Origin: Corallochytrium limacisporum Hawaii
Taxonomy: Eukaryota; Protista; Pluriformea
NCBI GenBank assembly: GCA_002811645.1
Contig: PDIP01000028.1
Location: 62,001 to 126,000 of the forward strand
Reading direction: 5' to 3'
Length of the DNA stretch: 64,000 bases
A model generated the notes under the pieces. That model was given only the letters and a program-made list of their open reading frames with translations, did no database searches and was not told where the DNA came from. Of this stretch, positions 1-64,000 are shown in pieces. Within the stretch, counting starts at the first letter, position 1; each line of letters starts with the position of its first letter. The position numbers were made by a program, and so were the translations under genes.

Positions 1-498
1 CGCAGAATAAAATAGGCCCCCATATTCGTCCGAATGCGCTTAGGAGCAAACAGAAGCCATCGCCTTTGCTTGTGTGCAAATTTGTCCGGTGAAATCCACC
101 AGCCGAACTTGGGGTCACCTCATGCAACTCCGGGAATGGCAATGCACGTAAAACCGAGTGGACCTGAGTAGAGTACCCGAATGCCCTACCTACTCCTTCG
201 GATTTTCCAAAATTTCGTAACCATTCTGAGGGGTCGATTGCCTGTCCACCTGTGTGATCGGGGGTCGGGTATGGGAGAGAACAATGACGTGCTTTTTTTT
301 TTTGTGCGGTTGAGTTCAGCGTAACAATGGTGCCCGGGACCTTCCCCTGCCTCGCATTTTGTCTCCAACACTTCACTTCGCTTGACCATCGCAGTAATTG
401 GAGACGACAGTAAATTGAACACACGCATCCCCCCTCCTCCACGACAAAAAAAAATAATCAAGGGACACGGGCCAGAGAGTGTGGGTCGTGCTTAGGCT

Positions 499-554
499 AG
501 AGAGAGAGAGAGAGAGAGGGACGAGAGACGAGAGAGACGAGAGAGACAGAGAGA
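499..554. repeat. (AG)n microsatellite grading into GACGAGA heptamer copies
   Basis: agagagagagag...gacgagagacgagagacgagagacgagagagacagagag is visible directly. Confidence 0.9.
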
Positions 555-1046
555 ATAGTGGTGGTAGCTTTTTCGCTTTCGCCTGCTGTCGGAAAGGAGC
601 GGTGGTACTCTTGCGCAGTCGATCGTAGGAGTCCTACCCTGCGGGCTGGTGGGTTAGGAGCTTGGGTTGGATGGTTGAGGGTCACAATCCAGGATGGGCC
701 TCGTCGGATTGCACTCGTACCTAGATTCTCTGCGCTCAACATGAGACGGTGTTCTTTGACCTTTACTATTCTAGTCGCCCCAGACGTCTTACAAGGAGGA
801 TGTATGACAGCCAAACACGATTCTTCATCTCGGGCATAGTATAATCACTTGACCACCGCTATGTGTGTGCGCATGACGAACGTCTCAGTACGGGCAGACC
901 GGATGCCCATTACTTTGCGTCTGAGTATCTGCAAGCCAACTGGAGCTTCGAGAGGTACATTAATGGGGTTGGTCTTCGTCACTGCACTGCTAATCCTCTC
1001 ACACTGAAAGGCTTCATACCTTCTTGTTACCAAAGTAGATCTAGCC

Positions 1047-3122
1047 ATGACTCCCTCGCCGAGCCCAGCCCTGTCAGGTTCCACTGCAAAGTCTTCGGTG
1101 GAAACTGCCAAGGCTGCCCTGAAGGACTCTCTTGCGCCCCTTGCCCACCCACTATCCGATATAACCCCACAGGAGATGACTGCGGTAGTTGGGATCGTCA
1201 CTGTTCACTGCGAAAAAGAGTTCGGTGCCATGAAATTTGTTTTCAATGGCATCATGCTGCGTGAACCAGAGACGCGTGAGGTGGATCTGTTTGCGTCTGC
1301 GCCGGAGAAGACCTATGATCGTAGGGCCGATGTGGTACTAATTCAATACGAAGATGGAACGGGTCAGGCAGTGGAGTGCATTGTCAATCTCACTAAATCG
1401 AGGATCGACTCCTGGAAGGCGCTCAAGGGAGTGCAGCCAACTATCACCCCAGAGGACTGTGATCTGCTGGAACAGATCGTTCGGGATGACGTCAGAGTTC
1501 AGGAACATCTAAAGGAGCACAACGGCATCACTGACACCAGCATGCTTATTTGCGATCCTTGGAGCTACGGATTCTGCGGTGACGGCCTAACCGCGGACCG
1601 TCGCATAGTGCAGGCATTCCTGTATTATCGCTTTGATGATGAAAGAGACAATCAGTACGCACATCCGATTGATGCCACCCCAGTAGTCGACCTGGTTAAG
1701 AAGGAAGTCATTAAAATTGACACCCAGCCGAAACCATACCGAGTCAGGGCCGAGAAGGCCAACTACCACAGGGACCTGACCAAATTCCGGGCCGAAAGTG
1801 GTAAGATCCCCTTGCTGAAACCCCTGGAAATTGTGCAGAGGGAAGGGCCCAGCTTCACAGTCGAAGATAGCAATCTTGTCACCTGGGATCGCTGGACCTT
1901 CCGTGTGGGTTTCAATTACAGAGACGGTGTGGTGTTGCGCAATCTGACGCTCAAAGACGATGACGGCACCGACCGCCCTACTTTCCATCGAATTGCTCTC
2001 AATGAAATGGCTGTGCCATACGGCGACCCAAACGTTCCGTATGTGCGCAAGTGCGCTTTTGACGTGGGTGACTACGGGCTCGGTTACTGCGCCAACAGTC
2101 TCGAACTGGGCTGTGACTGTTTGGGGTACATTCATTACTTTGATGCCTGCATGGTCACGCACAGTGGGGAGCCACGCATCCTGAAGAAAGCCATTTGTAT
2201 GCATGAAGAGGATGACGGTCTGCTCTGGAAGCATGTCGAGTACCGCAACGGCCACAGTGAGGCCAGGCGCAGCCGCAAGCTTGTGATTTCCTTTATATCC
2301 ACTGTGGTGAACTACGAGTATGCTATGTACTACGAATTGTATCAAGACGGGACCATCAACTTCAACATCAAGGCCACAGGCATGCTATCCACCAATGCTC
2401 TTTCCGAATGTGAGAGTGACCAGGACCAACCAAAGTACGGCGTCTATGTCATGCCGGGGGTAAATGCGCAGGTCCACCAGCACATGTTTTGCGCCCGCAT
2501 CGATCCTTGCATTGACGGAGCGAAGAATTCTCTGGTCGAAGTCAACGTTAAGGCCGCCCCAGATGCTGGAACCCAGGGGAATGCCTTCTATGGTGAAGAG
2601 ACGGTGTTTGATACCGAGGACCAAGTCAAACGTAATCTTGACATTAACACTGCCCGCTACTGGAAAGTTGTCAATGAATCCAAGCTGAATCCGATCACGC
2701 TCAAACCGGTGGCTTTCAAGCTCATGCCCCGACTAAGCACGCCACTATTGGCCGCTGAAGGGTCAAACATTGGCAACCGTGCTGCATTTGCGCGAAAGAG
2801 TCTGTGGACTACTGCATACAGTGCTGAGGAACGCTATGCGGCAGGTGAGTATCCGAATCAGTATGCTGGAGGCGCAGGTGTCACGGAGTGGTCCAACCAA
2901 GGACGGTCAATTCGAAACGAATCACTAGTTATGTGGCACGTCTTCGGATTGACCCATCTCCCGCGCATTGAAGATTTCCCGGTCATGCCCGTGGAAGTGA
3001 CTGGTTTTGCTCTAAAACCGAACGGATTCTTCACGCAGAACCCGGCAAATGATCTACCACCGGCTAGCGACGGTGAGAAGGCCTGCTCCTGCGAGGACCG
3101 CACAACCCTGTCCGCAAACTGA
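1047..3122 (+). CDS. Copper-containing (TPQ) amine oxidase
   Basis: 691 aa intronless ORF with TPQ consensus (STVVNYEY), Cu ligands VHQH and GLTH, catalytic base region AFDVGDYGLG, LELGCDC, and EDFPVMP near the C-terminus. Confidence 0.95.
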   Translation: MTPSPSPALSGSTAKSSVETAKAALKDSLAPLAHPLSDITPQEMTAVVGIVTVHCEKEFGAMKFVFNGIMLREPETREVDLFASAPEKTYDRRADVVLIQYEDGTGQAVECIVNLTKSRIDSWKALKGVQPTITPEDCDLLEQIVRDDVRVQEHLKEHNGITDTSMLICDPWSYGFCGDGLTADRRIVQAFLYYRFDDERDNQYAHPIDATPVVDLVKKEVIKIDTQPKPYRVRAEKANYHRDLTKFRAESGKIPLLKPLEIVQREGPSFTVEDSNLVTWDRWTFRVGFNYRDGVVLRNLTLKDDDGTDRPTFHRIALNEMAVPYGDPNVPYVRKCAFDVGDYGLGYCANSLELGCDCLGYIHYFDACMVTHSGEPRILKKAICMHEEDDGLLWKHVEYRNGHSEARRSRKLVISFISTVVNYEYAMYYELYQDGTINFNIKATGMLSTNALSECESDQDQPKYGVYVMPGVNAQVHQHMFCARIDPCIDGAKNSLVEVNVKAAPDAGTQGNAFYGEETVFDTEDQVKRNLDINTARYWKVVNESKLNPITLKPVAFKLMPRLSTPLLAAEGSNIGNRAAFARKSLWTTAYSAEERYAAGEYPNQYAGGAGVTEWSNQGRSIRNESLVMWHVFGLTHLPRIEDFPVMPVEVTGFALKPNGFFTQNPANDLPPASDGEKACSCEDRTTLSAN

Positions 3123-4089
3123 ACCGCCCCGCCATCCGTCCTCCACTCAGCACACTCGCAGCCAATTCAATACAGCACACCCGAAGGAAACCGGGCGGCT
3201 CTTTGCCCATTGTTCTTTTGCATATGTTTGTACTGATCCCACCTTACCGTTTATTCTCTATGGAAACGGGGTTCTCTTTTTCCCCTCGTTCGAACCGCAG
3301 CACACCCGCTCGTTGGGCTTCATCGTTCCAGCGGGGTCTAAAACCGAACCCGTTCCCAATCCTGCCTCTTTCTGCAGAGGAAGGGAAGGGCAGTGGGAGA
3401 GGCCCCCCCCCCGGGAGGGGGGGGTGTTTGGAGGACTGGTGTTCGTGATAAAGCACCGCTACCTGATTTTTGGCGCCCAAACACAAAGGCGGTGAGAGAC
3501 CCCGACGGTTTCGGGGGAATGGAGTTGAAAGCGGGGAGGTGACAAACACAAGGCAAAAGCAGGGCTGCTGCTTTGAAGGGGGAGGAAAAAAGAGTGGCCG
3601 GTGTAACCAACCGCGGAGGTTTTGGCGACTGGGCAAAGGTACCGGAGTGGCTCATTTACGAATGAGGGGGGCCAGTTAAAAGGGGCGGAAGAACTGGGTG
3701 GGTATGGCAGTCGCGCGGCACTCCTGACCAGGTTAGGGGATGTAAAGGGCATGCGACAAGTGCGAGAGAGCTGAGGGAAGGTTACAGCGCCCGAGAGAGT
3801 TCTCAACTGAATCCCTCTGTGAACATTGAAAGCTGATACCATGAAGTGATTCGGGTATTTGGAGTGATGGTAAATGCTTGGAGAAAGATCCACGGTCATT
3901 GTAGCCATGCTGCTCTACAGAGGGACAAACGAATACCCTCGCTAACAGCCAGTCCAGAATAAGATTATGTGACTGGCCCCAGTTTATTGTAGGCCCTATA
4001 ACCATGGAAGTGGGATAACCTAAAGAAGAAAACGACCATAGAATTCGGAACTGTACAACAGAAACAACACTTAGATTCAGGCAGAAACC

Positions 4090-7000
4090 ATGCCAGCTAG
4101 TAGTGGGGCTCATGGCAAGAGCAACACACGGTCTTCAGGTGCCGGTGGTGGCCGCAAGAAGAGAAGGCGTGGACACCGCCCCGCCAGTTCGTACATCAGT
4201 GCCAAGGACACACCAGATGGTGGTGGTCCCAAAGGCAGCGGAAAGCGGGAAAGACCGCTGGCTGTAGCCGTCTTGGATGCTCACGTAAAGGAGTCCGGCA
4301 GCGTGACCGGCACTCCCCGTTCTGCCGCCTCCGCCACTCCTCGATCCGTAATCAGTGAGTCAGGTACGCACACTGCCTCTGACGTACGAAGTGTGGAAGG
4401 TGATGAGTTCATGGATGTCGCTGATGAGGTAGACGTGCCGCTGCTGGCTATGTGGCAGCCAGGTACACGGGCCTGGTGGCCCACAGATAACCACACGACG
4501 TGGTTCCCGATCAAGGTCAGCAGCATCAATTCATCCCTCAGTGATGCCGATATGCAGACTACAGCTCTTGCTCTACTCAACGAGGAGCCTTGTCCAAGCC
4601 ACATTCCGAACGTGATTGCCACAATTCATTTTGAGCGGGAAGGAAAGGAAGTACACTGCACTTCGTTCCTCAGCAAACCGGAAGAGAGTGTGGAAAGTCC
4701 CCGGGGGCAGAAAGGCACTAGTCATCTTGCCAGTGGAGAGCTGAAGATTGATGTGGACAAAAGCGGCAGAATGGTTGGTGACAAAGCCTCCCAGCCGTTG
4801 CTGCGAAACCCGGAGTGGCTTGAAGAGACTGAGGATCTGATTCAGTTGAGTTACTTGCATGATGCAGGTATTTTGAACACGATCCGCACAAGGTATGTGC
4901 GCCATCGCCAGATCTACACATACTCGGGCATTGTGCTGGTAGCTGTGAATCCATTTACGCGCCTGAACATCTACGGTACTGACTTTATCCAGAAGTACGT
5001 TAATCAGCCGTTCCGTTCGCAGAAACCACACGTGTACGCTGTGGCTGAAGAGGCGTACCGATGTATGGTGCGTGAAGATCGGGACCAGAGTATTGTCGTC
5101 TCTGGAGAGAGCGGTGCAGGCAAGACGATGAGCGCAAACTTTGTGCTACGATATCTGGTGGCGGTAGACCATGCCACAAAGGTCAATCTGAGCAGCAAGA
5201 CAACAAACAAAGGGGGAAAGAAGAGTTCTGGCAACCAGGCCCTCGGTGACGTGGAACAACAGATCATTGCCACTTCCACCATCATGGAGTCGTTCGGGAA
5301 TGCCCGTACCCTGCGCAACGACAACAGCAGTCGGTTTGGCAAGTACATGGAGATTCAGTTTGATCACGCTCGCATGATGATCGGTGCCAACATCAAGACC
5401 TATCTACTGGAGCGTAGTCGTGTGGTACAGCACTCTAAGGGCGAGCGTAATTACCACATTTTCTACCAGCTGACGGCAGGTGCACAAGCCGCGGAACGCC
5501 GTACCTACAACATTCAGACATGGAAGGACCACAATTATCTAAATATGGGCAAACATGGACTGGTAAAGGGCATCGACGATGCTGCGGACTTTGCTACGAC
5601 CCAAAAAGCTCTGTCCCTGCTTGGTGTGAGCGTGCAGACGCAGTGGGAAGTCTTCAAGGTTCTCAATGCCATTCTTTGGCTAGGTGATCTGACTTTTGAG
5701 GGAAAGCGTAAGGGACATGATGAGGAGGCACGGGTTATGGTGATGCCGGGCGCAGCAGATCAGCCCCTGGACACAGTGTCACATATTCTTGGCGTCAAGG
5801 CCAACGATCTCTCCAAACTCTTGACCACGCGTACCATTGTCGCAAGAGGAGAACGAATCACGAAAAATCTGAGCGTCGGCGATGCGGCGGCAGCAAGGGA
5901 CACAATTGGCAATTTCCTATACAATTGCGTCTTTACGTGGGTGGTGCGCACACTGAACGATGGACTTAGTGAACAGAAGGGAATCTGCAGCAGATTTATT
6001 GGCATCCTTGATATTTATGGTTTCGAGTGCTTTGATGTGAACTCCTTTGAGCAGTTCTGCATTAACTACGCCAACGAGAAGCTTCAACAAGAATTCACGC
6101 GCCATATTTTCAAGCTGGAACAGGATGAATACGCAGCTGAGGGCATCCCATGGGTCACCATCGATTTCTATGACAATCAGGCTTGCGTGGACCTGATTGA
6201 GGGCACCGGTCACCTGCTGGACTCTCTTGATGAGCAGAGCCGCATCGCGGGTGGCAGTGATGCTAACCTGCTGCTGAAGTGGTACAAAACGTACCAAGCC
6301 GAAGGACGAGAATCGCATACCAATCGGCCCAGCAGGAGCCGCAGCCTGAAAGCAGGAGAAGTACCGCGCCGCGGTGTCAGCCCTGGTGGCCGAACTGCCG
6401 GCAGTGATCATATGCGCAAGACCGCCTCTGAAACGATGCAGGAACTCGAAAACTCAAATCTACGACCAGAGGCACAGTTCTTTAGTAAGCCCCGTTTCAG
6501 CCAAACTGCGTTCACCATCCGCCACTTTGCGTATGAAGTAACGTACGAAGTCAGTGGATTTATGTCCAAGAACACAGAGTCCATCACCCCGGAACAGATC
6601 AGCGGATTGGCCACGTCTTCCAACCCATTCTTCCATTCGTTGGTGGAGGTCGAATTAGAGAAGCAACGCGCTTTGGAGGAGGCACAGAAAGAGGCCGAAG
6701 CGATGGCAAGCACCCGCCCTGGTCGTAGCAGTGCGAAGAAATTGGTGAAGAAGGAGACTCTCAGTGCTGTGTTCAAGAAGTCTCTGGGTGATCTTATGGG
6801 TCGCATCAAAATGACTAGTCCTAACTACATTCGATGCATCAAACCCAATGAGGGTAAGGCGGCGTTCTCAATTCAGGATGCGTTCGTACTGAATCAGCTA
6901 CGGGCTTGCGGTCTTTCGGAGACCATTCGAATCAGTGCCAAGGGCTTCCCATCGAAGTATCGCTACGAAACATTCATGGACCGATACTGGCCCGTGGCTG

Positions 7001-8904
7001 AATTCAGGGTGAACCGTAACGATGTGTCCCAGGCTAAGAGAGTTGTCGTTGAACTGGCACACCAGTGCTTTGGTAGTGATCGTCAAAACGTAGAGTACGC
7101 ATTCGGCAAGACCAAGATCTTTCTCAAAGCCGGACTCATTGGTGACATCGAACGGCAGCGCACCATTGCTATTGACGAGCGTGTCACACTGATCCAGACC
7201 TGCTGGCGACGATTTGTGGCCCAACGCGCCTACCGCGAGTTACGCAAGGCCGCTATAACACTGCAGGCGTACTGGCGCGGACTGGCCGCTCGTAAATTGC
7301 GCGTTTGGTTGCGCCAGACCCGGGCTGCGACCCGCTTACAGGCCGCATACCGTTGCCACCGTGCGACTGTGGCCTACACACGCATGCGCTTGGCAGCGCT
7401 GCAGGTCCAAGCGGTCTTCCGCCTCTACCGGCACCGCCGCCGAGAACATCATCGGCTCCAAGTGGAGTCGGCGACAAAAATCCAAGCTGCGTGGCGGTCA
7501 TATGCCGCTCGGGCAGCCTTTGTGGCCCACCGGCGGAAAGTCGTGGTTCTGCAATGCCTTTGGCGGCAGAAGCGGGCCCGTGCCGAATTGCGGCAGCTTA
7601 AGATTGAGTCACGCTCGGTCAAGAAATTCGAAGAAAAGACGGCGAATTTGGAACGCAAGATTGTGTCTCTGACGCAGTCACTGATAGATGCACGGAAGGA
7701 TAATACTGCGCTCGCGGAAGAGGCGAAGAGTGCTCAAAAGGCAGCGGCCACGAGTTCAGAGCGTGTCGCTGTGCTGGAAGCAGAGCTCCACTCTCTGCGG
7801 GCTACGACGGCCGCGCAGGCGAAGGAACTGCGGTCTCTGCACACCTCGGTCACCTCGCTGGAGGAAAAGCGCCGCCACGACGCTGAGGCCAGCACCCGCA
7901 AAGTGGAAGCACTGAAGAGTGATCTCGAGCGCCGCAGTGATGACCTCGCCATTGCACGACAGACCGTTGAGGACGAGCGGGCCAAGCGGCAAAAACATGA
8001 GCGTGAGGCCCGGAAAGCGATCGAAGCGTTGCAAAAGCGCACAATCGATCTGCAGTCATCTCTGGCGGCTGTAAAGCAAGAGAATGAGGAGATGGTGGTG
8101 CAGTTGCAGAATTCCGGCATGATGCCCGGCACAAGACTTCAGAGGGATCGGTCCGCAGTCGAATCTACAGCTTCGGGGCCGACAATGGGGAAAGTGGCTT
8201 CGTCGGCATTTGCGGGACTGAGTGCGGGCAGACCGCACAGCGGGATTGGAGACCAAGTGGAAAATCTGCGCGGTACTGCTGGAATCGCCGCCGGCGCCTC
8301 CGCCTCTGGCCATTCCCCACCCCAACGGTTTGCCGATATTGCGGCTGACCGCCAGTCCCAAGCAGGGCGCACATCCGAGGCCTCTTCGCAGGTCGGGGCC
8401 GGCAATGGACCGCAGTCCTTGGTGTCACTAGGCACCGAGTCATTGGCCAAGGGCACTCGCGGCTCTGCGCCACTGCTGAAACGAATGGCAGGCTCCATGA
8501 CGCTACTGAATTGGAAATTGAAGGCCATGGAAGCACACCAGAGTCCTGCCCTGGCCATGCTGCGGGACACCAGCGATGGAGCCGCCGCAGGAGCTGGGCA
8601 AGGACAAGTTGATGACAAGGGCAATAGCACTGTCCGTGCTGCAACGGACATCCCCGGACGGACCAATCCTCTCACACCACTCGGCAAAGAGAATTTCAGC
8701 ACCGCAGCCAATGCCACAATTGAGCCTCCCTCGACACCCCTCTCCAGTACGAAGACCGCAGCGGCCACCAACGGACTAAGTCCAGGTGGTAGCAGCGTCA
8801 TCAGTGCAGGTGGAAGTGGTCTTCTAGGGGCCCTAAGTGCGGGACCACGCATTGTGACGCGCCGTCTGGACATGTACGATCTCACCACACCGAAGAAGAA
8901 GTAG
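4090..8904 (+). CDS. Class V-like myosin heavy chain lacking a recognisable DIL/globular tail
   Basis: P-loop GESGAGKT, NDNSSRFGK, LDIYGFE, YIRCIKPN; six IQ motifs spaced 23-25-23-25-23; coiled coil starting ARAELRQLKIESRSV; low-complexity tail. Confidence 0.93.
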   Translation: MPASSGAHGKSNTRSSGAGGGRKKRRRGHRPASSYISAKDTPDGGGPKGSGKRERPLAVAVLDAHVKESGSVTGTPRSAASATPRSVISESGTHTASDVRSVEGDEFMDVADEVDVPLLAMWQPGTRAWWPTDNHTTWFPIKVSSINSSLSDADMQTTALALLNEEPCPSHIPNVIATIHFEREGKEVHCTSFLSKPEESVESPRGQKGTSHLASGELKIDVDKSGRMVGDKASQPLLRNPEWLEETEDLIQLSYLHDAGILNTIRTRYVRHRQIYTYSGIVLVAVNPFTRLNIYGTDFIQKYVNQPFRSQKPHVYAVAEEAYRCMVREDRDQSIVVSGESGAGKTMSANFVLRYLVAVDHATKVNLSSKTTNKGGKKSSGNQALGDVEQQIIATSTIMESFGNARTLRNDNSSRFGKYMEIQFDHARMMIGANIKTYLLERSRVVQHSKGERNYHIFYQLTAGAQAAERRTYNIQTWKDHNYLNMGKHGLVKGIDDAADFATTQKALSLLGVSVQTQWEVFKVLNAILWLGDLTFEGKRKGHDEEARVMVMPGAADQPLDTVSHILGVKANDLSKLLTTRTIVARGERITKNLSVGDAAAARDTIGNFLYNCVFTWVVRTLNDGLSEQKGICSRFIGILDIYGFECFDVNSFEQFCINYANEKLQQEFTRHIFKLEQDEYAAEGIPWVTIDFYDNQACVDLIEGTGHLLDSLDEQSRIAGGSDANLLLKWYKTYQAEGRESHTNRPSRSRSLKAGEVPRRGVSPGGRTAGSDHMRKTASETMQELENSNLRPEAQFFSKPRFSQTAFTIRHFAYEVTYEVSGFMSKNTESITPEQISGLATSSNPFFHSLVEVELEKQRALEEAQKEAEAMASTRPGRSSAKKLVKKETLSAVFKKSLGDLMGRIKMTSPNYIRCIKPNEGKAAFSIQDAFVLNQLRACGLSETIRISAKGFPSKYRYETFMDRYWPVAEFRVNRNDVSQAKRVVVELAHQCFGSDRQNVEYAFGKTKIFLKAGLIGDIERQRTIAIDERVTLIQTCWRRFVAQRAYRELRKAAITLQAYWRGLAARKLRVWLRQTRAATRLQAAYRCHRATVAYTRMRLAALQVQAVFRLYRHRRREHHRLQVESATKIQAAWRSYAARAAFVAHRRKVVVLQCLWRQKRARAELRQLKIESRSVKKFEEKTANLERKIVSLTQSLIDARKDNTALAEEAKSAQKAAATSSERVAVLEAELHSLRATTAAQAKELRSLHTSVTSLEEKRRHDAEASTRKVEALKSDLERRSDDLAIARQTVEDERAKRQKHEREARKAIEALQKRTIDLQSSLAAVKQENEEMVVQLQNSGMMPGTRLQRDRSAVESTASGPTMGKVASSAFAGLSAGRPHSGIGDQVENLRGTAGIAAGASASGHSPPQRFADIAADRQSQAGRTSEASSQVGAGNGPQSLVSLGTESLAKGTRGSAPLLKRMAGSMTLLNWKLKAMEAHQSPALAMLRDTSDGAAAGAGQGQVDDKGNSTVRAATDIPGRTNPLTPLGKENFSTAANATIEPPSTPLSSTKTAAATNGLSPGGSSVISAGGSGLLGALSAGPRIVTRRLDMYDLTTPKKK

Positions 8905-9173
8905 TGAAGAAGGATTAATTGCACGCCATGTGCCCGAATTGTCACCTCCATAGAGCACATCACTACACATCATCCGTACGATCACTCGCTTGGATTTTCA
9001 TAAATGCCATTTCTGGTACTGCAGTTGCTACTTCGAATCGTAGTTATTGTATTTCTCAAAATGTTGCACCCGGCACATGTGTCTTGGGGAATGCAGGGGC
9101 TGTAAGGGTGACCATTGCATTTGCTTACATGACCCACCTGCTGCTCTTCTCGCACATCTCCGTGCATTTTGCT

Positions 9174-9236
9174 CTAGAGCCGTGATGTATTTTTGTTTCC
9201 TGACGTTGATGATCCTCTGCTACCCTTCTGTAGTCA
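9174..9236 (-). other. Predicted stop-codon read-through extension of UAP1 (X-LQKGSRGSSTSGNKNTSRL*) carrying PTS1
   Basis: Minus strand reads CTG TGA CTA CAG AAG GGT AGC AGA GGA TCA TCA ACG TCA GGA AAC AAA AAT ACA TCA CGG CTC TAG. Confidence 0.75.
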
Positions 9237-10667
9237 CAGGATCATCTCCTGGTTCAGCTTCTGGCCCTTGTATTCGTCCAAACCCTCACCGTCGTAGGAA
9301 GTCAGCGGGCTGATCTCTATTTCCGCAGTCTTGGACATTTCCGCACCAGCGGCCTGCAGCCAGCGGTGGCAAGCGTCCAGGTAGTCTTGGCGACACGTTT
9401 CAGGACAATCACTACCCGATCCAGGCGCATTCTTCAACGGACTAAACTCCTCGTTGCGGGCGCACTCATAGATGGCAAACTTTTCGCACATTGGGAAAAC
9501 ATCAAAGATAAAGAGTTCCATTTTGATACCGTTCGGGGTCGTAGTCTTGACTGTGTTACCTTCTTCATCGGCGTAAGGGATCTTCTTTTTGGCGACGTGG
9601 TGAACCAACTTCTCCACGTCCTCCTCACAGGTCTTCTTCAAATAGTCCATTGAGTAGTAATGATTGGCAATGTTGCCAGCATTGAAGGTCAGGGAGCCGT
9701 CCTCATTGGTGCGGTTGGCAGTGGTTTCTGTGATCTCAGAGTATTCAATGACCTGGTTTTTGCCATCGTACATGCACACCACACCCACAGACTCGTCAGG
9801 GCTGCGCTTGGGGACTACCTTGGCAGCGCACTGCACCCCTTGTTCGATAGCGAACCCGAGGAATCCAGGATCAGCAACCTTGACCAAAACATTGTCAACG
9901 CAGTAGGCATGCACGTGCTTAACTCCCTTCTTCTCCATGTCAGCAATGATTCCATTGTTGGTCAAGGCCTTGTAAAGCCCACCGTTACCATCCGGAGCCA
10001 CGGCCACCTTGCCCTTGGACTCCAGCATGATCTTACCCTCAAAGTCTAAGCATGGCAGCACCCCCTGCTGGAAGAAAGTGATCTGCTCCTTGGGTATGCC
10101 AAAGTAGTTGTTCATCTCAAAGAATTCCTGGGTCGGGGCATCAGTGGGGCCCGAGGTCATTACGTACCAAGGGATGACAGGCTTCTCGCTCAGACCGGCC
10201 TGGTCCTGGGCCAGCTTGGCCACGCGCCTAATTTTCTCGGCTTGAATCTGAAACAGCGACTTCTTCGATGGCAAGCCAACATCATAGCAGCCCTTTGGGG
10301 CGGAGGATCCTAGGCGAGTGCCCTGACCGCCAGCCAATAGCAGCACCGCGACCTCTCCGGCAGCAACGGCCTGCAGACCCTTGGTGCGCCAGTTCTTCTT
10401 GCTCTCTGCATCGCCAGTGATGGCGGACCCGGTGTTTTCCTTCGGCACGGGTTTGAGGCGACTGTCAGACTTAACCTTCTCATCAGTCTCTGAGGGCGGC
10501 GCCATGCAGCGCTTAAAGTATTCGTTGACCTTGTCGAATTCGATGGCTTCCAGTTGCTTGAGCAGGGGAGCCTTCTCGTCATCCGTAAGCTTGTCCCAGA
10601 ACTTGAGCACTTGGGTCTGTCCCGCGGCCTCAATGGCCTGCTTGAGTTGATCGGGTACGGCGGTCAT
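9234..10667 (-). CDS. UAP1: UDP-N-acetylglucosamine pyrophosphorylase
   Basis: LLAGGQGTRLG..PKG, APDGNGG, YCVDN, IEYSE, GIKMELFIFDVF, EFSPLKN. Start moved from the TTG of the ORF track to the first ATG (gcaaccATG, 10667). Confidence 0.96.
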   Translation of the reverse strand: MTAVPDQLKQAIEAAGQTQVLKFWDKLTDDEKAPLLKQLEAIEFDKVNEYFKRCMAPPSETDEKVKSDSRLKPVPKENTGSAITGDAESKKNWRTKGLQAVAAGEVAVLLLAGGQGTRLGSSAPKGCYDVGLPSKKSLFQIQAEKIRRVAKLAQDQAGLSEKPVIPWYVMTSGPTDAPTQEFFEMNNYFGIPKEQITFFQQGVLPCLDFEGKIMLESKGKVAVAPDGNGGLYKALTNNGIIADMEKKGVKHVHAYCVDNVLVKVADPGFLGFAIEQGVQCAAKVVPKRSPDESVGVVCMYDGKNQVIEYSEITETTANRTNEDGSLTFNAGNIANHYYSMDYLKKTCEEDVEKLVHHVAKKKIPYADEEGNTVKTTTPNGIKMELFIFDVFPMCEKFAIYECARNEEFSPLKNAPGSGSDCPETCRQDYLDACHRWLQAAGAEMSKTAEIEISPLTSYDGEGLDEYKGQKLNQEMIL

Positions 10668-11373
10668 GGTTGCGGTCAGTAGTTTCTTTCTCTCTTCCAA
10701 AGCAAAAAAAAGGATACTTGGTCGCAGTAGTTTGTAGGTTGGAGTTCAGATCTTCCGTATCTCTTGACACACTGCAAAGCGAAAGGAGAACCGTGCCGAC
10801 CTTGAAGGACCCATTCTCTGGCTCTGAACCTTGTATGAATCTCCGCGTGTATTTATGCGTGGGTGGGTGCCAGTGGTCACATTCCACAGAAGACACGGCC
10901 AGAAAGTAAAGCAATGGACATCCAAGGGATGAGCGAGAAAGAGAGAGTGATCGAGAGCGCCACCAAACCCGGTGATCGCGTATGGACAAACCCCCCTCCC
11001 CAAAACTTTGGGTAGGGACCGATGGGTTCCCGGCCCGCAACCTTCCCCGGAGGGAAGGGAGGGGGGGGGTCGCGGCCCCTTCCTTTCTTCTCCCCCCTCC
11101 CCGGGGGGCGGGAAGGGGTGGCCCACTTCCAAGCAGCTTCGCTCCCCGGGAACTCTCTCTCTTTCTTTGCCTTTTCTTTTTTCTTTTGGGGGTTCCTTGG
11201 TCGTTCGCTGTTTTGCCTTTTTCACCGAGCCTTTTGGCTTTTTGGCTGCTGTTTTTTCTTTTTTTTGTTTCTTTTTCTTCGTTTTCTCTTTCTTCCCTTG
11301 TGACATTCTTCAAGAAAAACTCCTTCCGTTCGGGAGTGGGTGGGTGACCGAGGACATTAAATCAGGCCCCAGG

Positions 11374-12010
11374 CACACACACACACACACACTCTCTCTC
11401 TCGCTTTGTTATCGCTTTCCGTGATTTCTATCCCGCCTCCCCCCTTCCTTCTCCATTTCCCCGCGCGTGACGGGGTATTTTCCATGGCGCACGTATGGGA
11501 TATTTCCCAAGGAATGCATCGGTGTTTACCTTTTTCTTTGTTCTCTCTCTCTCCCCCTTGCGCAGAGAGTCTGTTGTTTTTTTTTATCTTTTTTTTTTTT
11601 GCGGGTGGCAGCGTATCACGAGCACGGGCCTTGTCTCTGTTTCGGTGTCGTGGCATACGCCCGGGGCCCCCGGTGGGAGGGGGGTTTTCTCTGTGTGTGT
11701 GTGTGTGTGTGACTCTTTCATTGTCGGCGGCTTCTCTCCAGCACAGCTTTGTGTGTGTGTGTGTGTGTGTGTGCCCAAGCAGCACCGAGCACGAAGATTG
11801 ACGACAACGACGACTTGGGGTGGAAATTACTTAACCCCCCCCAACCGCGTTCGGTCGCGCACCGGCGTGAGTATGAATGGTGGTGCGGTGGGTGGTGCTG
11901 ATTGAAGGAAGGGTTGCGGGTGAGAGGTGTGTGTGTGTGTGTGTGAGCAAATGATAGGAAAAAGTACGTTTCGAACAGACTGGCTATCGCTGCCTCTCTC
12001 TCTCTCTCTC
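11374..12010. repeat. Cluster of (CA)n/(GT)n/(CT)n microsatellites in the UAP1-ABCG intergenic region
   Basis: Tracts at about 11374-11401, 11692-11711, 11750-11772, 11927-11944 and 11994-12010. Confidence 0.9.
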
Positions 12011-12622
12011 TTTCTCTTCGTATCACCGCCCTCGTGGGGAGGGGGAAGCGCCACCCGAGAACCCCGTGGACATTGTGCGAAGGAAGAGAGATCTGTGTTG
12101 GTGTGTGTGCTTTTCAATTGCCAAAGACTCAGGTGTCCCGGTGTTCCCTGAAACGACCCAGAGGGTAGCGCCGCACCATCGTCCCGACTTCTCTCCTCCT
12201 CTGGTGGTGTCTCCCTTAGCAATTACCGGAGTCTAATTTCATGGCAAGGGCGGCGGGTGGCTTTCGGGGAAAAAGAATTCCAAGTGGCCCCCCCCCCCGG
12301 GGGGGGGAACCTAAAAAGGAACAACAACGGCCCCCCCCCGGGTCCCCCCCTCCGGTCTTGGAAGAGGGAGAAGAGGAGGGGGGGGGAGGGGGTGGGGCGC
12401 CGATCCACCCGTCTGGTTTAAAAAAAAAGCAGAGTGTGGGGAGCAAGGCAGCACTTGTAGGCCGCGCGCACACACACACACACACCATCATCCGCAAAAC
12501 TCGCAGAAAGTCCCCAACAGGGAAGCAAAAGGTAACTCTTGGGAGAGTCGAAATGACTGACCCGGATCTAACTGAAACACTTATTACTTTACTTAATTGC
12601 CAGGGGTGGAGTTGCTTCCGAT

Positions 12623-15600
12623 TCACTTGCGGCGGTTGCTCAACGGGTTTTCTGATATGAACAGATCTTCTTCCTCGATGCTGCCACGGGTACCCATGAG
12701 GTACGCACCGGGACTGCGAATGGTAGCACCGGTGGCACTTCCAGCAGCCATGCCAGCATTACGGTCGTAATAGTCACTCTCCTGGCGAGCCACGGAGTGA
12801 GGTTGAATGGTTTCTGGCCGTCGATTGTGGGCCTGCCGTGGTTGCTGTGGCTGTGGCCGTGCCGGCGAGACTGATTCTCCTGCCAACGTGCCCTGACTGC
12901 GAACGAGGGGTGCCTTGCTTCCAAACAGAGAAGCATCTGACCCATGTGTACCCGTAGCCCCACTTGATGTCGAGTCCCTGACATCAATGACCGATCCACT
13001 CACTCCGGAGGGCAAGGGGTAGCCAGCACTGCCCAAAGTAACTTGGGACGACGGGGGACTGCCACCGTCCAAACCCATCTTCTTCTCCTCAACATCGTGT
13101 ACTGCATCGCTATCCATGACAGTCTCGTGTTCCTCCACTTTCTTCTTCCCCTTGAGCTGACGCACATACTTCCGAAGCCCGCCGTAGGGCAGCAGTCGGG
13201 AGACGTACTCTAGGCCAAGGAACGCAAAGAAGCGCATCAGCGCACCCAGGACAACCATGATACCGCAGTTTCGCAGTGCAACGCCGCTCTCAAAGCCTGT
13301 CAGATCGTTCTGAGCCTGCTGTACAAACTCGCGCTCGAATTCTGGTAGTGCCGAGGCCTCCGTGTCCAGGAGCGCCTCAATTGCCCAGCGCAGATAGGAC
13401 GGAAACAGAACAAAGTTGGCATTTGCTTCTTGCAGATCCCGCCGGCTCGGCTCCTCTAGTCCAGCCAGCACAAAAGTCATGACCACGGGCAGCAATAGAC
13501 CCACAAACTTGGCCACCTCTGGCGAAGCCAGTACACTGATCAGGTAGCCGTAGCCGGTAGCAGCGTAACTCATAGTCAACCAGATAAGGTAGTACTGCGC
13601 CACGGATCCGGGTGGCATCACAAAAGCAATCCATATGGCTGTGTACACAAGCGGCACCACCGTTACTTCAGGAAAGAGGTAGGCAAGATCCCGAGACAGG
13701 AAGAGTGCACTCATGCGCTGACCAGCAAAGGCGTTGCGTCGGATCAGTGCTTTGTCATCGCCAAAGATTTTGAGAGAACTCAGAGTCATGAGCACCGCGA
13801 GCATCAGCGAGGATAACAGAAAATCCGCCCGGGGCGTGAAACGGAAGGCCATGCCTAAGATGAAGCCAGCAATCAGAGCACCCCATACTTCGGTCTCGAC
13901 CCGGGGTAGGGCCTTAATCTTTGCAGTGAGGACTTGACGCAGGTGCCATATAAGGTGCAGGGGCCATTCCACGAGGTTGCGGCTGGCACTGATGTGGTTC
14001 CTGGGTTGGGATCCATTGCTACTGTCCATGTTTGGTGCCCCATCTAAGACACTGTCATCAGCTGCTGATGACTCGATGTCGGTCTCTTTCCTCTTCTTCA
14101 TCTCATCACCAACCTGGTTTTTATCATCACCGGAGGGATGTTCCTTGTCAATCTGTCCCAACCGCTTCTGTAGTACCTCCTCCATATCATCTGCACCGAT
14201 TGTCACTTTGCCAGCGTTGAAACCAAGTGCATCGGCCAGGGCCACCAGCACTGCTTCATCGTCGACATTCACCCCCAAAGATGCTAAGTCTTCGCTTACT
14301 TCGTCGAGAATAGCCCAAAGAGTGCGCTTGCTCTGCGATCCCTGCCAAAGGTTGCGATTGATGGCAATGCTGCGCTTGGCTTCAGTTTGCTGCGTCTGCA
14401 TGAGACGCGCGGTCTGGCGGGGCCCAAGACGATCGAGAGTCTGGTAGACAGTCTCGGGACCAAAATCACCGTTAAACATGGCGGTTGCCTGTGTCCGACC
14501 GAGCGTGCGTTTGCGTCCAGCGTTGGCCATGGTCCGGCGCATGGTGGCACCGAGGGTTGTGGCCGAAGAAGGGCGGGTTGCCGCACTGACATGGCTCTCC
14601 AAAAACTTGTGCATTTCCGCAGTAGACTTGCTGGTGGCGTTGTGCTGATCGCGGATGCTGGTGGCGTTGTGCTGATCGCGGAAACGTTGCCATTGTGTCG
14701 GAACCCATACTGCATACTCTTTGGGGTCTTCCGGTTGCTCCAGCATCATCATGGACTCTGCTCTGTCGGCACGATGCTTACGATGATAGTTTCCATTGCC
14801 ATTGTTGTGCATGTTCCGCTGTCTATACTCCCGCGGGTCTCCTCCTTCTTCCTCCTCTTTCAACACTTCTTCAACTAAAGCGAAGGTGTCAAACTGTGAC
14901 CGGCGGGTGCGACCACGGCTCGTGCGCCTTTGTGTGATTGACTGCATCTCCTGCTCATTCACAGTCTCTGCCGATGGCAATGTGGACGAATTTGACCCCG
15001 AAGATCGCCCACTCAGCACGTCCAAGAAGTAGTCTGCTGGGTTCTCTTTCTCCGGCATGTCCAGGCGCAAGTACCTAATCCACCCCTCCAACAGCGCTGG
15101 CGGTCCCTCGTAGGCCAGCCTTCCACCGTTAGCGAGAATGACGACGTGATCCAGGGCCATGAACGAAGACAAGGCCGGCTGGTGTACCACCGCACAGACT
15201 GTTGTAAAAGTCTGCTGGGCGATGCCCTTCAGCGAATTAGTCAGCATCAGCGCTGTCCATGAGTCTAGGCCAGTGGTTGGTTCGTCCAGGAAGAGCAGAG
15301 TCGGATCTGCCACGAGCTCGAGACCGACATTCAGACGCTTTCGTTGGCCGCCACTGATTCCACGCTCACCACCAGGTCGGCCCGGGTAGCTGTCTGCCAC
15401 ATCAACTAGGTCCAGCAGCAGTAGCGTATCCTCAACCAACGTCTTGATATTCGCCTCTGCTGCCCTAGAGAGACTGAGGCCGTCCAGTGCGTGGTTTCCG
15501 CACTGGTCTCGGAAGCGAAGGCGGGCGCTGTAAGTTAGATTCTCCCGGACTGTTAGATACTCGTGCACGGTGTCATCCTGTGGGACGAAACCAATATCAC

Positions 15601-16852
15601 GGCCGGTTAACGTTGTCATGGACACAGTTTCTTCGGCCTGGCCACGGCCCAAGGTCGCGGATCGGAGTTTCCGAGCGACTTGACCGTGGGTAATGACTGC
15701 TTCACACTGTCCCATCACCTGTCCGTAGGCCTGCGCGCGATTGCACATAACGTTCATAAGGGATGTCTTACCGCACCCGGACGGGCCCATGATAGCTGTG
15801 AAGGCACCGGCAGGCAGGGTCACACTCACGTTGTTGACAATAACCTTTGTCTTCGATGGAGCGGTAGTGGATGACCCGTTTGTTTTCTGCTTAGTCGCTG
15901 CCTTTGCCGCCGCTTTGGCATTCGGGTCCGGAACAGTAAGAAAGACATCCCTGCAGCGAAGGGTCATGGGGCGATCCTTGACCTGCATAGCACGGTTGCG
16001 CATGGTGTACCGAGATAGATCCGCACCCGTGAAATACTCTAGGACGAGATCCAATGCATAGATTCCCCGCCGACTGTCGCTCAGATCTCCCGCAACAATC
16101 ACCCTTCGCTTGTCCATTGGTTTCCGTACTAAATAGCGGAACAGGTACTTGACCGTGACAATGATGGCAATGATCAGCACCAGAATGATAATCGGAAACG
16201 ATGGTGTTGTGGAACCCTCAGGGCACCTTTGTAATGAACCACAGTCCCTTGGATCTACTGTGCCCGCTCTGCAGAAGAATCCCTCTGGACAGATCTCCTG
16301 CCTTCGCATTATCTGTTGGGTGGGCAGGTCCTGTTGGCTCTGAGTTTCATTCCCATCATCCGAATCCACTGATGGCAGAGGGACGGCCAGTAGCACCCCG
16401 CTCCCAGCAGCTGGGTTGCCATCGTCGTAGAATGGATCCAACGGACAGAATGATCCCTCGGCACAGCGCATTGGCTGCATACTGCCTTCCAGGCACACGT
16501 TACCCGGCGATACTACGGTGGTCACGCAGGCATAAGTGGAGGCACCCTCAAATGGTGCACCGTCCGCCTCCGTTGCACCACCAGTCACTGCTGACGGCGT
16601 GGCACCGGCTGGGCACGCATGACCCGCTGGACAGGGCAGCTGGTCTGTCAGAGAGGGACAATACGAGCCACCCGCACAGAGCACCGAAAGAACTGTGCCA
16701 TTGCGCAAGTCTGTGCCCGCAGGGCAGAAACTACCGGGGAGGCATTGTTGGCAGATACCTTCAGGACCCAGAGGATCCGATTCGGGCTCGCAGAATAGTC
16801 CTGCGGCACAGGTACCTTCACCGATCACGCACTCAAAACCCAAGAGGGCCAT
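12623..16852 (-). CDS. ABCG (White-family) half transporter with N-terminal Cys-rich repeat domain and extra TM helix
   Basis: CPxGxxC repeats, TM IIILVLIIAIIVTV, Walker A GPSGCGKT, signature ISGGQRKR, Walker B LLFLDEPT, H-loop VVHQP, ENPADYFLDV, C-terminal ABC2-type membrane domain. Confidence 0.92.
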   Translation of the reverse strand: MALLGFECVIGEGTCAAGLFCEPESDPLGPEGICQQCLPGSFCPAGTDLRNGTVLSVLCAGGSYCPSLTDQLPCPAGHACPAGATPSAVTGGATEADGAPFEGASTYACVTTVVSPGNVCLEGSMQPMRCAEGSFCPLDPFYDDGNPAAGSGVLLAVPLPSVDSDDGNETQSQQDLPTQQIMRRQEICPEGFFCRAGTVDPRDCGSLQRCPEGSTTPSFPIIILVLIIAIIVTVKYLFRYLVRKPMDKRRVIVAGDLSDSRRGIYALDLVLEYFTGADLSRYTMRNRAMQVKDRPMTLRCRDVFLTVPDPNAKAAAKAATKQKTNGSSTTAPSKTKVIVNNVSVTLPAGAFTAIMGPSGCGKTSLMNVMCNRAQAYGQVMGQCEAVITHGQVARKLRSATLGRGQAEETVSMTTLTGRDIGFVPQDDTVHEYLTVRENLTYSARLRFRDQCGNHALDGLSLSRAAEANIKTLVEDTLLLLDLVDVADSYPGRPGGERGISGGQRKRLNVGLELVADPTLLFLDEPTTGLDSWTALMLTNSLKGIAQQTFTTVCAVVHQPALSSFMALDHVVILANGGRLAYEGPPALLEGWIRYLRLDMPEKENPADYFLDVLSGRSSGSNSSTLPSAETVNEQEMQSITQRRTSRGRTRRSQFDTFALVEEVLKEEEEGGDPREYRQRNMHNNGNGNYHRKHRADRAESMMMLEQPEDPKEYAVWVPTQWQRFRDQHNATSIRDQHNATSKSTAEMHKFLESHVSAATRPSSATTLGATMRRTMANAGRKRTLGRTQATAMFNGDFGPETVYQTLDRLGPRQTARLMQTQQTEAKRSIAINRNLWQGSQSKRTLWAILDEVSEDLASLGVNVDDEAVLVALADALGFNAGKVTIGADDMEEVLQKRLGQIDKEHPSGDDKNQVGDEMKKRKETDIESSAADDSVLDGAPNMDSSNGSQPRNHISASRNLVEWPLHLIWHLRQVLTAKIKALPRVETEVWGALIAGFILGMAFRFTPRADFLLSSLMLAVLMTLSSLKIFGDDKALIRRNAFAGQRMSALFLSRDLAYLFPEVTVVPLVYTAIWIAFVMPPGSVAQYYLIWLTMSYAATGYGYLISVLASPEVAKFVGLLLPVVMTFVLAGLEEPSRRDLQEANANFVLFPSYLRWAIEALLDTEASALPEFEREFVQQAQNDLTGFESGVALRNCGIMVVLGALMRFFAFLGLEYVSRLLPYGGLRKYVRQLKGKKKVEEHETVMDSDAVHDVEEKKMGLDGGSPPSSQVTLGSAGYPLPSGVSGSVIDVRDSTSSGATGTHGSDASLFGSKAPLVRSQGTLAGESVSPARPQPQQPRQAHNRRPETIQPHSVARQESDYYDRNAGMAAGSATGATIRSPGAYLMGTRGSIEEEDLFISENPLSNRRK
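14629..14682. repeat. Perfect 27-bp x2 in-frame tandem duplication inside the ABCG CDS (RDQHNATSI RDQHNATSK)
   Basis: tgctggtggcgttgtgctgatcgcgga occurs twice in succession. Confidence 0.92.
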
Positions 16853-19800
16853 AGTTCACCAGTGTCCCTTTCTTCTTCTGCTGGAACTTGTGATGTGGAT
16901 TTCTTTGTTAACCACCCATACTCAATCCATTCTTATTTCAGCCAGATGGTTCTTTGATACTATCACTGCCGATCCCTTTCGGCCTCTATACTGTTCACAT
17001 CACCAAAAGACGATCCTTGGATTGTGGCCTGTCAAGAATGCCTTAGCACCAATGTCGGAACTACCTTCTAAGTGGGCGGAGGATAGTGCCCAGTTGCATT
17101 TGTTCGACGGCATGCGTCCACCATTTTATCTATCCTTTCGGCAGTGTAACACCAACCTTTACCCATATCTGTCAAGCTCAGCAGGCTCCCAAAGACACCC
17201 AGAGTACAGCCTCGCCATGGCGCCGTACGAAAGACGACAAGGGTTCTCCCTGGGTGAAAGGCGCACTTGCCCTCCCCCTTTTCCCCTCTTTGGTCTCCCT
17301 CCTCACTCCCGCCGCCTAGGCCCTTTGCAGCCCCCGGCCTACCCGGGGGGAGCTCTAAACATTCCCCACCCGCGATGTTCCCTTTGCCAAACCTCGCTCT
17401 CCCGGGGGCAGCCTCTCGCACCGTGTGCCTCTTTGGTAACCCTTCTCTCGCGATGCCGGTTAATCGCTGGTCAAGTGTATCCCCGGGGTGTACGGTGGCC
17501 GTTTGTGGACGTGCTGGTGTGCTGCTTCCTTTTCAAAGCCGTCCAAAATGGCGGTATGTACCCCTCTCTGCCTGCGCCTGAACCCATCTTAATTGGACGT
17601 CACGGCCCACGGCGAGAAGGAGGCGAGGTGGAACGAGAAAGAAGCATACAATCCGACCAAAGTGGCTGGCAGAAAAACCAAACGGGAGGAAACTACCGTG
17701 GGCCGTAACGCCAAAGCGTTGCCCTGTGTATGTGAGTGTTGTGTCCGTTATCCATTTTGCGTTGTGTGTTCGGAGGTGTCAGACTTCCCCGGTGTTCCGG
17801 GAGAGATGGAGTAGGAAACCTCATAACCCCGAATTAGAGATCTGTCTGGTCAAAATCACACATTCCCCGCGCCGCAAACCCTCCCCAACTCTCCTGCAGT
17901 CCCCCGTTTTTTTCTCCTACGCGCGTCGGCAATTTTTTTTTCGTGGTCCCCTTCTTTTTCTCCTTCGGTTGATTTTCTTGCACCGCAATTGAAATACCAG
18001 AGCTACCATACAAATGATCTACCGGGGCAGGAGAGATCGCGGGAGAAAGTAAAGGAGAAAACAAAATACGAGAGAGAGAGAGAGAGGAGGATGGGAGAAA
18101 TGCCCAAAACGCGGAGAACAATGAAACAAATACAAAAAGAACGAAAAGCCCTTTCTCCTTCCGGGTCCCTTCCCCAATGCAGCACTTGCTCGGACGGAAA
18201 CAGCATAACTGACCTACACAGAGACAGGGAAGTGGAGGGGGGGGGGACGGAAGAAAAATTTTACTGCTCGGCCCGGTCGACATACGTTCTCAATCTGTCA
18301 TTCTGTCCTGAACCATGACCAAATTCATCACGGCACACGCGAATCGGGAGAGATGGCTGACCGTGCGTGAATGTATTTGTATGTTTGCGTGGGTGTGTCT
18401 AATGTCTCTGTGCCTCTCACCAATCCCAAAAAAAGCAAAGCAACGTCAAAGAAAGGCAGGAGGCAACCGATTGAAGTGGGTGGACGGTCCAGCGCGGGCG
18501 CATAAAGGTACTCAGAGACAGAGAGGTGAGCGCGCGCACAAGAGAAGAGCATACGAGGATTGAGCTCGACATAGACAAGACCAATAGGCCACCAGGCGTC
18601 CTGAAGAGTCCCCGCTGGACTTGTTTTGCATGCAGGGTGCATGCACGAAAACAACAGCTCAAGTTGAGATGCTCCGAGAACGCCAATCCGATGGCATCTG
18701 TTGACCCTCTGGCAGGCTGGCAGGCTGACACGCACGGACTCTTGAGGCTCTATCGGTTCTCCACCGCATAAATTCCTCAGTGCTTGCTCCTGCTACCACT
18801 CACTTACTTCCACCCACACGTCCACGTAAGACGAGCCCGCCAGGGTACCGCGCGTTTCCGGTCGCATGGTAGAGAGCGGTGGCTTACAAGGTTTGGACAC
18901 TCACGGCATCCCCGGCAGCCCTGATGCTTTCATTCGAAATCCGGGTGTAGCCGTAGACTATAATAAATATATGGCATTTTGTGCACAGCCCAAAACGGGT
19001 CATTCGCGTGTTAAACTTTCTACGGTCCCCACCCCAAACGACTGCCCAAATTTTTCTTTCACAGCTTGGATTAAACCCCTAAGTTTCACCCCCCCCTTCT
19101 TCTGGGCCCTGTATTATCAGTGAATCCTCTATAGAATCAATTAAAAATGATGAGGTTTTTGTAACCCTAAGTCCCCGGCAAGAATGTGACGTTCTTGCCG
19201 TCAGAAAGCTAGATCCCCGGGGCCTGCACGGCACGGTGCTCCAGGGACGAAATGACGACGCACATCGGGCAATATTGCATGCTAGCCTCTCTTATATCCT
19301 GAACATTCACTATCCATTCCAGGACCACTGGTCCACGAGACACCTATCTCCACACCTGTGCACACCTCCATCAGGGCGGAGAGAAGTCAAGTGCTTGGGC
19401 ACAGAGCCTACGCGGCGTTGGCCAAAGCGGACCGGGACCGGAAGGCCCCCCCCACCCCCGAAGGATGGAGAAGGAGGAGGCGCCCCTGCGAGAGGCGGGG
19501 GTTGAAGGGGAAGAGGTCCCCAGCGGTCTCGGGTCTCTGTGTGTGCGGTGCGGTGGTCTATCCGGAAGGTACCGCTGGCGCGCTGAACGTACGACATGAG
19601 ACCTAGAATGGAGTCGTTGTGTTTGTGTGAGTGTGTGGGATGTAATCTTGTAAGTGGATCTGGCCAACGTGCGCAGCATTGCCCTTTCCCATCTGTGGGT
19701 CTCAGTCATCATGCTTGGTATGAAAAGGGTTGTTTCATCTGTAGAGGAGCGTGGATCGAGGGCCACATTATTCATGAAGTGACGAAGACTCAGGGCGATC

Positions 19801-19924
19801 TAAAATTTAAGCAACCAGTCAGGTGTAAGCATAGGAAAGAAGGTGATCACAGGAAAAGTGAGAATGGGATGACTGACGCCTAAGGAAATAGTTCTATCGA
19901 CACGGACACGGGATCACTACCACA

Positions 19925-22900
19925 ATGGCTGCCTGTGAAGATGGCGCAGTATGTCTTACGGGTCAATTCTGTGATCTGACCCAACCAAATGCACTTGGTC
20001 TGGGAATCTGCCGGCCTTGCACGTTTGGCATGACCTGCCGTGACGATATCAACTCCGACGGCCCCTCGAACCGCACCGTACGCCAGTCCGTGTCCTCACT
20101 ACTCTGTCCACAGAACTCTTTCTGCGAGGCTCCCTTTGAAGCCCCACGGATCTGTGACGTCGGTCTCTTTTGCTGCTCCGGACATGATCAGATTAACCTC
20201 GCCATCGACTCCACAAATGGTCTTTGCCTGGGGGGCATTTCTGTAGTCCAACAATTCCACGTCTGCGAAAATGATGGCCGATTCTGCGACCCTGGGGACG
20301 CAGAAAACCCGCCACTGCGGCCCTGCGACCTTAATGCGGACGGTACACAGAATTTCTGTCCACGTGAATGCGGGTCACTACCAGACGGTATGCCAGATAG
20401 CACCGGTCGCCTCTGTCGCACAGCAGCGCAGCAAGTTGATTGTCCGGCGGGCCAGTGGTGTCCAATGGGATCCCAGGCGCCGGAGAGTTGTGTCTTTGGC
20501 GATCTGCACTGCACAGACAGTGGGCTCAGCAGCCCTTCCGTCCCATTTGCCGTCTATGGCATTGTTGCGGGGATAGTGTTGGTACTGCTCGGAGCCGTAT
20601 ACGCATTTCCAGCCCTGCGCCGGGTTATCAAAGGGCGCCAGGAAAAGCGGGAGGAAGCCAAGCGCCTGGCAGAGCGACAGGAGCAACTGAAGATCACACA
20701 ACAGGGTGCCATACTTGGATCCATAATGGCAGCCAGTGCGGACACGGATGCAGACACCAATGGTGGACTAGGAAAGGAGAGCAAGGAGGACTCCGTCTAC
20801 GACGGCACAGCGGAAGAGTTTGCCTCAGTGCGCACATATGCTCCCGAAGACGTCGTAAGGGACCGTAAACTACAGGCTGAGCTCTCGGTCCACGCGCGGT
20901 ACGCCGTGGCCCAGCAAGCGCTGGTGCACTTGGGCGCAATTCGACGGGAGTCCGTCTACGTTAGCACAGGCACGTTGCCGATGACTGCGCAGCATTATTT
21001 CAATCATGGCGAGGATAGCCTAGGACATGCATCACCGGCGTCGTCAACGACTCAGTCGACAATGTTGGGTGGCGGTGCCAGCATAGGCACCACTGGGACA
21101 GCAGGGCAACCACCATTCTCGCAGGCTCCTGAGACGGATAGTGTAGACGCCGTGGAAGTGCGTGCCCCTGCAACAGAAATTAAGTTCTCAAATCTTAGCA
21201 TGTGGATCGATCAAGAGGAGACAAAGGCAGAGACCGTCCAACGCTACAAGCAGGCCCTAACCACTTGTTCTCCGTCACTGGCACTCAAAGCACCAAAGGT
21301 CAAAGGGCGGCAAATTTTGCACAATGTATCTGGTCATATCCGCGCAGGTGAATTTGTTGGTATCATGGGTCCGAGCGGCAGTGGCAAGACTACACTGATG
21401 ACAGCCATTATCGGTGACATTGCCAACAATACACAACTGGAGGGTGAGGTAACGGCCACAATCAATGGTGCAGCAACCGCATCCATCAAGAACTACATGG
21501 GATTCGTGCCTCAAAAGGATATCATGAACACGGATCTAACAGTACGGGAGAATGTCTTTTTCTCGGCCATGAAGAATAGTGACCGGCGGTTGACACGGGA
21601 AGAGATTGAAGACACCGTAGACTGGACTCTGGAGATTTTGGACCTCAGCCACGTAGCTCATTCCATCATCGGTGACGAGCTGAAGCGGGGCATCAGTGGT
21701 GGCCAGCGCAAGCGCGTGAATGTGGCAATGGAAATGGCGGCAAAGCCATCAATACTGTTTCTGGACGAGCCAACTAGCGGCCTGGACGCTGGTGCAGCCT
21801 ATGAACTGACTCTGACGCTCAGTCGGTCCGCCCGTAACTTTGGAGTGACCATGGTTGCTGTTCTGCACCAGCCTCGATACCAGGCCTTCCTTGCCATGGA
21901 CCGAGTACTGCTCATGGCCAAGGGTGGGCATTTGGCGTACTTTGGGGAAACACGCAAGGCACTGCAATACTTCCGACATGAGGGATTTCACCAGCTTGTA
22001 GCTGACAACCCGGCGGACTTTGTGCTTGATGTGATCAGTGGCAAGGTAGCGCGACATGTACCCGTAGAAGGCAGTGATGGAGTAGACATCATCCCTTCGA
22101 ACACCAAAGTACCCAAGCAGAATCCATCCCTAGACCGCGTGAAGAAAACCAAGCTCGCACCGCAGGTATCCTTAAACACAGCAGTGAACATGGGTCTGGT
22201 CAAGAAGGTCAGGGTCAGTGCCACTGATGTGGCCAACCTCTGGGATCCTAAAAAATTGAAATCCATAGAAGCCATGACCTACGCTGATGATCCAGGTAAT
22301 CGTAGTGCCCTGATCGAATCACTCTTCCACAAGCGGACGAATCTCGACAGACGCGTAACTGAACCACAGGCGGTGCTCCTGTTGACCCAGGATATGGGCA
22401 TGGGCATGCTACCTGTTGCACAGGTGCATGAAGCCTTCCGGAAGGTGGACTCCGACCACCAGAATGCTATCACATACTCCCAGTTCCTGGCATTGATTAC
22501 TGAACTGGATAAGAGCGGTACACTACAGAAGGCCCTGGCCACACAGCGGCACGAAAATGTGCGCCACTTCCGTCGGACGCGGGCAGTACACGGGCACGAT
22601 CACCACCACCACCACCATCACCACCTGCTGGGCAGGCGCCGGTCCGGGGCGGTACATTCGCCGCAGCAACTGCGCGCCCGACAAGGGCCCGGTCTTCATG
22701 CAAACCCCCTCGCTGGCCATCGCGAAGAATATGACACAGAGACAGAGACAATGACGGGCACAAACACAGGAATCCCACAGCATGAGGAAGACGCGATCAT
22801 TGCCGCTGGTAGTCCCGACGACTTTGCCCGACGTCCGTCCAAAATGCGTCAATTTGTGACCTTACTGCGGGAACTGATAAGTACTGAGTACGTCAAGCGC

Positions 22901-23635
22901 TCCACGGTGATTGGCATGCTCGTCCTGCACCTGTTCCTGGCCGCCATTCTAGGCATTCGCTTCGTGGGAGAATTTTTCTATCCACAGACGATTGTGATTG
23001 TCATTGTTGTCGCAGTACTGATCCATGCACTGATGTTGACCATTCCCGCCATTGCTGTGTTTATTCGACACCGTGAAGCGTGGTACCGTGATAAGGAGAG
23101 CGGAGTGAGTCCCTTGGCGTACTACCTGTCACGCGAAGTATACTTCCTCGTGGTGTATGGATTGATCTTCACACTCCTTTGGGCACCAACATTTTACTAC
23201 TCCAATCAACCTAAGATGGATTTTGTGGACTTCCTGGTCATCTTGCTACTGTCCGGTTTCGCCCTGTCGGGTACAATCTTCGCGTTCATTCCGGTGGTCT
23301 CGACAGATTCAGCGGTGTTCACTTTCACTCTACTAACCCTGGTGCTGGCTGGCTTCGCGAACGGGATCAATCCTTCAGCGGCTGATCTGGGACGCACGTG
23401 GAAACCGTTTGAGTACATTCTGCGTGCCTCATTTGGCTACTGGGCTGCGAATGGCATGCTGGTTGCAAATTTTGATGGTGATAATGGAATTCTTCAGGAG
23501 CAAGTGGATCGTCTCTTCGATCGCTTGGGTACTCCAGACGATTCTTTGACAGTGTTCTTGATGGGCAATCTTGTCATTGGCATTGTTACTCGCTTAATTG
23601 CGATTCCCAACTTCTACCGCTGTGGTAGGCGGTGA
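19925..23635 (+). CDS. ABCG half transporter with N-terminal Cys-rich domain, EF-hand-like insert and His tract; paralog of the divergent neighbour
   Basis: Cys-rich N-terminus, TM VYGIVAGIVLVLLGAVY, GPSGSGKT, ISGGQRKR, ILFLDEPT, VLHQP, DNPADFVLDV, EAFRKVDSDHQNAITYSQF, His8, C-terminal TM domain. Confidence 0.92.
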   Translation: MAACEDGAVCLTGQFCDLTQPNALGLGICRPCTFGMTCRDDINSDGPSNRTVRQSVSSLLCPQNSFCEAPFEAPRICDVGLFCCSGHDQINLAIDSTNGLCLGGISVVQQFHVCENDGRFCDPGDAENPPLRPCDLNADGTQNFCPRECGSLPDGMPDSTGRLCRTAAQQVDCPAGQWCPMGSQAPESCVFGDLHCTDSGLSSPSVPFAVYGIVAGIVLVLLGAVYAFPALRRVIKGRQEKREEAKRLAERQEQLKITQQGAILGSIMAASADTDADTNGGLGKESKEDSVYDGTAEEFASVRTYAPEDVVRDRKLQAELSVHARYAVAQQALVHLGAIRRESVYVSTGTLPMTAQHYFNHGEDSLGHASPASSTTQSTMLGGGASIGTTGTAGQPPFSQAPETDSVDAVEVRAPATEIKFSNLSMWIDQEETKAETVQRYKQALTTCSPSLALKAPKVKGRQILHNVSGHIRAGEFVGIMGPSGSGKTTLMTAIIGDIANNTQLEGEVTATINGAATASIKNYMGFVPQKDIMNTDLTVRENVFFSAMKNSDRRLTREEIEDTVDWTLEILDLSHVAHSIIGDELKRGISGGQRKRVNVAMEMAAKPSILFLDEPTSGLDAGAAYELTLTLSRSARNFGVTMVAVLHQPRYQAFLAMDRVLLMAKGGHLAYFGETRKALQYFRHEGFHQLVADNPADFVLDVISGKVARHVPVEGSDGVDIIPSNTKVPKQNPSLDRVKKTKLAPQVSLNTAVNMGLVKKVRVSATDVANLWDPKKLKSIEAMTYADDPGNRSALIESLFHKRTNLDRRVTEPQAVLLLTQDMGMGMLPVAQVHEAFRKVDSDHQNAITYSQFLALITELDKSGTLQKALATQRHENVRHFRRTRAVHGHDHHHHHHHHLLGRRRSGAVHSPQQLRARQGPGLHANPLAGHREEYDTETETMTGTNTGIPQHEEDAIIAAGSPDDFARRPSKMRQFVTLLRELISTEYVKRSTVIGMLVLHLFLAAILGIRFVGEFFYPQTIVIVIVVAVLIHALMLTIPAIAVFIRHREAWYRDKESGVSPLAYYLSREVYFLVVYGLIFTLLWAPTFYYSNQPKMDFVDFLVILLLSGFALSGTIFAFIPVVSTDSAVFTFTLLTLVLAGFANGINPSAADLGRTWKPFEYILRASFGYWAANGMLVANFDGDNGILQEQVDRLFDRLGTPDDSLTVFLMGNLVIGIVTRLIAIPNFYRCGRR

Positions 23636-24220
23636 AGTAGACGTCACTAGTGGTGATGTGACTGATGAGCTCATAGTTTATAAAGAAATTCTTCATCTCA
23701 GCCCCTTCCTGCAGGTATGTGGGTGGTGTTATCGTAAGTGGCAGTGGAGCAACCAGCTGCCTGTTCACCATTCCGTTGGATCAAAGCGCGTTGCTGTCTA
23801 TCATTGGTATCAAGGCTTTACTGCCAAGACTATAGAAACTATACTGAACAACTACACAAATCCATCACTCGATGTACGAATAAGGATCAGACACTGGAAT
23901 GTATTCCCAGGGATCATCAGTCAGCTCACACCACCTCCCTTGGGGTCCCTGGGAGGCCCCTTGCCCCCCCCCCCCCGGGGGGGCGGGGGGGGGGACGTCA
24001 ACGTGAGCAATTTTCTGGGCCTTCACACATTCAGGGTCTCACTAAATTGTCAACTGGTTCCTATTTCACTTTTCACTGCTTGCTCATTTTGTAAGAAGTA
24101 AAGGTACTTGATTCTATGGACCGGCAAGCTTACTCCTCCACCTACATTCGTGTCAGTTCTGTATCGGGATCACAGTAGTGTACACACACATACACACACA
24201 CATACACACACACTGCAACC

Positions 24221-24838
24221 ATGACCGGCAGCTCTCTTGCATCCAATGGGCAACCAACGCCCTCACAGCTTCTGGATTTCCTGGAAACTATTGGGAAACT
24301 AAAGAAACTAGAGCGCACAGGGTGGGTACGTATGAAAATTAAGCGACCAGAGTCAGTTGCAGATCACATGTACCGCATGTCAGTAATGAGTGCAGTGATC
24401 CAAGATGACTCTATCGATCTTAAGCATTGTGCGCTAATGAGTTTGGCACATGATATGGGTGAGAGCATTGTTGGTGACATCACGCCCCATGACGGCGTCT
24501 CTGATGAGGACAAATTTAGCCGTGAGGAACGGGCGATGCGTCACATTCGCGATCAGGAACTCGGCGGATCAAGTTTTGGTCATCTCTTCTATGACTTGTG
24601 GCGAGAGTACGAGGCTCAAGAAACAAAAGAGGCGCAGTTGGTCCGTCAGTTCGACAAATTCGAAATGATTGTGCAGGCATACGAATATGAGCGTGATCAG
24701 CAGTTACCTTCGGGGTATCTACAGCAGTTTTTCGACTCCACTGTTAGAAAGGAAGGAACTTTCACCCATCCGCAAATCAAGGCCCTAGTGAACGAACTGC
24801 TGAAGCGGCGGGAGTCCTTGGCCACCAGCGGAAACTAG
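24221..24838 (+). CDS. HDDC2: HD-domain 5'-deoxynucleotidase (HDDC2/YGK1-like)
   Basis: LKKLERTGW, ESVADHMYRM, LAHDMGESIVGDITP, DKFEMIVQAYEYE. Confidence 0.92.
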   Translation: MTGSSLASNGQPTPSQLLDFLETIGKLKKLERTGWVRMKIKRPESVADHMYRMSVMSAVIQDDSIDLKHCALMSLAHDMGESIVGDITPHDGVSDEDKFSREERAMRHIRDQELGGSSFGHLFYDLWREYEAQETKEAQLVRQFDKFEMIVQAYEYERDQQLPSGYLQQFFDSTVRKEGTFTHPQIKALVNELLKRRESLATSGN

Positions 24839-24987
24839 AGACTCATCGATTCAGCCATCAAAGTTTTACACTACAAGAAGATAAAAAAACTGTCATTAAT
24901 CTATTGTTCCATGCATGTCTGCAACCAGCAACGGTAGAATACGACAGGTGGCGGTACAGCACCAGTTGCCAGTTTAGCATTGGTGTC

Positions 24988-27600
24988 TTAGCCCCCTTTG
25001 CCCATCTTGGCAGCAGCTTTTGCTTTGCGGTTGTGGTTGGCAATGCGTCCTTTATGTTTTTCGGTATAATTTCGGGCACGCAAAGATTCCTGGTTCCGCT
25101 GGGTACGGTCGACCCCCTTGTACCAGGGCCCTTCCTTCTGTTCCTGCTTTCCATCATCAGGACCCTCGGTGTGTGACTGATTGATACGGATTTTACCTGC
25201 GATTGAATTTCCGCTGCTTCCGGGAGCCGTAGACACCCGGTATTCAGCCGCGCTGCGTTTTGTCGCTGCCTGATCCGTTGCCTGCCTCTCATCAGCAGTC
25301 AGGGCGGCATCTTCTCCCGCGTAGTAATCGTGAGAATCGTACGTATCGTCGTACTCATCGTCGTATATGTCAAATTCGTACCGTTGCGCAATCATTTGCT
25401 TCCTCAACACGCGGTCATGGTCATCCAATTCCTCATCGAGGACATCGAGACCATCTTCAGCACTCTTTCCAACGCCACTACGTCCAAGCACAGACTCTTC
25501 TGCGCTGCGTTTAACGTTGCGGCGGCCTTGGTTTCCCTTCTTGCTCATTCGTTTCTTTGCAGCTGTAGCAAGTCTCGCATCGGGATCGATGGATATGGGC
25601 ACAGCATGGGACGAGTCCTGCGGACCCGTGATATCTGCAGCTATGGAACCTCCTGTCGCTGACTGGGCACCAGACGGATCGGAACGAATAGCACGCATGT
25701 AGCTCTGCACAGCCCTGTCGGTACAGTCGGCATCCTTCGCAACTGCATCTCCAGGCCCAGGTATTCCAGTGCCTTCCAGCATGGCATCTATGGCTGCCTC
25801 TTGATTGTTATTGTATCCGACCAACATGCACCAAATATAGCCCATACCCAGTGAATCACCCATAATGGCCTGTGCTTGAGTGATATTCATCAAGTCCGAT
25901 TCCGTAGGCTCTTCCATAGCTGTCTTGCCCTTGTCTTCAGACGACTGCATCGTGCTTACTAAAGCATCCTTCTTCTTTGTTTCGGTATTCGACGATGTCG
26001 AGGTATTTTGTTCGGGATAAACAGATGCCAGTGTAGTGAGAGTATCACTCAAGAACTCCTCCACTGGGCCCATAGCGGCCGCAGACCCGTTTGCATCCTC
26101 TCTCGCCAGCTGTCGCTGTTGTAGAGCTCGTCTGAGCGCTGCAACGAATTTTGCATGACGGCGATCTTCTCCGAGATATTCTCCGAGCATTTCCTGCATA
26201 TCGTGACCATGTTCACCATCTCGGAACGCGTCTGCATCACACTGCAGCATCAGCAAACAGCATGACGCAGCAATGACTGCAATGGCCCACTCGGAGATTT
26301 CTTCCACTACTTGTTTCTGGGGGTGGCGTACGTGTTCATCAGTTGCCCACTTGCTGACCTCATCAACAGTTCGAGCCGATCTGACATGACAGTCCATAAG
26401 ACTTGGCAAAAGCTGGCTTCTGATTAACAGTGATGGTGCAATGTCAGCAGAAATGCACAAATCGAGGAAGGCGTACAGGGTATGTACCAGGTCGACCATG
26501 CTGAAGACAGCAACATTGAAATGTTCAATGTCCTGGATCTTTGGCTGCCCGCGGGAAAAATGCTGACCCGCAGTGCCCATCACTTCTAAGCTATCCTGCC
26601 ATGCCGCAATGAATACTTCTCCAAACTCAAGACTCGGTGATGAATTACAGGTGTTGGTCATCATTGTGTCGAGTTCTCGCAACACTGTCGTCGCAATCCG
26701 TCGGTCGTCTCCCCTTGTTGCGTGGTAGATTGCACAAAAGTCCAGTACGACTGCAGGGTTCAGTAAATACAGACCTGTTGCCTTAGCGTCCGGAATGACT
26801 GCTGATCCGCCACCTGAAAGAACACTCATTCTCCATGGTGCCGATGGCATATCATCTCCCTGGTCATGTTCACTTGTTTCATCAATGAACAGCCGCCGGA
26901 AGAGCTGTAGTGTGAGTACCCAAAGACGCATCTCCTCCTTCTGTTCCGCTTGACTCAAAGTTTCTATCGATCCATTGCCTAAATTGCCTAAGCTGAAAGC
27001 CACCGAACAGGGCAAAGCTGCCTCGCAGTCTCGAGGAGTACTTGCAAGGAATTGTCGCACACTGTGATCAATGTGCTGCCCCTGGAAAACGATAATACTC
27101 CAAAATATGTGTGTTGGCACAGCCAACACTGATTCAAGAAAAGCCGAGATGCCCGCAATGTGGGTCAAGCGATCGGTGTCACCGTGTGTACCACCCGACA
27201 ACGCCCGGGCAGTGACCATGGAATCCCATTCAACCACACCAACGTAAATTGGCATCACCATGTGAAGTGTCCATGATCGGTCAATTGCTGGACACTCCAC
27301 ACGGTTTTCTACTCCAGGTATGTCATTCTCATCTGTTTCGTCGTCGTCATGTATGCCTCTGAGGATGCGGAAATACGTCCGTTGTTCTAGCGGGATCCCT
27401 TGGGCCCTCTGATCATCTAGCTTGCTGCGGATCAAACGGCGAACCTTATCAGACTCTGCCTGACGTGCCGCCTTCAGCCTCTCCTTTCTCTGGGCCCTTT
27501 GTTTCACTACTTCAGTGTCTTCTGGTCCATCTCCGCTGAAAGTACGCTCTGCTTTCATTCTACATTCATGTGCCTTGGCTGCCTCGGCCATTCTGCGCAT
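24988..27600 (-). CDS. ASCC2: ASCC2/CUE3-like CUE-domain subunit of the ribosome quality-control trigger / ASC-1 complex; 5' end uncertain
   Basis: CUE-like segment (ITQAQAIMGDSLGMGYI...YNNNQEAAIDAMLEG), YDDEYDDTYD motif, C-terminal KHKGRIANHNRKAKAAAKM, and LLNPAVVLDFCAIY. Confidence 0.8.
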   Translation of the reverse strand: MRRMAEAAKAHECRMKAERTFSGDGPEDTEVVKQRAQRKERLKAARQAESDKVRRLIRSKLDDQRAQGIPLEQRTYFRILRGIHDDDETDENDIPGVENRVECPAIDRSWTLHMVMPIYVGVVEWDSMVTARALSGGTHGDTDRLTHIAGISAFLESVLAVPTHIFWSIIVFQGQHIDHSVRQFLASTPRDCEAALPCSVAFSLGNLGNGSIETLSQAEQKEEMRLWVLTLQLFRRLFIDETSEHDQGDDMPSAPWRMSVLSGGGSAVIPDAKATGLYLLNPAVVLDFCAIYHATRGDDRRIATTVLRELDTMMTNTCNSSPSLEFGEVFIAAWQDSLEVMGTAGQHFSRGQPKIQDIEHFNVAVFSMVDLVHTLYAFLDLCISADIAPSLLIRSQLLPSLMDCHVRSARTVDEVSKWATDEHVRHPQKQVVEEISEWAIAVIAASCCLLMLQCDADAFRDGEHGHDMQEMLGEYLGEDRRHAKFVAALRRALQQRQLAREDANGSAAAMGPVEEFLSDTLTTLASVYPEQNTSTSSNTETKKKDALVSTMQSSEDKGKTAMEEPTESDLMNITQAQAIMGDSLGMGYIWCMLVGYNNNQEAAIDAMLEGTGIPGPGDAVAKDADCTDRAVQSYMRAIRSDPSGAQSATGGSIAADITGPQDSSHAVPISIDPDARLATAAKKRMSKKGNQGRRNVKRSAEESVLGRSGVGKSAEDGLDVLDEELDDHDRVLRKQMIAQRYEFDIYDDEYDDTYDSHDYYAGEDAALTADERQATDQAATKRSAAEYRVSTAPGSSGNSIAGKIRINQSHTEGPDDGKQEQKEGPWYKGVDRTQRNQESLRARNYTEKHKGRIANHNRKAKAAAKMGKGG

Positions 27601-28352
27601 CTACAGCTTTAATCCATTCTTTGCTCCGTCCCTGTGGGGCATGATGCGGCGCGTGATTCTTGTGCTTATTCGACTGACCACCAGCACTGCGGCCTGTGCG
27701 TCCTCCTTTATCCTTTGGAGGCATTGTCAGCTGTGTATGGTATGAGCCGTCCTTGCACACGACACTGCATTCTCCTCTATCACAATTCAGCCGTCTAGGC
27801 TTTCCACGAGTGCGTATACTGTGCAATCCTTTCGATAGTAGTACAAGCGATTGGGAATTGATAAGGTATCGTAATGTGCCAGGTTGTTTTATAGCTGCCA
27901 TTTTCCTAATCCTGCACTGACAATTTTGTTTGTTGACTGGGTCGTACACGTTTCTTTCTGCGTACATCTCTTGGCAGAAATTTTCGCATTTGTCCAGGCC
28001 ACGGTTTGCCCCTCGCTCACAGACTCCCTTCTCGGGTGTTTCACTCAAGCCTCTACTTGGGGGTCTGTGTGCCGCCGTTGCGCCCTGCGCTTGCACTTTA
28101 GCGGATCCAGGAAAGTGCGTTCGGACACGGAGCAGGCCTCGGTCACTTTAAACCTGGATGTGGGAGGTACTTATTATGCATATAGAGTCACAATGTGACG
28201 CAATGGTGCATATTACACGGTACTGTGTTCACTTGCCTATGCGACTGACGTCAAATTATGAACTGAAACAATCGACGAGCACCCAATGTGGATTCAGGAT
28301 ATACGCTTAATGGGATGTAATGACAACACGAGTCTTGTCGTGACCTCTAGTG

Positions 28353-31274
28353 ATGGTGACCACAAGGTCACGTAGAGACCTCGAAGGCACTGCATCTGTG
28401 TCGCAGGGTCGGACGAACCGAGACACCACACAGAAAAAGAGAGACCGAACAGAAGTGAAAGAAGACAATGGATCTCCACACTACACCAAGGATCATCCCA
28501 CATATGCTTCTGAACCCACATTTGATGATCTTGACAAGACACGGGCTTGGCGTCAGAGACGTCGACGACAAATTGCTGACCCCATTATCGATGAGGCGCA
28601 GGCGACTCTACGGACCATTGAAACTGGCGATTACCAGGAGGACCGAAGAAACGCGAAGAAACTGCGGGAACTTCGCCACAAAATCAAAATGATTCCATTC
28701 TTGGCTACAGGGAGAATGGGGAGACCAAACATAGGCTACGAGCGTCCTAAAGAAGAAGTTGAACTCATGGAAGCGTTGCATAAGAAAGCATCTGAGCTGC
28801 ATGCACGGGCCCAGACCGCCAAAGCCGACAGTGAAGGCACCAAGATACAGAAACGAGCCGATGAGCCGCCAGACTTTTTGAATCGTCTTGAGACTTCCGA
28901 TCGCATGCATTGTGCTCGCGGTACAGGTGAATTGGCAAGTCAGATCCTTCAGTTGTACACGGCGTTCATCAAAAAGAAACAGCCAACGGTGAATGCGGTC
29001 ATGGCAGCCGAGTGGCAGCAAGTTATGTCGTGGGCACAGACCGACGGGTTAGAGAGTTTTCAGGTCCACACATTGGAGCAATCCAAGAGCAACGTTCTTG
29101 CTCACGACCATCGTCCCCGTACTTCACAGTGGCAAGACTTGACCGGGATACCCGTCAATTCAGTGAAAAGCAACGTGGCTGACAAGAGCGCCTCTAGCGT
29201 GGAAGAATGCTCACTATACAGCTTAGCAATGCCTAGGAATATGCGGCCGCTGGCTGCAGCATCGCAAAGAGGCAATATAGTTGCAGTGTCTGCATCTGGG
29301 CGGATGGTTGCCACCATTGGTGTCAGTAATTCAATGGTCAAACCGGTGCCTTTGCATTCGATGTACACCAGGATCGTCGTGTACGAGTTAACCACTCCCT
29401 TGGTACGCTGTCTGCATGGTTCTGAAGGTCATCCAAAGTTTGCATCTGAGGAGAATGCTGCGGCTCTGAGAGTGATTCAGATAGCGATCAACCCCAATGT
29501 TCAGGCTCATATGACCGTTAGCGACGATCGTGCAGACGCAGTAGATCTGCTAGGACTGCGGCACAGAAATGATGAAGAGTTTGCAGGCAATATTTCATTT
29601 GAACGGACAGAAAGTGTACTTGCAGAAGCACAGTCCTTCCCGGGACTGCTGTCGAATGACATGTACGCGCGAATGAACCATTCCCTTGTTTGGCTCTCCG
29701 ACAGCCTCCTCGCTAGTCTGGATGGTCAAGGATGCGTGTCAGTTCACTATTTTAATCATGGTCAAGTTCTCACACAAACGTACCCACTGCAAGCGACAGC
29801 AATCGGTGCCGATGGTGACAAGCTCATTTTTGGCGACAAGAACGGGAATGTACGTATGCTCACGAATGTAGTGGACTATGAGAATCAGAACCTGAAAGCG
29901 TCCGTGGACGTCCAGGAAATCCTTAATGCCAGATCAGTGTTTTGCCTCGCTGGAGCGAGAAGCTCGTTGATAAACACTGTCGAGGAGTACGTCGAATGGC
30001 AGGGTCGCGACTGGAGCATTAGCGCATTGTGCAAACAGGGGAGCACGATATCTGTAGGAACCAGCAATGGTGTATTCTTAGTGGCGGATGTGGACGCATC
30101 GACCGGAGATGTGCCATCAGTTCAGTGTGTATTGCCCGTCGCCGACGGTCAGAGTGTAAGCTCGGTGGCTACGATTGGAGAGTGTTGCGCGGTTTATGCA
30201 CAAGGGCCTAATGTACTTGTAGTAGAAAAAGACGCAAGAAATGAGAAATGGTCAAGTCGTCACCTGTTCAAGACTGCCTTTGGCAGGGTGCGCACCGTTG
30301 TCAGATCTGGTTGTTGCCGTGTTGGCATACACGGGACCGGAATGTCCACTCTGCACATCGTAGATGTTGGAAAGGAATCTTGCTCAACCTGTATGTCGTC
30401 CGGGGCTGAAGGGTCGTCCTCCCTGTGGCAACTCAGCCAACCAGCTGACTGTATTGAAGCCATAGCAAATGCAGGAGGAGCATTCAACCTCGTTGTATTA
30501 CGCTCTTCAGTCACCACTCTTCCTTACGGAACCGGGCTCCATCACCAGTCTCGTCAGGGGCATTTCTTTGCCATCGCATCTGATAAACGGTGCGACGAGG
30601 ATATGTTTGCGTTTGCATGCATTGTCCGCAGCAGTGTTCAATTCCGCCATCAAATCTTAGGACCAGCCAAAGTATTCTGGCCTGCTGAGCTCTCTCGCAA
30701 AGTCTTGAACAAACTCTTGCTGTGCTCAATGTGCTGTACTGCTGCGGAAGAACGAGAAGCTGTCAGTATTGGTGTGCAAGCGCTCCGGCATCTGGTGGCG
30801 GCTCGAGCCGGTGAGCTGTTGGGAGACTGCCCAGCCGGCGCCCCTCATCGTCATATCCTAGAGCAAATAGCTGCTCTTTCAAAGACAGCCGACGATATGG
30901 TCGAAGCCAAAGGCATGACCATGCCACACTGCTGGGTCTGCCGACAGAGACTGCAATATTTTACTGTGAAATACGGTGCCCGAAGCTGCGGCCGGGCAAT
31001 GAAGTACGGAGATGGTGAAGAGGGCCACACCAGGACCGTACAAATGAGCGGACCGGTGTGGCTGTGCGGCAAGGGTCACCGAACATACGCGTGCGCATCT
31101 ACTCTTCTGCCGATCCCTGTCACCGCTGCCATCCAAAAGTGCAAACTATGCGGCCTCACTCGAATGGAACGCAAACCTCGTGAAATTCAAAAGCTCTGCG
31201 CAGCTCATGGGGATGAGAACACCACTCACACCCCAATGACCCGATCCTGCCATTTTTGTGGGATGGTCAGCTAA
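28353..31274 (+). CDS. GTF3C4: Probable TFIIIC 90 kDa subunit (GTF3C4-like): beta-propeller region plus C-terminal zinc-binding domain
   Basis: WD40-like beta-rich middle; C-terminal CWVC...CGKGH..ACASTLLPI...CKLCG...CHFCG fits the zf-TFIIIC pattern. First ATG at 28353. Confidence 0.62.
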   Translation: MVTTRSRRDLEGTASVSQGRTNRDTTQKKRDRTEVKEDNGSPHYTKDHPTYASEPTFDDLDKTRAWRQRRRRQIADPIIDEAQATLRTIETGDYQEDRRNAKKLRELRHKIKMIPFLATGRMGRPNIGYERPKEEVELMEALHKKASELHARAQTAKADSEGTKIQKRADEPPDFLNRLETSDRMHCARGTGELASQILQLYTAFIKKKQPTVNAVMAAEWQQVMSWAQTDGLESFQVHTLEQSKSNVLAHDHRPRTSQWQDLTGIPVNSVKSNVADKSASSVEECSLYSLAMPRNMRPLAAASQRGNIVAVSASGRMVATIGVSNSMVKPVPLHSMYTRIVVYELTTPLVRCLHGSEGHPKFASEENAAALRVIQIAINPNVQAHMTVSDDRADAVDLLGLRHRNDEEFAGNISFERTESVLAEAQSFPGLLSNDMYARMNHSLVWLSDSLLASLDGQGCVSVHYFNHGQVLTQTYPLQATAIGADGDKLIFGDKNGNVRMLTNVVDYENQNLKASVDVQEILNARSVFCLAGARSSLINTVEEYVEWQGRDWSISALCKQGSTISVGTSNGVFLVADVDASTGDVPSVQCVLPVADGQSVSSVATIGECCAVYAQGPNVLVVEKDARNEKWSSRHLFKTAFGRVRTVVRSGCCRVGIHGTGMSTLHIVDVGKESCSTCMSSGAEGSSSLWQLSQPADCIEAIANAGGAFNLVVLRSSVTTLPYGTGLHHQSRQGHFFAIASDKRCDEDMFAFACIVRSSVQFRHQILGPAKVFWPAELSRKVLNKLLLCSMCCTAAEEREAVSIGVQALRHLVAARAGELLGDCPAGAPHRHILEQIAALSKTADDMVEAKGMTMPHCWVCRQRLQYFTVKYGARSCGRAMKYGDGEEGHTRTVQMSGPVWLCGKGHRTYACASTLLPIPVTAAIQKCKLCGLTRMERKPREIQKLCAAHGDENTTHTPMTRSCHFCGMVS

Positions 31275-32327
31275 AGCTTACCGCACTCTTCGGCGCAGAC
31301 TATCTGCCCTGTGAACAATGTTCTCGATAGATTCAATTGATACCGGCACACCCCCTCTCCCCGTTAATCTTTGTTCTTTGCCACCGAAGAATGTCCACCG
31401 AATATGCCTTCTTTTAGTTCCTATCAACAGCCTGAAAACCTCGTGTTTTTCCCGTTGTTTTCCAGCTCAGCCCCAACAAACTCCCCGCCCTACCGTTCCC
31501 ACCAGCGGCGTCGTCTTCTGCATGTGTGCGGAAATCCGTGACCTCACGGACATACACAGAAGTCGCTTACACACGCACACACACACACACACACAGATGT
31601 CGCACCAACGCAACGGGGTGATGCGTGCGTAAGTCATCCGGAGCAGGTTACTCCGGAAATAGCCTTGGGCACCCACTCCTCCGCCCAAGTTGCGCCCACC
31701 CACCTCCCGATATCCTTTGCAAAATTTGCAACTCCCTCCCCACCGCTCGCTCTCTCCTCTCCACCCCTCTCTCCCCTTGCCATTTTTTGTTTCCCTCGTC
31801 TCGTCCTATCCGAGCTATTTTTGTAATGCTCATCGATGGGACCGGATGAATTTGGGGCGGTGGTATTCCACCATTAGTTGCCGTCATCAGCGGTACTTAA
31901 TGTATTCATCTTTTTGTCCCCGCTTTGGGAAACCCACAAGGCTGTTAACCGTTCCCGCTTCTTCGGCCGCCTCACCACGTCCCGGACCGCCGATGGGCAA
32001 TCGCTGCAGAGGGGGTGGGTGGTGGTGCTGGGTTGAAATGGTTAACCTCACCCCCCCCTCTCCCGCGATCTCTCGTCCTCGCCCCCTTTGCCTCCGTTTA
32101 CTCTCCCTCCTTTCCGTCCACCTCCCTTCCCAAAGTAAAGAAAACTTTAACATTTTTTTTTCTTTCGCTCCCAGTGGCACCCGTCGGGCTGGCGGGCTGC
32201 TGTGGTGATTTTCCTGTTGCTTGTATCCGGGTCGAGGCGCACACCGAAAGGGATCAAAAAAAGGGCGATGACGGGAGGTGTCCGAGGTGACAAGGGACCC
32301 CCCCCCCCCCCCCCCCTGTCCCCCCCT

Positions 32328-32527
32328 NNNNNNNNNNNNNNNNNNNNNNNNNNNNNNNNNNNNNNNNNNNNNNNNNNNNNNNNNNNNNNNNNNNNNNNNN
32401 NNNNNNNNNNNNNNNNNNNNNNNNNNNNNNNNNNNNNNNNNNNNNNNNNNNNNNNNNNNNNNNNNNNNNNNNNNNNNNNNNNNNNNNNNNNNNNNNNNNN
32501 NNNNNNNNNNNNNNNNNNNNNNNNNNN
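32328..32527. other. Scaffold gap (200 N)
   Basis: Run of N flanked by near-duplicate sequence. Confidence 0.98.
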
Positions 32528-33880
32528 CCGAGGTGACAAGGGAGCACCACCCCCCCCCCCCCTGTCCCCCACTCCCCTCCCCCTTCCCTCTTCCTTTCCC
32601 TTTTTTTTTTCAGCACGATTACAAACACACGCACACACACACACACACAACAGCGAAACCACGGCGCTTTGAACAATCTCCCGTCCCATCCCTTCCCGAC
32701 CCCCCCTCCCTTCCGAGGGGTGTGTTTCGTAGGTGGGCTGGGTTGGGTGTGCCAGGCACCACAGTGTGATTTTGTTGGGGTCCCTTTGTTTTTTTTTTCT
32801 TCCAACAAAACTTGTAGGGTCAGTGGAAACCGAAGAAGGAAAACTGGAAAAAAACGTGAAGAGAACCTCATAAAATATTAGATAAAAAAAAAGGAAAGGA
32901 GAAAGACAGATAAAGAAGGACCCGAAGGGGGCTGTGTTCGTCCGAGAAGGAAAAAAAACACGAGGGAACACAAGGTCAGAGAGTAATTTTGAGTGATGTC
33001 AAGCAGAAATATATGATTAGTATGAATGATTGCCAGTCAGAATATTAGCAGTAGGTACCGATCAGGGGGAAACATCTGAGGACCCGCTGGTGGTGGCACA
33101 TTCCCTCTTTCCCCAAAAATAGAGAAGTAAGAGCCGGATATAGGTAGTAGCGGTACAGACTCCTCGGGTTGGAGTCTGGTGTTATAGTGAGAGATGGGAC
33201 AAATTTTTTTGGGCTATGCTCTTGTCCTGAAGCGCTCTGTTCCAGTGCGCTACCCACAAGAAAAGGGCGAGGAAAGGAACCGCTCCGCTTCCGCAGCAGT
33301 CAACTTTCTTCAAACAGAAAACGGGAGGTCTTGTGTCCCGAAGGGCAGATGGACACATCTCGGACAGCCACATCTTCCTCTTTGTGACAGAAAATGGTAC
33401 TGATTGTATGGCCGTAGATCGGTGGTCCTGGCCTAGGACTGCAAAAGTGAATTTAGCCGATCCCAACTATGCGTCCTTTCAATCACCCTAAGCGCGATCG
33501 GTCGTTTGGTGGGCAGCGGCCGGTTTGACGTTGTGAAATGCGGGCGGTTTCGTTCACAGCACGCGTCGGTCATTGTCACTCATACAAGTGTCACTTTGTG
33601 AAGATACATTGTGAGCGCACCATATACTCATAGTATGAAAGTTCCGAGTTAAACCTGCCGAACAGAGAGTAAAAGATGATTACGTGGGTTTACACATAAG
33701 AGGTATTCAAGAATCCTAAACACTTATGTAGTCCTACACGTTGCTTTATTCTCGAGCAGATTAGTGTCTTGCTTGCCGAGACTTGTTTCGGGTTTGGACT
33801 ACAAGGCCTAGGAGGACTGTTTGTAGTCAGCGGAAGAAAATACACATACAGCACAGGAAAGCAATAGATAGCGACTAAGG

Positions 33881-35992
33881 ATGGCGTCGTCGTCAGTCGC
33901 CCAACGTGGATCAATGCGTCGGTCAAGTTCAGTGCCTGAGCGTACAGAATTGGATCAATTGATAGCATTTGAAAAATATGTAGAGCAACCAAAGGAAATG
34001 CGGGGTTCGCTTGATCAAGCTGAAGCTAGGGGGAAAATTCCTGCCCCTCGTTCACAGGGGTCCGACGGGGGTGTCAATGACTGTGGAGAAGGGCCTTCCA
34101 ATCTCTTTGATAGCCAGGAGAAGTCAACTAGCCGTAGAAGAGTGCAGACAAAGGATGACCTCAGAGAGTTTGTAGACCTTTTGAAGCTGCCTAAACCTTT
34201 TAATGAAATGCGGCGAAAGAAAATTGCAGAAAATCGCCGAGACCTGGCCCTGCAAATGGAGGAGTCCGGCACCGGTCCACTCATTTCTGTTGGAAATTTT
34301 GTCGCCAGCGTGTTTAACAATGGCCTTGACTTGGTCGCTGGGACTGCACGTGTCAGCCTGCAAGCCCTTGACACTGTTACAGATTATCTACCCGGTCTGC
34401 GAAACACAAAGAAATCCATGGTTCAGTTCGTAGCAATTGCCCATGAAACCTATGTCTTGCCAACTACAGAGGTGGCAGCCGAGGTCGCAGAGCACTACAT
34501 CGACAAAGTCATGCATTGGAGCGTACCATCGCTGAAGAAAAGAGCGCTTCAGCGTATCCTTGACACTGCACCATCCTACGAAGAGTGGAAGGATGCCGCA
34601 GAGCAGCTGGATCGTTTGGAAGGTAATGATAAGTGGAAGACGAGCCTGGACGGTGCTCATTTCGATGCAGGACTCATTGCGACTCGTCTGCAGGAGCTTC
34701 GGGAAGCTCGCTTACAGGGTGATGTTAAGCGCATGATGCACCTGCTGCGGTGTGGTTTGTTCCGCAATCTTGGAGGTATGCTGAATCCGGAACTACATGA
34801 ACGCTGCCGTATTGGAACCAAAAAAGTGATCGAAGACTACATCGACGAAGTTGTGCTGCAGCTGGATATGATCGCAAATTGTGACGAATCTGCTTTCACA
34901 AACCAGGAGCTCATTGACTTCTTCTACTACACACGACAATCATTCGGACGGACCGCCTTCTGCTTGTCCGGTGGTGGTGGATGGGGCACATTCCACTTTG
35001 GCCATCTCACTGGCCTAGTGGAATTGGGCATTGTGCCTCGAGTGCTGTCTGGTTCTTCGGTCGGTAGTCTGGTGGCTGCCATTTTCTGTTGCAAGACTGA
35101 CTATGAGCTACTTGAATATGGAGATCCTGACCCTGAGCAATGGATCTTCCTCGAAAGTGCCAACTCTAACCCTCTGATGGATCTCACTTGGAGATTCCTC
35201 AAGACCGGCTATATCTTTGACCACCAACGGCTTCAAGAGGGTATGAGATCCCATCTCGGCGATATTACTTTCCAAGAGGCGTACAATCGCACTCGCCGCA
35301 TTCTGAACATTTCCATCAACTCCACAAAGGAATTCGAGTCTCCTCGACTCCTGAATCACTTGACTGCACCAGATGTTTTGGTCTGGTCGGCTGTCGCGGC
35401 ATCGTGTGCCATTCCTTATGCATTTGCTCCCATCGATCTCATGGCCAAAACCAAGAGTGGAGAGGTCGTGCCATGGAGTATGGATAAGGGGAACACATGG
35501 TCCGACGGCAGTTTCCAAGCCGATCTACCCATGAATCGCATGGCAGAGTTGTTCAACGTCAATCACTTTATTGTCTTCCAGATTAACCCGCATGTAATCC
35601 CAGTCCTCAAGTTTGCTCGGATGTTTGATAGTCTGTTCCCGAATGTGCTGTCTTTGATTTCTGCGGAGTATCGCCATCGGTTTAGTCAACTGTACAATTT
35701 GGGCGTCTTCCCCAAGTTTATCAAGTTGTACCATGATCTCTTGGACCAAAAGTACGATGGAGACATTACCATCATGCCAGATGTAGGACCCGGAGACTAT
35801 AGTTGGGCTGGACGAAATCCATCGGACTGGTGGATGAAGACTGCTGGAAGTCGTGGTAGGCGCAGCATGTACTCGAAGGCATCGGTAATGAAGACCCATT
35901 TGGCCATCGAGCTGGCCCTCGATGAGAATCTGTACCATGTGCGTCTGCGCGAATTGAACCGTCTGGCTGGAAAGTCTAGTTCAAGCTCATAA
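33881..35992 (+). CDS. Patatin-domain triacylglycerol lipase (TGL4/TGL5/SDP1 family)
   Basis: DUF3336-like SYEEWKDAAEQLDRLEGNDKWK, oxyanion LSGGGGWG, nucleophile GSSVG, WSAVAASCA, catalytic WSDGS, ELFNVNHFIV. Confidence 0.93.
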   Translation: MASSSVAQRGSMRRSSSVPERTELDQLIAFEKYVEQPKEMRGSLDQAEARGKIPAPRSQGSDGGVNDCGEGPSNLFDSQEKSTSRRRVQTKDDLREFVDLLKLPKPFNEMRRKKIAENRRDLALQMEESGTGPLISVGNFVASVFNNGLDLVAGTARVSLQALDTVTDYLPGLRNTKKSMVQFVAIAHETYVLPTTEVAAEVAEHYIDKVMHWSVPSLKKRALQRILDTAPSYEEWKDAAEQLDRLEGNDKWKTSLDGAHFDAGLIATRLQELREARLQGDVKRMMHLLRCGLFRNLGGMLNPELHERCRIGTKKVIEDYIDEVVLQLDMIANCDESAFTNQELIDFFYYTRQSFGRTAFCLSGGGGWGTFHFGHLTGLVELGIVPRVLSGSSVGSLVAAIFCCKTDYELLEYGDPDPEQWIFLESANSNPLMDLTWRFLKTGYIFDHQRLQEGMRSHLGDITFQEAYNRTRRILNISINSTKEFESPRLLNHLTAPDVLVWSAVAASCAIPYAFAPIDLMAKTKSGEVVPWSMDKGNTWSDGSFQADLPMNRMAELFNVNHFIVFQINPHVIPVLKFARMFDSLFPNVLSLISAEYRHRFSQLYNLGVFPKFIKLYHDLLDQKYDGDITIMPDVGPGDYSWAGRNPSDWWMKTAGSRGRRSMYSKASVMKTHLAIELALDENLYHVRLRELNRLAGKSSSSS

Positions 35993-36970
35993 CTTTCCAC
36001 GAGGTAGTGCGCCGGCTGTTTCCTTGCATAGTAGAAATAATAACCATACTCGGATTTACCGTGTTCTGGATAGTTCTCTTTGGTACGGTGATGCTGGACA
36101 AGAGTTCGTCTCAACGGGTCATCCTAGCCCCCCCCCCCCGGTGGGCCCCCTTTCTTCTCTTTGGGTGCAAACGCTCCGTATACAAATATGAAGCCCTGGC
36201 GTGGGCACAGGGAGTGGGATTCCCTTTTGGTTCTTTGAGGCGCATTCCAAAATACATAAATATGCTATCCGTATGAATGAATACATGGAAAATATATGAT
36301 ATGTGTATGTTAATATCTCATTTTTAAAATTATAAATTATCCGGATACAAATAAATATAGTTTCCCTCAGAGCTGGAAAGGGACGGACCGCATGTCGATC
36401 AGCTGTGGGCCTCTGGGTGCTAGTTGTGTTCTAGCTCAGTTGCTGCGCCAACAAACAACTACATTGCCACCCCCTTTCCCATCTTTTCACACCCACTGAC
36501 TGCGCCCCGCAGCAGTCAATGCAGAGCGGAGAGTCTCACCACCCTTCCCTGTCCCCCAAAAGACCAAAAGAGAGCAGGGAATATATGCACTTCGTGTCGT
36601 CCCGGTGGAAACAAACAAGTCACAACACACGTTAAGAGTTACCAGCCCCTGCAGTCCCCTGAAGCGAAGGGTTATCTAGCCCGAGATGCACAATGTGAGG
36701 AAAGCGGCCCAAACTCGTGTGCCTTAGCTCGCAAAGCAGATTTACATGCCTAGAGCGGCGAAAGCACTAGAGAGTACCGAAACTGGTGCCCTTTTTGCAG
36801 GGAATAAATATTGTTCCGCGTGAAGGATATACCGATAGAACGATTGAGATTATGGCGGTCTTATCGTCTATCTTACTATTTGAAGTAGCTACAACGTTAT
36901 TACAAGAGCCCAAAGCTGGGCTGAGCATGAACGGTCACTAGCTTCACGTAAACATATCCGCAAGGTCACC

Positions 36971-37303
36971 ATGAACACTCTCATTAGGACAGCGCAAACT
37001 GGCCTCGGGGCCGTCAGCAGCGTAGTAAACGCTACAGCACCACATGTCAGTAAGTTTGCTTCCAACTACATTAAGGAGGCAGCACCTCCCATGCCCAAGG
37101 ACATGCCTGCCATCACACGGGGATTCACAGATCTAGTGAAGAGCGCACAGCGTATGGAGTTCATGAACGCCACCGTTGGCGAGGTTGCTCTGTCCGGCGC
37201 TGTTTTGTTCGAGGTCTTCGGTTGGTTCATGGTTGGGGAAATCATCGGCCGCCGACACTTCATCGGATACAAGGGTCTCGAGGGCGCTGACGGTCACCAC
37301 TAA
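36971..37303 (+). CDS. ATP5MG: Mitochondrial ATP synthase subunit g
   Basis: 110 aa; EAAPP and the C-terminal EVFGWFMVGEIIGRRHFIGY with the GxxxG dimerisation motif. Confidence 0.93.
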   Translation: MNTLIRTAQTGLGAVSSVVNATAPHVSKFASNYIKEAAPPMPKDMPAITRGFTDLVKSAQRMEFMNATVGEVALSGAVLFEVFGWFMVGEIIGRRHFIGYKGLEGADGHH

Positions 37304-37417
37304 ATGTTCTACGGGTATGGAATCCAGAAACGCGAAAATAGAGAAAATTACATAGATGAAACATGAATGCTGTAGTCATACTTTATGGTCAACTTCGGAA
37401 TAGGAAATTGTCAACTT

Positions 37418-38294
37418 TCACATTCTGTCCAAGGCACCCTGCCGTATCAGGTGTTCCACGTCTGAGAAGCGCACCAAGTGCCTGGAGCCTTTGTGTAAGT
37501 GGAGGACACCATTCGCTGTCTGCACGTCCCCTATATCTTCATTGACCACAACTTCCACAAAGATTGATGTGGGCGGCGCCAACCCCTGTTCATACCAAAA
37601 CCATCTCGGCAACATCTCCGTTCTGTTAGTAACTGATTGTTCAGACTGGTCCTTGCAGGGCAAAATGGCTCTATACATACCTTTGTCAGATCTAAATCGA
37701 TGCTCTCCACACGCATGCTAATCGTCTGCGAATAGTCACCAATGAGCTGAGAGTATCTCTGGAAAAAGGATAATTCCTCTTCGCTCAAACATTTTGTTTG
37801 TTCCTGAGTGAGGCTGCCCTGGTTCCAGAATAGAGCTTCCAATCGACTCATGCGTTCCTTCAAATACGTGATGCCACAGCGAACATTGTGATTGACTGCT
37901 GCAATCTCTGCCGACAGAATTGCCTCCTCATGAGCTTTGTTTGGCACCCGCCTGTTGACAAGATAAAATAGAGGATGTACAGTGGTTAGATGAAAGCTCT
38001 ATCTTTCCCATTTAACATGGTAGAAATACACATAAACATATTCCTCCAGTGTACTTACCTTATACAACTGTCAGAAAGCTCGTTGATCTCACACATACAG
38101 CCACGCAATCCATTTTCCTGGACAATAAGGGGAATTGAATGAAATAAGCAATGTCTGTTAGTCAAAATGCTGGGTCCAGAAATATTTATCCAATAATGTT
38201 CAGGTTCTATACCTACGTCGTACGGAGGAAGCGTGTTGGGGCTCCTCAACTCTCGCACCAGTCCAATTCCAGATTTGCAGTAAATTCCTACCAT
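37418..38294 (-). CDS. PSF1: GINS complex subunit PSF1; 4 exons (38294-38217, 38117-38059, 37951-37681, 37585-37418), 191 aa
   Basis: Three GT-AG introns (GTAGGT, GTAAGT, GTATGT; 99, 107 and 95 nt; each with CTAAC) join LPPYD|E.., NVRCGITYLKERM, LSEEELSFFQRY, DLDLTK|GLAPPTSIFVEV, and DVEHLIRQGAL in one frame (576 nt). Confidence 0.9.
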
Positions 38295-38668
38295 TGTGTG
38301 TGTCCTACAAACTTGTTTTCTTATCTTCTGGTCCGCATCTATGCGAAGAAATCCCTTCTTCCTTTCGCAGACGTATTGTTGATGCCTATCGGGGTGCTTG
38401 TTTCGGGGAACACTGTGATACGCTCGTGGAAAGAGGTGCTCACACGCTGATCACGACCCCTTTTATAGAGATCTCACAAATTTCTTCAACGGCTGCCAGT
38501 TCGAGCCAGTCCTAACCTGATTTTCAGATTCTGCTGGAGAGGATGGAATGTGGGACGACTGTTGGTTGCCTGGCATGGTATTCACTGCAGCTGTAGTTTC
38601 CCTTTTGGTGTGCTCTTGTCAGAAGACTGCAGGAAGAGGGGCCCTAGGGGAGTTTCGGACACCAAACA

Positions 38669-38687
38669 TTTCGCGCGCATTTCCGCC
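38669..38687. promoter_or_regulatory. E2F-like sites (TTTCGCGC, TTTCCGCC) in the PSF1/JMJD7 divergent promoter
   Basis: The first site matches the TTTSSCGC consensus, about 375 nt upstream of the PSF1 ATG. Confidence 0.4.
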
Positions 38688-39200
38688 CTCCCCTCCCCCC
38701 CCCCCCCCCCCTGGGGGGGGGGGCCGACAGGTGGACCAAGCCACAGAGGAAATCTGGTCCGACAAAAGTAAAGCTAATGAGGAAGAAAAAGTTGAGCCAA
38801 GAGGCATGCGCTCTTCCCTGGCTTCCTCGCACACCAGCGGTGCCAGGGAACCTCGTAGGCCTACCAAGTGTCAAATCGTTGACAAATCGTTTGCAACAGG
38901 ACGGTTTGTTGGTGGTGGTGGAAGCGTCGGTGAAAAGGAACGGTGGGCGACATCGCTTTCACTGCTATGCTACGCGAGGTGAGGCACGTTGGCGCAAGAA
39001 ATCGGGCGGAGTAAATCGGCCCCCCTCCCCTCCGGGAAAAACCCGCCACCTGGTCCCGTTCGCAGACTGTCTTGGTTTGCAAAGATGACAAGCATTTTGA
39101 TGGTATTTTGCTGTTTGAGTAAGGAAACACTGACTACGGAAGGGACAGTCTGAATGTGTGAGTTCATTGGTATAATGGTGTGTTTGCAGAATGGTGTGAT

Positions 39201-40169
39201 ATGGATGCGCTCAGGAGCGCACTAAGCACGCTTCACGACGAGGTTTACGAGAGCAGCGTAACAGCAGGTGGGCAGATTGAGGAGAGACACGATGTGCCGA
39301 CTCCATTGGAGTTCTTGAGAGATTTTGTGAAGCCTAATCGGCCATTGATCGTTCGCGGCTATGCGAACAGTGCAGAATGGAGAGCGTTCCGCAAATGGCG
39401 GGATTCGGAGTATCTCATTACCCAATCAGAGGGCCAAAAGGTAACAGTCAGTGTCACACCAAACGGTCTTGCAGATGCCATAACGGAGTACAACGGAAAG
39501 AAATACTTTGTTTTACCCGAAGAGCGACAAATGACAGTGGAAGAGCTACTTCGGTGCCTGCGAGGGTTGCGGAAAACTGAGAAGTCAGAAGAGATTTGGT
39601 ATGCGCAAGGTCAGAATGATTGCTTCCGAAATGAGTTTAGTTTCCTAGCTGATGATATCCCCATGGACATCAGAGTGATGACAAGCGCTCTGAATAGGCA
39701 GCCTGATAATGTAAATATCTGGATTGGTACTGAAAAATCGTACACATCCATGCACAGGGACTTTTTTGAGAACTGGTACGTTGTCTTGACGGGATCCAAG
39801 ACGTTTAGGCTTTGCAATCCAAGCGAAGCTGCACGACTTTCTTACAATCGCTACCCGACAAGACAATGGAAGCGGGATCCTTTGTCGCAAAAATGGAAAC
39901 TAGAAGAGCTGCAAGATGTGAAGGAAACGCCATGGATTGACGAGACAACTGTTGACCGCCAGCATTCAGCTGTCGTCACCTTGGGTCCCGGTGATGCACT
40001 GTACCTGCCTTCGATGTGGTACCATAACGTGGCCCAGAATGCAATTGATGACGACTTTGTCATTGCGGTCAACTACTGGTATGACATGGACTTTGACGCT
40101 CTATACCACTACCGAAAGTTCATCAACGACATTGCGGAAGCATGCAAACAGCAAGACATAGAAGGGTGA
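39201..40169 (+). CDS. JMJD7: JmjC-domain 2-oxoglutarate oxygenase, JMJD7-like
   Basis: PTPLEFLRDFV..NRP, VSVTPNGLADA, YAQGQND, NIWIG, Fe ligands SMHRD...WYHNV, IAVNYWYDM. First ATG at 39201. Confidence 0.9.
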   Translation: MDALRSALSTLHDEVYESSVTAGGQIEERHDVPTPLEFLRDFVKPNRPLIVRGYANSAEWRAFRKWRDSEYLITQSEGQKVTVSVTPNGLADAITEYNGKKYFVLPEERQMTVEELLRCLRGLRKTEKSEEIWYAQGQNDCFRNEFSFLADDIPMDIRVMTSALNRQPDNVNIWIGTEKSYTSMHRDFFENWYVVLTGSKTFRLCNPSEAARLSYNRYPTRQWKRDPLSQKWKLEELQDVKETPWIDETTVDRQHSAVVTLGPGDALYLPSMWYHNVAQNAIDDDFVIAVNYWYDMDFDALYHYRKFINDIAEACKQQDIEG

Positions 40170-40776
40170 ATTTTTGTATACCTGCACAAGGATCTCCCAA
40201 AACTTCCCATCCCTCATTGGAGGGAACCCCCCCTGAAAAACACACACAAATATTCTTACACACAAATTTTTGAAAATTTTCCCCATTCTAAGAAAATTTC
40301 GTTAGTCTGGTGTACTCCGAAAATTGTTCCCGGTCCGTAATTTCCCTCTAGTACCAAATATACCAGGTGTGCGTTTCTCATCCACTCCAATACTGGACTC
40401 ACCAGGGTTCCAGTGTCCAGGCCATTCAGTATTGAAGGAGATTCTAGCGCTGCGGGTGCCCGTAGGCCGGCCCGGTACTGAACCACCTAAGACCCATACC
40501 GTCTTCAGAGGCCCTATAGCCAAACTGAAAAGGCAATTGTAACCCGAGCTGCACTAGCACATCTGCCACAGGTCTGTCTGTGTCAAACGGTTTGAATGTA
40601 AGAAACATGGATAGCGTGCAATAGTGAACTAAAAGATGTACAATTGTGGATGAACTATAGGTCTGGGCGGTACCGACCAGGTACAAGATCTTTCGCAGCA
40701 GGTATTCATTCACTTTGAAGATTTTTCCTCATGAACATCGTTTTCATCACGGTTTCAAATCATAAACAATATCAAA

Positions 40777-41166
40777 ATGGTGAAGAAGGAGCGTAAGGGA
40801 AAGTCCTCTCTGGACGAGGTTGTGACTCGCGAGCTCACTATGAACCTGCACAAGCGTATCCACGGCGTCGGTTTCAAGAAGCGCGCTCCCCGGGCCATTA
40901 AGGAGATCCGCGCTTTCGTCGAGAAGCACATGGGTACCAAGGACGTGCGTGTTTCCACTAGCGTGAACGAGGCTGTCTGGAGCCAGGGTGTGCGCAATCC
41001 CCCTCACCGCCTGCGTCTGCGTCTCCACCGCAAGCGCAACGAGGACGAAGATGCCACCGAGAAGCTGTACACTCTTGTTGAGTACATCCCCATCAAGGAC
41101 TGGAAGCAGCTGCGTGGTGCTGAGAACCAGGGCCGTCAGTGCGTCACTGTCGATGATGCTGAGTAA
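40777..41166 (+). CDS. RPL31: 60S ribosomal protein eL31
   Basis: [31 protein letters not shown]...RKRNEDED; strongly biased codon usage. Confidence 0.98.
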
Positions 41167-41566
41167 GTGTTTTACCTTTCACGTATCATATAATTGTTTT
41201 GTAGCACGGAAAGTCTCGGGTAAGATTCGGGGTTGGCCAACAACTCTCCCGAGCAAATCGGTCATGAAAGCATAATTCTTTTGTTCTAACATAACGTAGC
41301 AAATTTGTCAGTGAGCACTGTCTCGCTGCTCAAACCGATCCATAACATAAGCACACAGCATACGACATGTTTTTCCGTGATGTCATGTCTAAATAGTACT
41401 GGAGTGCGAAAGCATGATTGCATGCCCGCACCTCCAACATCCACATCACATCTTATGAACTCACACTTCGTGCGGCTTGCCTGAGCGCGTCGTCTGTTGG
41501 ATGGGTCCATATTTCTTTCACATAGGATAATATAAATCATCTCTTTTTGCTTAAGATTGGCTTGGG

Positions 41567-43003
41567 TTATGGTTCTCTTGGGGCATTGGGAACACGCTGG
41601 TGAACTGCATTCTCAGCGGCCTGATCTTTCGACACTCTTTGCTTGAGCATGTGCTTCATAGCCTGGATGTAGGTCAGGCCATCAATGGTCTCATTGACAT
41701 CAAGAGCTCGGATGGATGCAGCCGTCATGAAGGCCAGCATCGGACATTTCGTCAGAAAGCGACCACTGAAGGTTGCTCTAAGTGCAGTTTCTAGAATACT
41801 CCAAAGTCGGTGACATTCTTTGCTCCATGGATCTTGTTTCATATGGATCAGGACGTCAATTACAGGGGGCATGAAGTACTCGTTGTGTATCAAGCCTTTC
41901 CTGATCAACTCATTAACACCTCGACGCAAGATTTCATATCGGTGAAAACCATTGGGGTGATCTATGTGACATTCAAGGTCTACCCGATCCAAAAAGGCTG
42001 TATCAATACTCCTTAGGAGATTGGATGTACACAGTATACTGATGCGCGGATCGCTCGCAAGCCCATCAATTCTGGTCAATAATGCATTCACAGCCCTCAG
42101 AGAGTCTGCAGGATCCCCTTTCCCATTTTCTCTCTGCATACTGATGCTTTCAATTTCATCAATGATGACCACAACACTGGTATTATGGTCGACAGCAAGC
42201 TGCTTGATTTGGGCAAACAGACGTCCGACGGATTTGCCAGACTCGCTGAACCATTTAGAGTACAGATTCTGGGTATTGACTGTCACTAACATGCATGGAC
42301 TACCACTGATGATTGCCATTTTTTGGGCGATGGCTTGGCACAAGGAAGTCTTACCGCCCCCTGGAGGGCCATGAAGGAGGGCAATTCTGTTCCAATTTAT
42401 GCAATTCTGATCAATCTTCGCAGCGCTGAACAAACGAGACGTCTGTAAGAATTGAAGCAACTTGTCCTTGGTTGACAGTGGGATGGCAAGTGAGTTATGA
42501 ACTCCATCATACTGAATGTGAGGTAACAACTGGACCTGGCCCAATGATCCCTCTTGCTCCTGGGCAGTAGGATCACCAGCAAGATCTGTATAGTAGCCAT
42601 CAGACAGGGAATATACATGCACGGCTGTGCGTGGGTTTTCCGTGAACGATTGGACTTGGGTGCGGAAGTAAATATCAATGTGCTTGATCAAAGAAATCAG
42701 TCCAGCAATAGGTTCTGCTATTGCAAGATGTCGTACTGCTACCTTCTGAAAATCAATTCTAAAGTGAGATTGCGCCCCTTTCATTGCGCCATCCAAGTGG
42801 AGATGGAGAACATTCAACGAACCCATCATGAATTCGAATCTCTCTGTACAAAATGAGTTGACGAAAGCCAAGATTGGACCGCTTGCCACAACTTCCTTGT
42901 GCCTGTCATTGATGCAACATACTTCGATCTGTTGTATCATAATACCAAGGCTACCCGATCCCCTAGGTGAATCATTCTCTAACTTGCGTTTGTTAGTTCC
43001 CAT
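41567..43003 (-). CDS. PCH2: Pachytene checkpoint AAA+ ATPase PCH2/TRIP13
   Basis: INWNRIALLHGPPGGGKTSLC, SKWFSESGK, IIDEIES, DSLRAVNALLT, IDTAFLDRVD. Start set at the first ATG (43003). Confidence 0.9.
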   Translation of the reverse strand: MGTNKRKLENDSPRGSGSLGIMIQQIEVCCINDRHKEVVASGPILAFVNSFCTERFEFMMGSLNVLHLHLDGAMKGAQSHFRIDFQKVAVRHLAIAEPIAGLISLIKHIDIYFRTQVQSFTENPRTAVHVYSLSDGYYTDLAGDPTAQEQEGSLGQVQLLPHIQYDGVHNSLAIPLSTKDKLLQFLQTSRLFSAAKIDQNCINWNRIALLHGPPGGGKTSLCQAIAQKMAIISGSPCMLVTVNTQNLYSKWFSESGKSVGRLFAQIKQLAVDHNTSVVVIIDEIESISMQRENGKGDPADSLRAVNALLTRIDGLASDPRISILCTSNLLRSIDTAFLDRVDLECHIDHPNGFHRYEILRRGVNELIRKGLIHNEYFMPPVIDVLIHMKQDPWSKECHRLWSILETALRATFSGRFLTKCPMLAFMTAASIRALDVNETIDGLTYIQAMKHMLKQRVSKDQAAENAVHQRVPNAPREP

Positions 43004-43836
43004 GCTGATCGCCAAGGGGTCGACATCCGCAGACTTGATTTGTATGGCTATGTAGCTGATTGCTCCGATCACTGAACGCACGACCTTAAGGAAGCACAAT
43101 TCATATACACGGATCAGTCTTTGTAATGTTGGCAGACATAGCCACCCTAGATACCTTCTTTCATGATCTTTGAGACCCGTTGAGGGAGTCAGCCACCTTT
43201 GAGAGCTTTTCCCCCTGTTCCCCCTTGTCCCCACCAATACCGGCTGGGAGACCCGCCCCTGCTGAGGTGTTCGCGCCGATCGTAATTACGTCGTGTGCTC
43301 GGGTATTCGAAAGAGAGGAGGCATTGTTCAACGTTATGGTTGCAAAGTCAAATGATCAATGATGCGTTGACCTACCATGTACAAGCCACATGCCCCATGC
43401 CTCTGCGAGACTTCTCCACCGTCGACGTGAAGACCGCAACAGCACTGGCAATTCCGTATGCAGACCTTGGTTGGGTGCCTATGGTCGCCGAAGAACATGA
43501 CATGGACATATTATCAGAGTTGTGGAGGAACAGACAAATGGGGCACCTCAAGTTTTCACACTGATTAATGCGGTCAACAGGGCCATCTGGAAACCACTTC
43601 CATCCAATGTAAAACACCTTTTGCCGTGGACATTGTGGCGCTATCACCGTCAATTGCGCGGAGTATGCGAATGCCACTGTGCAAATCCATCGTCTGCTCA
43701 GGAAGGACCCACCAAAAATGCAAGTCGGAAGGCAGCGTATGAACAAACAAAAACTCAGATGAACCCACAGACACCAGCACCTTGACAATCCCATTGGTGG
43801 TGCAGAGGGGTGTATGAATACAGATGGTAAAGCAGG

Positions 43837-44346
43837 TCAGTCCGTTTCGAGTAAGACTTGGGCCTCTTTAACAACACCGTTGACTTCATCCATGGTCATA
43901 GCGGTTAGTCCGTATCCCAGCGCAGCCAAACTCTTCTCGCCTTCCATTTCACGGACCTTGCGCACAAGCGCTCTTAGTTGCTTGCGGTGGGACTGGACTT
44001 TCTGATCCAAAACATTGTACTCGTTCTCCAATTGTTTCTTAACAAAATCTCGCGGTACTTCCGCAAAGAAATCACCGAAGTGAAACCATAGCGGGTTGTC
44101 AGCCGCTCCTTCATGGTCGCTGACTGCACGGCCGCGACGGATCTGCCCCAGGGCTTCCCGAGCGAGGTTCTTTTGGATCTCCAAGTCGATAATGGCTTGC
44201 CTATCGCCTTGGATCTCTTCAACTATAGCCTCAATTCTCTGCAGCTCATCCAGAATATTTCCAGACCTACGATCGGGGACAGAACTGTCCTCAATGCCCA
44301 GCTCCTGCAGCAGCTCAGGTAGGGTTTGCTGTTGCGAGGCGCTCAT
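43837..44346 (-). CDS. PDRG1: PDRG1-like prefoldin-family protein (PAQosome subunit)
   Basis: EEI..DRQAIIDL..QKNLAREAL, WFHFGDFF, VRKVREMEG...GYGLTAMTMDE. Confidence 0.78.
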   Translation of the reverse strand: MSASQQQTLPELLQELGIEDSSVPDRRSGNILDELQRIEAIVEEIQGDRQAIIDLEIQKNLAREALGQIRRGRAVSDHEGAADNPLWFHFGDFFAEVPRDFVKKQLENEYNVLDQKVQSHRKQLRALVRKVREMEGEKSLAALGYGLTAMTMDEVNGVVKEAQVLLETD

Positions 44347-44945
44347 GGCGCTGCTTGCCCGGAATCCGTCCTCTCTATCACATCCAGACCCTGCATTCCT
44401 TTCTCGGGTCCGCTTGCCAAAAATTTAGAGAGCTTGTAGTTTTGAGTAATCCCAGTACTCAACTAGCTGCGAAGATGATGCCAATCGGTGAGCAACGTCG
44501 GTCGCTCGACGGCTGCTCCTTTCGGAGGCGGGCTCCAGCATAGAGCAGGTGCAGCCCTGCCTCTGTCTCCTCAATGCTCCCTCCCCCCCGGAAGGGGAGG
44601 GAAAGAGGAGGTGGCGGGGGAGGACGGGGCCATTTGCTTGACTCCTCTGAACGGAGGACGCGCGGGGGCATGGCAAGGATTTACTGCGGGGCAGGATACG
44701 AAAGCCTAGAGTACGACTTCCGATTGCTCGGCACTGTGGAACTCCACCCTTTGGAAAATATGCTGTGATACTATTTATGATCAACTCAAGGAAGATATGA
44801 AAATATCACTAATTACGTGACTCATGACGAGCAATTTTATGAAAAAGGACCGTGATCGCACTGTTGGAACCTATGGAGCTGCATTACACAGAATGGAATG
44901 AGCCCTACAATTAGGTGCATTGAGACTTAAGGTAATTTGGCCATA

Positions 44946-46697
44946 ATGACAGGCAAAGGTAGTCGTGGGCGTGGTCGCGGCAGCGCCATGGCTGTCCGTG
45001 GCAAGGGGGCCGTAACGTCGCGCGGCCGTGGAGGCAGTAAAGGCAAGATGAGCCGCGGCGGTGGCAAAGTCGGTGCTGGTGCTAAGAGCTTGGGGAAGAA
45101 GAATCTGCAGCCTGTGGATGATGAAGACGATGTAGAGGAGGAAGAAGAAGACGAAGAGGAGGAGGAAGAAGAGGAAGAAGAAGAGGNNNNNNNNNNNNNN
45201 NNNNNNNNNNNNNNNNNNNNNNAAGACGAAGAGGAGGAGGAAGAGGAGGAAGAAGAAGATGAAGAAGAAGACGATGATGATGAAGAGGAAGAGGAAGAAG
45301 ACGACGACGACGAAGAAGAAGACGAAGAAGAAGAAGAGTCCGTGGATGTCACCACTGGTGGCAAACGTAAGGGTGGTAGTGCATCAGCCCCAGGAAAACG
45401 GATCAAGGGCACAATATCTGGAAAAGGGGCGTTCACTGGCAAAGGTGGAAAAGGAGGCAAAGGGGGCAAAGTTGGCAAAGGAGTGGTCGGTAAGGGCAAG
45501 TACAATTTCACTGGCACCGATGGAGAGACTGAAGCCTCGGACACGGGCAAGGACTCCGAGGAAGAAGAAGAAGATGAAGACGAAGAGGATGAGGATGAGG
45601 AAGAAAATCTTGACGAAGATGTCGACATCTTGGGTGATGACCCTGCACCGCATGGAGGTGCCAACATTGAACGTTTTCAGAACCAAGCACCCGTTGCCAA
45701 ACTCAGTGGTAAGGGTGCAGTAATGGCCCTTGAACAGAAGAAGAAGGCTGCCGCAGCGGCCAAGCGCAAGGCCGAGGCTAAGCGCCGAGAGGAGGCACGG
45801 AAGAAAGAACTGGAAATCATCGCACAGATTGAGAGTGAGGCTCAGAAAAGGAAGGCAGCCAAGGCCAAGAAGGCTGCAGAAGAGAAGGCATTGAAGGAGA
45901 AGAAAGCGAAACAAAAGAAAGAGGCAAGCGCCAAAGCCAAATCAGCAAAAGAGAAGGCTAAGGCAGCCAAGACAAAGTCAAAGGTCAAGAATAAGGGCAA
46001 GGCCGCTGGCGACGGGGCAGACAGCTCAGACCCCGTGGCTGCTGCCGCCGCTCTGATTGCTGAGAAATTGCTCTCGGAGCAGACTTCCACCAAGGCTGAC
46101 AAGGAAAGCAAATCGTCCGCGCCGGATATGGACATCGCACCAACGGCAAAACCTCTACCGGCCCCAACCTGGAATCCTCTGAGCCACCTCGCGTCCCTTG
46201 GTAGTTCAAAGACCACCTCTGTCAAGGTGGGGATGGGAATGACGTTACAACGAAGTGGTTCGATGTCGACCAAGACCTCACCCTTTGGCAAGGACATGGA
46301 TCAGGCCACCCGCGAGGCTGAACAACTTGCCACTCGCGAACTGCTCAATCGCCGTGCGCTCCGGGAGTTGATGAACCAGATCGTTCCGGATAAGCGCGTG
46401 GAACACGAGGTGGAAGGCTACCTTCTACAGATGGCTGACGACTTCGTTGAGCGTGTGACCGCTGCTGCGTGCTCCCTTGCCCGCCATCGGGGAGCCAAGA
46501 GCCTTGGCGTGCAGGACGTTGCACTGCATCTAAAGCGCTACTGGGGTATTTCTGTGCCCGGATTTGGAGTCGACAAAGCAGACACTGCTCGCGTTCTGCC
46601 GGTGTCGGAAAGCCATGCTGCTCGAATGCTCCGCATCGGGCGTCTGCAGGCCGCCGCATCAAGCACAAAGAAGGGGGCACCTTCAACGTCAGCATGA
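44946..46697 (+). CDS. TAF12: TAF12 (TFIID/SAGA histone-fold subunit) with long basic/acidic N-terminal extension; spans a 36-N gap
   Basis: C-terminal LLNRRALRELM...VEGYLLQMADDFVERVTAAACSLARHR..LGVQDVALHLKRYWGISVPGF...HAARM. Confidence 0.85.
   Translation: MTGKGSRGRGRGSAMAVRGKGAVTSRGRGGSKGKMSRGGGKVGAGAKSLGKKNLQPVDDEDDVEEEEEDEEEEEEEEEEEXXXXXXXXXXXXXDEEEEEEEEEEDEEEDDDDEEEEEEDDDDEEEDEEEEESVDVTTGGKRKGGSASAPGKRIKGTISGKGAFTGKGGKGGKGGKVGKGVVGKGKYNFTGTDGETEASDTGKDSEEEEEDEDEEDEDEEENLDEDVDILGDDPAPHGGANIERFQNQAPVAKLSGKGAVMALEQKKKAAAAAKRKAEAKRREEARKKELEIIAQIESEAQKRKAAKAKKAAEEKALKEKKAKQKKEASAKAKSAKEKAKAAKTKSKVKNKGKAAGDGADSSDPVAAAAALIAEKLLSEQTSTKADKESKSSAPDMDIAPTAKPLPAPTWNPLSHLASLGSSKTTSVKVGMGMTLQRSGSMSTKTSPFGKDMDQATREAEQLATRELLNRRALRELMNQIVPDKRVEHEVEGYLLQMADDFVERVTAAACSLARHRGAKSLGVQDVALHLKRYWGISVPGFGVDKADTARVLPVSESHAARMLRIGRLQAAASSTKKGAPSTSA
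45115..45340 (+). repeat. GAR/GAY-rich coding repeat (poly-Glu/Asp) containing a 36-N gap (45187-45222)
   Basis: Visible directly. Confidence 0.9.
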
Positions 46698-46799
46698 AAA
46701 ATAGATCCCAACCGGAATGAGATAATGAGGTGTGTTAAGTATATTAACAACGTAAAATTGTGTGTATGATGAGGGTATGAATGTGATCTGAACAACAGC

Positions 46800-49700
46800 T
46801 TACATCTGCTCACGAGAATCGACTTCTTGAAGCTTGCGGTTGGGTGAGTCCTCGAGCTCGCCCTCATCCGTACTTAGAATCTCGTTTCCGCTGGCCGGCA
46901 CGGGCATGGCAGAGATCGGCTTGCCCTCCTCAGACTGAGAAATGTGCCGAGTTGGACTCGCCGGGTAGCCCTCCGCGGAGCCTCGGCCGTGAGTTGTCTT
47001 CCGCATAAGCGCCTGCAGGAGCTCCTGCTGCGCATCCACACCGAGACCGTCCAGGAAGGAGTCCAGGGCATGGCCACCGGAGCCAATTAGCTGCTTGAGT
47101 CCAACTGCAGACTCGCGCGCCACAACGTCGACCATAGCAGCGACGACGTCATCTTGGGTGCTAGTCAGCCAGGTATGGCGCGCCTTGTCGTTGTTGACGT
47201 TAGGGCAGCCAAACCGTTCCATACGGTGCAGCTCCCTGAACATTAGCTTGCGGATCTCAGCCGTCTTCAGATGCGTCGTAGTGGGTGCACCGGGTCCGGT
47301 AGCCTTGGAGATTGCCTCGGCCACAAGATCCTCTTGCAACAGACGCAGGGACATGCGCCAGTAGAAGAAGGTACGTGAGTTGCGCCAGGGCACAATACGG
47401 CGGATGGTGTTCTTCTCCAGCATGCGCTCGGGGCGATCGTGCAAGTCAGCGTACTGCACAGCAATCTGGTGATAGATCGGCTCGAGCTGCTTGATACGAT
47501 CGTTAAGATCACCCTGCAACTTGTTCTTAAGCTTGCTGTCGTTCTTGACCTCATCGCTCTTCAATTTGGCGTTCAAGTCGCGCGTGACTGGGTCCAAGCG
47601 GCTGATGGCTGCGATGATATCACGACGCTTGAACTTAATCTCTACAATACCGGACGGTTCCAAAATGCCACCACGGCTGTCCTCTGCAGCATACATTTCC
47701 ATCATTTCACTATTGATGAAAGGATCCACCACAACCCATGCACCACCACGAAGCTCACCGTTCGGCGGAATGTAGACAAAGATGGGCTGGTTGTAGCTGC
47801 GCAGGGCGTCCACAATGTACGAACCGTACTTCAGTACTTCATCAAACATGTCACGCTGACCACCGCTGAAACCGCGCCAGTTGGCAAAGATGAAGAGCGG
47901 CAGTTCTTCGCGATTGAAGTCCTGAAGCGCCTGTGCAGTCTTGTATGCCGAATTCGGGTACCAGACCTGGCCGGCCTCGTGCCTGAGCTCGACACGGGAA
48001 TCTGGGTTGGCTGCATCGGCAGGGTGCAGGTTCTCGATGGTGCGGGTTTCAACAGCAATCACACCGACAGCGACGCCGCCGAGGCGGGCATGACCGGCGA
48101 TGACAGTGTTGGCCCAGCCTTCGAGTTTCTCGACCCAGGTGCCGCGATCAAAGAATCCACCGTTGAAGTACTTGGAGTTGCCGTTCTCTTCCTCATAACC
48201 GGTCAGGAAGACGCGGGGGTCAGAGGGGCTTGCAGTGGGCACCACATCGATTGGACGGTCCACGGGGTCCCACGTACAGCTCAGTGTCGGCCGCGGACCG
48301 CCTTTCACCTTCGGCACGTTGCTCAGCCACATGAGCATTTGGCTAATACCAACAAAGTCATTGGAGACAACCAGGTTACTCACACCATTACGGTACATGA
48401 TCGGCACTCCACCAATTTGTACATTGGAGCCGTAGACTTCGCGCCCCAGTACCTTGTTAAGAGCATTCGCACCAGTGAGCAGAATGCTAGAGTCCAGCAC
48501 CTGCACCACACGGCTGCCAAGGCGCACCAGATAAGCACCAATGCCGACGGCATGGAATGAGACCATAGAAATGGTGAAGATCTCATCATAAGCCCTGCTG
48601 GTCTCACCAGCAATTAGACCAGATCCCTGCAGGTTTTCAACACCCATACCGTGAGATTCGCCAATGACGGCATCGATAACATAGTGCACTTCGCCCTCGG
48701 GAGTCTCCCGCTTCGTGCATTTCACAGCATTGTCCGTAGGCATCGTCATGTAGTCGTCCTCAGACAGATACAGATATTTAACACCGCTCGCGGGTTGATC
48801 GGGGTCGACCCAGCAGACACGGAAGCGCTGTTTGGCCCAGTCCGACAAACCGATGCGTGCACCACTGTTGCAGGCCAAGAACATGCGTGGAATCTTCTTG
48901 GCGCGGGCATATCGACTTGCAGCGTTGAAAACGGCGCCTTCCTCAATGCCGAACGATCCGACACGATGCGTGATGTCGTTGGCGATAACAACAACGTCAC
49001 GACCTTCAGGACACTCAGGGGTGCGCATGGTCATTTCCCAAGCGATGACACCGCACGCGTCTTCCGACGTGGAGTCCGCAATATCACCAGAGCCGTTACG
49101 ATGCGGCTCGCACGGATACACGTAGTCTTCGTTGGAGTAATTCGGGGGCCGTTCAGTCTTGCGGCACACAACAGAGTTCAGCGCCGTCTCGAGATGGCCT
49201 TCAGTGCGGCTGTTGGCAAAGCCGGAATCCAAAGAATGTCCACTAGCTCTTCCGTCCTCGCTGCGCGGCACCTCCCTGTTGGATCCGGGGGACAATGGGC
49301 TCGTCACAGCCTCCTTGTGGCTCTTGCTCTGCCCATCACTGTGCACAGATTGGGCACTGCCTTCCGTCTCGGTCACGTTTGCGATGCTAGCGGCAGCCAC
49401 AGCCTTGTCATCAGAGCCAGCCTTCACAAACTTCAGGCGGCGCACAACCAGCGGTGTCTCAGGCATCTTGTGGCGGATGTCCGTGACCTCCTTGAGAGCC
49501 AGATGGTCACGCCAGCGGTCTTGTAGAGCAAGCTGGAACACCAGTGGGATGTCATCGACAAATGTGGTACCCCTCATCTGTGCCTCCGCCCTACGACCCT
49601 CGACAGCGTCCAGAAGCTTGTACGGAGTAGCACAGTCCTGGCCTTCCAAGGGTCCAGCAGGACTGCCAATGGTACTATACTTGGCGGTGCCAGTCTCGTA

Positions 49701-52700
49701 GTATGTCTCTCCGGCAGACCGGCTGGGCTCGTAAATTGGAGATTCAGAGAACTCCCGATACGTGTGCACCATCACTGCCGAAGCGTAACCCAGCTTACAG
49801 TCCACAAAAATACGCACTGGTGTCTGGATTTGATCCGGACCAGTTGTCAAGTTCAGACGCAGCTCAATTTCGCTCACCCGCAGCTTGAACAAGCGGTCTA
49901 AATGGCGCAGAGAAATAGCCTTCACATGGCTACCCAGCTGCACAGCATCAACCAGGAGATTAGGCAAGAAGTTGAGGAAGATGTGATTGTGGCAGGTCCT
50001 CGAGTAGGCAGCATCGTTAACCTTGATGTCCAGAGCGTTCATGGACACGATAATGTACCGCTCCAATTCATCCAAGAAATAGCGCAGGGAGGCGCTGGCG
50101 TCATTGGGCACAACATCCTGGTGACGCACGATCATACGCACAAACAGGCGGCGCTCTACCCACTTCTTCGGGTCCTCGCGTATGCCCTTGGCGAAGTACA
50201 TATGTACCATCTCAATGGAGGGTACATGTCGAATCTCATAGTTGGTCATTCTGGCAATCTCCAGTTGGTTCACCAAACCAGGTTCAATGTGGCGATAAAT
50301 GCTGTCTTCGTGGTATGCGTAGCACTCGCGGAAAGTAAAGTACTTGTTGTTCTTTTCGGCGCGGCAGACGATAAATGTGACCCGACGCACTCCATGATCG
50401 CTCAAGGTTGTCTTATTTTCGGCCAGGAGAGTGCTGAATATCTTGCCCAGTTTGTCATCGTCGTCGCTGTTCTCGAAAATCTCGCCCTTCAGCACAATGC
50501 ATGCCACATTCTTAGAATCCCGTAGACCAGCAGTGCCCTTCTTCATAGGGATGTAGGTGAAAAAGCGGGGGATCAGATTATCAAACTTAGCCTTGGAATC
50601 CACACAGATCATGAAGCCTTCACGGACCCCAATGCCGTAGTCGCCCTCGTTGTTGCGACGATTGCGCAATCTGGTCAACCGAGTGCTCATTTTGTTGAAA
50701 TCTTCCTCGCTCCAAGAGTTGGACCGCGACTTGCTACCAAGGGGAACAGGCATAGGCACGGCAGTTCCCGGAAGTATGTAGCGCCACTCCACAACCACCT
50801 CTCCTTCGAAGCGGCCCAGACCAACTCTTTCCAGAGTGTAGGGACGGTACGCGCGGCGTACATACACTTCAAACGCGGCGGCACGAATGTCAACATCTTC
50901 ATGGAAGAGGAACCCGGTCAGAATGCTGAAAATGGAAGTCGGTGTGTCAACTAGCTGATGTAACGTCGACGCCGCATCGCCACCCATGCTGTTCAGTGCG
51001 TTCTGCAGAAGAGTGGCTACCTGGAAACGGCGTTTCTCGTAGGAAGGCAGCTGAGCAGCCAAGAAAATCTGCCGGGCGTGCAGAGACACAACCGCACAGT
51101 CACTGTCAGCCAGGTTGGCAAGATCTTGAAGGATCTTGTGGTCTTCGTCATTGACGTTCGAATACTTCTGGTCGTACAGAGCGGTCAGAATGCCATCAAT
51201 GACTTTGTTCTTCGACGCCACACGGGCATGGCTGCGAATAATGTTCACCACATAGGAAAGATTCTCGCGATGTTGACTACGTAATTCAAGAATGACGTCC
51301 TCGTAAGGTTTGCTGCGATTCTTTTCATTGAAAAGATTTTCCACATCTAGGAAGCGTAGCAGAACTGCCCGAAGTGCATTCTTCATCTGGCGCATATGTC
51401 CATTGCGGTACTTCTCGCTGATCTCGATGATGGGCATGAGAGTCTCGTAGAGCTTAGTGCGGTCGTCATGATCGCGCATAACTGCAGCGGAACGCTTGAT
51501 TTCGTTGGATATCTCCGCAGTCGGGAAGGTGTAGAACATTGAATCCACAGACAGGAAAGCATGATCAATGATGGTGCGTAAACGCTTCTCCAATTTGTCG
51601 GGAATGCGGCCGCTGACCGTAGAAAGAGACGTCAACACCTCGTGCAGAGGTGTCGTAGGGTTCTTGAGCGCATCAATGAAGTTGGCCAGAGCATCGTTGA
51701 CGTACGCAGTGAAGAGGGGTTCAGGGAAATCATATCCGTCCATGACAGCTTCTAGGATCGTTTGAGCCTTCTCACGTATGTGATGGGGTTTCCGGCTACC
51801 TGCCAAATAAGTCATCCACTCAGGGAATCCATCCTCAAAACGACTCGGTCGCTGAACCCGAGAGGGATCGTCCAAGGTGAGATTGCCAATGATTTCTCCC
51901 GCCTGAACAACTGCACCAGGATTCTTACTTTGGCGCAGAACACCGCTTTCGGAGGCAACGAGGGGCATGTACATCTTCATGACCTCGATCTCTGCGTAGG
52001 CCTGGCCAGACTTAACGTGACCCTCATCTGGCACGAGATAACGGACAAGCTTTCCGGGGGACGGAGTGCGAAGTAGTGACGGATCGCGCTCCTTCTCAAT
52101 ATTCACAGTCAGGCCATTGATCATGACATTGTAGCCTTGCGCATTCTCAGACATGTACACAACGTAGTTCTTGCCACCAATGCAAGCCAGCAGACCACCG
52201 TCCTGCATGACGTCAATGTCGGCGAAGATGGCCTTGCCATTCATCAGCATAACATAGTGTCCCACCCGACAAAGTGCCACTGTGATAGGATACTTGACAT
52301 TGTTCAAGACCAGCTCGAGCTCAATATTGTAGCGCAAGTAGCGACGACTGGGCACCTGACCCTTGCTAATGGCATCCACATAGGTCTGGAATCTCTCAAG
52401 AATCACCTTGTATCCGATGAAGAGAGTCGTGCAGACAATGGCCAACATGTTATTCGGTTTCTCAGCTGTGACCTTTTCCCGAATCAAACCATCAAGCCAC
52501 GCTGTGTCGTATACATTCTTCTGGAACACTGGAGTGTTTATGAGCATTTGCAGGTAGTTCAAATTGTTGGGGAACTCACCAATGATCACAGTCTCCTTCA
52601 GGCATGCATCCAAAGTGTCCCGAGCTTCGTCTCTCGTCCTACCCCAAGAGAATACGTGGCCAAACTGACTGTCCGCAAATGAGTGAAGGGAGGCCGACGG

Positions 52701-54392
52701 ACTGACGCTAAAGTAACCCCAAATGTTCGCGAAGGAGGGGAACTTGAGCATCTGTAGCTCACCATTGCCGGGTTTGAAACCAGCATCACCGTCTTCAGCG
52801 GTGATGCGGACGGCGATAACGTGTCCTTTAGGCTTGACCTTACATTCGGAGAGATTAGGAATCGGCTCAACGCTGCGTTCATCTGGGATATCGAAGGCTC
52901 TTCGCACATCCGGAATCGCATGCAATGGGATACCCATAGCAACCTGCAGCTGACAAGCTGGCAGATTAATCTTGCAAACTGCCTCTGTGCATGGATGCTC
53001 AACCTGCAAGCGAGGATTCAGCTCCAAGAAATAGTAGTGCTTGTCTTCCGGGCAGTACAGGAACTCCACAGTTCCCGCACTGACGTATCCAACCGTCTGT
53101 GCCAGCCTGACAGCATCGTCTTGCATCTTCACAAAGATCTCTGGTGGTACTGCAATAGGAGGCGCTTCCTCGATGATCTTCTGATGACGTCGCTGGACAC
53201 TGCAGTCACGTCCACTGAGGGCGATAGCCGTACCAAAAGCATCTGCCAACAACTGTACCTCGATATGCCGAGCACCACTGATCAGCTTGGTGACAAAGAT
53301 GGGGCTGCCAGGAATCTCTCCCTGGACTTGACGGAAGGCATGATTGAAGTGTTGGCCGTCGTCAACTCGGCGAATTCCCTTACCACCGCCACCCTCACTG
53401 GCCTTGATCATGACCGGGAAGCCAATTCGTTCAGCAGCAGCTAAACCATCCTCAGCGTTGGTGACATTGCACTCCTCGAACTCCTCCGGGAGTACCTCGA
53501 TGGGCCACTCGCTGAGACGTTCATCAGACAATGTCACATGGCTACCGTTCCAAGGAATGGTTGGCACGTTCACACTCTGAGCAACAAGGGAAGCATTGAT
53601 TTTGTCTCCCAAAGACCGCATGCAGTGCCCAGGAGGGCCCACAAAGGCAACCGTCCTTGACGCACCCCCATGGTTTGGTAAATCATCGGTAGAGTAGCTA
53701 GTTTCAATGTCCAGCTGGTGCTGGTTATCATCGCCCTCCTCACCAGTCGCAAATTGATCCATGTCCTCGTCATCGCTGTTCAAAGAAGACTCTTCACTGC
53801 TGTCAGGACGCACAAGGTCTTGAATGTCGATCAGTCCATCAGGAAGAGCAGGGTTCTCACTCGCGTGTCCCCAACCGGGCCAGATGGCACTGCACTTGGC
53901 TCGCTCAGCAATATCGATGAGAAGATCAACGTTTCCGTAGTTGTGGTTAGATGAACCACCATCCACGTTGTAGACTTCGTCGACCAGCTTCAGGAACTCA
54001 CTGTTGCCTTCCATGTCTTCCTTGCTGGCGATACCCACAATCTCAATAACGTGGGAGTCACCAAATGTGGAGTCACACCAATGACGAAGGGACCGGGTGA
54101 ATTTAACGGCAGCGTTACCATTGTTGGCGATCAGGACCTTCCGAATCGGCCGCTTACCCTGTTTGCTCTTTACGTATGCAGCGACTGAGTTGTAATGGTT
54201 CTGATTCCGGTGGACCCGGCCTTTCGCAGCAGCAAGACGAACGCTGGCCTCCCGAGACATAGGAGGCCTGACTCCAGCCTTCACCATCTCTTCAACAGAG
54301 GCAATCTTTGATACGACGTTAGCACCACCGACAACTGGCGCACTGTCAGCGCCAGTTTGAGGGATCGGTGCGTCACCGCCCTTGTTGGACAT
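46800..54392 (-). CDS. ACC1: Single-chain acetyl-CoA carboxylase (BC-BCCP-central-CT)
   Basis: KVLIANNG, WPGWGHASEN, KASEGGGGKG, RDCSVQRRHQK, biotin site EVMKM, NSGARIG, ANWRGFSGG, GELRGGAW. First ATG at 54392; intronless 7.6 kb ORF. Confidence 0.97.
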   Translation of the reverse strand: MSNKGGDAPIPQTGADSAPVVGGANVVSKIASVEEMVKAGVRPPMSREASVRLAAAKGRVHRNQNHYNSVAAYVKSKQGKRPIRKVLIANNGNAAVKFTRSLRHWCDSTFGDSHVIEIVGIASKEDMEGNSEFLKLVDEVYNVDGGSSNHNYGNVDLLIDIAERAKCSAIWPGWGHASENPALPDGLIDIQDLVRPDSSEESSLNSDDEDMDQFATGEEGDDNQHQLDIETSYSTDDLPNHGGASRTVAFVGPPGHCMRSLGDKINASLVAQSVNVPTIPWNGSHVTLSDERLSEWPIEVLPEEFEECNVTNAEDGLAAAERIGFPVMIKASEGGGGKGIRRVDDGQHFNHAFRQVQGEIPGSPIFVTKLISGARHIEVQLLADAFGTAIALSGRDCSVQRRHQKIIEEAPPIAVPPEIFVKMQDDAVRLAQTVGYVSAGTVEFLYCPEDKHYYFLELNPRLQVEHPCTEAVCKINLPACQLQVAMGIPLHAIPDVRRAFDIPDERSVEPIPNLSECKVKPKGHVIAVRITAEDGDAGFKPGNGELQMLKFPSFANIWGYFSVSPSASLHSFADSQFGHVFSWGRTRDEARDTLDACLKETVIIGEFPNNLNYLQMLINTPVFQKNVYDTAWLDGLIREKVTAEKPNNMLAIVCTTLFIGYKVILERFQTYVDAISKGQVPSRRYLRYNIELELVLNNVKYPITVALCRVGHYVMLMNGKAIFADIDVMQDGGLLACIGGKNYVVYMSENAQGYNVMINGLTVNIEKERDPSLLRTPSPGKLVRYLVPDEGHVKSGQAYAEIEVMKMYMPLVASESGVLRQSKNPGAVVQAGEIIGNLTLDDPSRVQRPSRFEDGFPEWMTYLAGSRKPHHIREKAQTILEAVMDGYDFPEPLFTAYVNDALANFIDALKNPTTPLHEVLTSLSTVSGRIPDKLEKRLRTIIDHAFLSVDSMFYTFPTAEISNEIKRSAAVMRDHDDRTKLYETLMPIIEISEKYRNGHMRQMKNALRAVLLRFLDVENLFNEKNRSKPYEDVILELRSQHRENLSYVVNIIRSHARVASKNKVIDGILTALYDQKYSNVNDEDHKILQDLANLADSDCAVVSLHARQIFLAAQLPSYEKRRFQVATLLQNALNSMGGDAASTLHQLVDTPTSIFSILTGFLFHEDVDIRAAAFEVYVRRAYRPYTLERVGLGRFEGEVVVEWRYILPGTAVPMPVPLGSKSRSNSWSEEDFNKMSTRLTRLRNRRNNEGDYGIGVREGFMICVDSKAKFDNLIPRFFTYIPMKKGTAGLRDSKNVACIVLKGEIFENSDDDDKLGKIFSTLLAENKTTLSDHGVRRVTFIVCRAEKNNKYFTFRECYAYHEDSIYRHIEPGLVNQLEIARMTNYEIRHVPSIEMVHMYFAKGIREDPKKWVERRLFVRMIVRHQDVVPNDASASLRYFLDELERYIIVSMNALDIKVNDAAYSRTCHNHIFLNFLPNLLVDAVQLGSHVKAISLRHLDRLFKLRVSEIELRLNLTTGPDQIQTPVRIFVDCKLGYASAVMVHTYREFSESPIYEPSRSAGETYYETGTAKYSTIGSPAGPLEGQDCATPYKLLDAVEGRRAEAQMRGTTFVDDIPLVFQLALQDRWRDHLALKEVTDIRHKMPETPLVVRRLKFVKAGSDDKAVAAASIANVTETEGSAQSVHSDGQSKSHKEAVTSPLSPGSNREVPRSEDGRASGHSLDSGFANSRTEGHLETALNSVVCRKTERPPNYSNEDYVYPCEPHRNGSGDIADSTSEDACGVIAWEMTMRTPECPEGRDVVVIANDITHRVGSFGIEEGAVFNAASRYARAKKIPRMFLACNSGARIGLSDWAKQRFRVCWVDPDQPASGVKYLYLSEDDYMTMPTDNAVKCTKRETPEGEVHYVIDAVIGESHGMGVENLQGSGLIAGETSRAYDEIFTISMVSFHAVGIGAYLVRLGSRVVQVLDSSILLTGANALNKVLGREVYGSNVQIGGVPIMYRNGVSNLVVSNDFVGISQMLMWLSNVPKVKGGPRPTLSCTWDPVDRPIDVVPTASPSDPRVFLTGYEEENGNSKYFNGGFFDRGTWVEKLEGWANTVIAGHARLGGVAVGVIAVETRTIENLHPADAANPDSRVELRHEAGQVWYPNSAYKTAQALQDFNREELPLFIFANWRGFSGGQRDMFDEVLKYGSYIVDALRSYNQPIFVYIPPNGELRGGAWVVVDPFINSEMMEMYAAEDSRGGILEPSGIVEIKFKRRDIIAAISRLDPVTRDLNAKLKSDEVKNDSKLKNKLQGDLNDRIKQLEPIYHQIAVQYADLHDRPERMLEKNTIRRIVPWRNSRTFFYWRMSLRLLQEDLVAEAISKATGPGAPTTTHLKTAEIRKLMFRELHRMERFGCPNVNNDKARHTWLTSTQDDVVAAMVDVVARESAVGLKQLIGSGGHALDSFLDGLGVDAQQELLQALMRKTTHGRGSAEGYPASPTRHISQSEEGKPISAMPVPASGNEILSTDEGELEDSPNRKLQEVDSREQM

Positions 54393-56980
54393 CCAAGACC
54401 AAATCTTGACAAACTCTATGTACTGGTGCACTGATGCACCTTAGTTCTAACAATCTAAGTTGATATATAACGACCTGCTCCACCTGTTCAATAGAGCATG
54501 TCGTTATTAATACGTCCAATTCGATAAAGGTCACCGATTCTATGCCAGAGATCCGGTGATACTGTAGATCACTACATGGTATCGTGACTTCAGGCGCTAT
54601 CCAGATCTGCAATCGCCATCGACATATACCTTCAGCTAAGCCGCAGGCGTCTACTGTGACTGATCGAAGCACACAAAGGAGCGAAATCTGTAGAGGTAAC
54701 ATCATCTGTCGCACCGAATCCCATACGAACTCACCCCCTTCATCTTTCGACTCAGGGTGGGCCCCCAAAAACTGGAACTGAGTACAAACACTGACTCCGT
54801 GGAGACCAAGCCGCAGCATCAGTACGAGCGAACCACGGGCTCTGCCGTGTGTGCCTATGAGTGATACGACCCGGTCGTACTTTCCAAACTCACACACCAC
54901 CTGCGCGACCGACCACCAAGCCACCGGTACCACTTTGCCGGCCAGGAACACCGCAAGGCACCACGCACCTCCTCTTCTCCGGCAGACCCACCCTCGCCCC
55001 TAGGACCCTTCGGAGCGGCGGTGACTTCGTCACCCGTTTCCTCCGCCCTCGCCCTGTTCCGTCTCCCCTGGCAAAATCGCCATTGTTTCGGTACCGAGGA
55101 GGGCCGTGGTGCGAGAATGAGAGAGATGGATCTGCTGCACAAGACAGCCTCTTTTGGGTGAACCGCGTGAATGGCGGCTAAAATTAGCTCCGTACTTTAA
55201 CTACTGAAGTCCCCTCATTCACCGCTAAGTTGGTGCGAGAGACAGGACGGTGGAAAAAAACTTTTGCGGGTGCGAACTGCTCTCGCTCTATTTTGTACAA
55301 CTCCCCCGCCTGCTCGCTGCTCCCTGCTTCCACTCGCTCAGCCGCTTGGGCGGTAGGTGGTTCTTCCATGCCACAGACATCCACACTGCCGGTGCTCGGG
55401 CTCTTCGGAAAGAGAGCGACCTACTTCCACAGTCCGCAACATTGTCATTGCGCATTATCACACTGATATGTCGCCTTCGAAAGAACGATATGACAGACGC
55501 AGCTCGGAGCTGGGAAAGGCGGCGGGAGCGTGTGGAAGAAGTGCACGGCCTACGCAGATCCCTTCGGAACAAACGGTGAGGTTTTCGTGACTGAGGTCAA
55601 AGGATTGTTTTTGGGGCAGTAGTGAATCTACCATAAACGACGAGGCGTTCCGACAAAAACAATTTTTTTCCTTCCTCAATCAGCTTCCGGTTCTCACCCC
55701 CAAAAATTGCTTTGTTCGTTATTGGTTCAGGGGTTCCCATATTGAATATATCTATGTTCGAGACCAACGCGTTGCGGGACCGACGGGAAAACGGGGAAAG
55801 AAGCCGGAAGGAAAACTTTTTGGGGGCAAAGGAGGTCTTGGTGCGTGGAGAGTTAGATGTGATTTAAATATACCTATTCTTCTAATTAAAGATATTTCAT
55901 ATAAAATTATGCCTATTAAATGATACTGAGTATCTTGAATTTATCGCGGTCCCAGGAACAGCTTTGCGTGAGAACTGTCATTTGTTTGGGCACACTACGA
56001 AATGAACAACAGACATCGTTCTCCACACACAAGCACACGGCGCACCCACTAAGATGAAGAAGGTAAGAAGACATGTCTGTGAGCACCATGCTTGTCTTTC
56101 AGCGACGAGTGTTCGTCCTGCTTTGTCTGCGGAGGTGTTCCCGACTCTTTGTGTGCAATGGCAGAGGCACTTCTGAAAGTGGGTCGTCGAGAGAGCTTGT
56201 GACACATACCGCACTCTGATGAGAACAGAGAGCGCAAACCTCTCAACGTGTCGGTTGTGTATGCGACATTCATGGAACATTCGAAGACAGATTCCACACC
56301 GCACCAAGTTTTCCCATATACAGGAGAAGGCCTATCTTTTCACAACAGAAACTTGACGTGATCCATGTAGACTCGAAATCACCATCGTCGGGCATCGTGG
56401 GTAAGGACAACCCCCATTCTTTCAAAGAAATAGAAGTCGTATGTGTCACCATGTTCGGGAGGAAACGATGAGGTGCTCTGGCGTGTTTGTTGTTGAGTCA
56501 CAAGCGGATCGTGCACTCCCTTGGACACCCAACAAATGGGCAACATATACTGAGCATCCTATGTCTTGGGTTTACTGGCGAAATACTTCGCCTGAAGCAT
56601 TTATGTCGAAGCGTACTGCGCACCCAATCACCGTCAAGGTCCCACCCCTGCTGACTTTCTCCCCAAAAACTTTGGCGGAGACATCACAAATAGTGTAATT
56701 GCAATCAAACTCTAGTGTTTGTACTGATGGATTGATTCGGATGCCGAGATGATTGATGGGGAACGAAGGAGAGACGATGACAAGCTGCCGTGCTTGCGTG
56801 TCTTCCCGTCACATCCGTATGTTGCGAAAGGCTCAAAGGGCAGCTCTAAGTGATTGGGAGTCCAATTGTTGCTCCACTACCTCGCATATGTAACATGGTA
56901 CTATGGCTCTGTTTACTACGGTAATAAAGTAGACTACGCGTTCAAAATCTTGAGGCTATGCCCTCAGCATGTTCCTCTCC

Positions 56981-58210
56981 TTAGATGCGGTGGTAGTTGT
57001 GAGGAACCCAAGGCATCTTCGTCACTGTGGCGTCAGAGAATTTCTTCCGCACCTGCACCTTCAGTTCCGTGCCCTTTTTGTGGTGAGGCTTGTTAATGTA
57101 GGCCATGGCAATGTTCTCGCCGGTGCAGGGGGATGGAATACCTGAGGTGACAGTACCAACCTCTGTGGTACCGTCCGCAGCAAAGACTTTAGAACCAGTG
57201 CGGGCGGGGGATCCTTTGATGACGAGGCCGACACGAGTCCTACGCGCAATCTTGGGGGATGCTGCCTGCGGCAAGATAACATCAGCACCGAGGAATCCTC
57301 CCTCCTCGAGACGGCGCTTGCCAATGGTCCACTTTAAAGCAGCCTCGATAGGAGTTGTCGTCTCATCCATATCCTGGCCGTAGAGGCACAAACCAGCCTC
57401 CAGTCGCAGAGAATCCCGAGCACCCAGGCCTGCAAGCTTGACGGTCTCACCGTCCATTGACTTTAACAGAGCATTGGCCAGATCAGCAGTGCGGTCTGAA
57501 TCAACACTGATCTCAAAACCATCCTCGCCAGTGTATCCACAGCGTGTGATGCGACACTGAGAAATACCAGCAACATCCATCACCGCAGATCCCATGAAGG
57601 GCATCTTGTTCAGGTCTCCTTGAATTAAGGTTTCCAAAGCTGCGGCTGCGGCTGGCCCCTGCAAGGCGAGTAGACCACGACCATCCAGGAATTCAATGCC
57701 GGCATCCATGTCTGGGAAGTTATGCAGCTCCTTAAGCATGTGTGCACGATCCTTATCGGCACATCCCGCGTTGGCAACCATGTTGATGAAGTCTCCAGCG
57801 TTTGAGATTACAGTATCGTCGATGATACCACCATTTGTGTTCGTCATCAAGCTCAAAGCTCCGGTGTTCGGCGTCATTTCCTTGATGTCTCCGACCACTA
57901 GCTTTTCCAAGAAGTTGGTGCGGTCCTTGCCATGAATGGTTAACTGTAGCATATGAGACACATCAAATAAACTGGCCTTCGTCCGGGTGTGCATATGAGA
58001 CTCCTTGTGGGATAGATCACCGTACTGAACAGGCATGGCATATCCTGCAAACTCCACCATTTTGCCACCGTGTTCTAAGTGAAAGTCATACAGGCAGGTC
58101 TTTTTCAGATCCGTGGTAGATGCGTAAGAACGTAGACCCTGGATCACACCGTTACCAGCAGCCGCAAGGGCCTGCACAGGCCTCTTGTGGGCGCGTACTA
58201 CGCTAAGCAT
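56981..58210 (-). CDS. AMT: Glycine cleavage system T protein (aminomethyltransferase), mitochondrial
   Basis: Presequence-like N-terminus, LFDVSHM, GGIIDD, TRCGYTGEDGFEI, GLGARDSLRLEAGLCLYG. First ATG at 58210. Confidence 0.96.
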   Translation of the reverse strand: MLSVVRAHKRPVQALAAAGNGVIQGLRSYASTTDLKKTCLYDFHLEHGGKMVEFAGYAMPVQYGDLSHKESHMHTRTKASLFDVSHMLQLTIHGKDRTNFLEKLVVGDIKEMTPNTGALSLMTNTNGGIIDDTVISNAGDFINMVANAGCADKDRAHMLKELHNFPDMDAGIEFLDGRGLLALQGPAAAAALETLIQGDLNKMPFMGSAVMDVAGISQCRITRCGYTGEDGFEISVDSDRTADLANALLKSMDGETVKLAGLGARDSLRLEAGLCLYGQDMDETTTPIEAALKWTIGKRRLEEGGFLGADVILPQAASPKIARRTRVGLVIKGSPARTGSKVFAADGTTEVGTVTSGIPSPCTGENIAMAYINKPHHKKGTELKVQVRKKFSDATVTKMPWVPHNYHRI

Positions 58211-59129
58211 ACTGACCAATTTTTACTTCTATCCCAAGCACCGAGCACACTTCAAATCCAACTGTACTCTACGGAATAGTGTACTTTGATCAATCCTTGA
58301 TACACCTGATAACACATTAGCCACAAGGATTCACAAAGTGAGCGAATGTCGCCTCCATCGAATCGGATGTCGGGTACGTCCTCCCCGTTTTTCGCATCGG
58401 CCATAGCCTAGGTACAGAGCTCAATATGCCGCAGTGAATCGGTTTTCCTATCAAAACATCGTGCGAAGTGGTTTCGTGCATTTTGGCCAAAACACATAAC
58501 TGTGTCCGGATGCGGAACATAACAATCCCTCATGAGCGGCACTCCTATGTCAAAGTGGGCACACTACTGGACACGACTATTATTGTGTATCCACTGCTGC
58601 CTTAAGGTAGGAAAAACCACCACGCGATCTCTCCCTCCAGACGAGGTGAATGTACCACAAGTTTTACGCTTCTCGGTCCATTCCCTGTGCTTGTCCTGTG
58701 GGGGATCCAAAGGCTGACGACCTCATAACTCTGCCTATACTTCGATAACGAAATTGTCAAAATTCCGTACTGGATGAACTGTAGAGCACAATGTAAAGGT
58801 AGGAGGCCTCTGGTAGGGACGTCACACACTCTGTAGTGAGATGGTAGCGCCCGACACATATTTTTCGCAAGCGGGAAAGAGAGGAGGGAGGAGCGGCAGC
58901 GGCGTTGTATGTGCCGATACTGTTGCGCTATTTCCTCTGAGACCCGCCGAGCCCTACAAACCGAGCATGGAGCGATGGCTATGGTATGAGGTCCTTGAAC
59001 AACTTCGCCACTGGCAATTCAGCTCAGACGCAGCAATAACAAAATAATAGAAAGATCATATGGAAAATTGTGAACTATGACGTAATATAGCGTGACGCCG
59101 GTGTTCAACGAACAAGAAGTGACTCAACA

Positions 59130-62100
59130 ATGGAGACGGTTAACGATCCCCTCCTCAAACCGGCTTCTCCTAAGGAAGAGAGCCCACCAGCACAATATGA
59201 AGATTCAACGGGAGAAACCATCGCAATATCTCGGGAGATTGAGTTAGTCGCAGACCTCGCACAGAACAGTACCTCGCAGGCGAACCTTATTGACGATGCG
59301 CCAGTACCAATAGTAGCTGGAACCCGGTCGTCTCGTACTTCAATTGCATCGATACCACCAGCAAGTCCACCCTCTGTTTTCGAATTTAGTCTTGAAGTCA
59401 AATGCTATGAAGTATTTGCTTCTCCGGAAACGGTTAAAAATTACCAGGGCCAGGTTGCACAGCAGAGGAATCGTTTGCTAGCCAAGCGACATGAAGCGCT
59501 GTCAAACAAGGAGATTTCTCCTGGAGAGAGTCAGGAACTTAAGGATATGAAAGCTGAAACAATCGAGGACACCCTGGAAGAAGAACGGCCACCCAAGGTA
59601 TTGCATGTTCCAGTGGTACCGGTGTACTGTCCGTATGACCGACTCCTTGGGTGCCATCAATTGCGTCGACCACAGCATAACGGTTTGCGAAGAATCCTAG
59701 TCACCATTCATCCCCTGAGTCGACGCAACAAAGCAATTCGAATGCTGCAAGAACGTCGTCATAAGGAAGGGCATGGAGGACCTCCTGGAAAAAAACTGAA
59801 TCTGATTTCTTGCTTGGCTGTGCGATGCGGCTACGGCAAGCGAATCGATGCGTTCAACAGTGGATTTGTTCTGTGTCACGAGATAGCGCAAACAAGGATC
59901 CCCGACGGTGGATTGAAAATTCTTGTAGAGTGGCAGGCGGATACTGGGGCTCCCGAAGCTACAGTATCTCCAGATTCACAGACGATTTCTTCCCAGCAAT
60001 GCAATCCGCAGGGATTCGACCCTAGTGATGGAAAATACTTCACTTTGGAAGTGCAGCTTCAAGTAAATGGTTGCAGGGAAACGGTGTTAGTAGAGCAAGA
60101 GGTACGGATTGGTCAGCGGAAGGAAGGTTTCCTGAATCGCGCGACGAATGCATTTATGAAGATTTTGGGTGGGGGCCCATCATACCAAGAGCCCCCGCAG
60201 GGTGGCAATGACAAAGCCATCACATCAGTTGAGGGGTCTCCGCCAAACCCAGTCGCGTATGGGTCTAATGGAACTCCAACGGAGACAGCTCAAGGTTCGG
60301 AAACGAGAATTTCCCGGATGGCTTCTGACTCATCCGGCTCCACCCTAAGGAAGAGTCCAATTGCGTCCATTGGAGATCTGGAGGAGGAGTGTTCAGTGCT
60401 CAAGGTCCCCGCTGGCGTAGAGATCAATCCGGCCGCCTCGGGACCCTTTATGGCTGCATACGACCCTCAAAATCTAGATGCTCCCGGAGTGAAAGATGAT
60501 CTGCCACGTGAGAACAGTGAGTTGCAGCAAGGTGTTGCTCCCCCTTATTGCTTCCGGCTGATGGTGGATCAAGAGCGCATTGAGAATGGTACACCTGCCG
60601 ATATCGAATGTACACAATCAGAAGAACAAAACCAAAAAGGCTGCACGGACCTTAAGAGCGCTCCGCTGGTGGCTGAAAAAGTGCCAGAATTGCTCCAACA
60701 CGCGGGCCGTGAAGCAGAGCGATACCGCCATTGGCTACAACGTAGAAGCGGGACAGCTGGAACGAAGGTCGCCCAGCAAACAGTGACTGCCGAAGCACCT
60801 ACTCCAAGGAAGCTCAGTCGCGACCCCACGGGACCATCTAACCATGCAGGGGAAGTCGAGTCCCAGACGTCGTCAACTCAATCGTTACGCGTCCACACGA
60901 CAAGTATGGCCAGCTCAATTTCTCTTGCTGCTGATGGGTCATCTCTGAGTATTGCAGACTCTAAGCAATCCATTCCCGGCCACGCGGATCCTTCAATTGT
61001 CGACATGGTTGTCCCACCGGACCATATGTTGCCTTCGGGTGCTGGCCACGTAGAAACAGATGGAGATCACTTGAGCTGGGAAGAGTGGTCGCAAGCTCTG
61101 GTTGCTTGCGAGACTGCTAATTTAATGGAGGGGGAACCAAAGATCAAGGAAGCTGCCCAGGCATCCGCGACGAAGCGCATACGGCAGCTGTCATTGCGCA
61201 GACCGGTCCCGGACAAGATACGCGGAAAGGTATGGCAGTTGGTGTGCGGCGGCGAGCATGCAATTCAACGGTACGTGGATCAGTATCCATACCTTTGCTT
61301 GAAAGCATCTCCACATGACAACGACATCATCAAGGATATCAATCGGACCTTTCCGGCACACGCAGAATTCATGCAACAAGGGGGTGTCGGCCAGGAGAAT
61401 CTGCGCAAGGTGAATCGGGCACATGCCAACTTTGATCCTGAATTGGGGTACTGCCAAGGTATGGGCTACATCACCGCAGTTCTACTCCTGCATCTGCCTG
61501 AAGAGCAAGCGTTTGGCATGCTAGCTTACATTATGCAAGACCTTGATCTGCGTTCAATGTATATGGACGGATTGGCTGGGCTGCAGCTGCGTCTGCATCA
61601 GTTGCATGGAATGACCAAGGACTCACTGCCTCATCTAGCGGAGCACCTTGAGGAGGAAGGATGCAACGTCGGCATGTTCGCACCGGGATGGTTCCTGACA
61701 CTCTATGGCTCTAAGTTCCCACTGCCTTTGGTTTATTCACTTATGGATGTGTATCTGGTGGCTGGGTTCCCATCACTGCTAAAGTTTGCGGTAGCGTTGC
61801 TGAAGGACAACTACGATGCTCTCATCACGCTTCCGTTTGATGACCTCATGAAATTCTTTCGTGGTGCCTTGCCGCGGCGCTATCTCGAAGGTAAAGATCG
61901 TGTTCGTGAAATGATTGAGGGAGTCAAGGTCAAGGATCGAAGACTGAAGCAACTGGAGAAGGAGTTTGGAGACATTGTCATCGGAAAGGCTGCAGATAGT
62001 AATATTCAGCAGCAGCTCGGGGCGGAAGGAGAACTCATAGCGCGACACCAACGGTTGCTCCAACAGTTTGAGAAGCTAGAGAAAGAACACAGAAAGCTGG

Positions 62101-62639
62101 CCAAGGATCACGAAACATTGGTAGAGCGCTTTGTGGCGCTGCAAGTGAAGCAACAGCAAGGGGAGAATGACCACAGGGATACCAAGATCGAGATGGATGC
62201 GCGTTTGAACCATGTGGCCACACAACTGGACGATCACATAGCAATGAACCACGCCTTAAGCCTGCAGAACCAGAAACTCCGCCTCATCTTGATGGAGCAA
62301 GAAGGCGGCAATGCGAAGCTGACGGAAATAATGGGCTCGGAGAACTTGTCAGTGAAATCAAGCGTTTCGTCAAGATCTTTGTCCTTGAACGAAATGGGGC
62401 TAACGATGCCCAGACCAGACAATACCATAGAACGGACTCAGTCCTCAGTGAGTGGAAACTCTCTATCTGGCGTGTCGAAGCTCAGCAGCTGGTTCAAGGG
62501 CTTCACCACCGCCAGGAGTCCTCCTTCAAGCGCCATGGCTGCTAGTGACACGGAGCCCGAGCCTTCGCAACAGAACGTTGTTAGTCCACAGGGTCCCAGG
62601 CCTCTGGCCGACAACACCCTGGATGAGATATTGTCCTAG
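59130..62639 (+). CDS. TBC-domain Rab GTPase-activating protein, RABGAP1/EVI5-like, with C-terminal coiled coil
   Basis: RGKVWQL, Arg finger IIKDINRTFP, Gln finger YCQGM, FAPGWFLTLY, followed by coiled coil. Confidence 0.9.
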   Translation: METVNDPLLKPASPKEESPPAQYEDSTGETIAISREIELVADLAQNSTSQANLIDDAPVPIVAGTRSSRTSIASIPPASPPSVFEFSLEVKCYEVFASPETVKNYQGQVAQQRNRLLAKRHEALSNKEISPGESQELKDMKAETIEDTLEEERPPKVLHVPVVPVYCPYDRLLGCHQLRRPQHNGLRRILVTIHPLSRRNKAIRMLQERRHKEGHGGPPGKKLNLISCLAVRCGYGKRIDAFNSGFVLCHEIAQTRIPDGGLKILVEWQADTGAPEATVSPDSQTISSQQCNPQGFDPSDGKYFTLEVQLQVNGCRETVLVEQEVRIGQRKEGFLNRATNAFMKILGGGPSYQEPPQGGNDKAITSVEGSPPNPVAYGSNGTPTETAQGSETRISRMASDSSGSTLRKSPIASIGDLEEECSVLKVPAGVEINPAASGPFMAAYDPQNLDAPGVKDDLPRENSELQQGVAPPYCFRLMVDQERIENGTPADIECTQSEEQNQKGCTDLKSAPLVAEKVPELLQHAGREAERYRHWLQRRSGTAGTKVAQQTVTAEAPTPRKLSRDPTGPSNHAGEVESQTSSTQSLRVHTTSMASSISLAADGSSLSIADSKQSIPGHADPSIVDMVVPPDHMLPSGAGHVETDGDHLSWEEWSQALVACETANLMEGEPKIKEAAQASATKRIRQLSLRRPVPDKIRGKVWQLVCGGEHAIQRYVDQYPYLCLKASPHDNDIIKDINRTFPAHAEFMQQGGVGQENLRKVNRAHANFDPELGYCQGMGYITAVLLLHLPEEQAFGMLAYIMQDLDLRSMYMDGLAGLQLRLHQLHGMTKDSLPHLAEHLEEEGCNVGMFAPGWFLTLYGSKFPLPLVYSLMDVYLVAGFPSLLKFAVALLKDNYDALITLPFDDLMKFFRGALPRRYLEGKDRVREMIEGVKVKDRRLKQLEKEFGDIVIGKAADSNIQQQLGAEGELIARHQRLLQQFEKLEKEHRKLAKDHETLVERFVALQVKQQQGENDHRDTKIEMDARLNHVATQLDDHIAMNHALSLQNQKLRLILMEQEGGNAKLTEIMGSENLSVKSSVSSRSLSLNEMGLTMPRPDNTIERTQSSVSGNSLSGVSKLSSWFKGFTTARSPPSSAMAASDTEPEPSQQNVVSPQGPRPLADNTLDEILS

Positions 62640-63051
62640 CGCTGCCATTCGCAATAACCGGCGCCCGCGCCCCACCTTAGCCAATGGTGGATGAAATAGG
62701 CTCCACTCACCTACACCGTTGACTGTGGACGAGTATTGACATGAATCTACTTTCCCGTATATTTAATAATCTGGTTTTCAATATACGGGCTCTTGGTGCA
62801 ACTTCCCTGGGCGAGACACAGTTGGTGTTGTGCTGATGATTCGGTTCGGCCCTGGACACAAAGATCAAAGAAATAGCTCTACATCGTGACATTGGTGTAT
62901 GGAGATATGTTTTAATGATGTTATGGAAACTGATGACTTACATGATGAAATATTGATACGGTGAGATGAGATGGATCTCAAAAATATGAACAACTCTGGG
63001 GAGTGGAATAGTCAAATACATTTCTGCCTACTGTCAACACAGGAACTGTGA

Positions 63052-64000
63052 TCATTCATTGACAAGTCTTGCGTTGTACGTAACCATTTCGCCCAGACCC
63101 TTAACAATTTGGCGCGGTAGCGCATCATATTTGAACTTCTTCGCAACATCCGCTCCCTCAGTTTTCACAGCTTCGATTACGGAGCCGTCGACATGGACGC
63201 GTCCAGTCATTGCCGTAGTCTGCATCCGGCTGGCCAAGTTGACGGTATCACCAATAAGAACCCATCGACGATTTACTGTGCCCAAAATGTCTCCCTGCAC
63301 GCAACCACTACTCAACCCCAGAGTAACCTTGCCGGCAATGCCCCATGGATTGTCCTCGGCACCGAATACGCGCATGTTGCTTACCGCAATCGCAAAGTCC
63401 AGAGCCGTGCTGGCATGAGCTGAGTTTTCTTTCGGGCATCCCGTAATCGAAAACATGGTATCGCTCAAGACGTCAACCTTGGTGATACCGCCAATGCTAT
63501 CCCGGACATCATCTATGCGTTGCCATACATCGTTCAAGTAGGCCAGACGGATATCAGAGTCCAAGCACCCTATAGGTTCGACTTGGATGAAGATGACAGT
63601 GGTGCTATCATAATAGCGGTCTGTATTCTCCAGTTCACCCTCTAGTAGCTGCGCCATAACGTCCTCAGGCATCAGAGTGCCCAGCACTGTGTCACTCAGC
63701 CTCTTAGCATTGCTGACAGCCCGAGCATCCCCCGTGATAGCAGCAACTTCGTGCTGGTGAGTAATCTCCAGCATGCAGTAGTTAATCGTAGAAGATAGGA
63801 CAAACTTAGCCGCCAAATCAGCGAAAACGAAGCCAAGGTTGCTGGCGAAGGGACTGAGGATATCGAAGTAGGTTAGGAAGAATATCAACGGAAACAGAGC
63901 CCAGGTTGTGTAGGACTGGTGGCGGAGCATTCGTAGGATGCCGCTGGAATCTTTTGCTAGAGCAGCCTCCATGCCGTTCAAGTCGCTCTGCACCGCGGAC
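63052..64000 (-). CDS. Rhodopsin-nucleotidyl cyclase fusion (CyclOp/RhGC-type), 5'-truncated by the window edge
   Basis: Helix F WALFP, helix G DLAAK (retinal Lys, 63805-63807), helical linker ending LMPEDV, class III cyclase motifs GDTVNLASRM and VKGLGEMVTY. Frame is open to position 64000. Confidence 0.88.
   Translation of the reverse strand, partial: SAVQSDLNGMEAALAKDSSGILRMLRHQSYTTWALFPLIFFLTYFDILSPFASNLGFVFADLAAKFVLSSTINYCMLEITHQHEVAAITGDARAVSNAKRLSDTVLGTLMPEDVMAQLLEGELENTDRYYDSTTVIFIQVEPIGCLDSDIRLAYLNDVWQRIDDVRDSIGGITKVDVLSDTMFSITGCPKENSAHASTALDFAIAVSNMRVFGAEDNPWGIAGKVTLGLSSGCVQGDILGTVNRRWVLIGDTVNLASRMQTTAMTGRVHVDGSVIEAVKTEGADVAKKFKYDALPRQIVKGLGEMVTYNARLVNE

Follow-up and report, generated by a model that had tools for sequence, protein, structure and literature searches.

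The gene at the end of the window (the 64,000-nucleotide stretch of Corallochytrium limacisporum DNA that was analysed, C173:62001-126000) was found to encode a protein of the rhodopsin-guanylyl cyclase (RGC) family, ClimA, which can be classed neither with the homodimeric CyclOps nor with NeoR and which, judged by its residues, would form a holozoan, independently evolved and reciprocally split RGC pair with a second protein, ClimB. Together the two probably constitute an obligate heterodimeric light-regulated cyclase of independent origin, most likely cGMP-making. The initial annotation had described a CyclOp-type enzyme; the family assignment stands, but ClimA is not a stand-alone CyclOp, as Q455 and T542 make it a catalytic half needing a partner. 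The loss of the first metal Asp, the insertion in the E-F loop and the complementary paralogue had gone unnoticed in that annotation. It was further supposed that a holozoan host would extend light-gated cyclic-nucleotide signalling beyond the fungi. The direct rhodopsin-guanylyl cyclase fusion is indeed new outside fungi, whereas such signalling in general was already known there from choanoflagellate RhoPDE and the algal two-component cyclase opsins. Sensors of the fused kind have hitherto been described only from the swimming spores of fungi.

ClimA is a protein of 631 amino acids encoded by a single exon without introns (whole CDS L001:1501-3396, minus strand; protein P0001), and the exact protein is present in EukProt. 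The window holds its 3' half (Table 1), in which the helix F and helix G motifs, D377, K381, the linker and the class III cyclase first recognised there are all present in frame -1. The upstream helices that had been expected were also located, TM0 and helices A-E being encoded in the same exon up to the start ATG at C173:126947, beyond the window edge. In Pfam the window part matched Guanylate_cyc (E 1.3e-20) and Bac_rhodopsin (E 0.0045), the rhodopsin match reaching E 6e-14 with the full-length protein, and the best PDB matches of the window part were the cyclase domains of the Catenaria and Blastocladiella RGCs (E 6e-22 to 5e-20). In ClimA a single chain joins a type-1 rhodopsin through a helical linker to a class III cyclase, the effector being a cyclase and not a phosphodiesterase. 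The neighbouring RabGAP-TBC gene is convergent with ClimA and its transcript may overlap the ClimA 3' end, while a glycine cleavage T protein gene lies near; no functional link of ClimA to either neighbour was evident in the window.

Table 1. Coordinates of ClimA features and neighbouring genes in the window, and of ClimB
Feature	Position	Strand	Basis or remarks
ClimA 3' half, residues 317-631 and stop	63052..64000	-	Frame -1 open to window edge 64000
ClimA stop codon	63052-63054	-	
End of the ~38-residue E-F loop insertion	63949..64000	-	Alignment and model; remainder beyond window
ClimA TM6 (helix F)	63868..63936	-	Alignment, model; pocket residues W349 and P353
ClimA TM7 (helix G)	63763..63852	-	Alignment; D377 at 63817-19, K381 at 63805-07
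ClimA coiled-coil linker and cyclase transducer element	63640..63762	-	Alignment
ClimA class III cyclase half	63076..63612	-	Pfam, PDB search, alignment
ClimA metal/phosphate side	Q455 63583-85; T542 63322-24	-	
ClimA base/transition-state side	D492 63472-74; V563 63259-61; N570 63238-40; R574 63226-28; K616 63100-02	-	
ClimB, second RGC	C57:25438-26979 (L024:5388-6980)	+	Genome-wide search
RabGAP-TBC protein gene	59130-62639	+	
Glycine cleavage T protein gene	56981-58219	-	

The AlphaFold model of ClimA has eight membrane helices (pLDDT 85). The best solved-structure match of its membrane domain was the 8-helix RhoPDE of S. rosetta (PDB 7CJ3/7D7Q), the predicted structure giving a Z score of 30.5 over 270 residues against 7d7q, TM0 included. 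The Schiff-base K381 and the counter-ions E212 and D377 correspond to K384, E254 and D380 of BeRGC. The linker is of equal length and gapless in ClimA, ClimB, the Syssomonas protein and BeRGC; collinearity with the Blastocladiella CyclOp linker, suggested previously, was borne out by the 44 residues which separate the Schiff-base Lys from the transducer element in ClimA and BeRGC, again without gaps. The cytoplasmic E-F insertion was modelled as a helical hairpin lengthening TM5 and TM6, and the resulting E-F loop has 61 residues compared with at most 28 in other RGCs, save one Allomyces model (P0087) with 65. ClimB possesses a similar 8-helix enzyme-rhodopsin domain with conventional E/D counter-ions and the Lys. 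The near-infrared set of NeoR (E136, D140/E141, E262) is absent from both proteins, the corresponding residues being E/T/C/D in ClimA and E/A/C/D in ClimB, and NeoR-type near-infrared absorption was rejected for both on these grounds.

In class III cyclases, one chain supplies two metal-binding Asp residues and a phosphate-binding Arg, and the other chain supplies a base-reading pair, an Asn/Arg transition-state pair and a Lys. The ClimA cyclase model fits RGC cores (TM 0.88), with ~35% identity to other RGC cyclases, and is the most eroded of the set. On the metal/phosphate side, Q455 and T542 represent losses of D457 and R545 (Blastocladiella numbering), D496 being kept, and four residues of the phosphate-binding loop are deleted. 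The first metal Asp (D457) was lost only in ClimA among 111 aligned RGC-family rows, with one further row gapped there. The base/transition-state side (D492, V563, N570, R574, and K616) is kept but altered, with the guanine-specifying Glu/Cys pair appearing as D492/V563, which is acidic and non-canonical and is not the Lys/Asp of adenylyl cyclases. Since position 492 is acidic and not Lys, GTP appears the likelier substrate of ClimA/ClimB, the specificity being uncertain with a non-canonical D/V pair; given this pair and the ~35% identity, the activity or specificity of ClimA may have drifted.

ClimB has 513 amino acids from the first in-frame ATG, and the EukProt model Clim_evm8s57 is 100% identical, starting 37 residues downstream. 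Its metal/phosphate side is complete (D345, D389, and R433), while on the base/transition-state side (E385, S454, T461, and K465) the N/R pair is replaced by T/K, the same substitution as T455/K459 of RgNeoR. ClimB was also the closest match to ClimA (E 1e-43) in an exhaustive HMMER search of 1.84 billion representatives. Word-indexed homology searching with ClimA gave almost nothing, and the ClimB query and the exhaustive search were needed; no ClimA orthologue was detected by either kind of search. The ClimB gene adjoins one for 4-hydroxyphenylpyruvate dioxygenase, with a receiver-domain protein encoded ~4 kb away.

From these residue complements, ClimA should not work as a homodimer. In the proposed mechanism, ClimA and ClimB would each bind all-trans retinal and absorb visible, not near-infrared, light, and isomerisation of the retinal would shift TM7 and the coiled coil. 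The single composite site would consist of the three metal/phosphate residues of ClimB and the five base/transition-state residues of ClimA. The other site would be dead twice over and should not bind GTP, because ClimA lacks the metal Asp and ClimB lacks N/R. With no GTP at this second site, the pair would be free of the allosteric brake that has been suggested to act in the chytrid heterodimer.

A close parallel is the NeoR/RGC1 system of Rhizoclosmatium globosum (PMC7655827, PMC10622942, PMC12264004), in which, as in the predicted Clim pair, two RGC paralogues share a single active site; the subunit with T/K in place of NxxxR supplies the metals, while the base and transition-state residues come from its partner, these subunits being NeoR and RGC1, respectively, in R. 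globosum (PMC12264004, PMC10622942). The isolated NeoR cyclase is inactive, and the RGC1-D379A exchange stops nucleotide binding at the dead site and raises light-triggered activity ninefold (PMC12264004). RGC1 D379 was found to align with ClimA Q455, and, since D379A is activating, the Clim pair would have a single composite site and be without an inhibitory one; the D-to-Q change of ClimA at this position offers a natural test of the allosteric-site model. The systems differ in several respects. RGC1/2 keep all catalytic residues (Broser et al., PMC10622942), whereas in ClimA neither the first metal Asp nor the phosphate Arg remains, which makes the Clim split reciprocal. The NeoR/RGC genes are clustered (PMC10622942), whereas ClimA and ClimB are unlinked (C173 and C57), and the Ser of the DC pair occurs in the base-donating subunit in ClimA but in the metal-donating NeoR in chytrids. 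Compared with CyclOp/BeGC1 and CaRGC, ClimA shares the domain order, the 8-helix rhodopsin, the E/D counter-ions and the linker length, and all belong to a monophyletic cyclase clade (100/99); it is, however, less than 30% identical overall, lacks D457, R545, E497, and C566 as well as the Cys-rich N-terminus, and carries the E-F hairpin. Soluble guanylyl cyclase alpha/beta and tmAC C1/C2 likewise divide the catalytic residues reciprocally over two class III halves, although they have no rhodopsin gating and fall in a separate cyclase clade, and the analogy is functional only.

The closest named relative in the trees was a protein of the flagellated predatory holozoan Syssomonas multiformis (EP00128_P000236, P0006). 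In contrast to ClimA and ClimB it is catalytically complete (D349, D393, R437, E389, A458, N465, and R469), for which reason a homodimer is predicted, and no second RGC copy was seen in Syssomonas. The Syssomonas protein is also without the Pro of helix F that lies near the ionone ring, a change associated in fungal RGCs with a red shift (PMC10622942). The rhodopsin-domain tree grouped ClimA with ClimB (97/93) and both with Syssomonas (96/96), all trees having been built without RhoPDE rows. For the rhodopsin domain, AU tests rejected a grouping of ClimA either with the named fungi (p=0.008) or with NeoR (p=0.0001), whereas full-length ClimA with NeoR was not rejected (p=0.17). ClimB with NeoR was rejected (p=0.0004), which indicates that the T/K change is convergent and that the Clim pair is independent of NeoR/RGC. 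In a quick full-length tree, the Syssomonas protein paired with ClimB (SH-aLRT 99). The pair would descend from a complete, Syssomonas-like gene of homodimer type that was duplicated within the Corallochytrium lineage, independently of NeoR/RGC. Five rare residues are common to ClimA, ClimB, and Syssomonas; at least the TM1 Asp among them is also found in RhoPDE, and it may thus be ancestral and does not prove the duplication.

As the initial annotation had proposed, phylogenies were built with CyclOp, RGC, and NeoR sequences, and these placed the ClimA cyclase inside the RGC clade (100/100 against other guanylyl cyclases). With ClimA left out and the tree rooted on other cyclases, the RGC cyclases formed one clade (100/99), with ClimB and Syssomonas outside all named fungi (100/99) and also outside an environmental clade (98/94). 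AU tests rejected joining these two cyclases to blastoclads/sanchytrids (p=0.0004) or to chytrids (p=0.0009). When ClimA was included in the cyclase-only tree, it fell among fungi (98/99) on a branch of 6.95, which is likely a long-branch artefact; the alternatives were not rejected (p=0.11-0.12), among them the grouping of ClimA, ClimB, and Syssomonas (p=0.11). The environmental clade (L027, L028, L029, and L055; P0005, P0007, P0008, and P0265) is catalytically complete, and P0265 has an N-terminal extension of ~450 residues.

Vertical descent of the RGC from an opisthokont ancestor fits these data best and is considered quite probable. Microbial rhodopsins are frequently transferred horizontally, and it is conceivable, though rather unlikely, that the pluriformean RGC was acquired by an ancient transfer whose donor was a fungal/holomycotan lineage, either stem or unsampled, or that transfer ran in the reverse direction. 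The distribution of RGCs is indeed patchy (no choanoflagellate, filasterean, ichthyosporean, nucleariid, or aphelid RGC appeared among the best 120 matches listed), and the environmental clade branches between the RGCs of pluriformeans and those of fungi. Transfer is opposed by the presence of an RGC in both pluriformean genera, by the rooted position of ClimB and Syssomonas with the corresponding AU rejections, and by a GC3 resembling that of adjoining genes. No relative was found in viral contigs. A TM1 Asp motif is, moreover, common to ClimA, ClimB, Syssomonas, and choanoflagellate RhoPDE in the alignments, and absent from fungal RGCs. Raw scores to RhoPDE (96 bits for ClimB, 82 for BeRGC, 79 for Syssomonas, and 77 for the environmental sequences) were not decisive. 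The S. rosetta RhoPDE resembles ClimA in its membrane-domain structure and holozoan host, would share with it cGMP as messenger, and differs in being a homodimer with a phosphodiesterase effector, and hence in the opposite sign of its response. It may tentatively be envisaged, as a scenario falling short of probable, that the last animal-fungal ancestor possessed an RGC photoreceptor, that choanoflagellate RhoPDE arose out of this module by effector swap, and that Corallochytrium went on to evolve a reciprocal, brake-free, visible-light heterodimer. Only three RGC loci were found in metagenome contigs, at least two of them already in the set, and only rhodopsin matches below 0.9 in the ESM Atlas.

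Should the heterodimer form, ClimB might be its sole photoreceptor, with the ClimA rhodopsin dark or slowly modulating and the E-F hairpin docking another regulator. The long ClimA rhodopsin branch (3.05) and the unusual E-F insertion are in keeping with this, as is Ser242, which replaces the Asp of the DC pair as in NeoR. Breaking the pair in CaRGC (C259S) slows its photocycle (PMC8575461), and Ser242 by analogy predicts a slow photocycle for ClimA. However, by alignment to the BeRGC retinal pocket ClimA keeps E212, W213, C217, P218, W349, P353, D377, and K381, and in the chytrid pair it is the base-donating subunit which acts as the light trigger (PMC10622942, PMC12264004), so that such a division of roles is considered unlikely. 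Another reading, held to be decidedly unlikely, is that ClimA is a pseudo-cyclase and that the dimer yields little or no cyclic nucleotide, signalling by conformation or via another cyclase. Q455, T542, the phosphate-loop deletion and the D/V pair would all be expected of such a protein, but the losses are confined to the side which a base donor does not need, N570, R574, and K616 being kept, and ClimB has lost the reciprocal set of residues. The remaining clear half-site cyclases of the genome are, furthermore, already partnered in matched pairs, one row (L018) being a fragment; L020 (C235) and L023 (C33) appear to be a complementary half-site pair of adenylyl type, encoded by separate genes.

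That ClimA is a duplicate in decay, or stems from fungal contamination of the assembly, as its extreme divergence and the lack of an orthologue in the searches might suggest, is very improbable given an intact frame of 631 codons on a 294-kb contig with an animal-like ACC, mostly synonymous strain differences, and recovery of the ClimA stretch in Corallochytrium runs from three studies, with near-identical fragments in marine metagenomes. The ACC of the window scored 1792 bits against the human and 1601 bits against the yeast enzyme, in agreement with the holozoan host surmised earlier, which is C. limacisporum. A second sample showed nine coding differences from ClimA, of which six are synonymous and none affects a catalytic or retinal residue; the chance of this proportion is ~0.01 by a hand estimate in which the silent fraction of random changes was taken as a quarter. 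Two of the runs covering ClimA were guessed to be RNA, and in one of these the contig ends ~150 bases 5' of the ATG; such coverage is compatible with transcription.

The origin of the CyclOp system has been placed in the fungal ancestor (Galindo et al., PMC9616733), and heterodimeric RGCs have been given a single origin by duplication in Chytridiales (Broser et al., PMC10622942). The finding of RGCs in two holozoan genera challenges the former view and suggests a sensor older than fungi, while a convergent one-site heterodimer would challenge the latter. Corallochytrium and Syssomonas are unmentioned in the text and supplements of PMC9616733 that were examined, and no report linking Corallochytrium, Syssomonas, Pluriformea, or Holozoa to a rhodopsin cyclase was found, subscription literature being outside the search. 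These RGCs bear on pre-animal light sensing through cGMP, and the complete Syssomonas protein and the split Clim pair add new candidates to those available for optogenetics. If the proposed heterodimer is correct, it would represent a natural cGMP light switch made up of two subunits and possibly responsive to two colours. Its output might be the control of a dispersal stage (an amoeba or the cryptic flagellate predicted for Corallochytrium; PMC7147346), possibly via the kinase with three cNMP-binding domains that the genome encodes, and the pair may then mark a cryptic flagellated stage in a transfectable animal relative. As Corallochytrium is stably transfectable, the localisation and function of the RGCs are testable in the organism itself.

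The genome was searched for retinal-synthesis and CNG-channel genes, a check proposed with the original description. A Blh-type beta-carotene dioxygenase (retinal-forming) scored above the family cut-off (L054, on C64), and a bacterial-like carotenoid cluster at C230:21-30 kb (L071/L072) comprises a CrtB phytoene synthase and two CrtI-family desaturases. Neither an RPE65-family carotenoid oxygenase nor a lycopene cyclase of either family was found in the genome; in view of the latter, Corallochytrium may import beta-carotene or produce it with an unrecognised enzyme. The genome also encodes six intact phosphodiesterases of class I. No clear cGMP-gated channel was found in the genome, and in the one channel with a cNMP-type domain that was examined, which is HCN/KCNH-like, this domain lacks the usual phosphate-binding Arg motif, so that signalling by way of a cGMP-gated channel, as in fungi, is not established in Corallochytrium.

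Several other genes of related domain content were observed. A frame of 2088 amino acids at C230:3.7-8.8 kb (L012/L014/L038), ~13 kb from the carotenoid cluster, combines a cNMP-binding domain with a tmAC-like C1/C2 pair. Another single frame (L032:1360-3261) scored for two cNMP-binding domains, EF-hands and mitochondrial-carrier repeats, and in a third (L043:1369-2874) a cNMP-binding domain is fused to a D-2-hydroxyacid dehydrogenase. The genome of this osmotroph also encodes three stand-alone type-1 rhodopsins (L004:1447-2184, L005:1378-2187, and L006:1447-2196), two of them in divergent orientation on C77, with the DTD proton-pump motif and an intact Lys.
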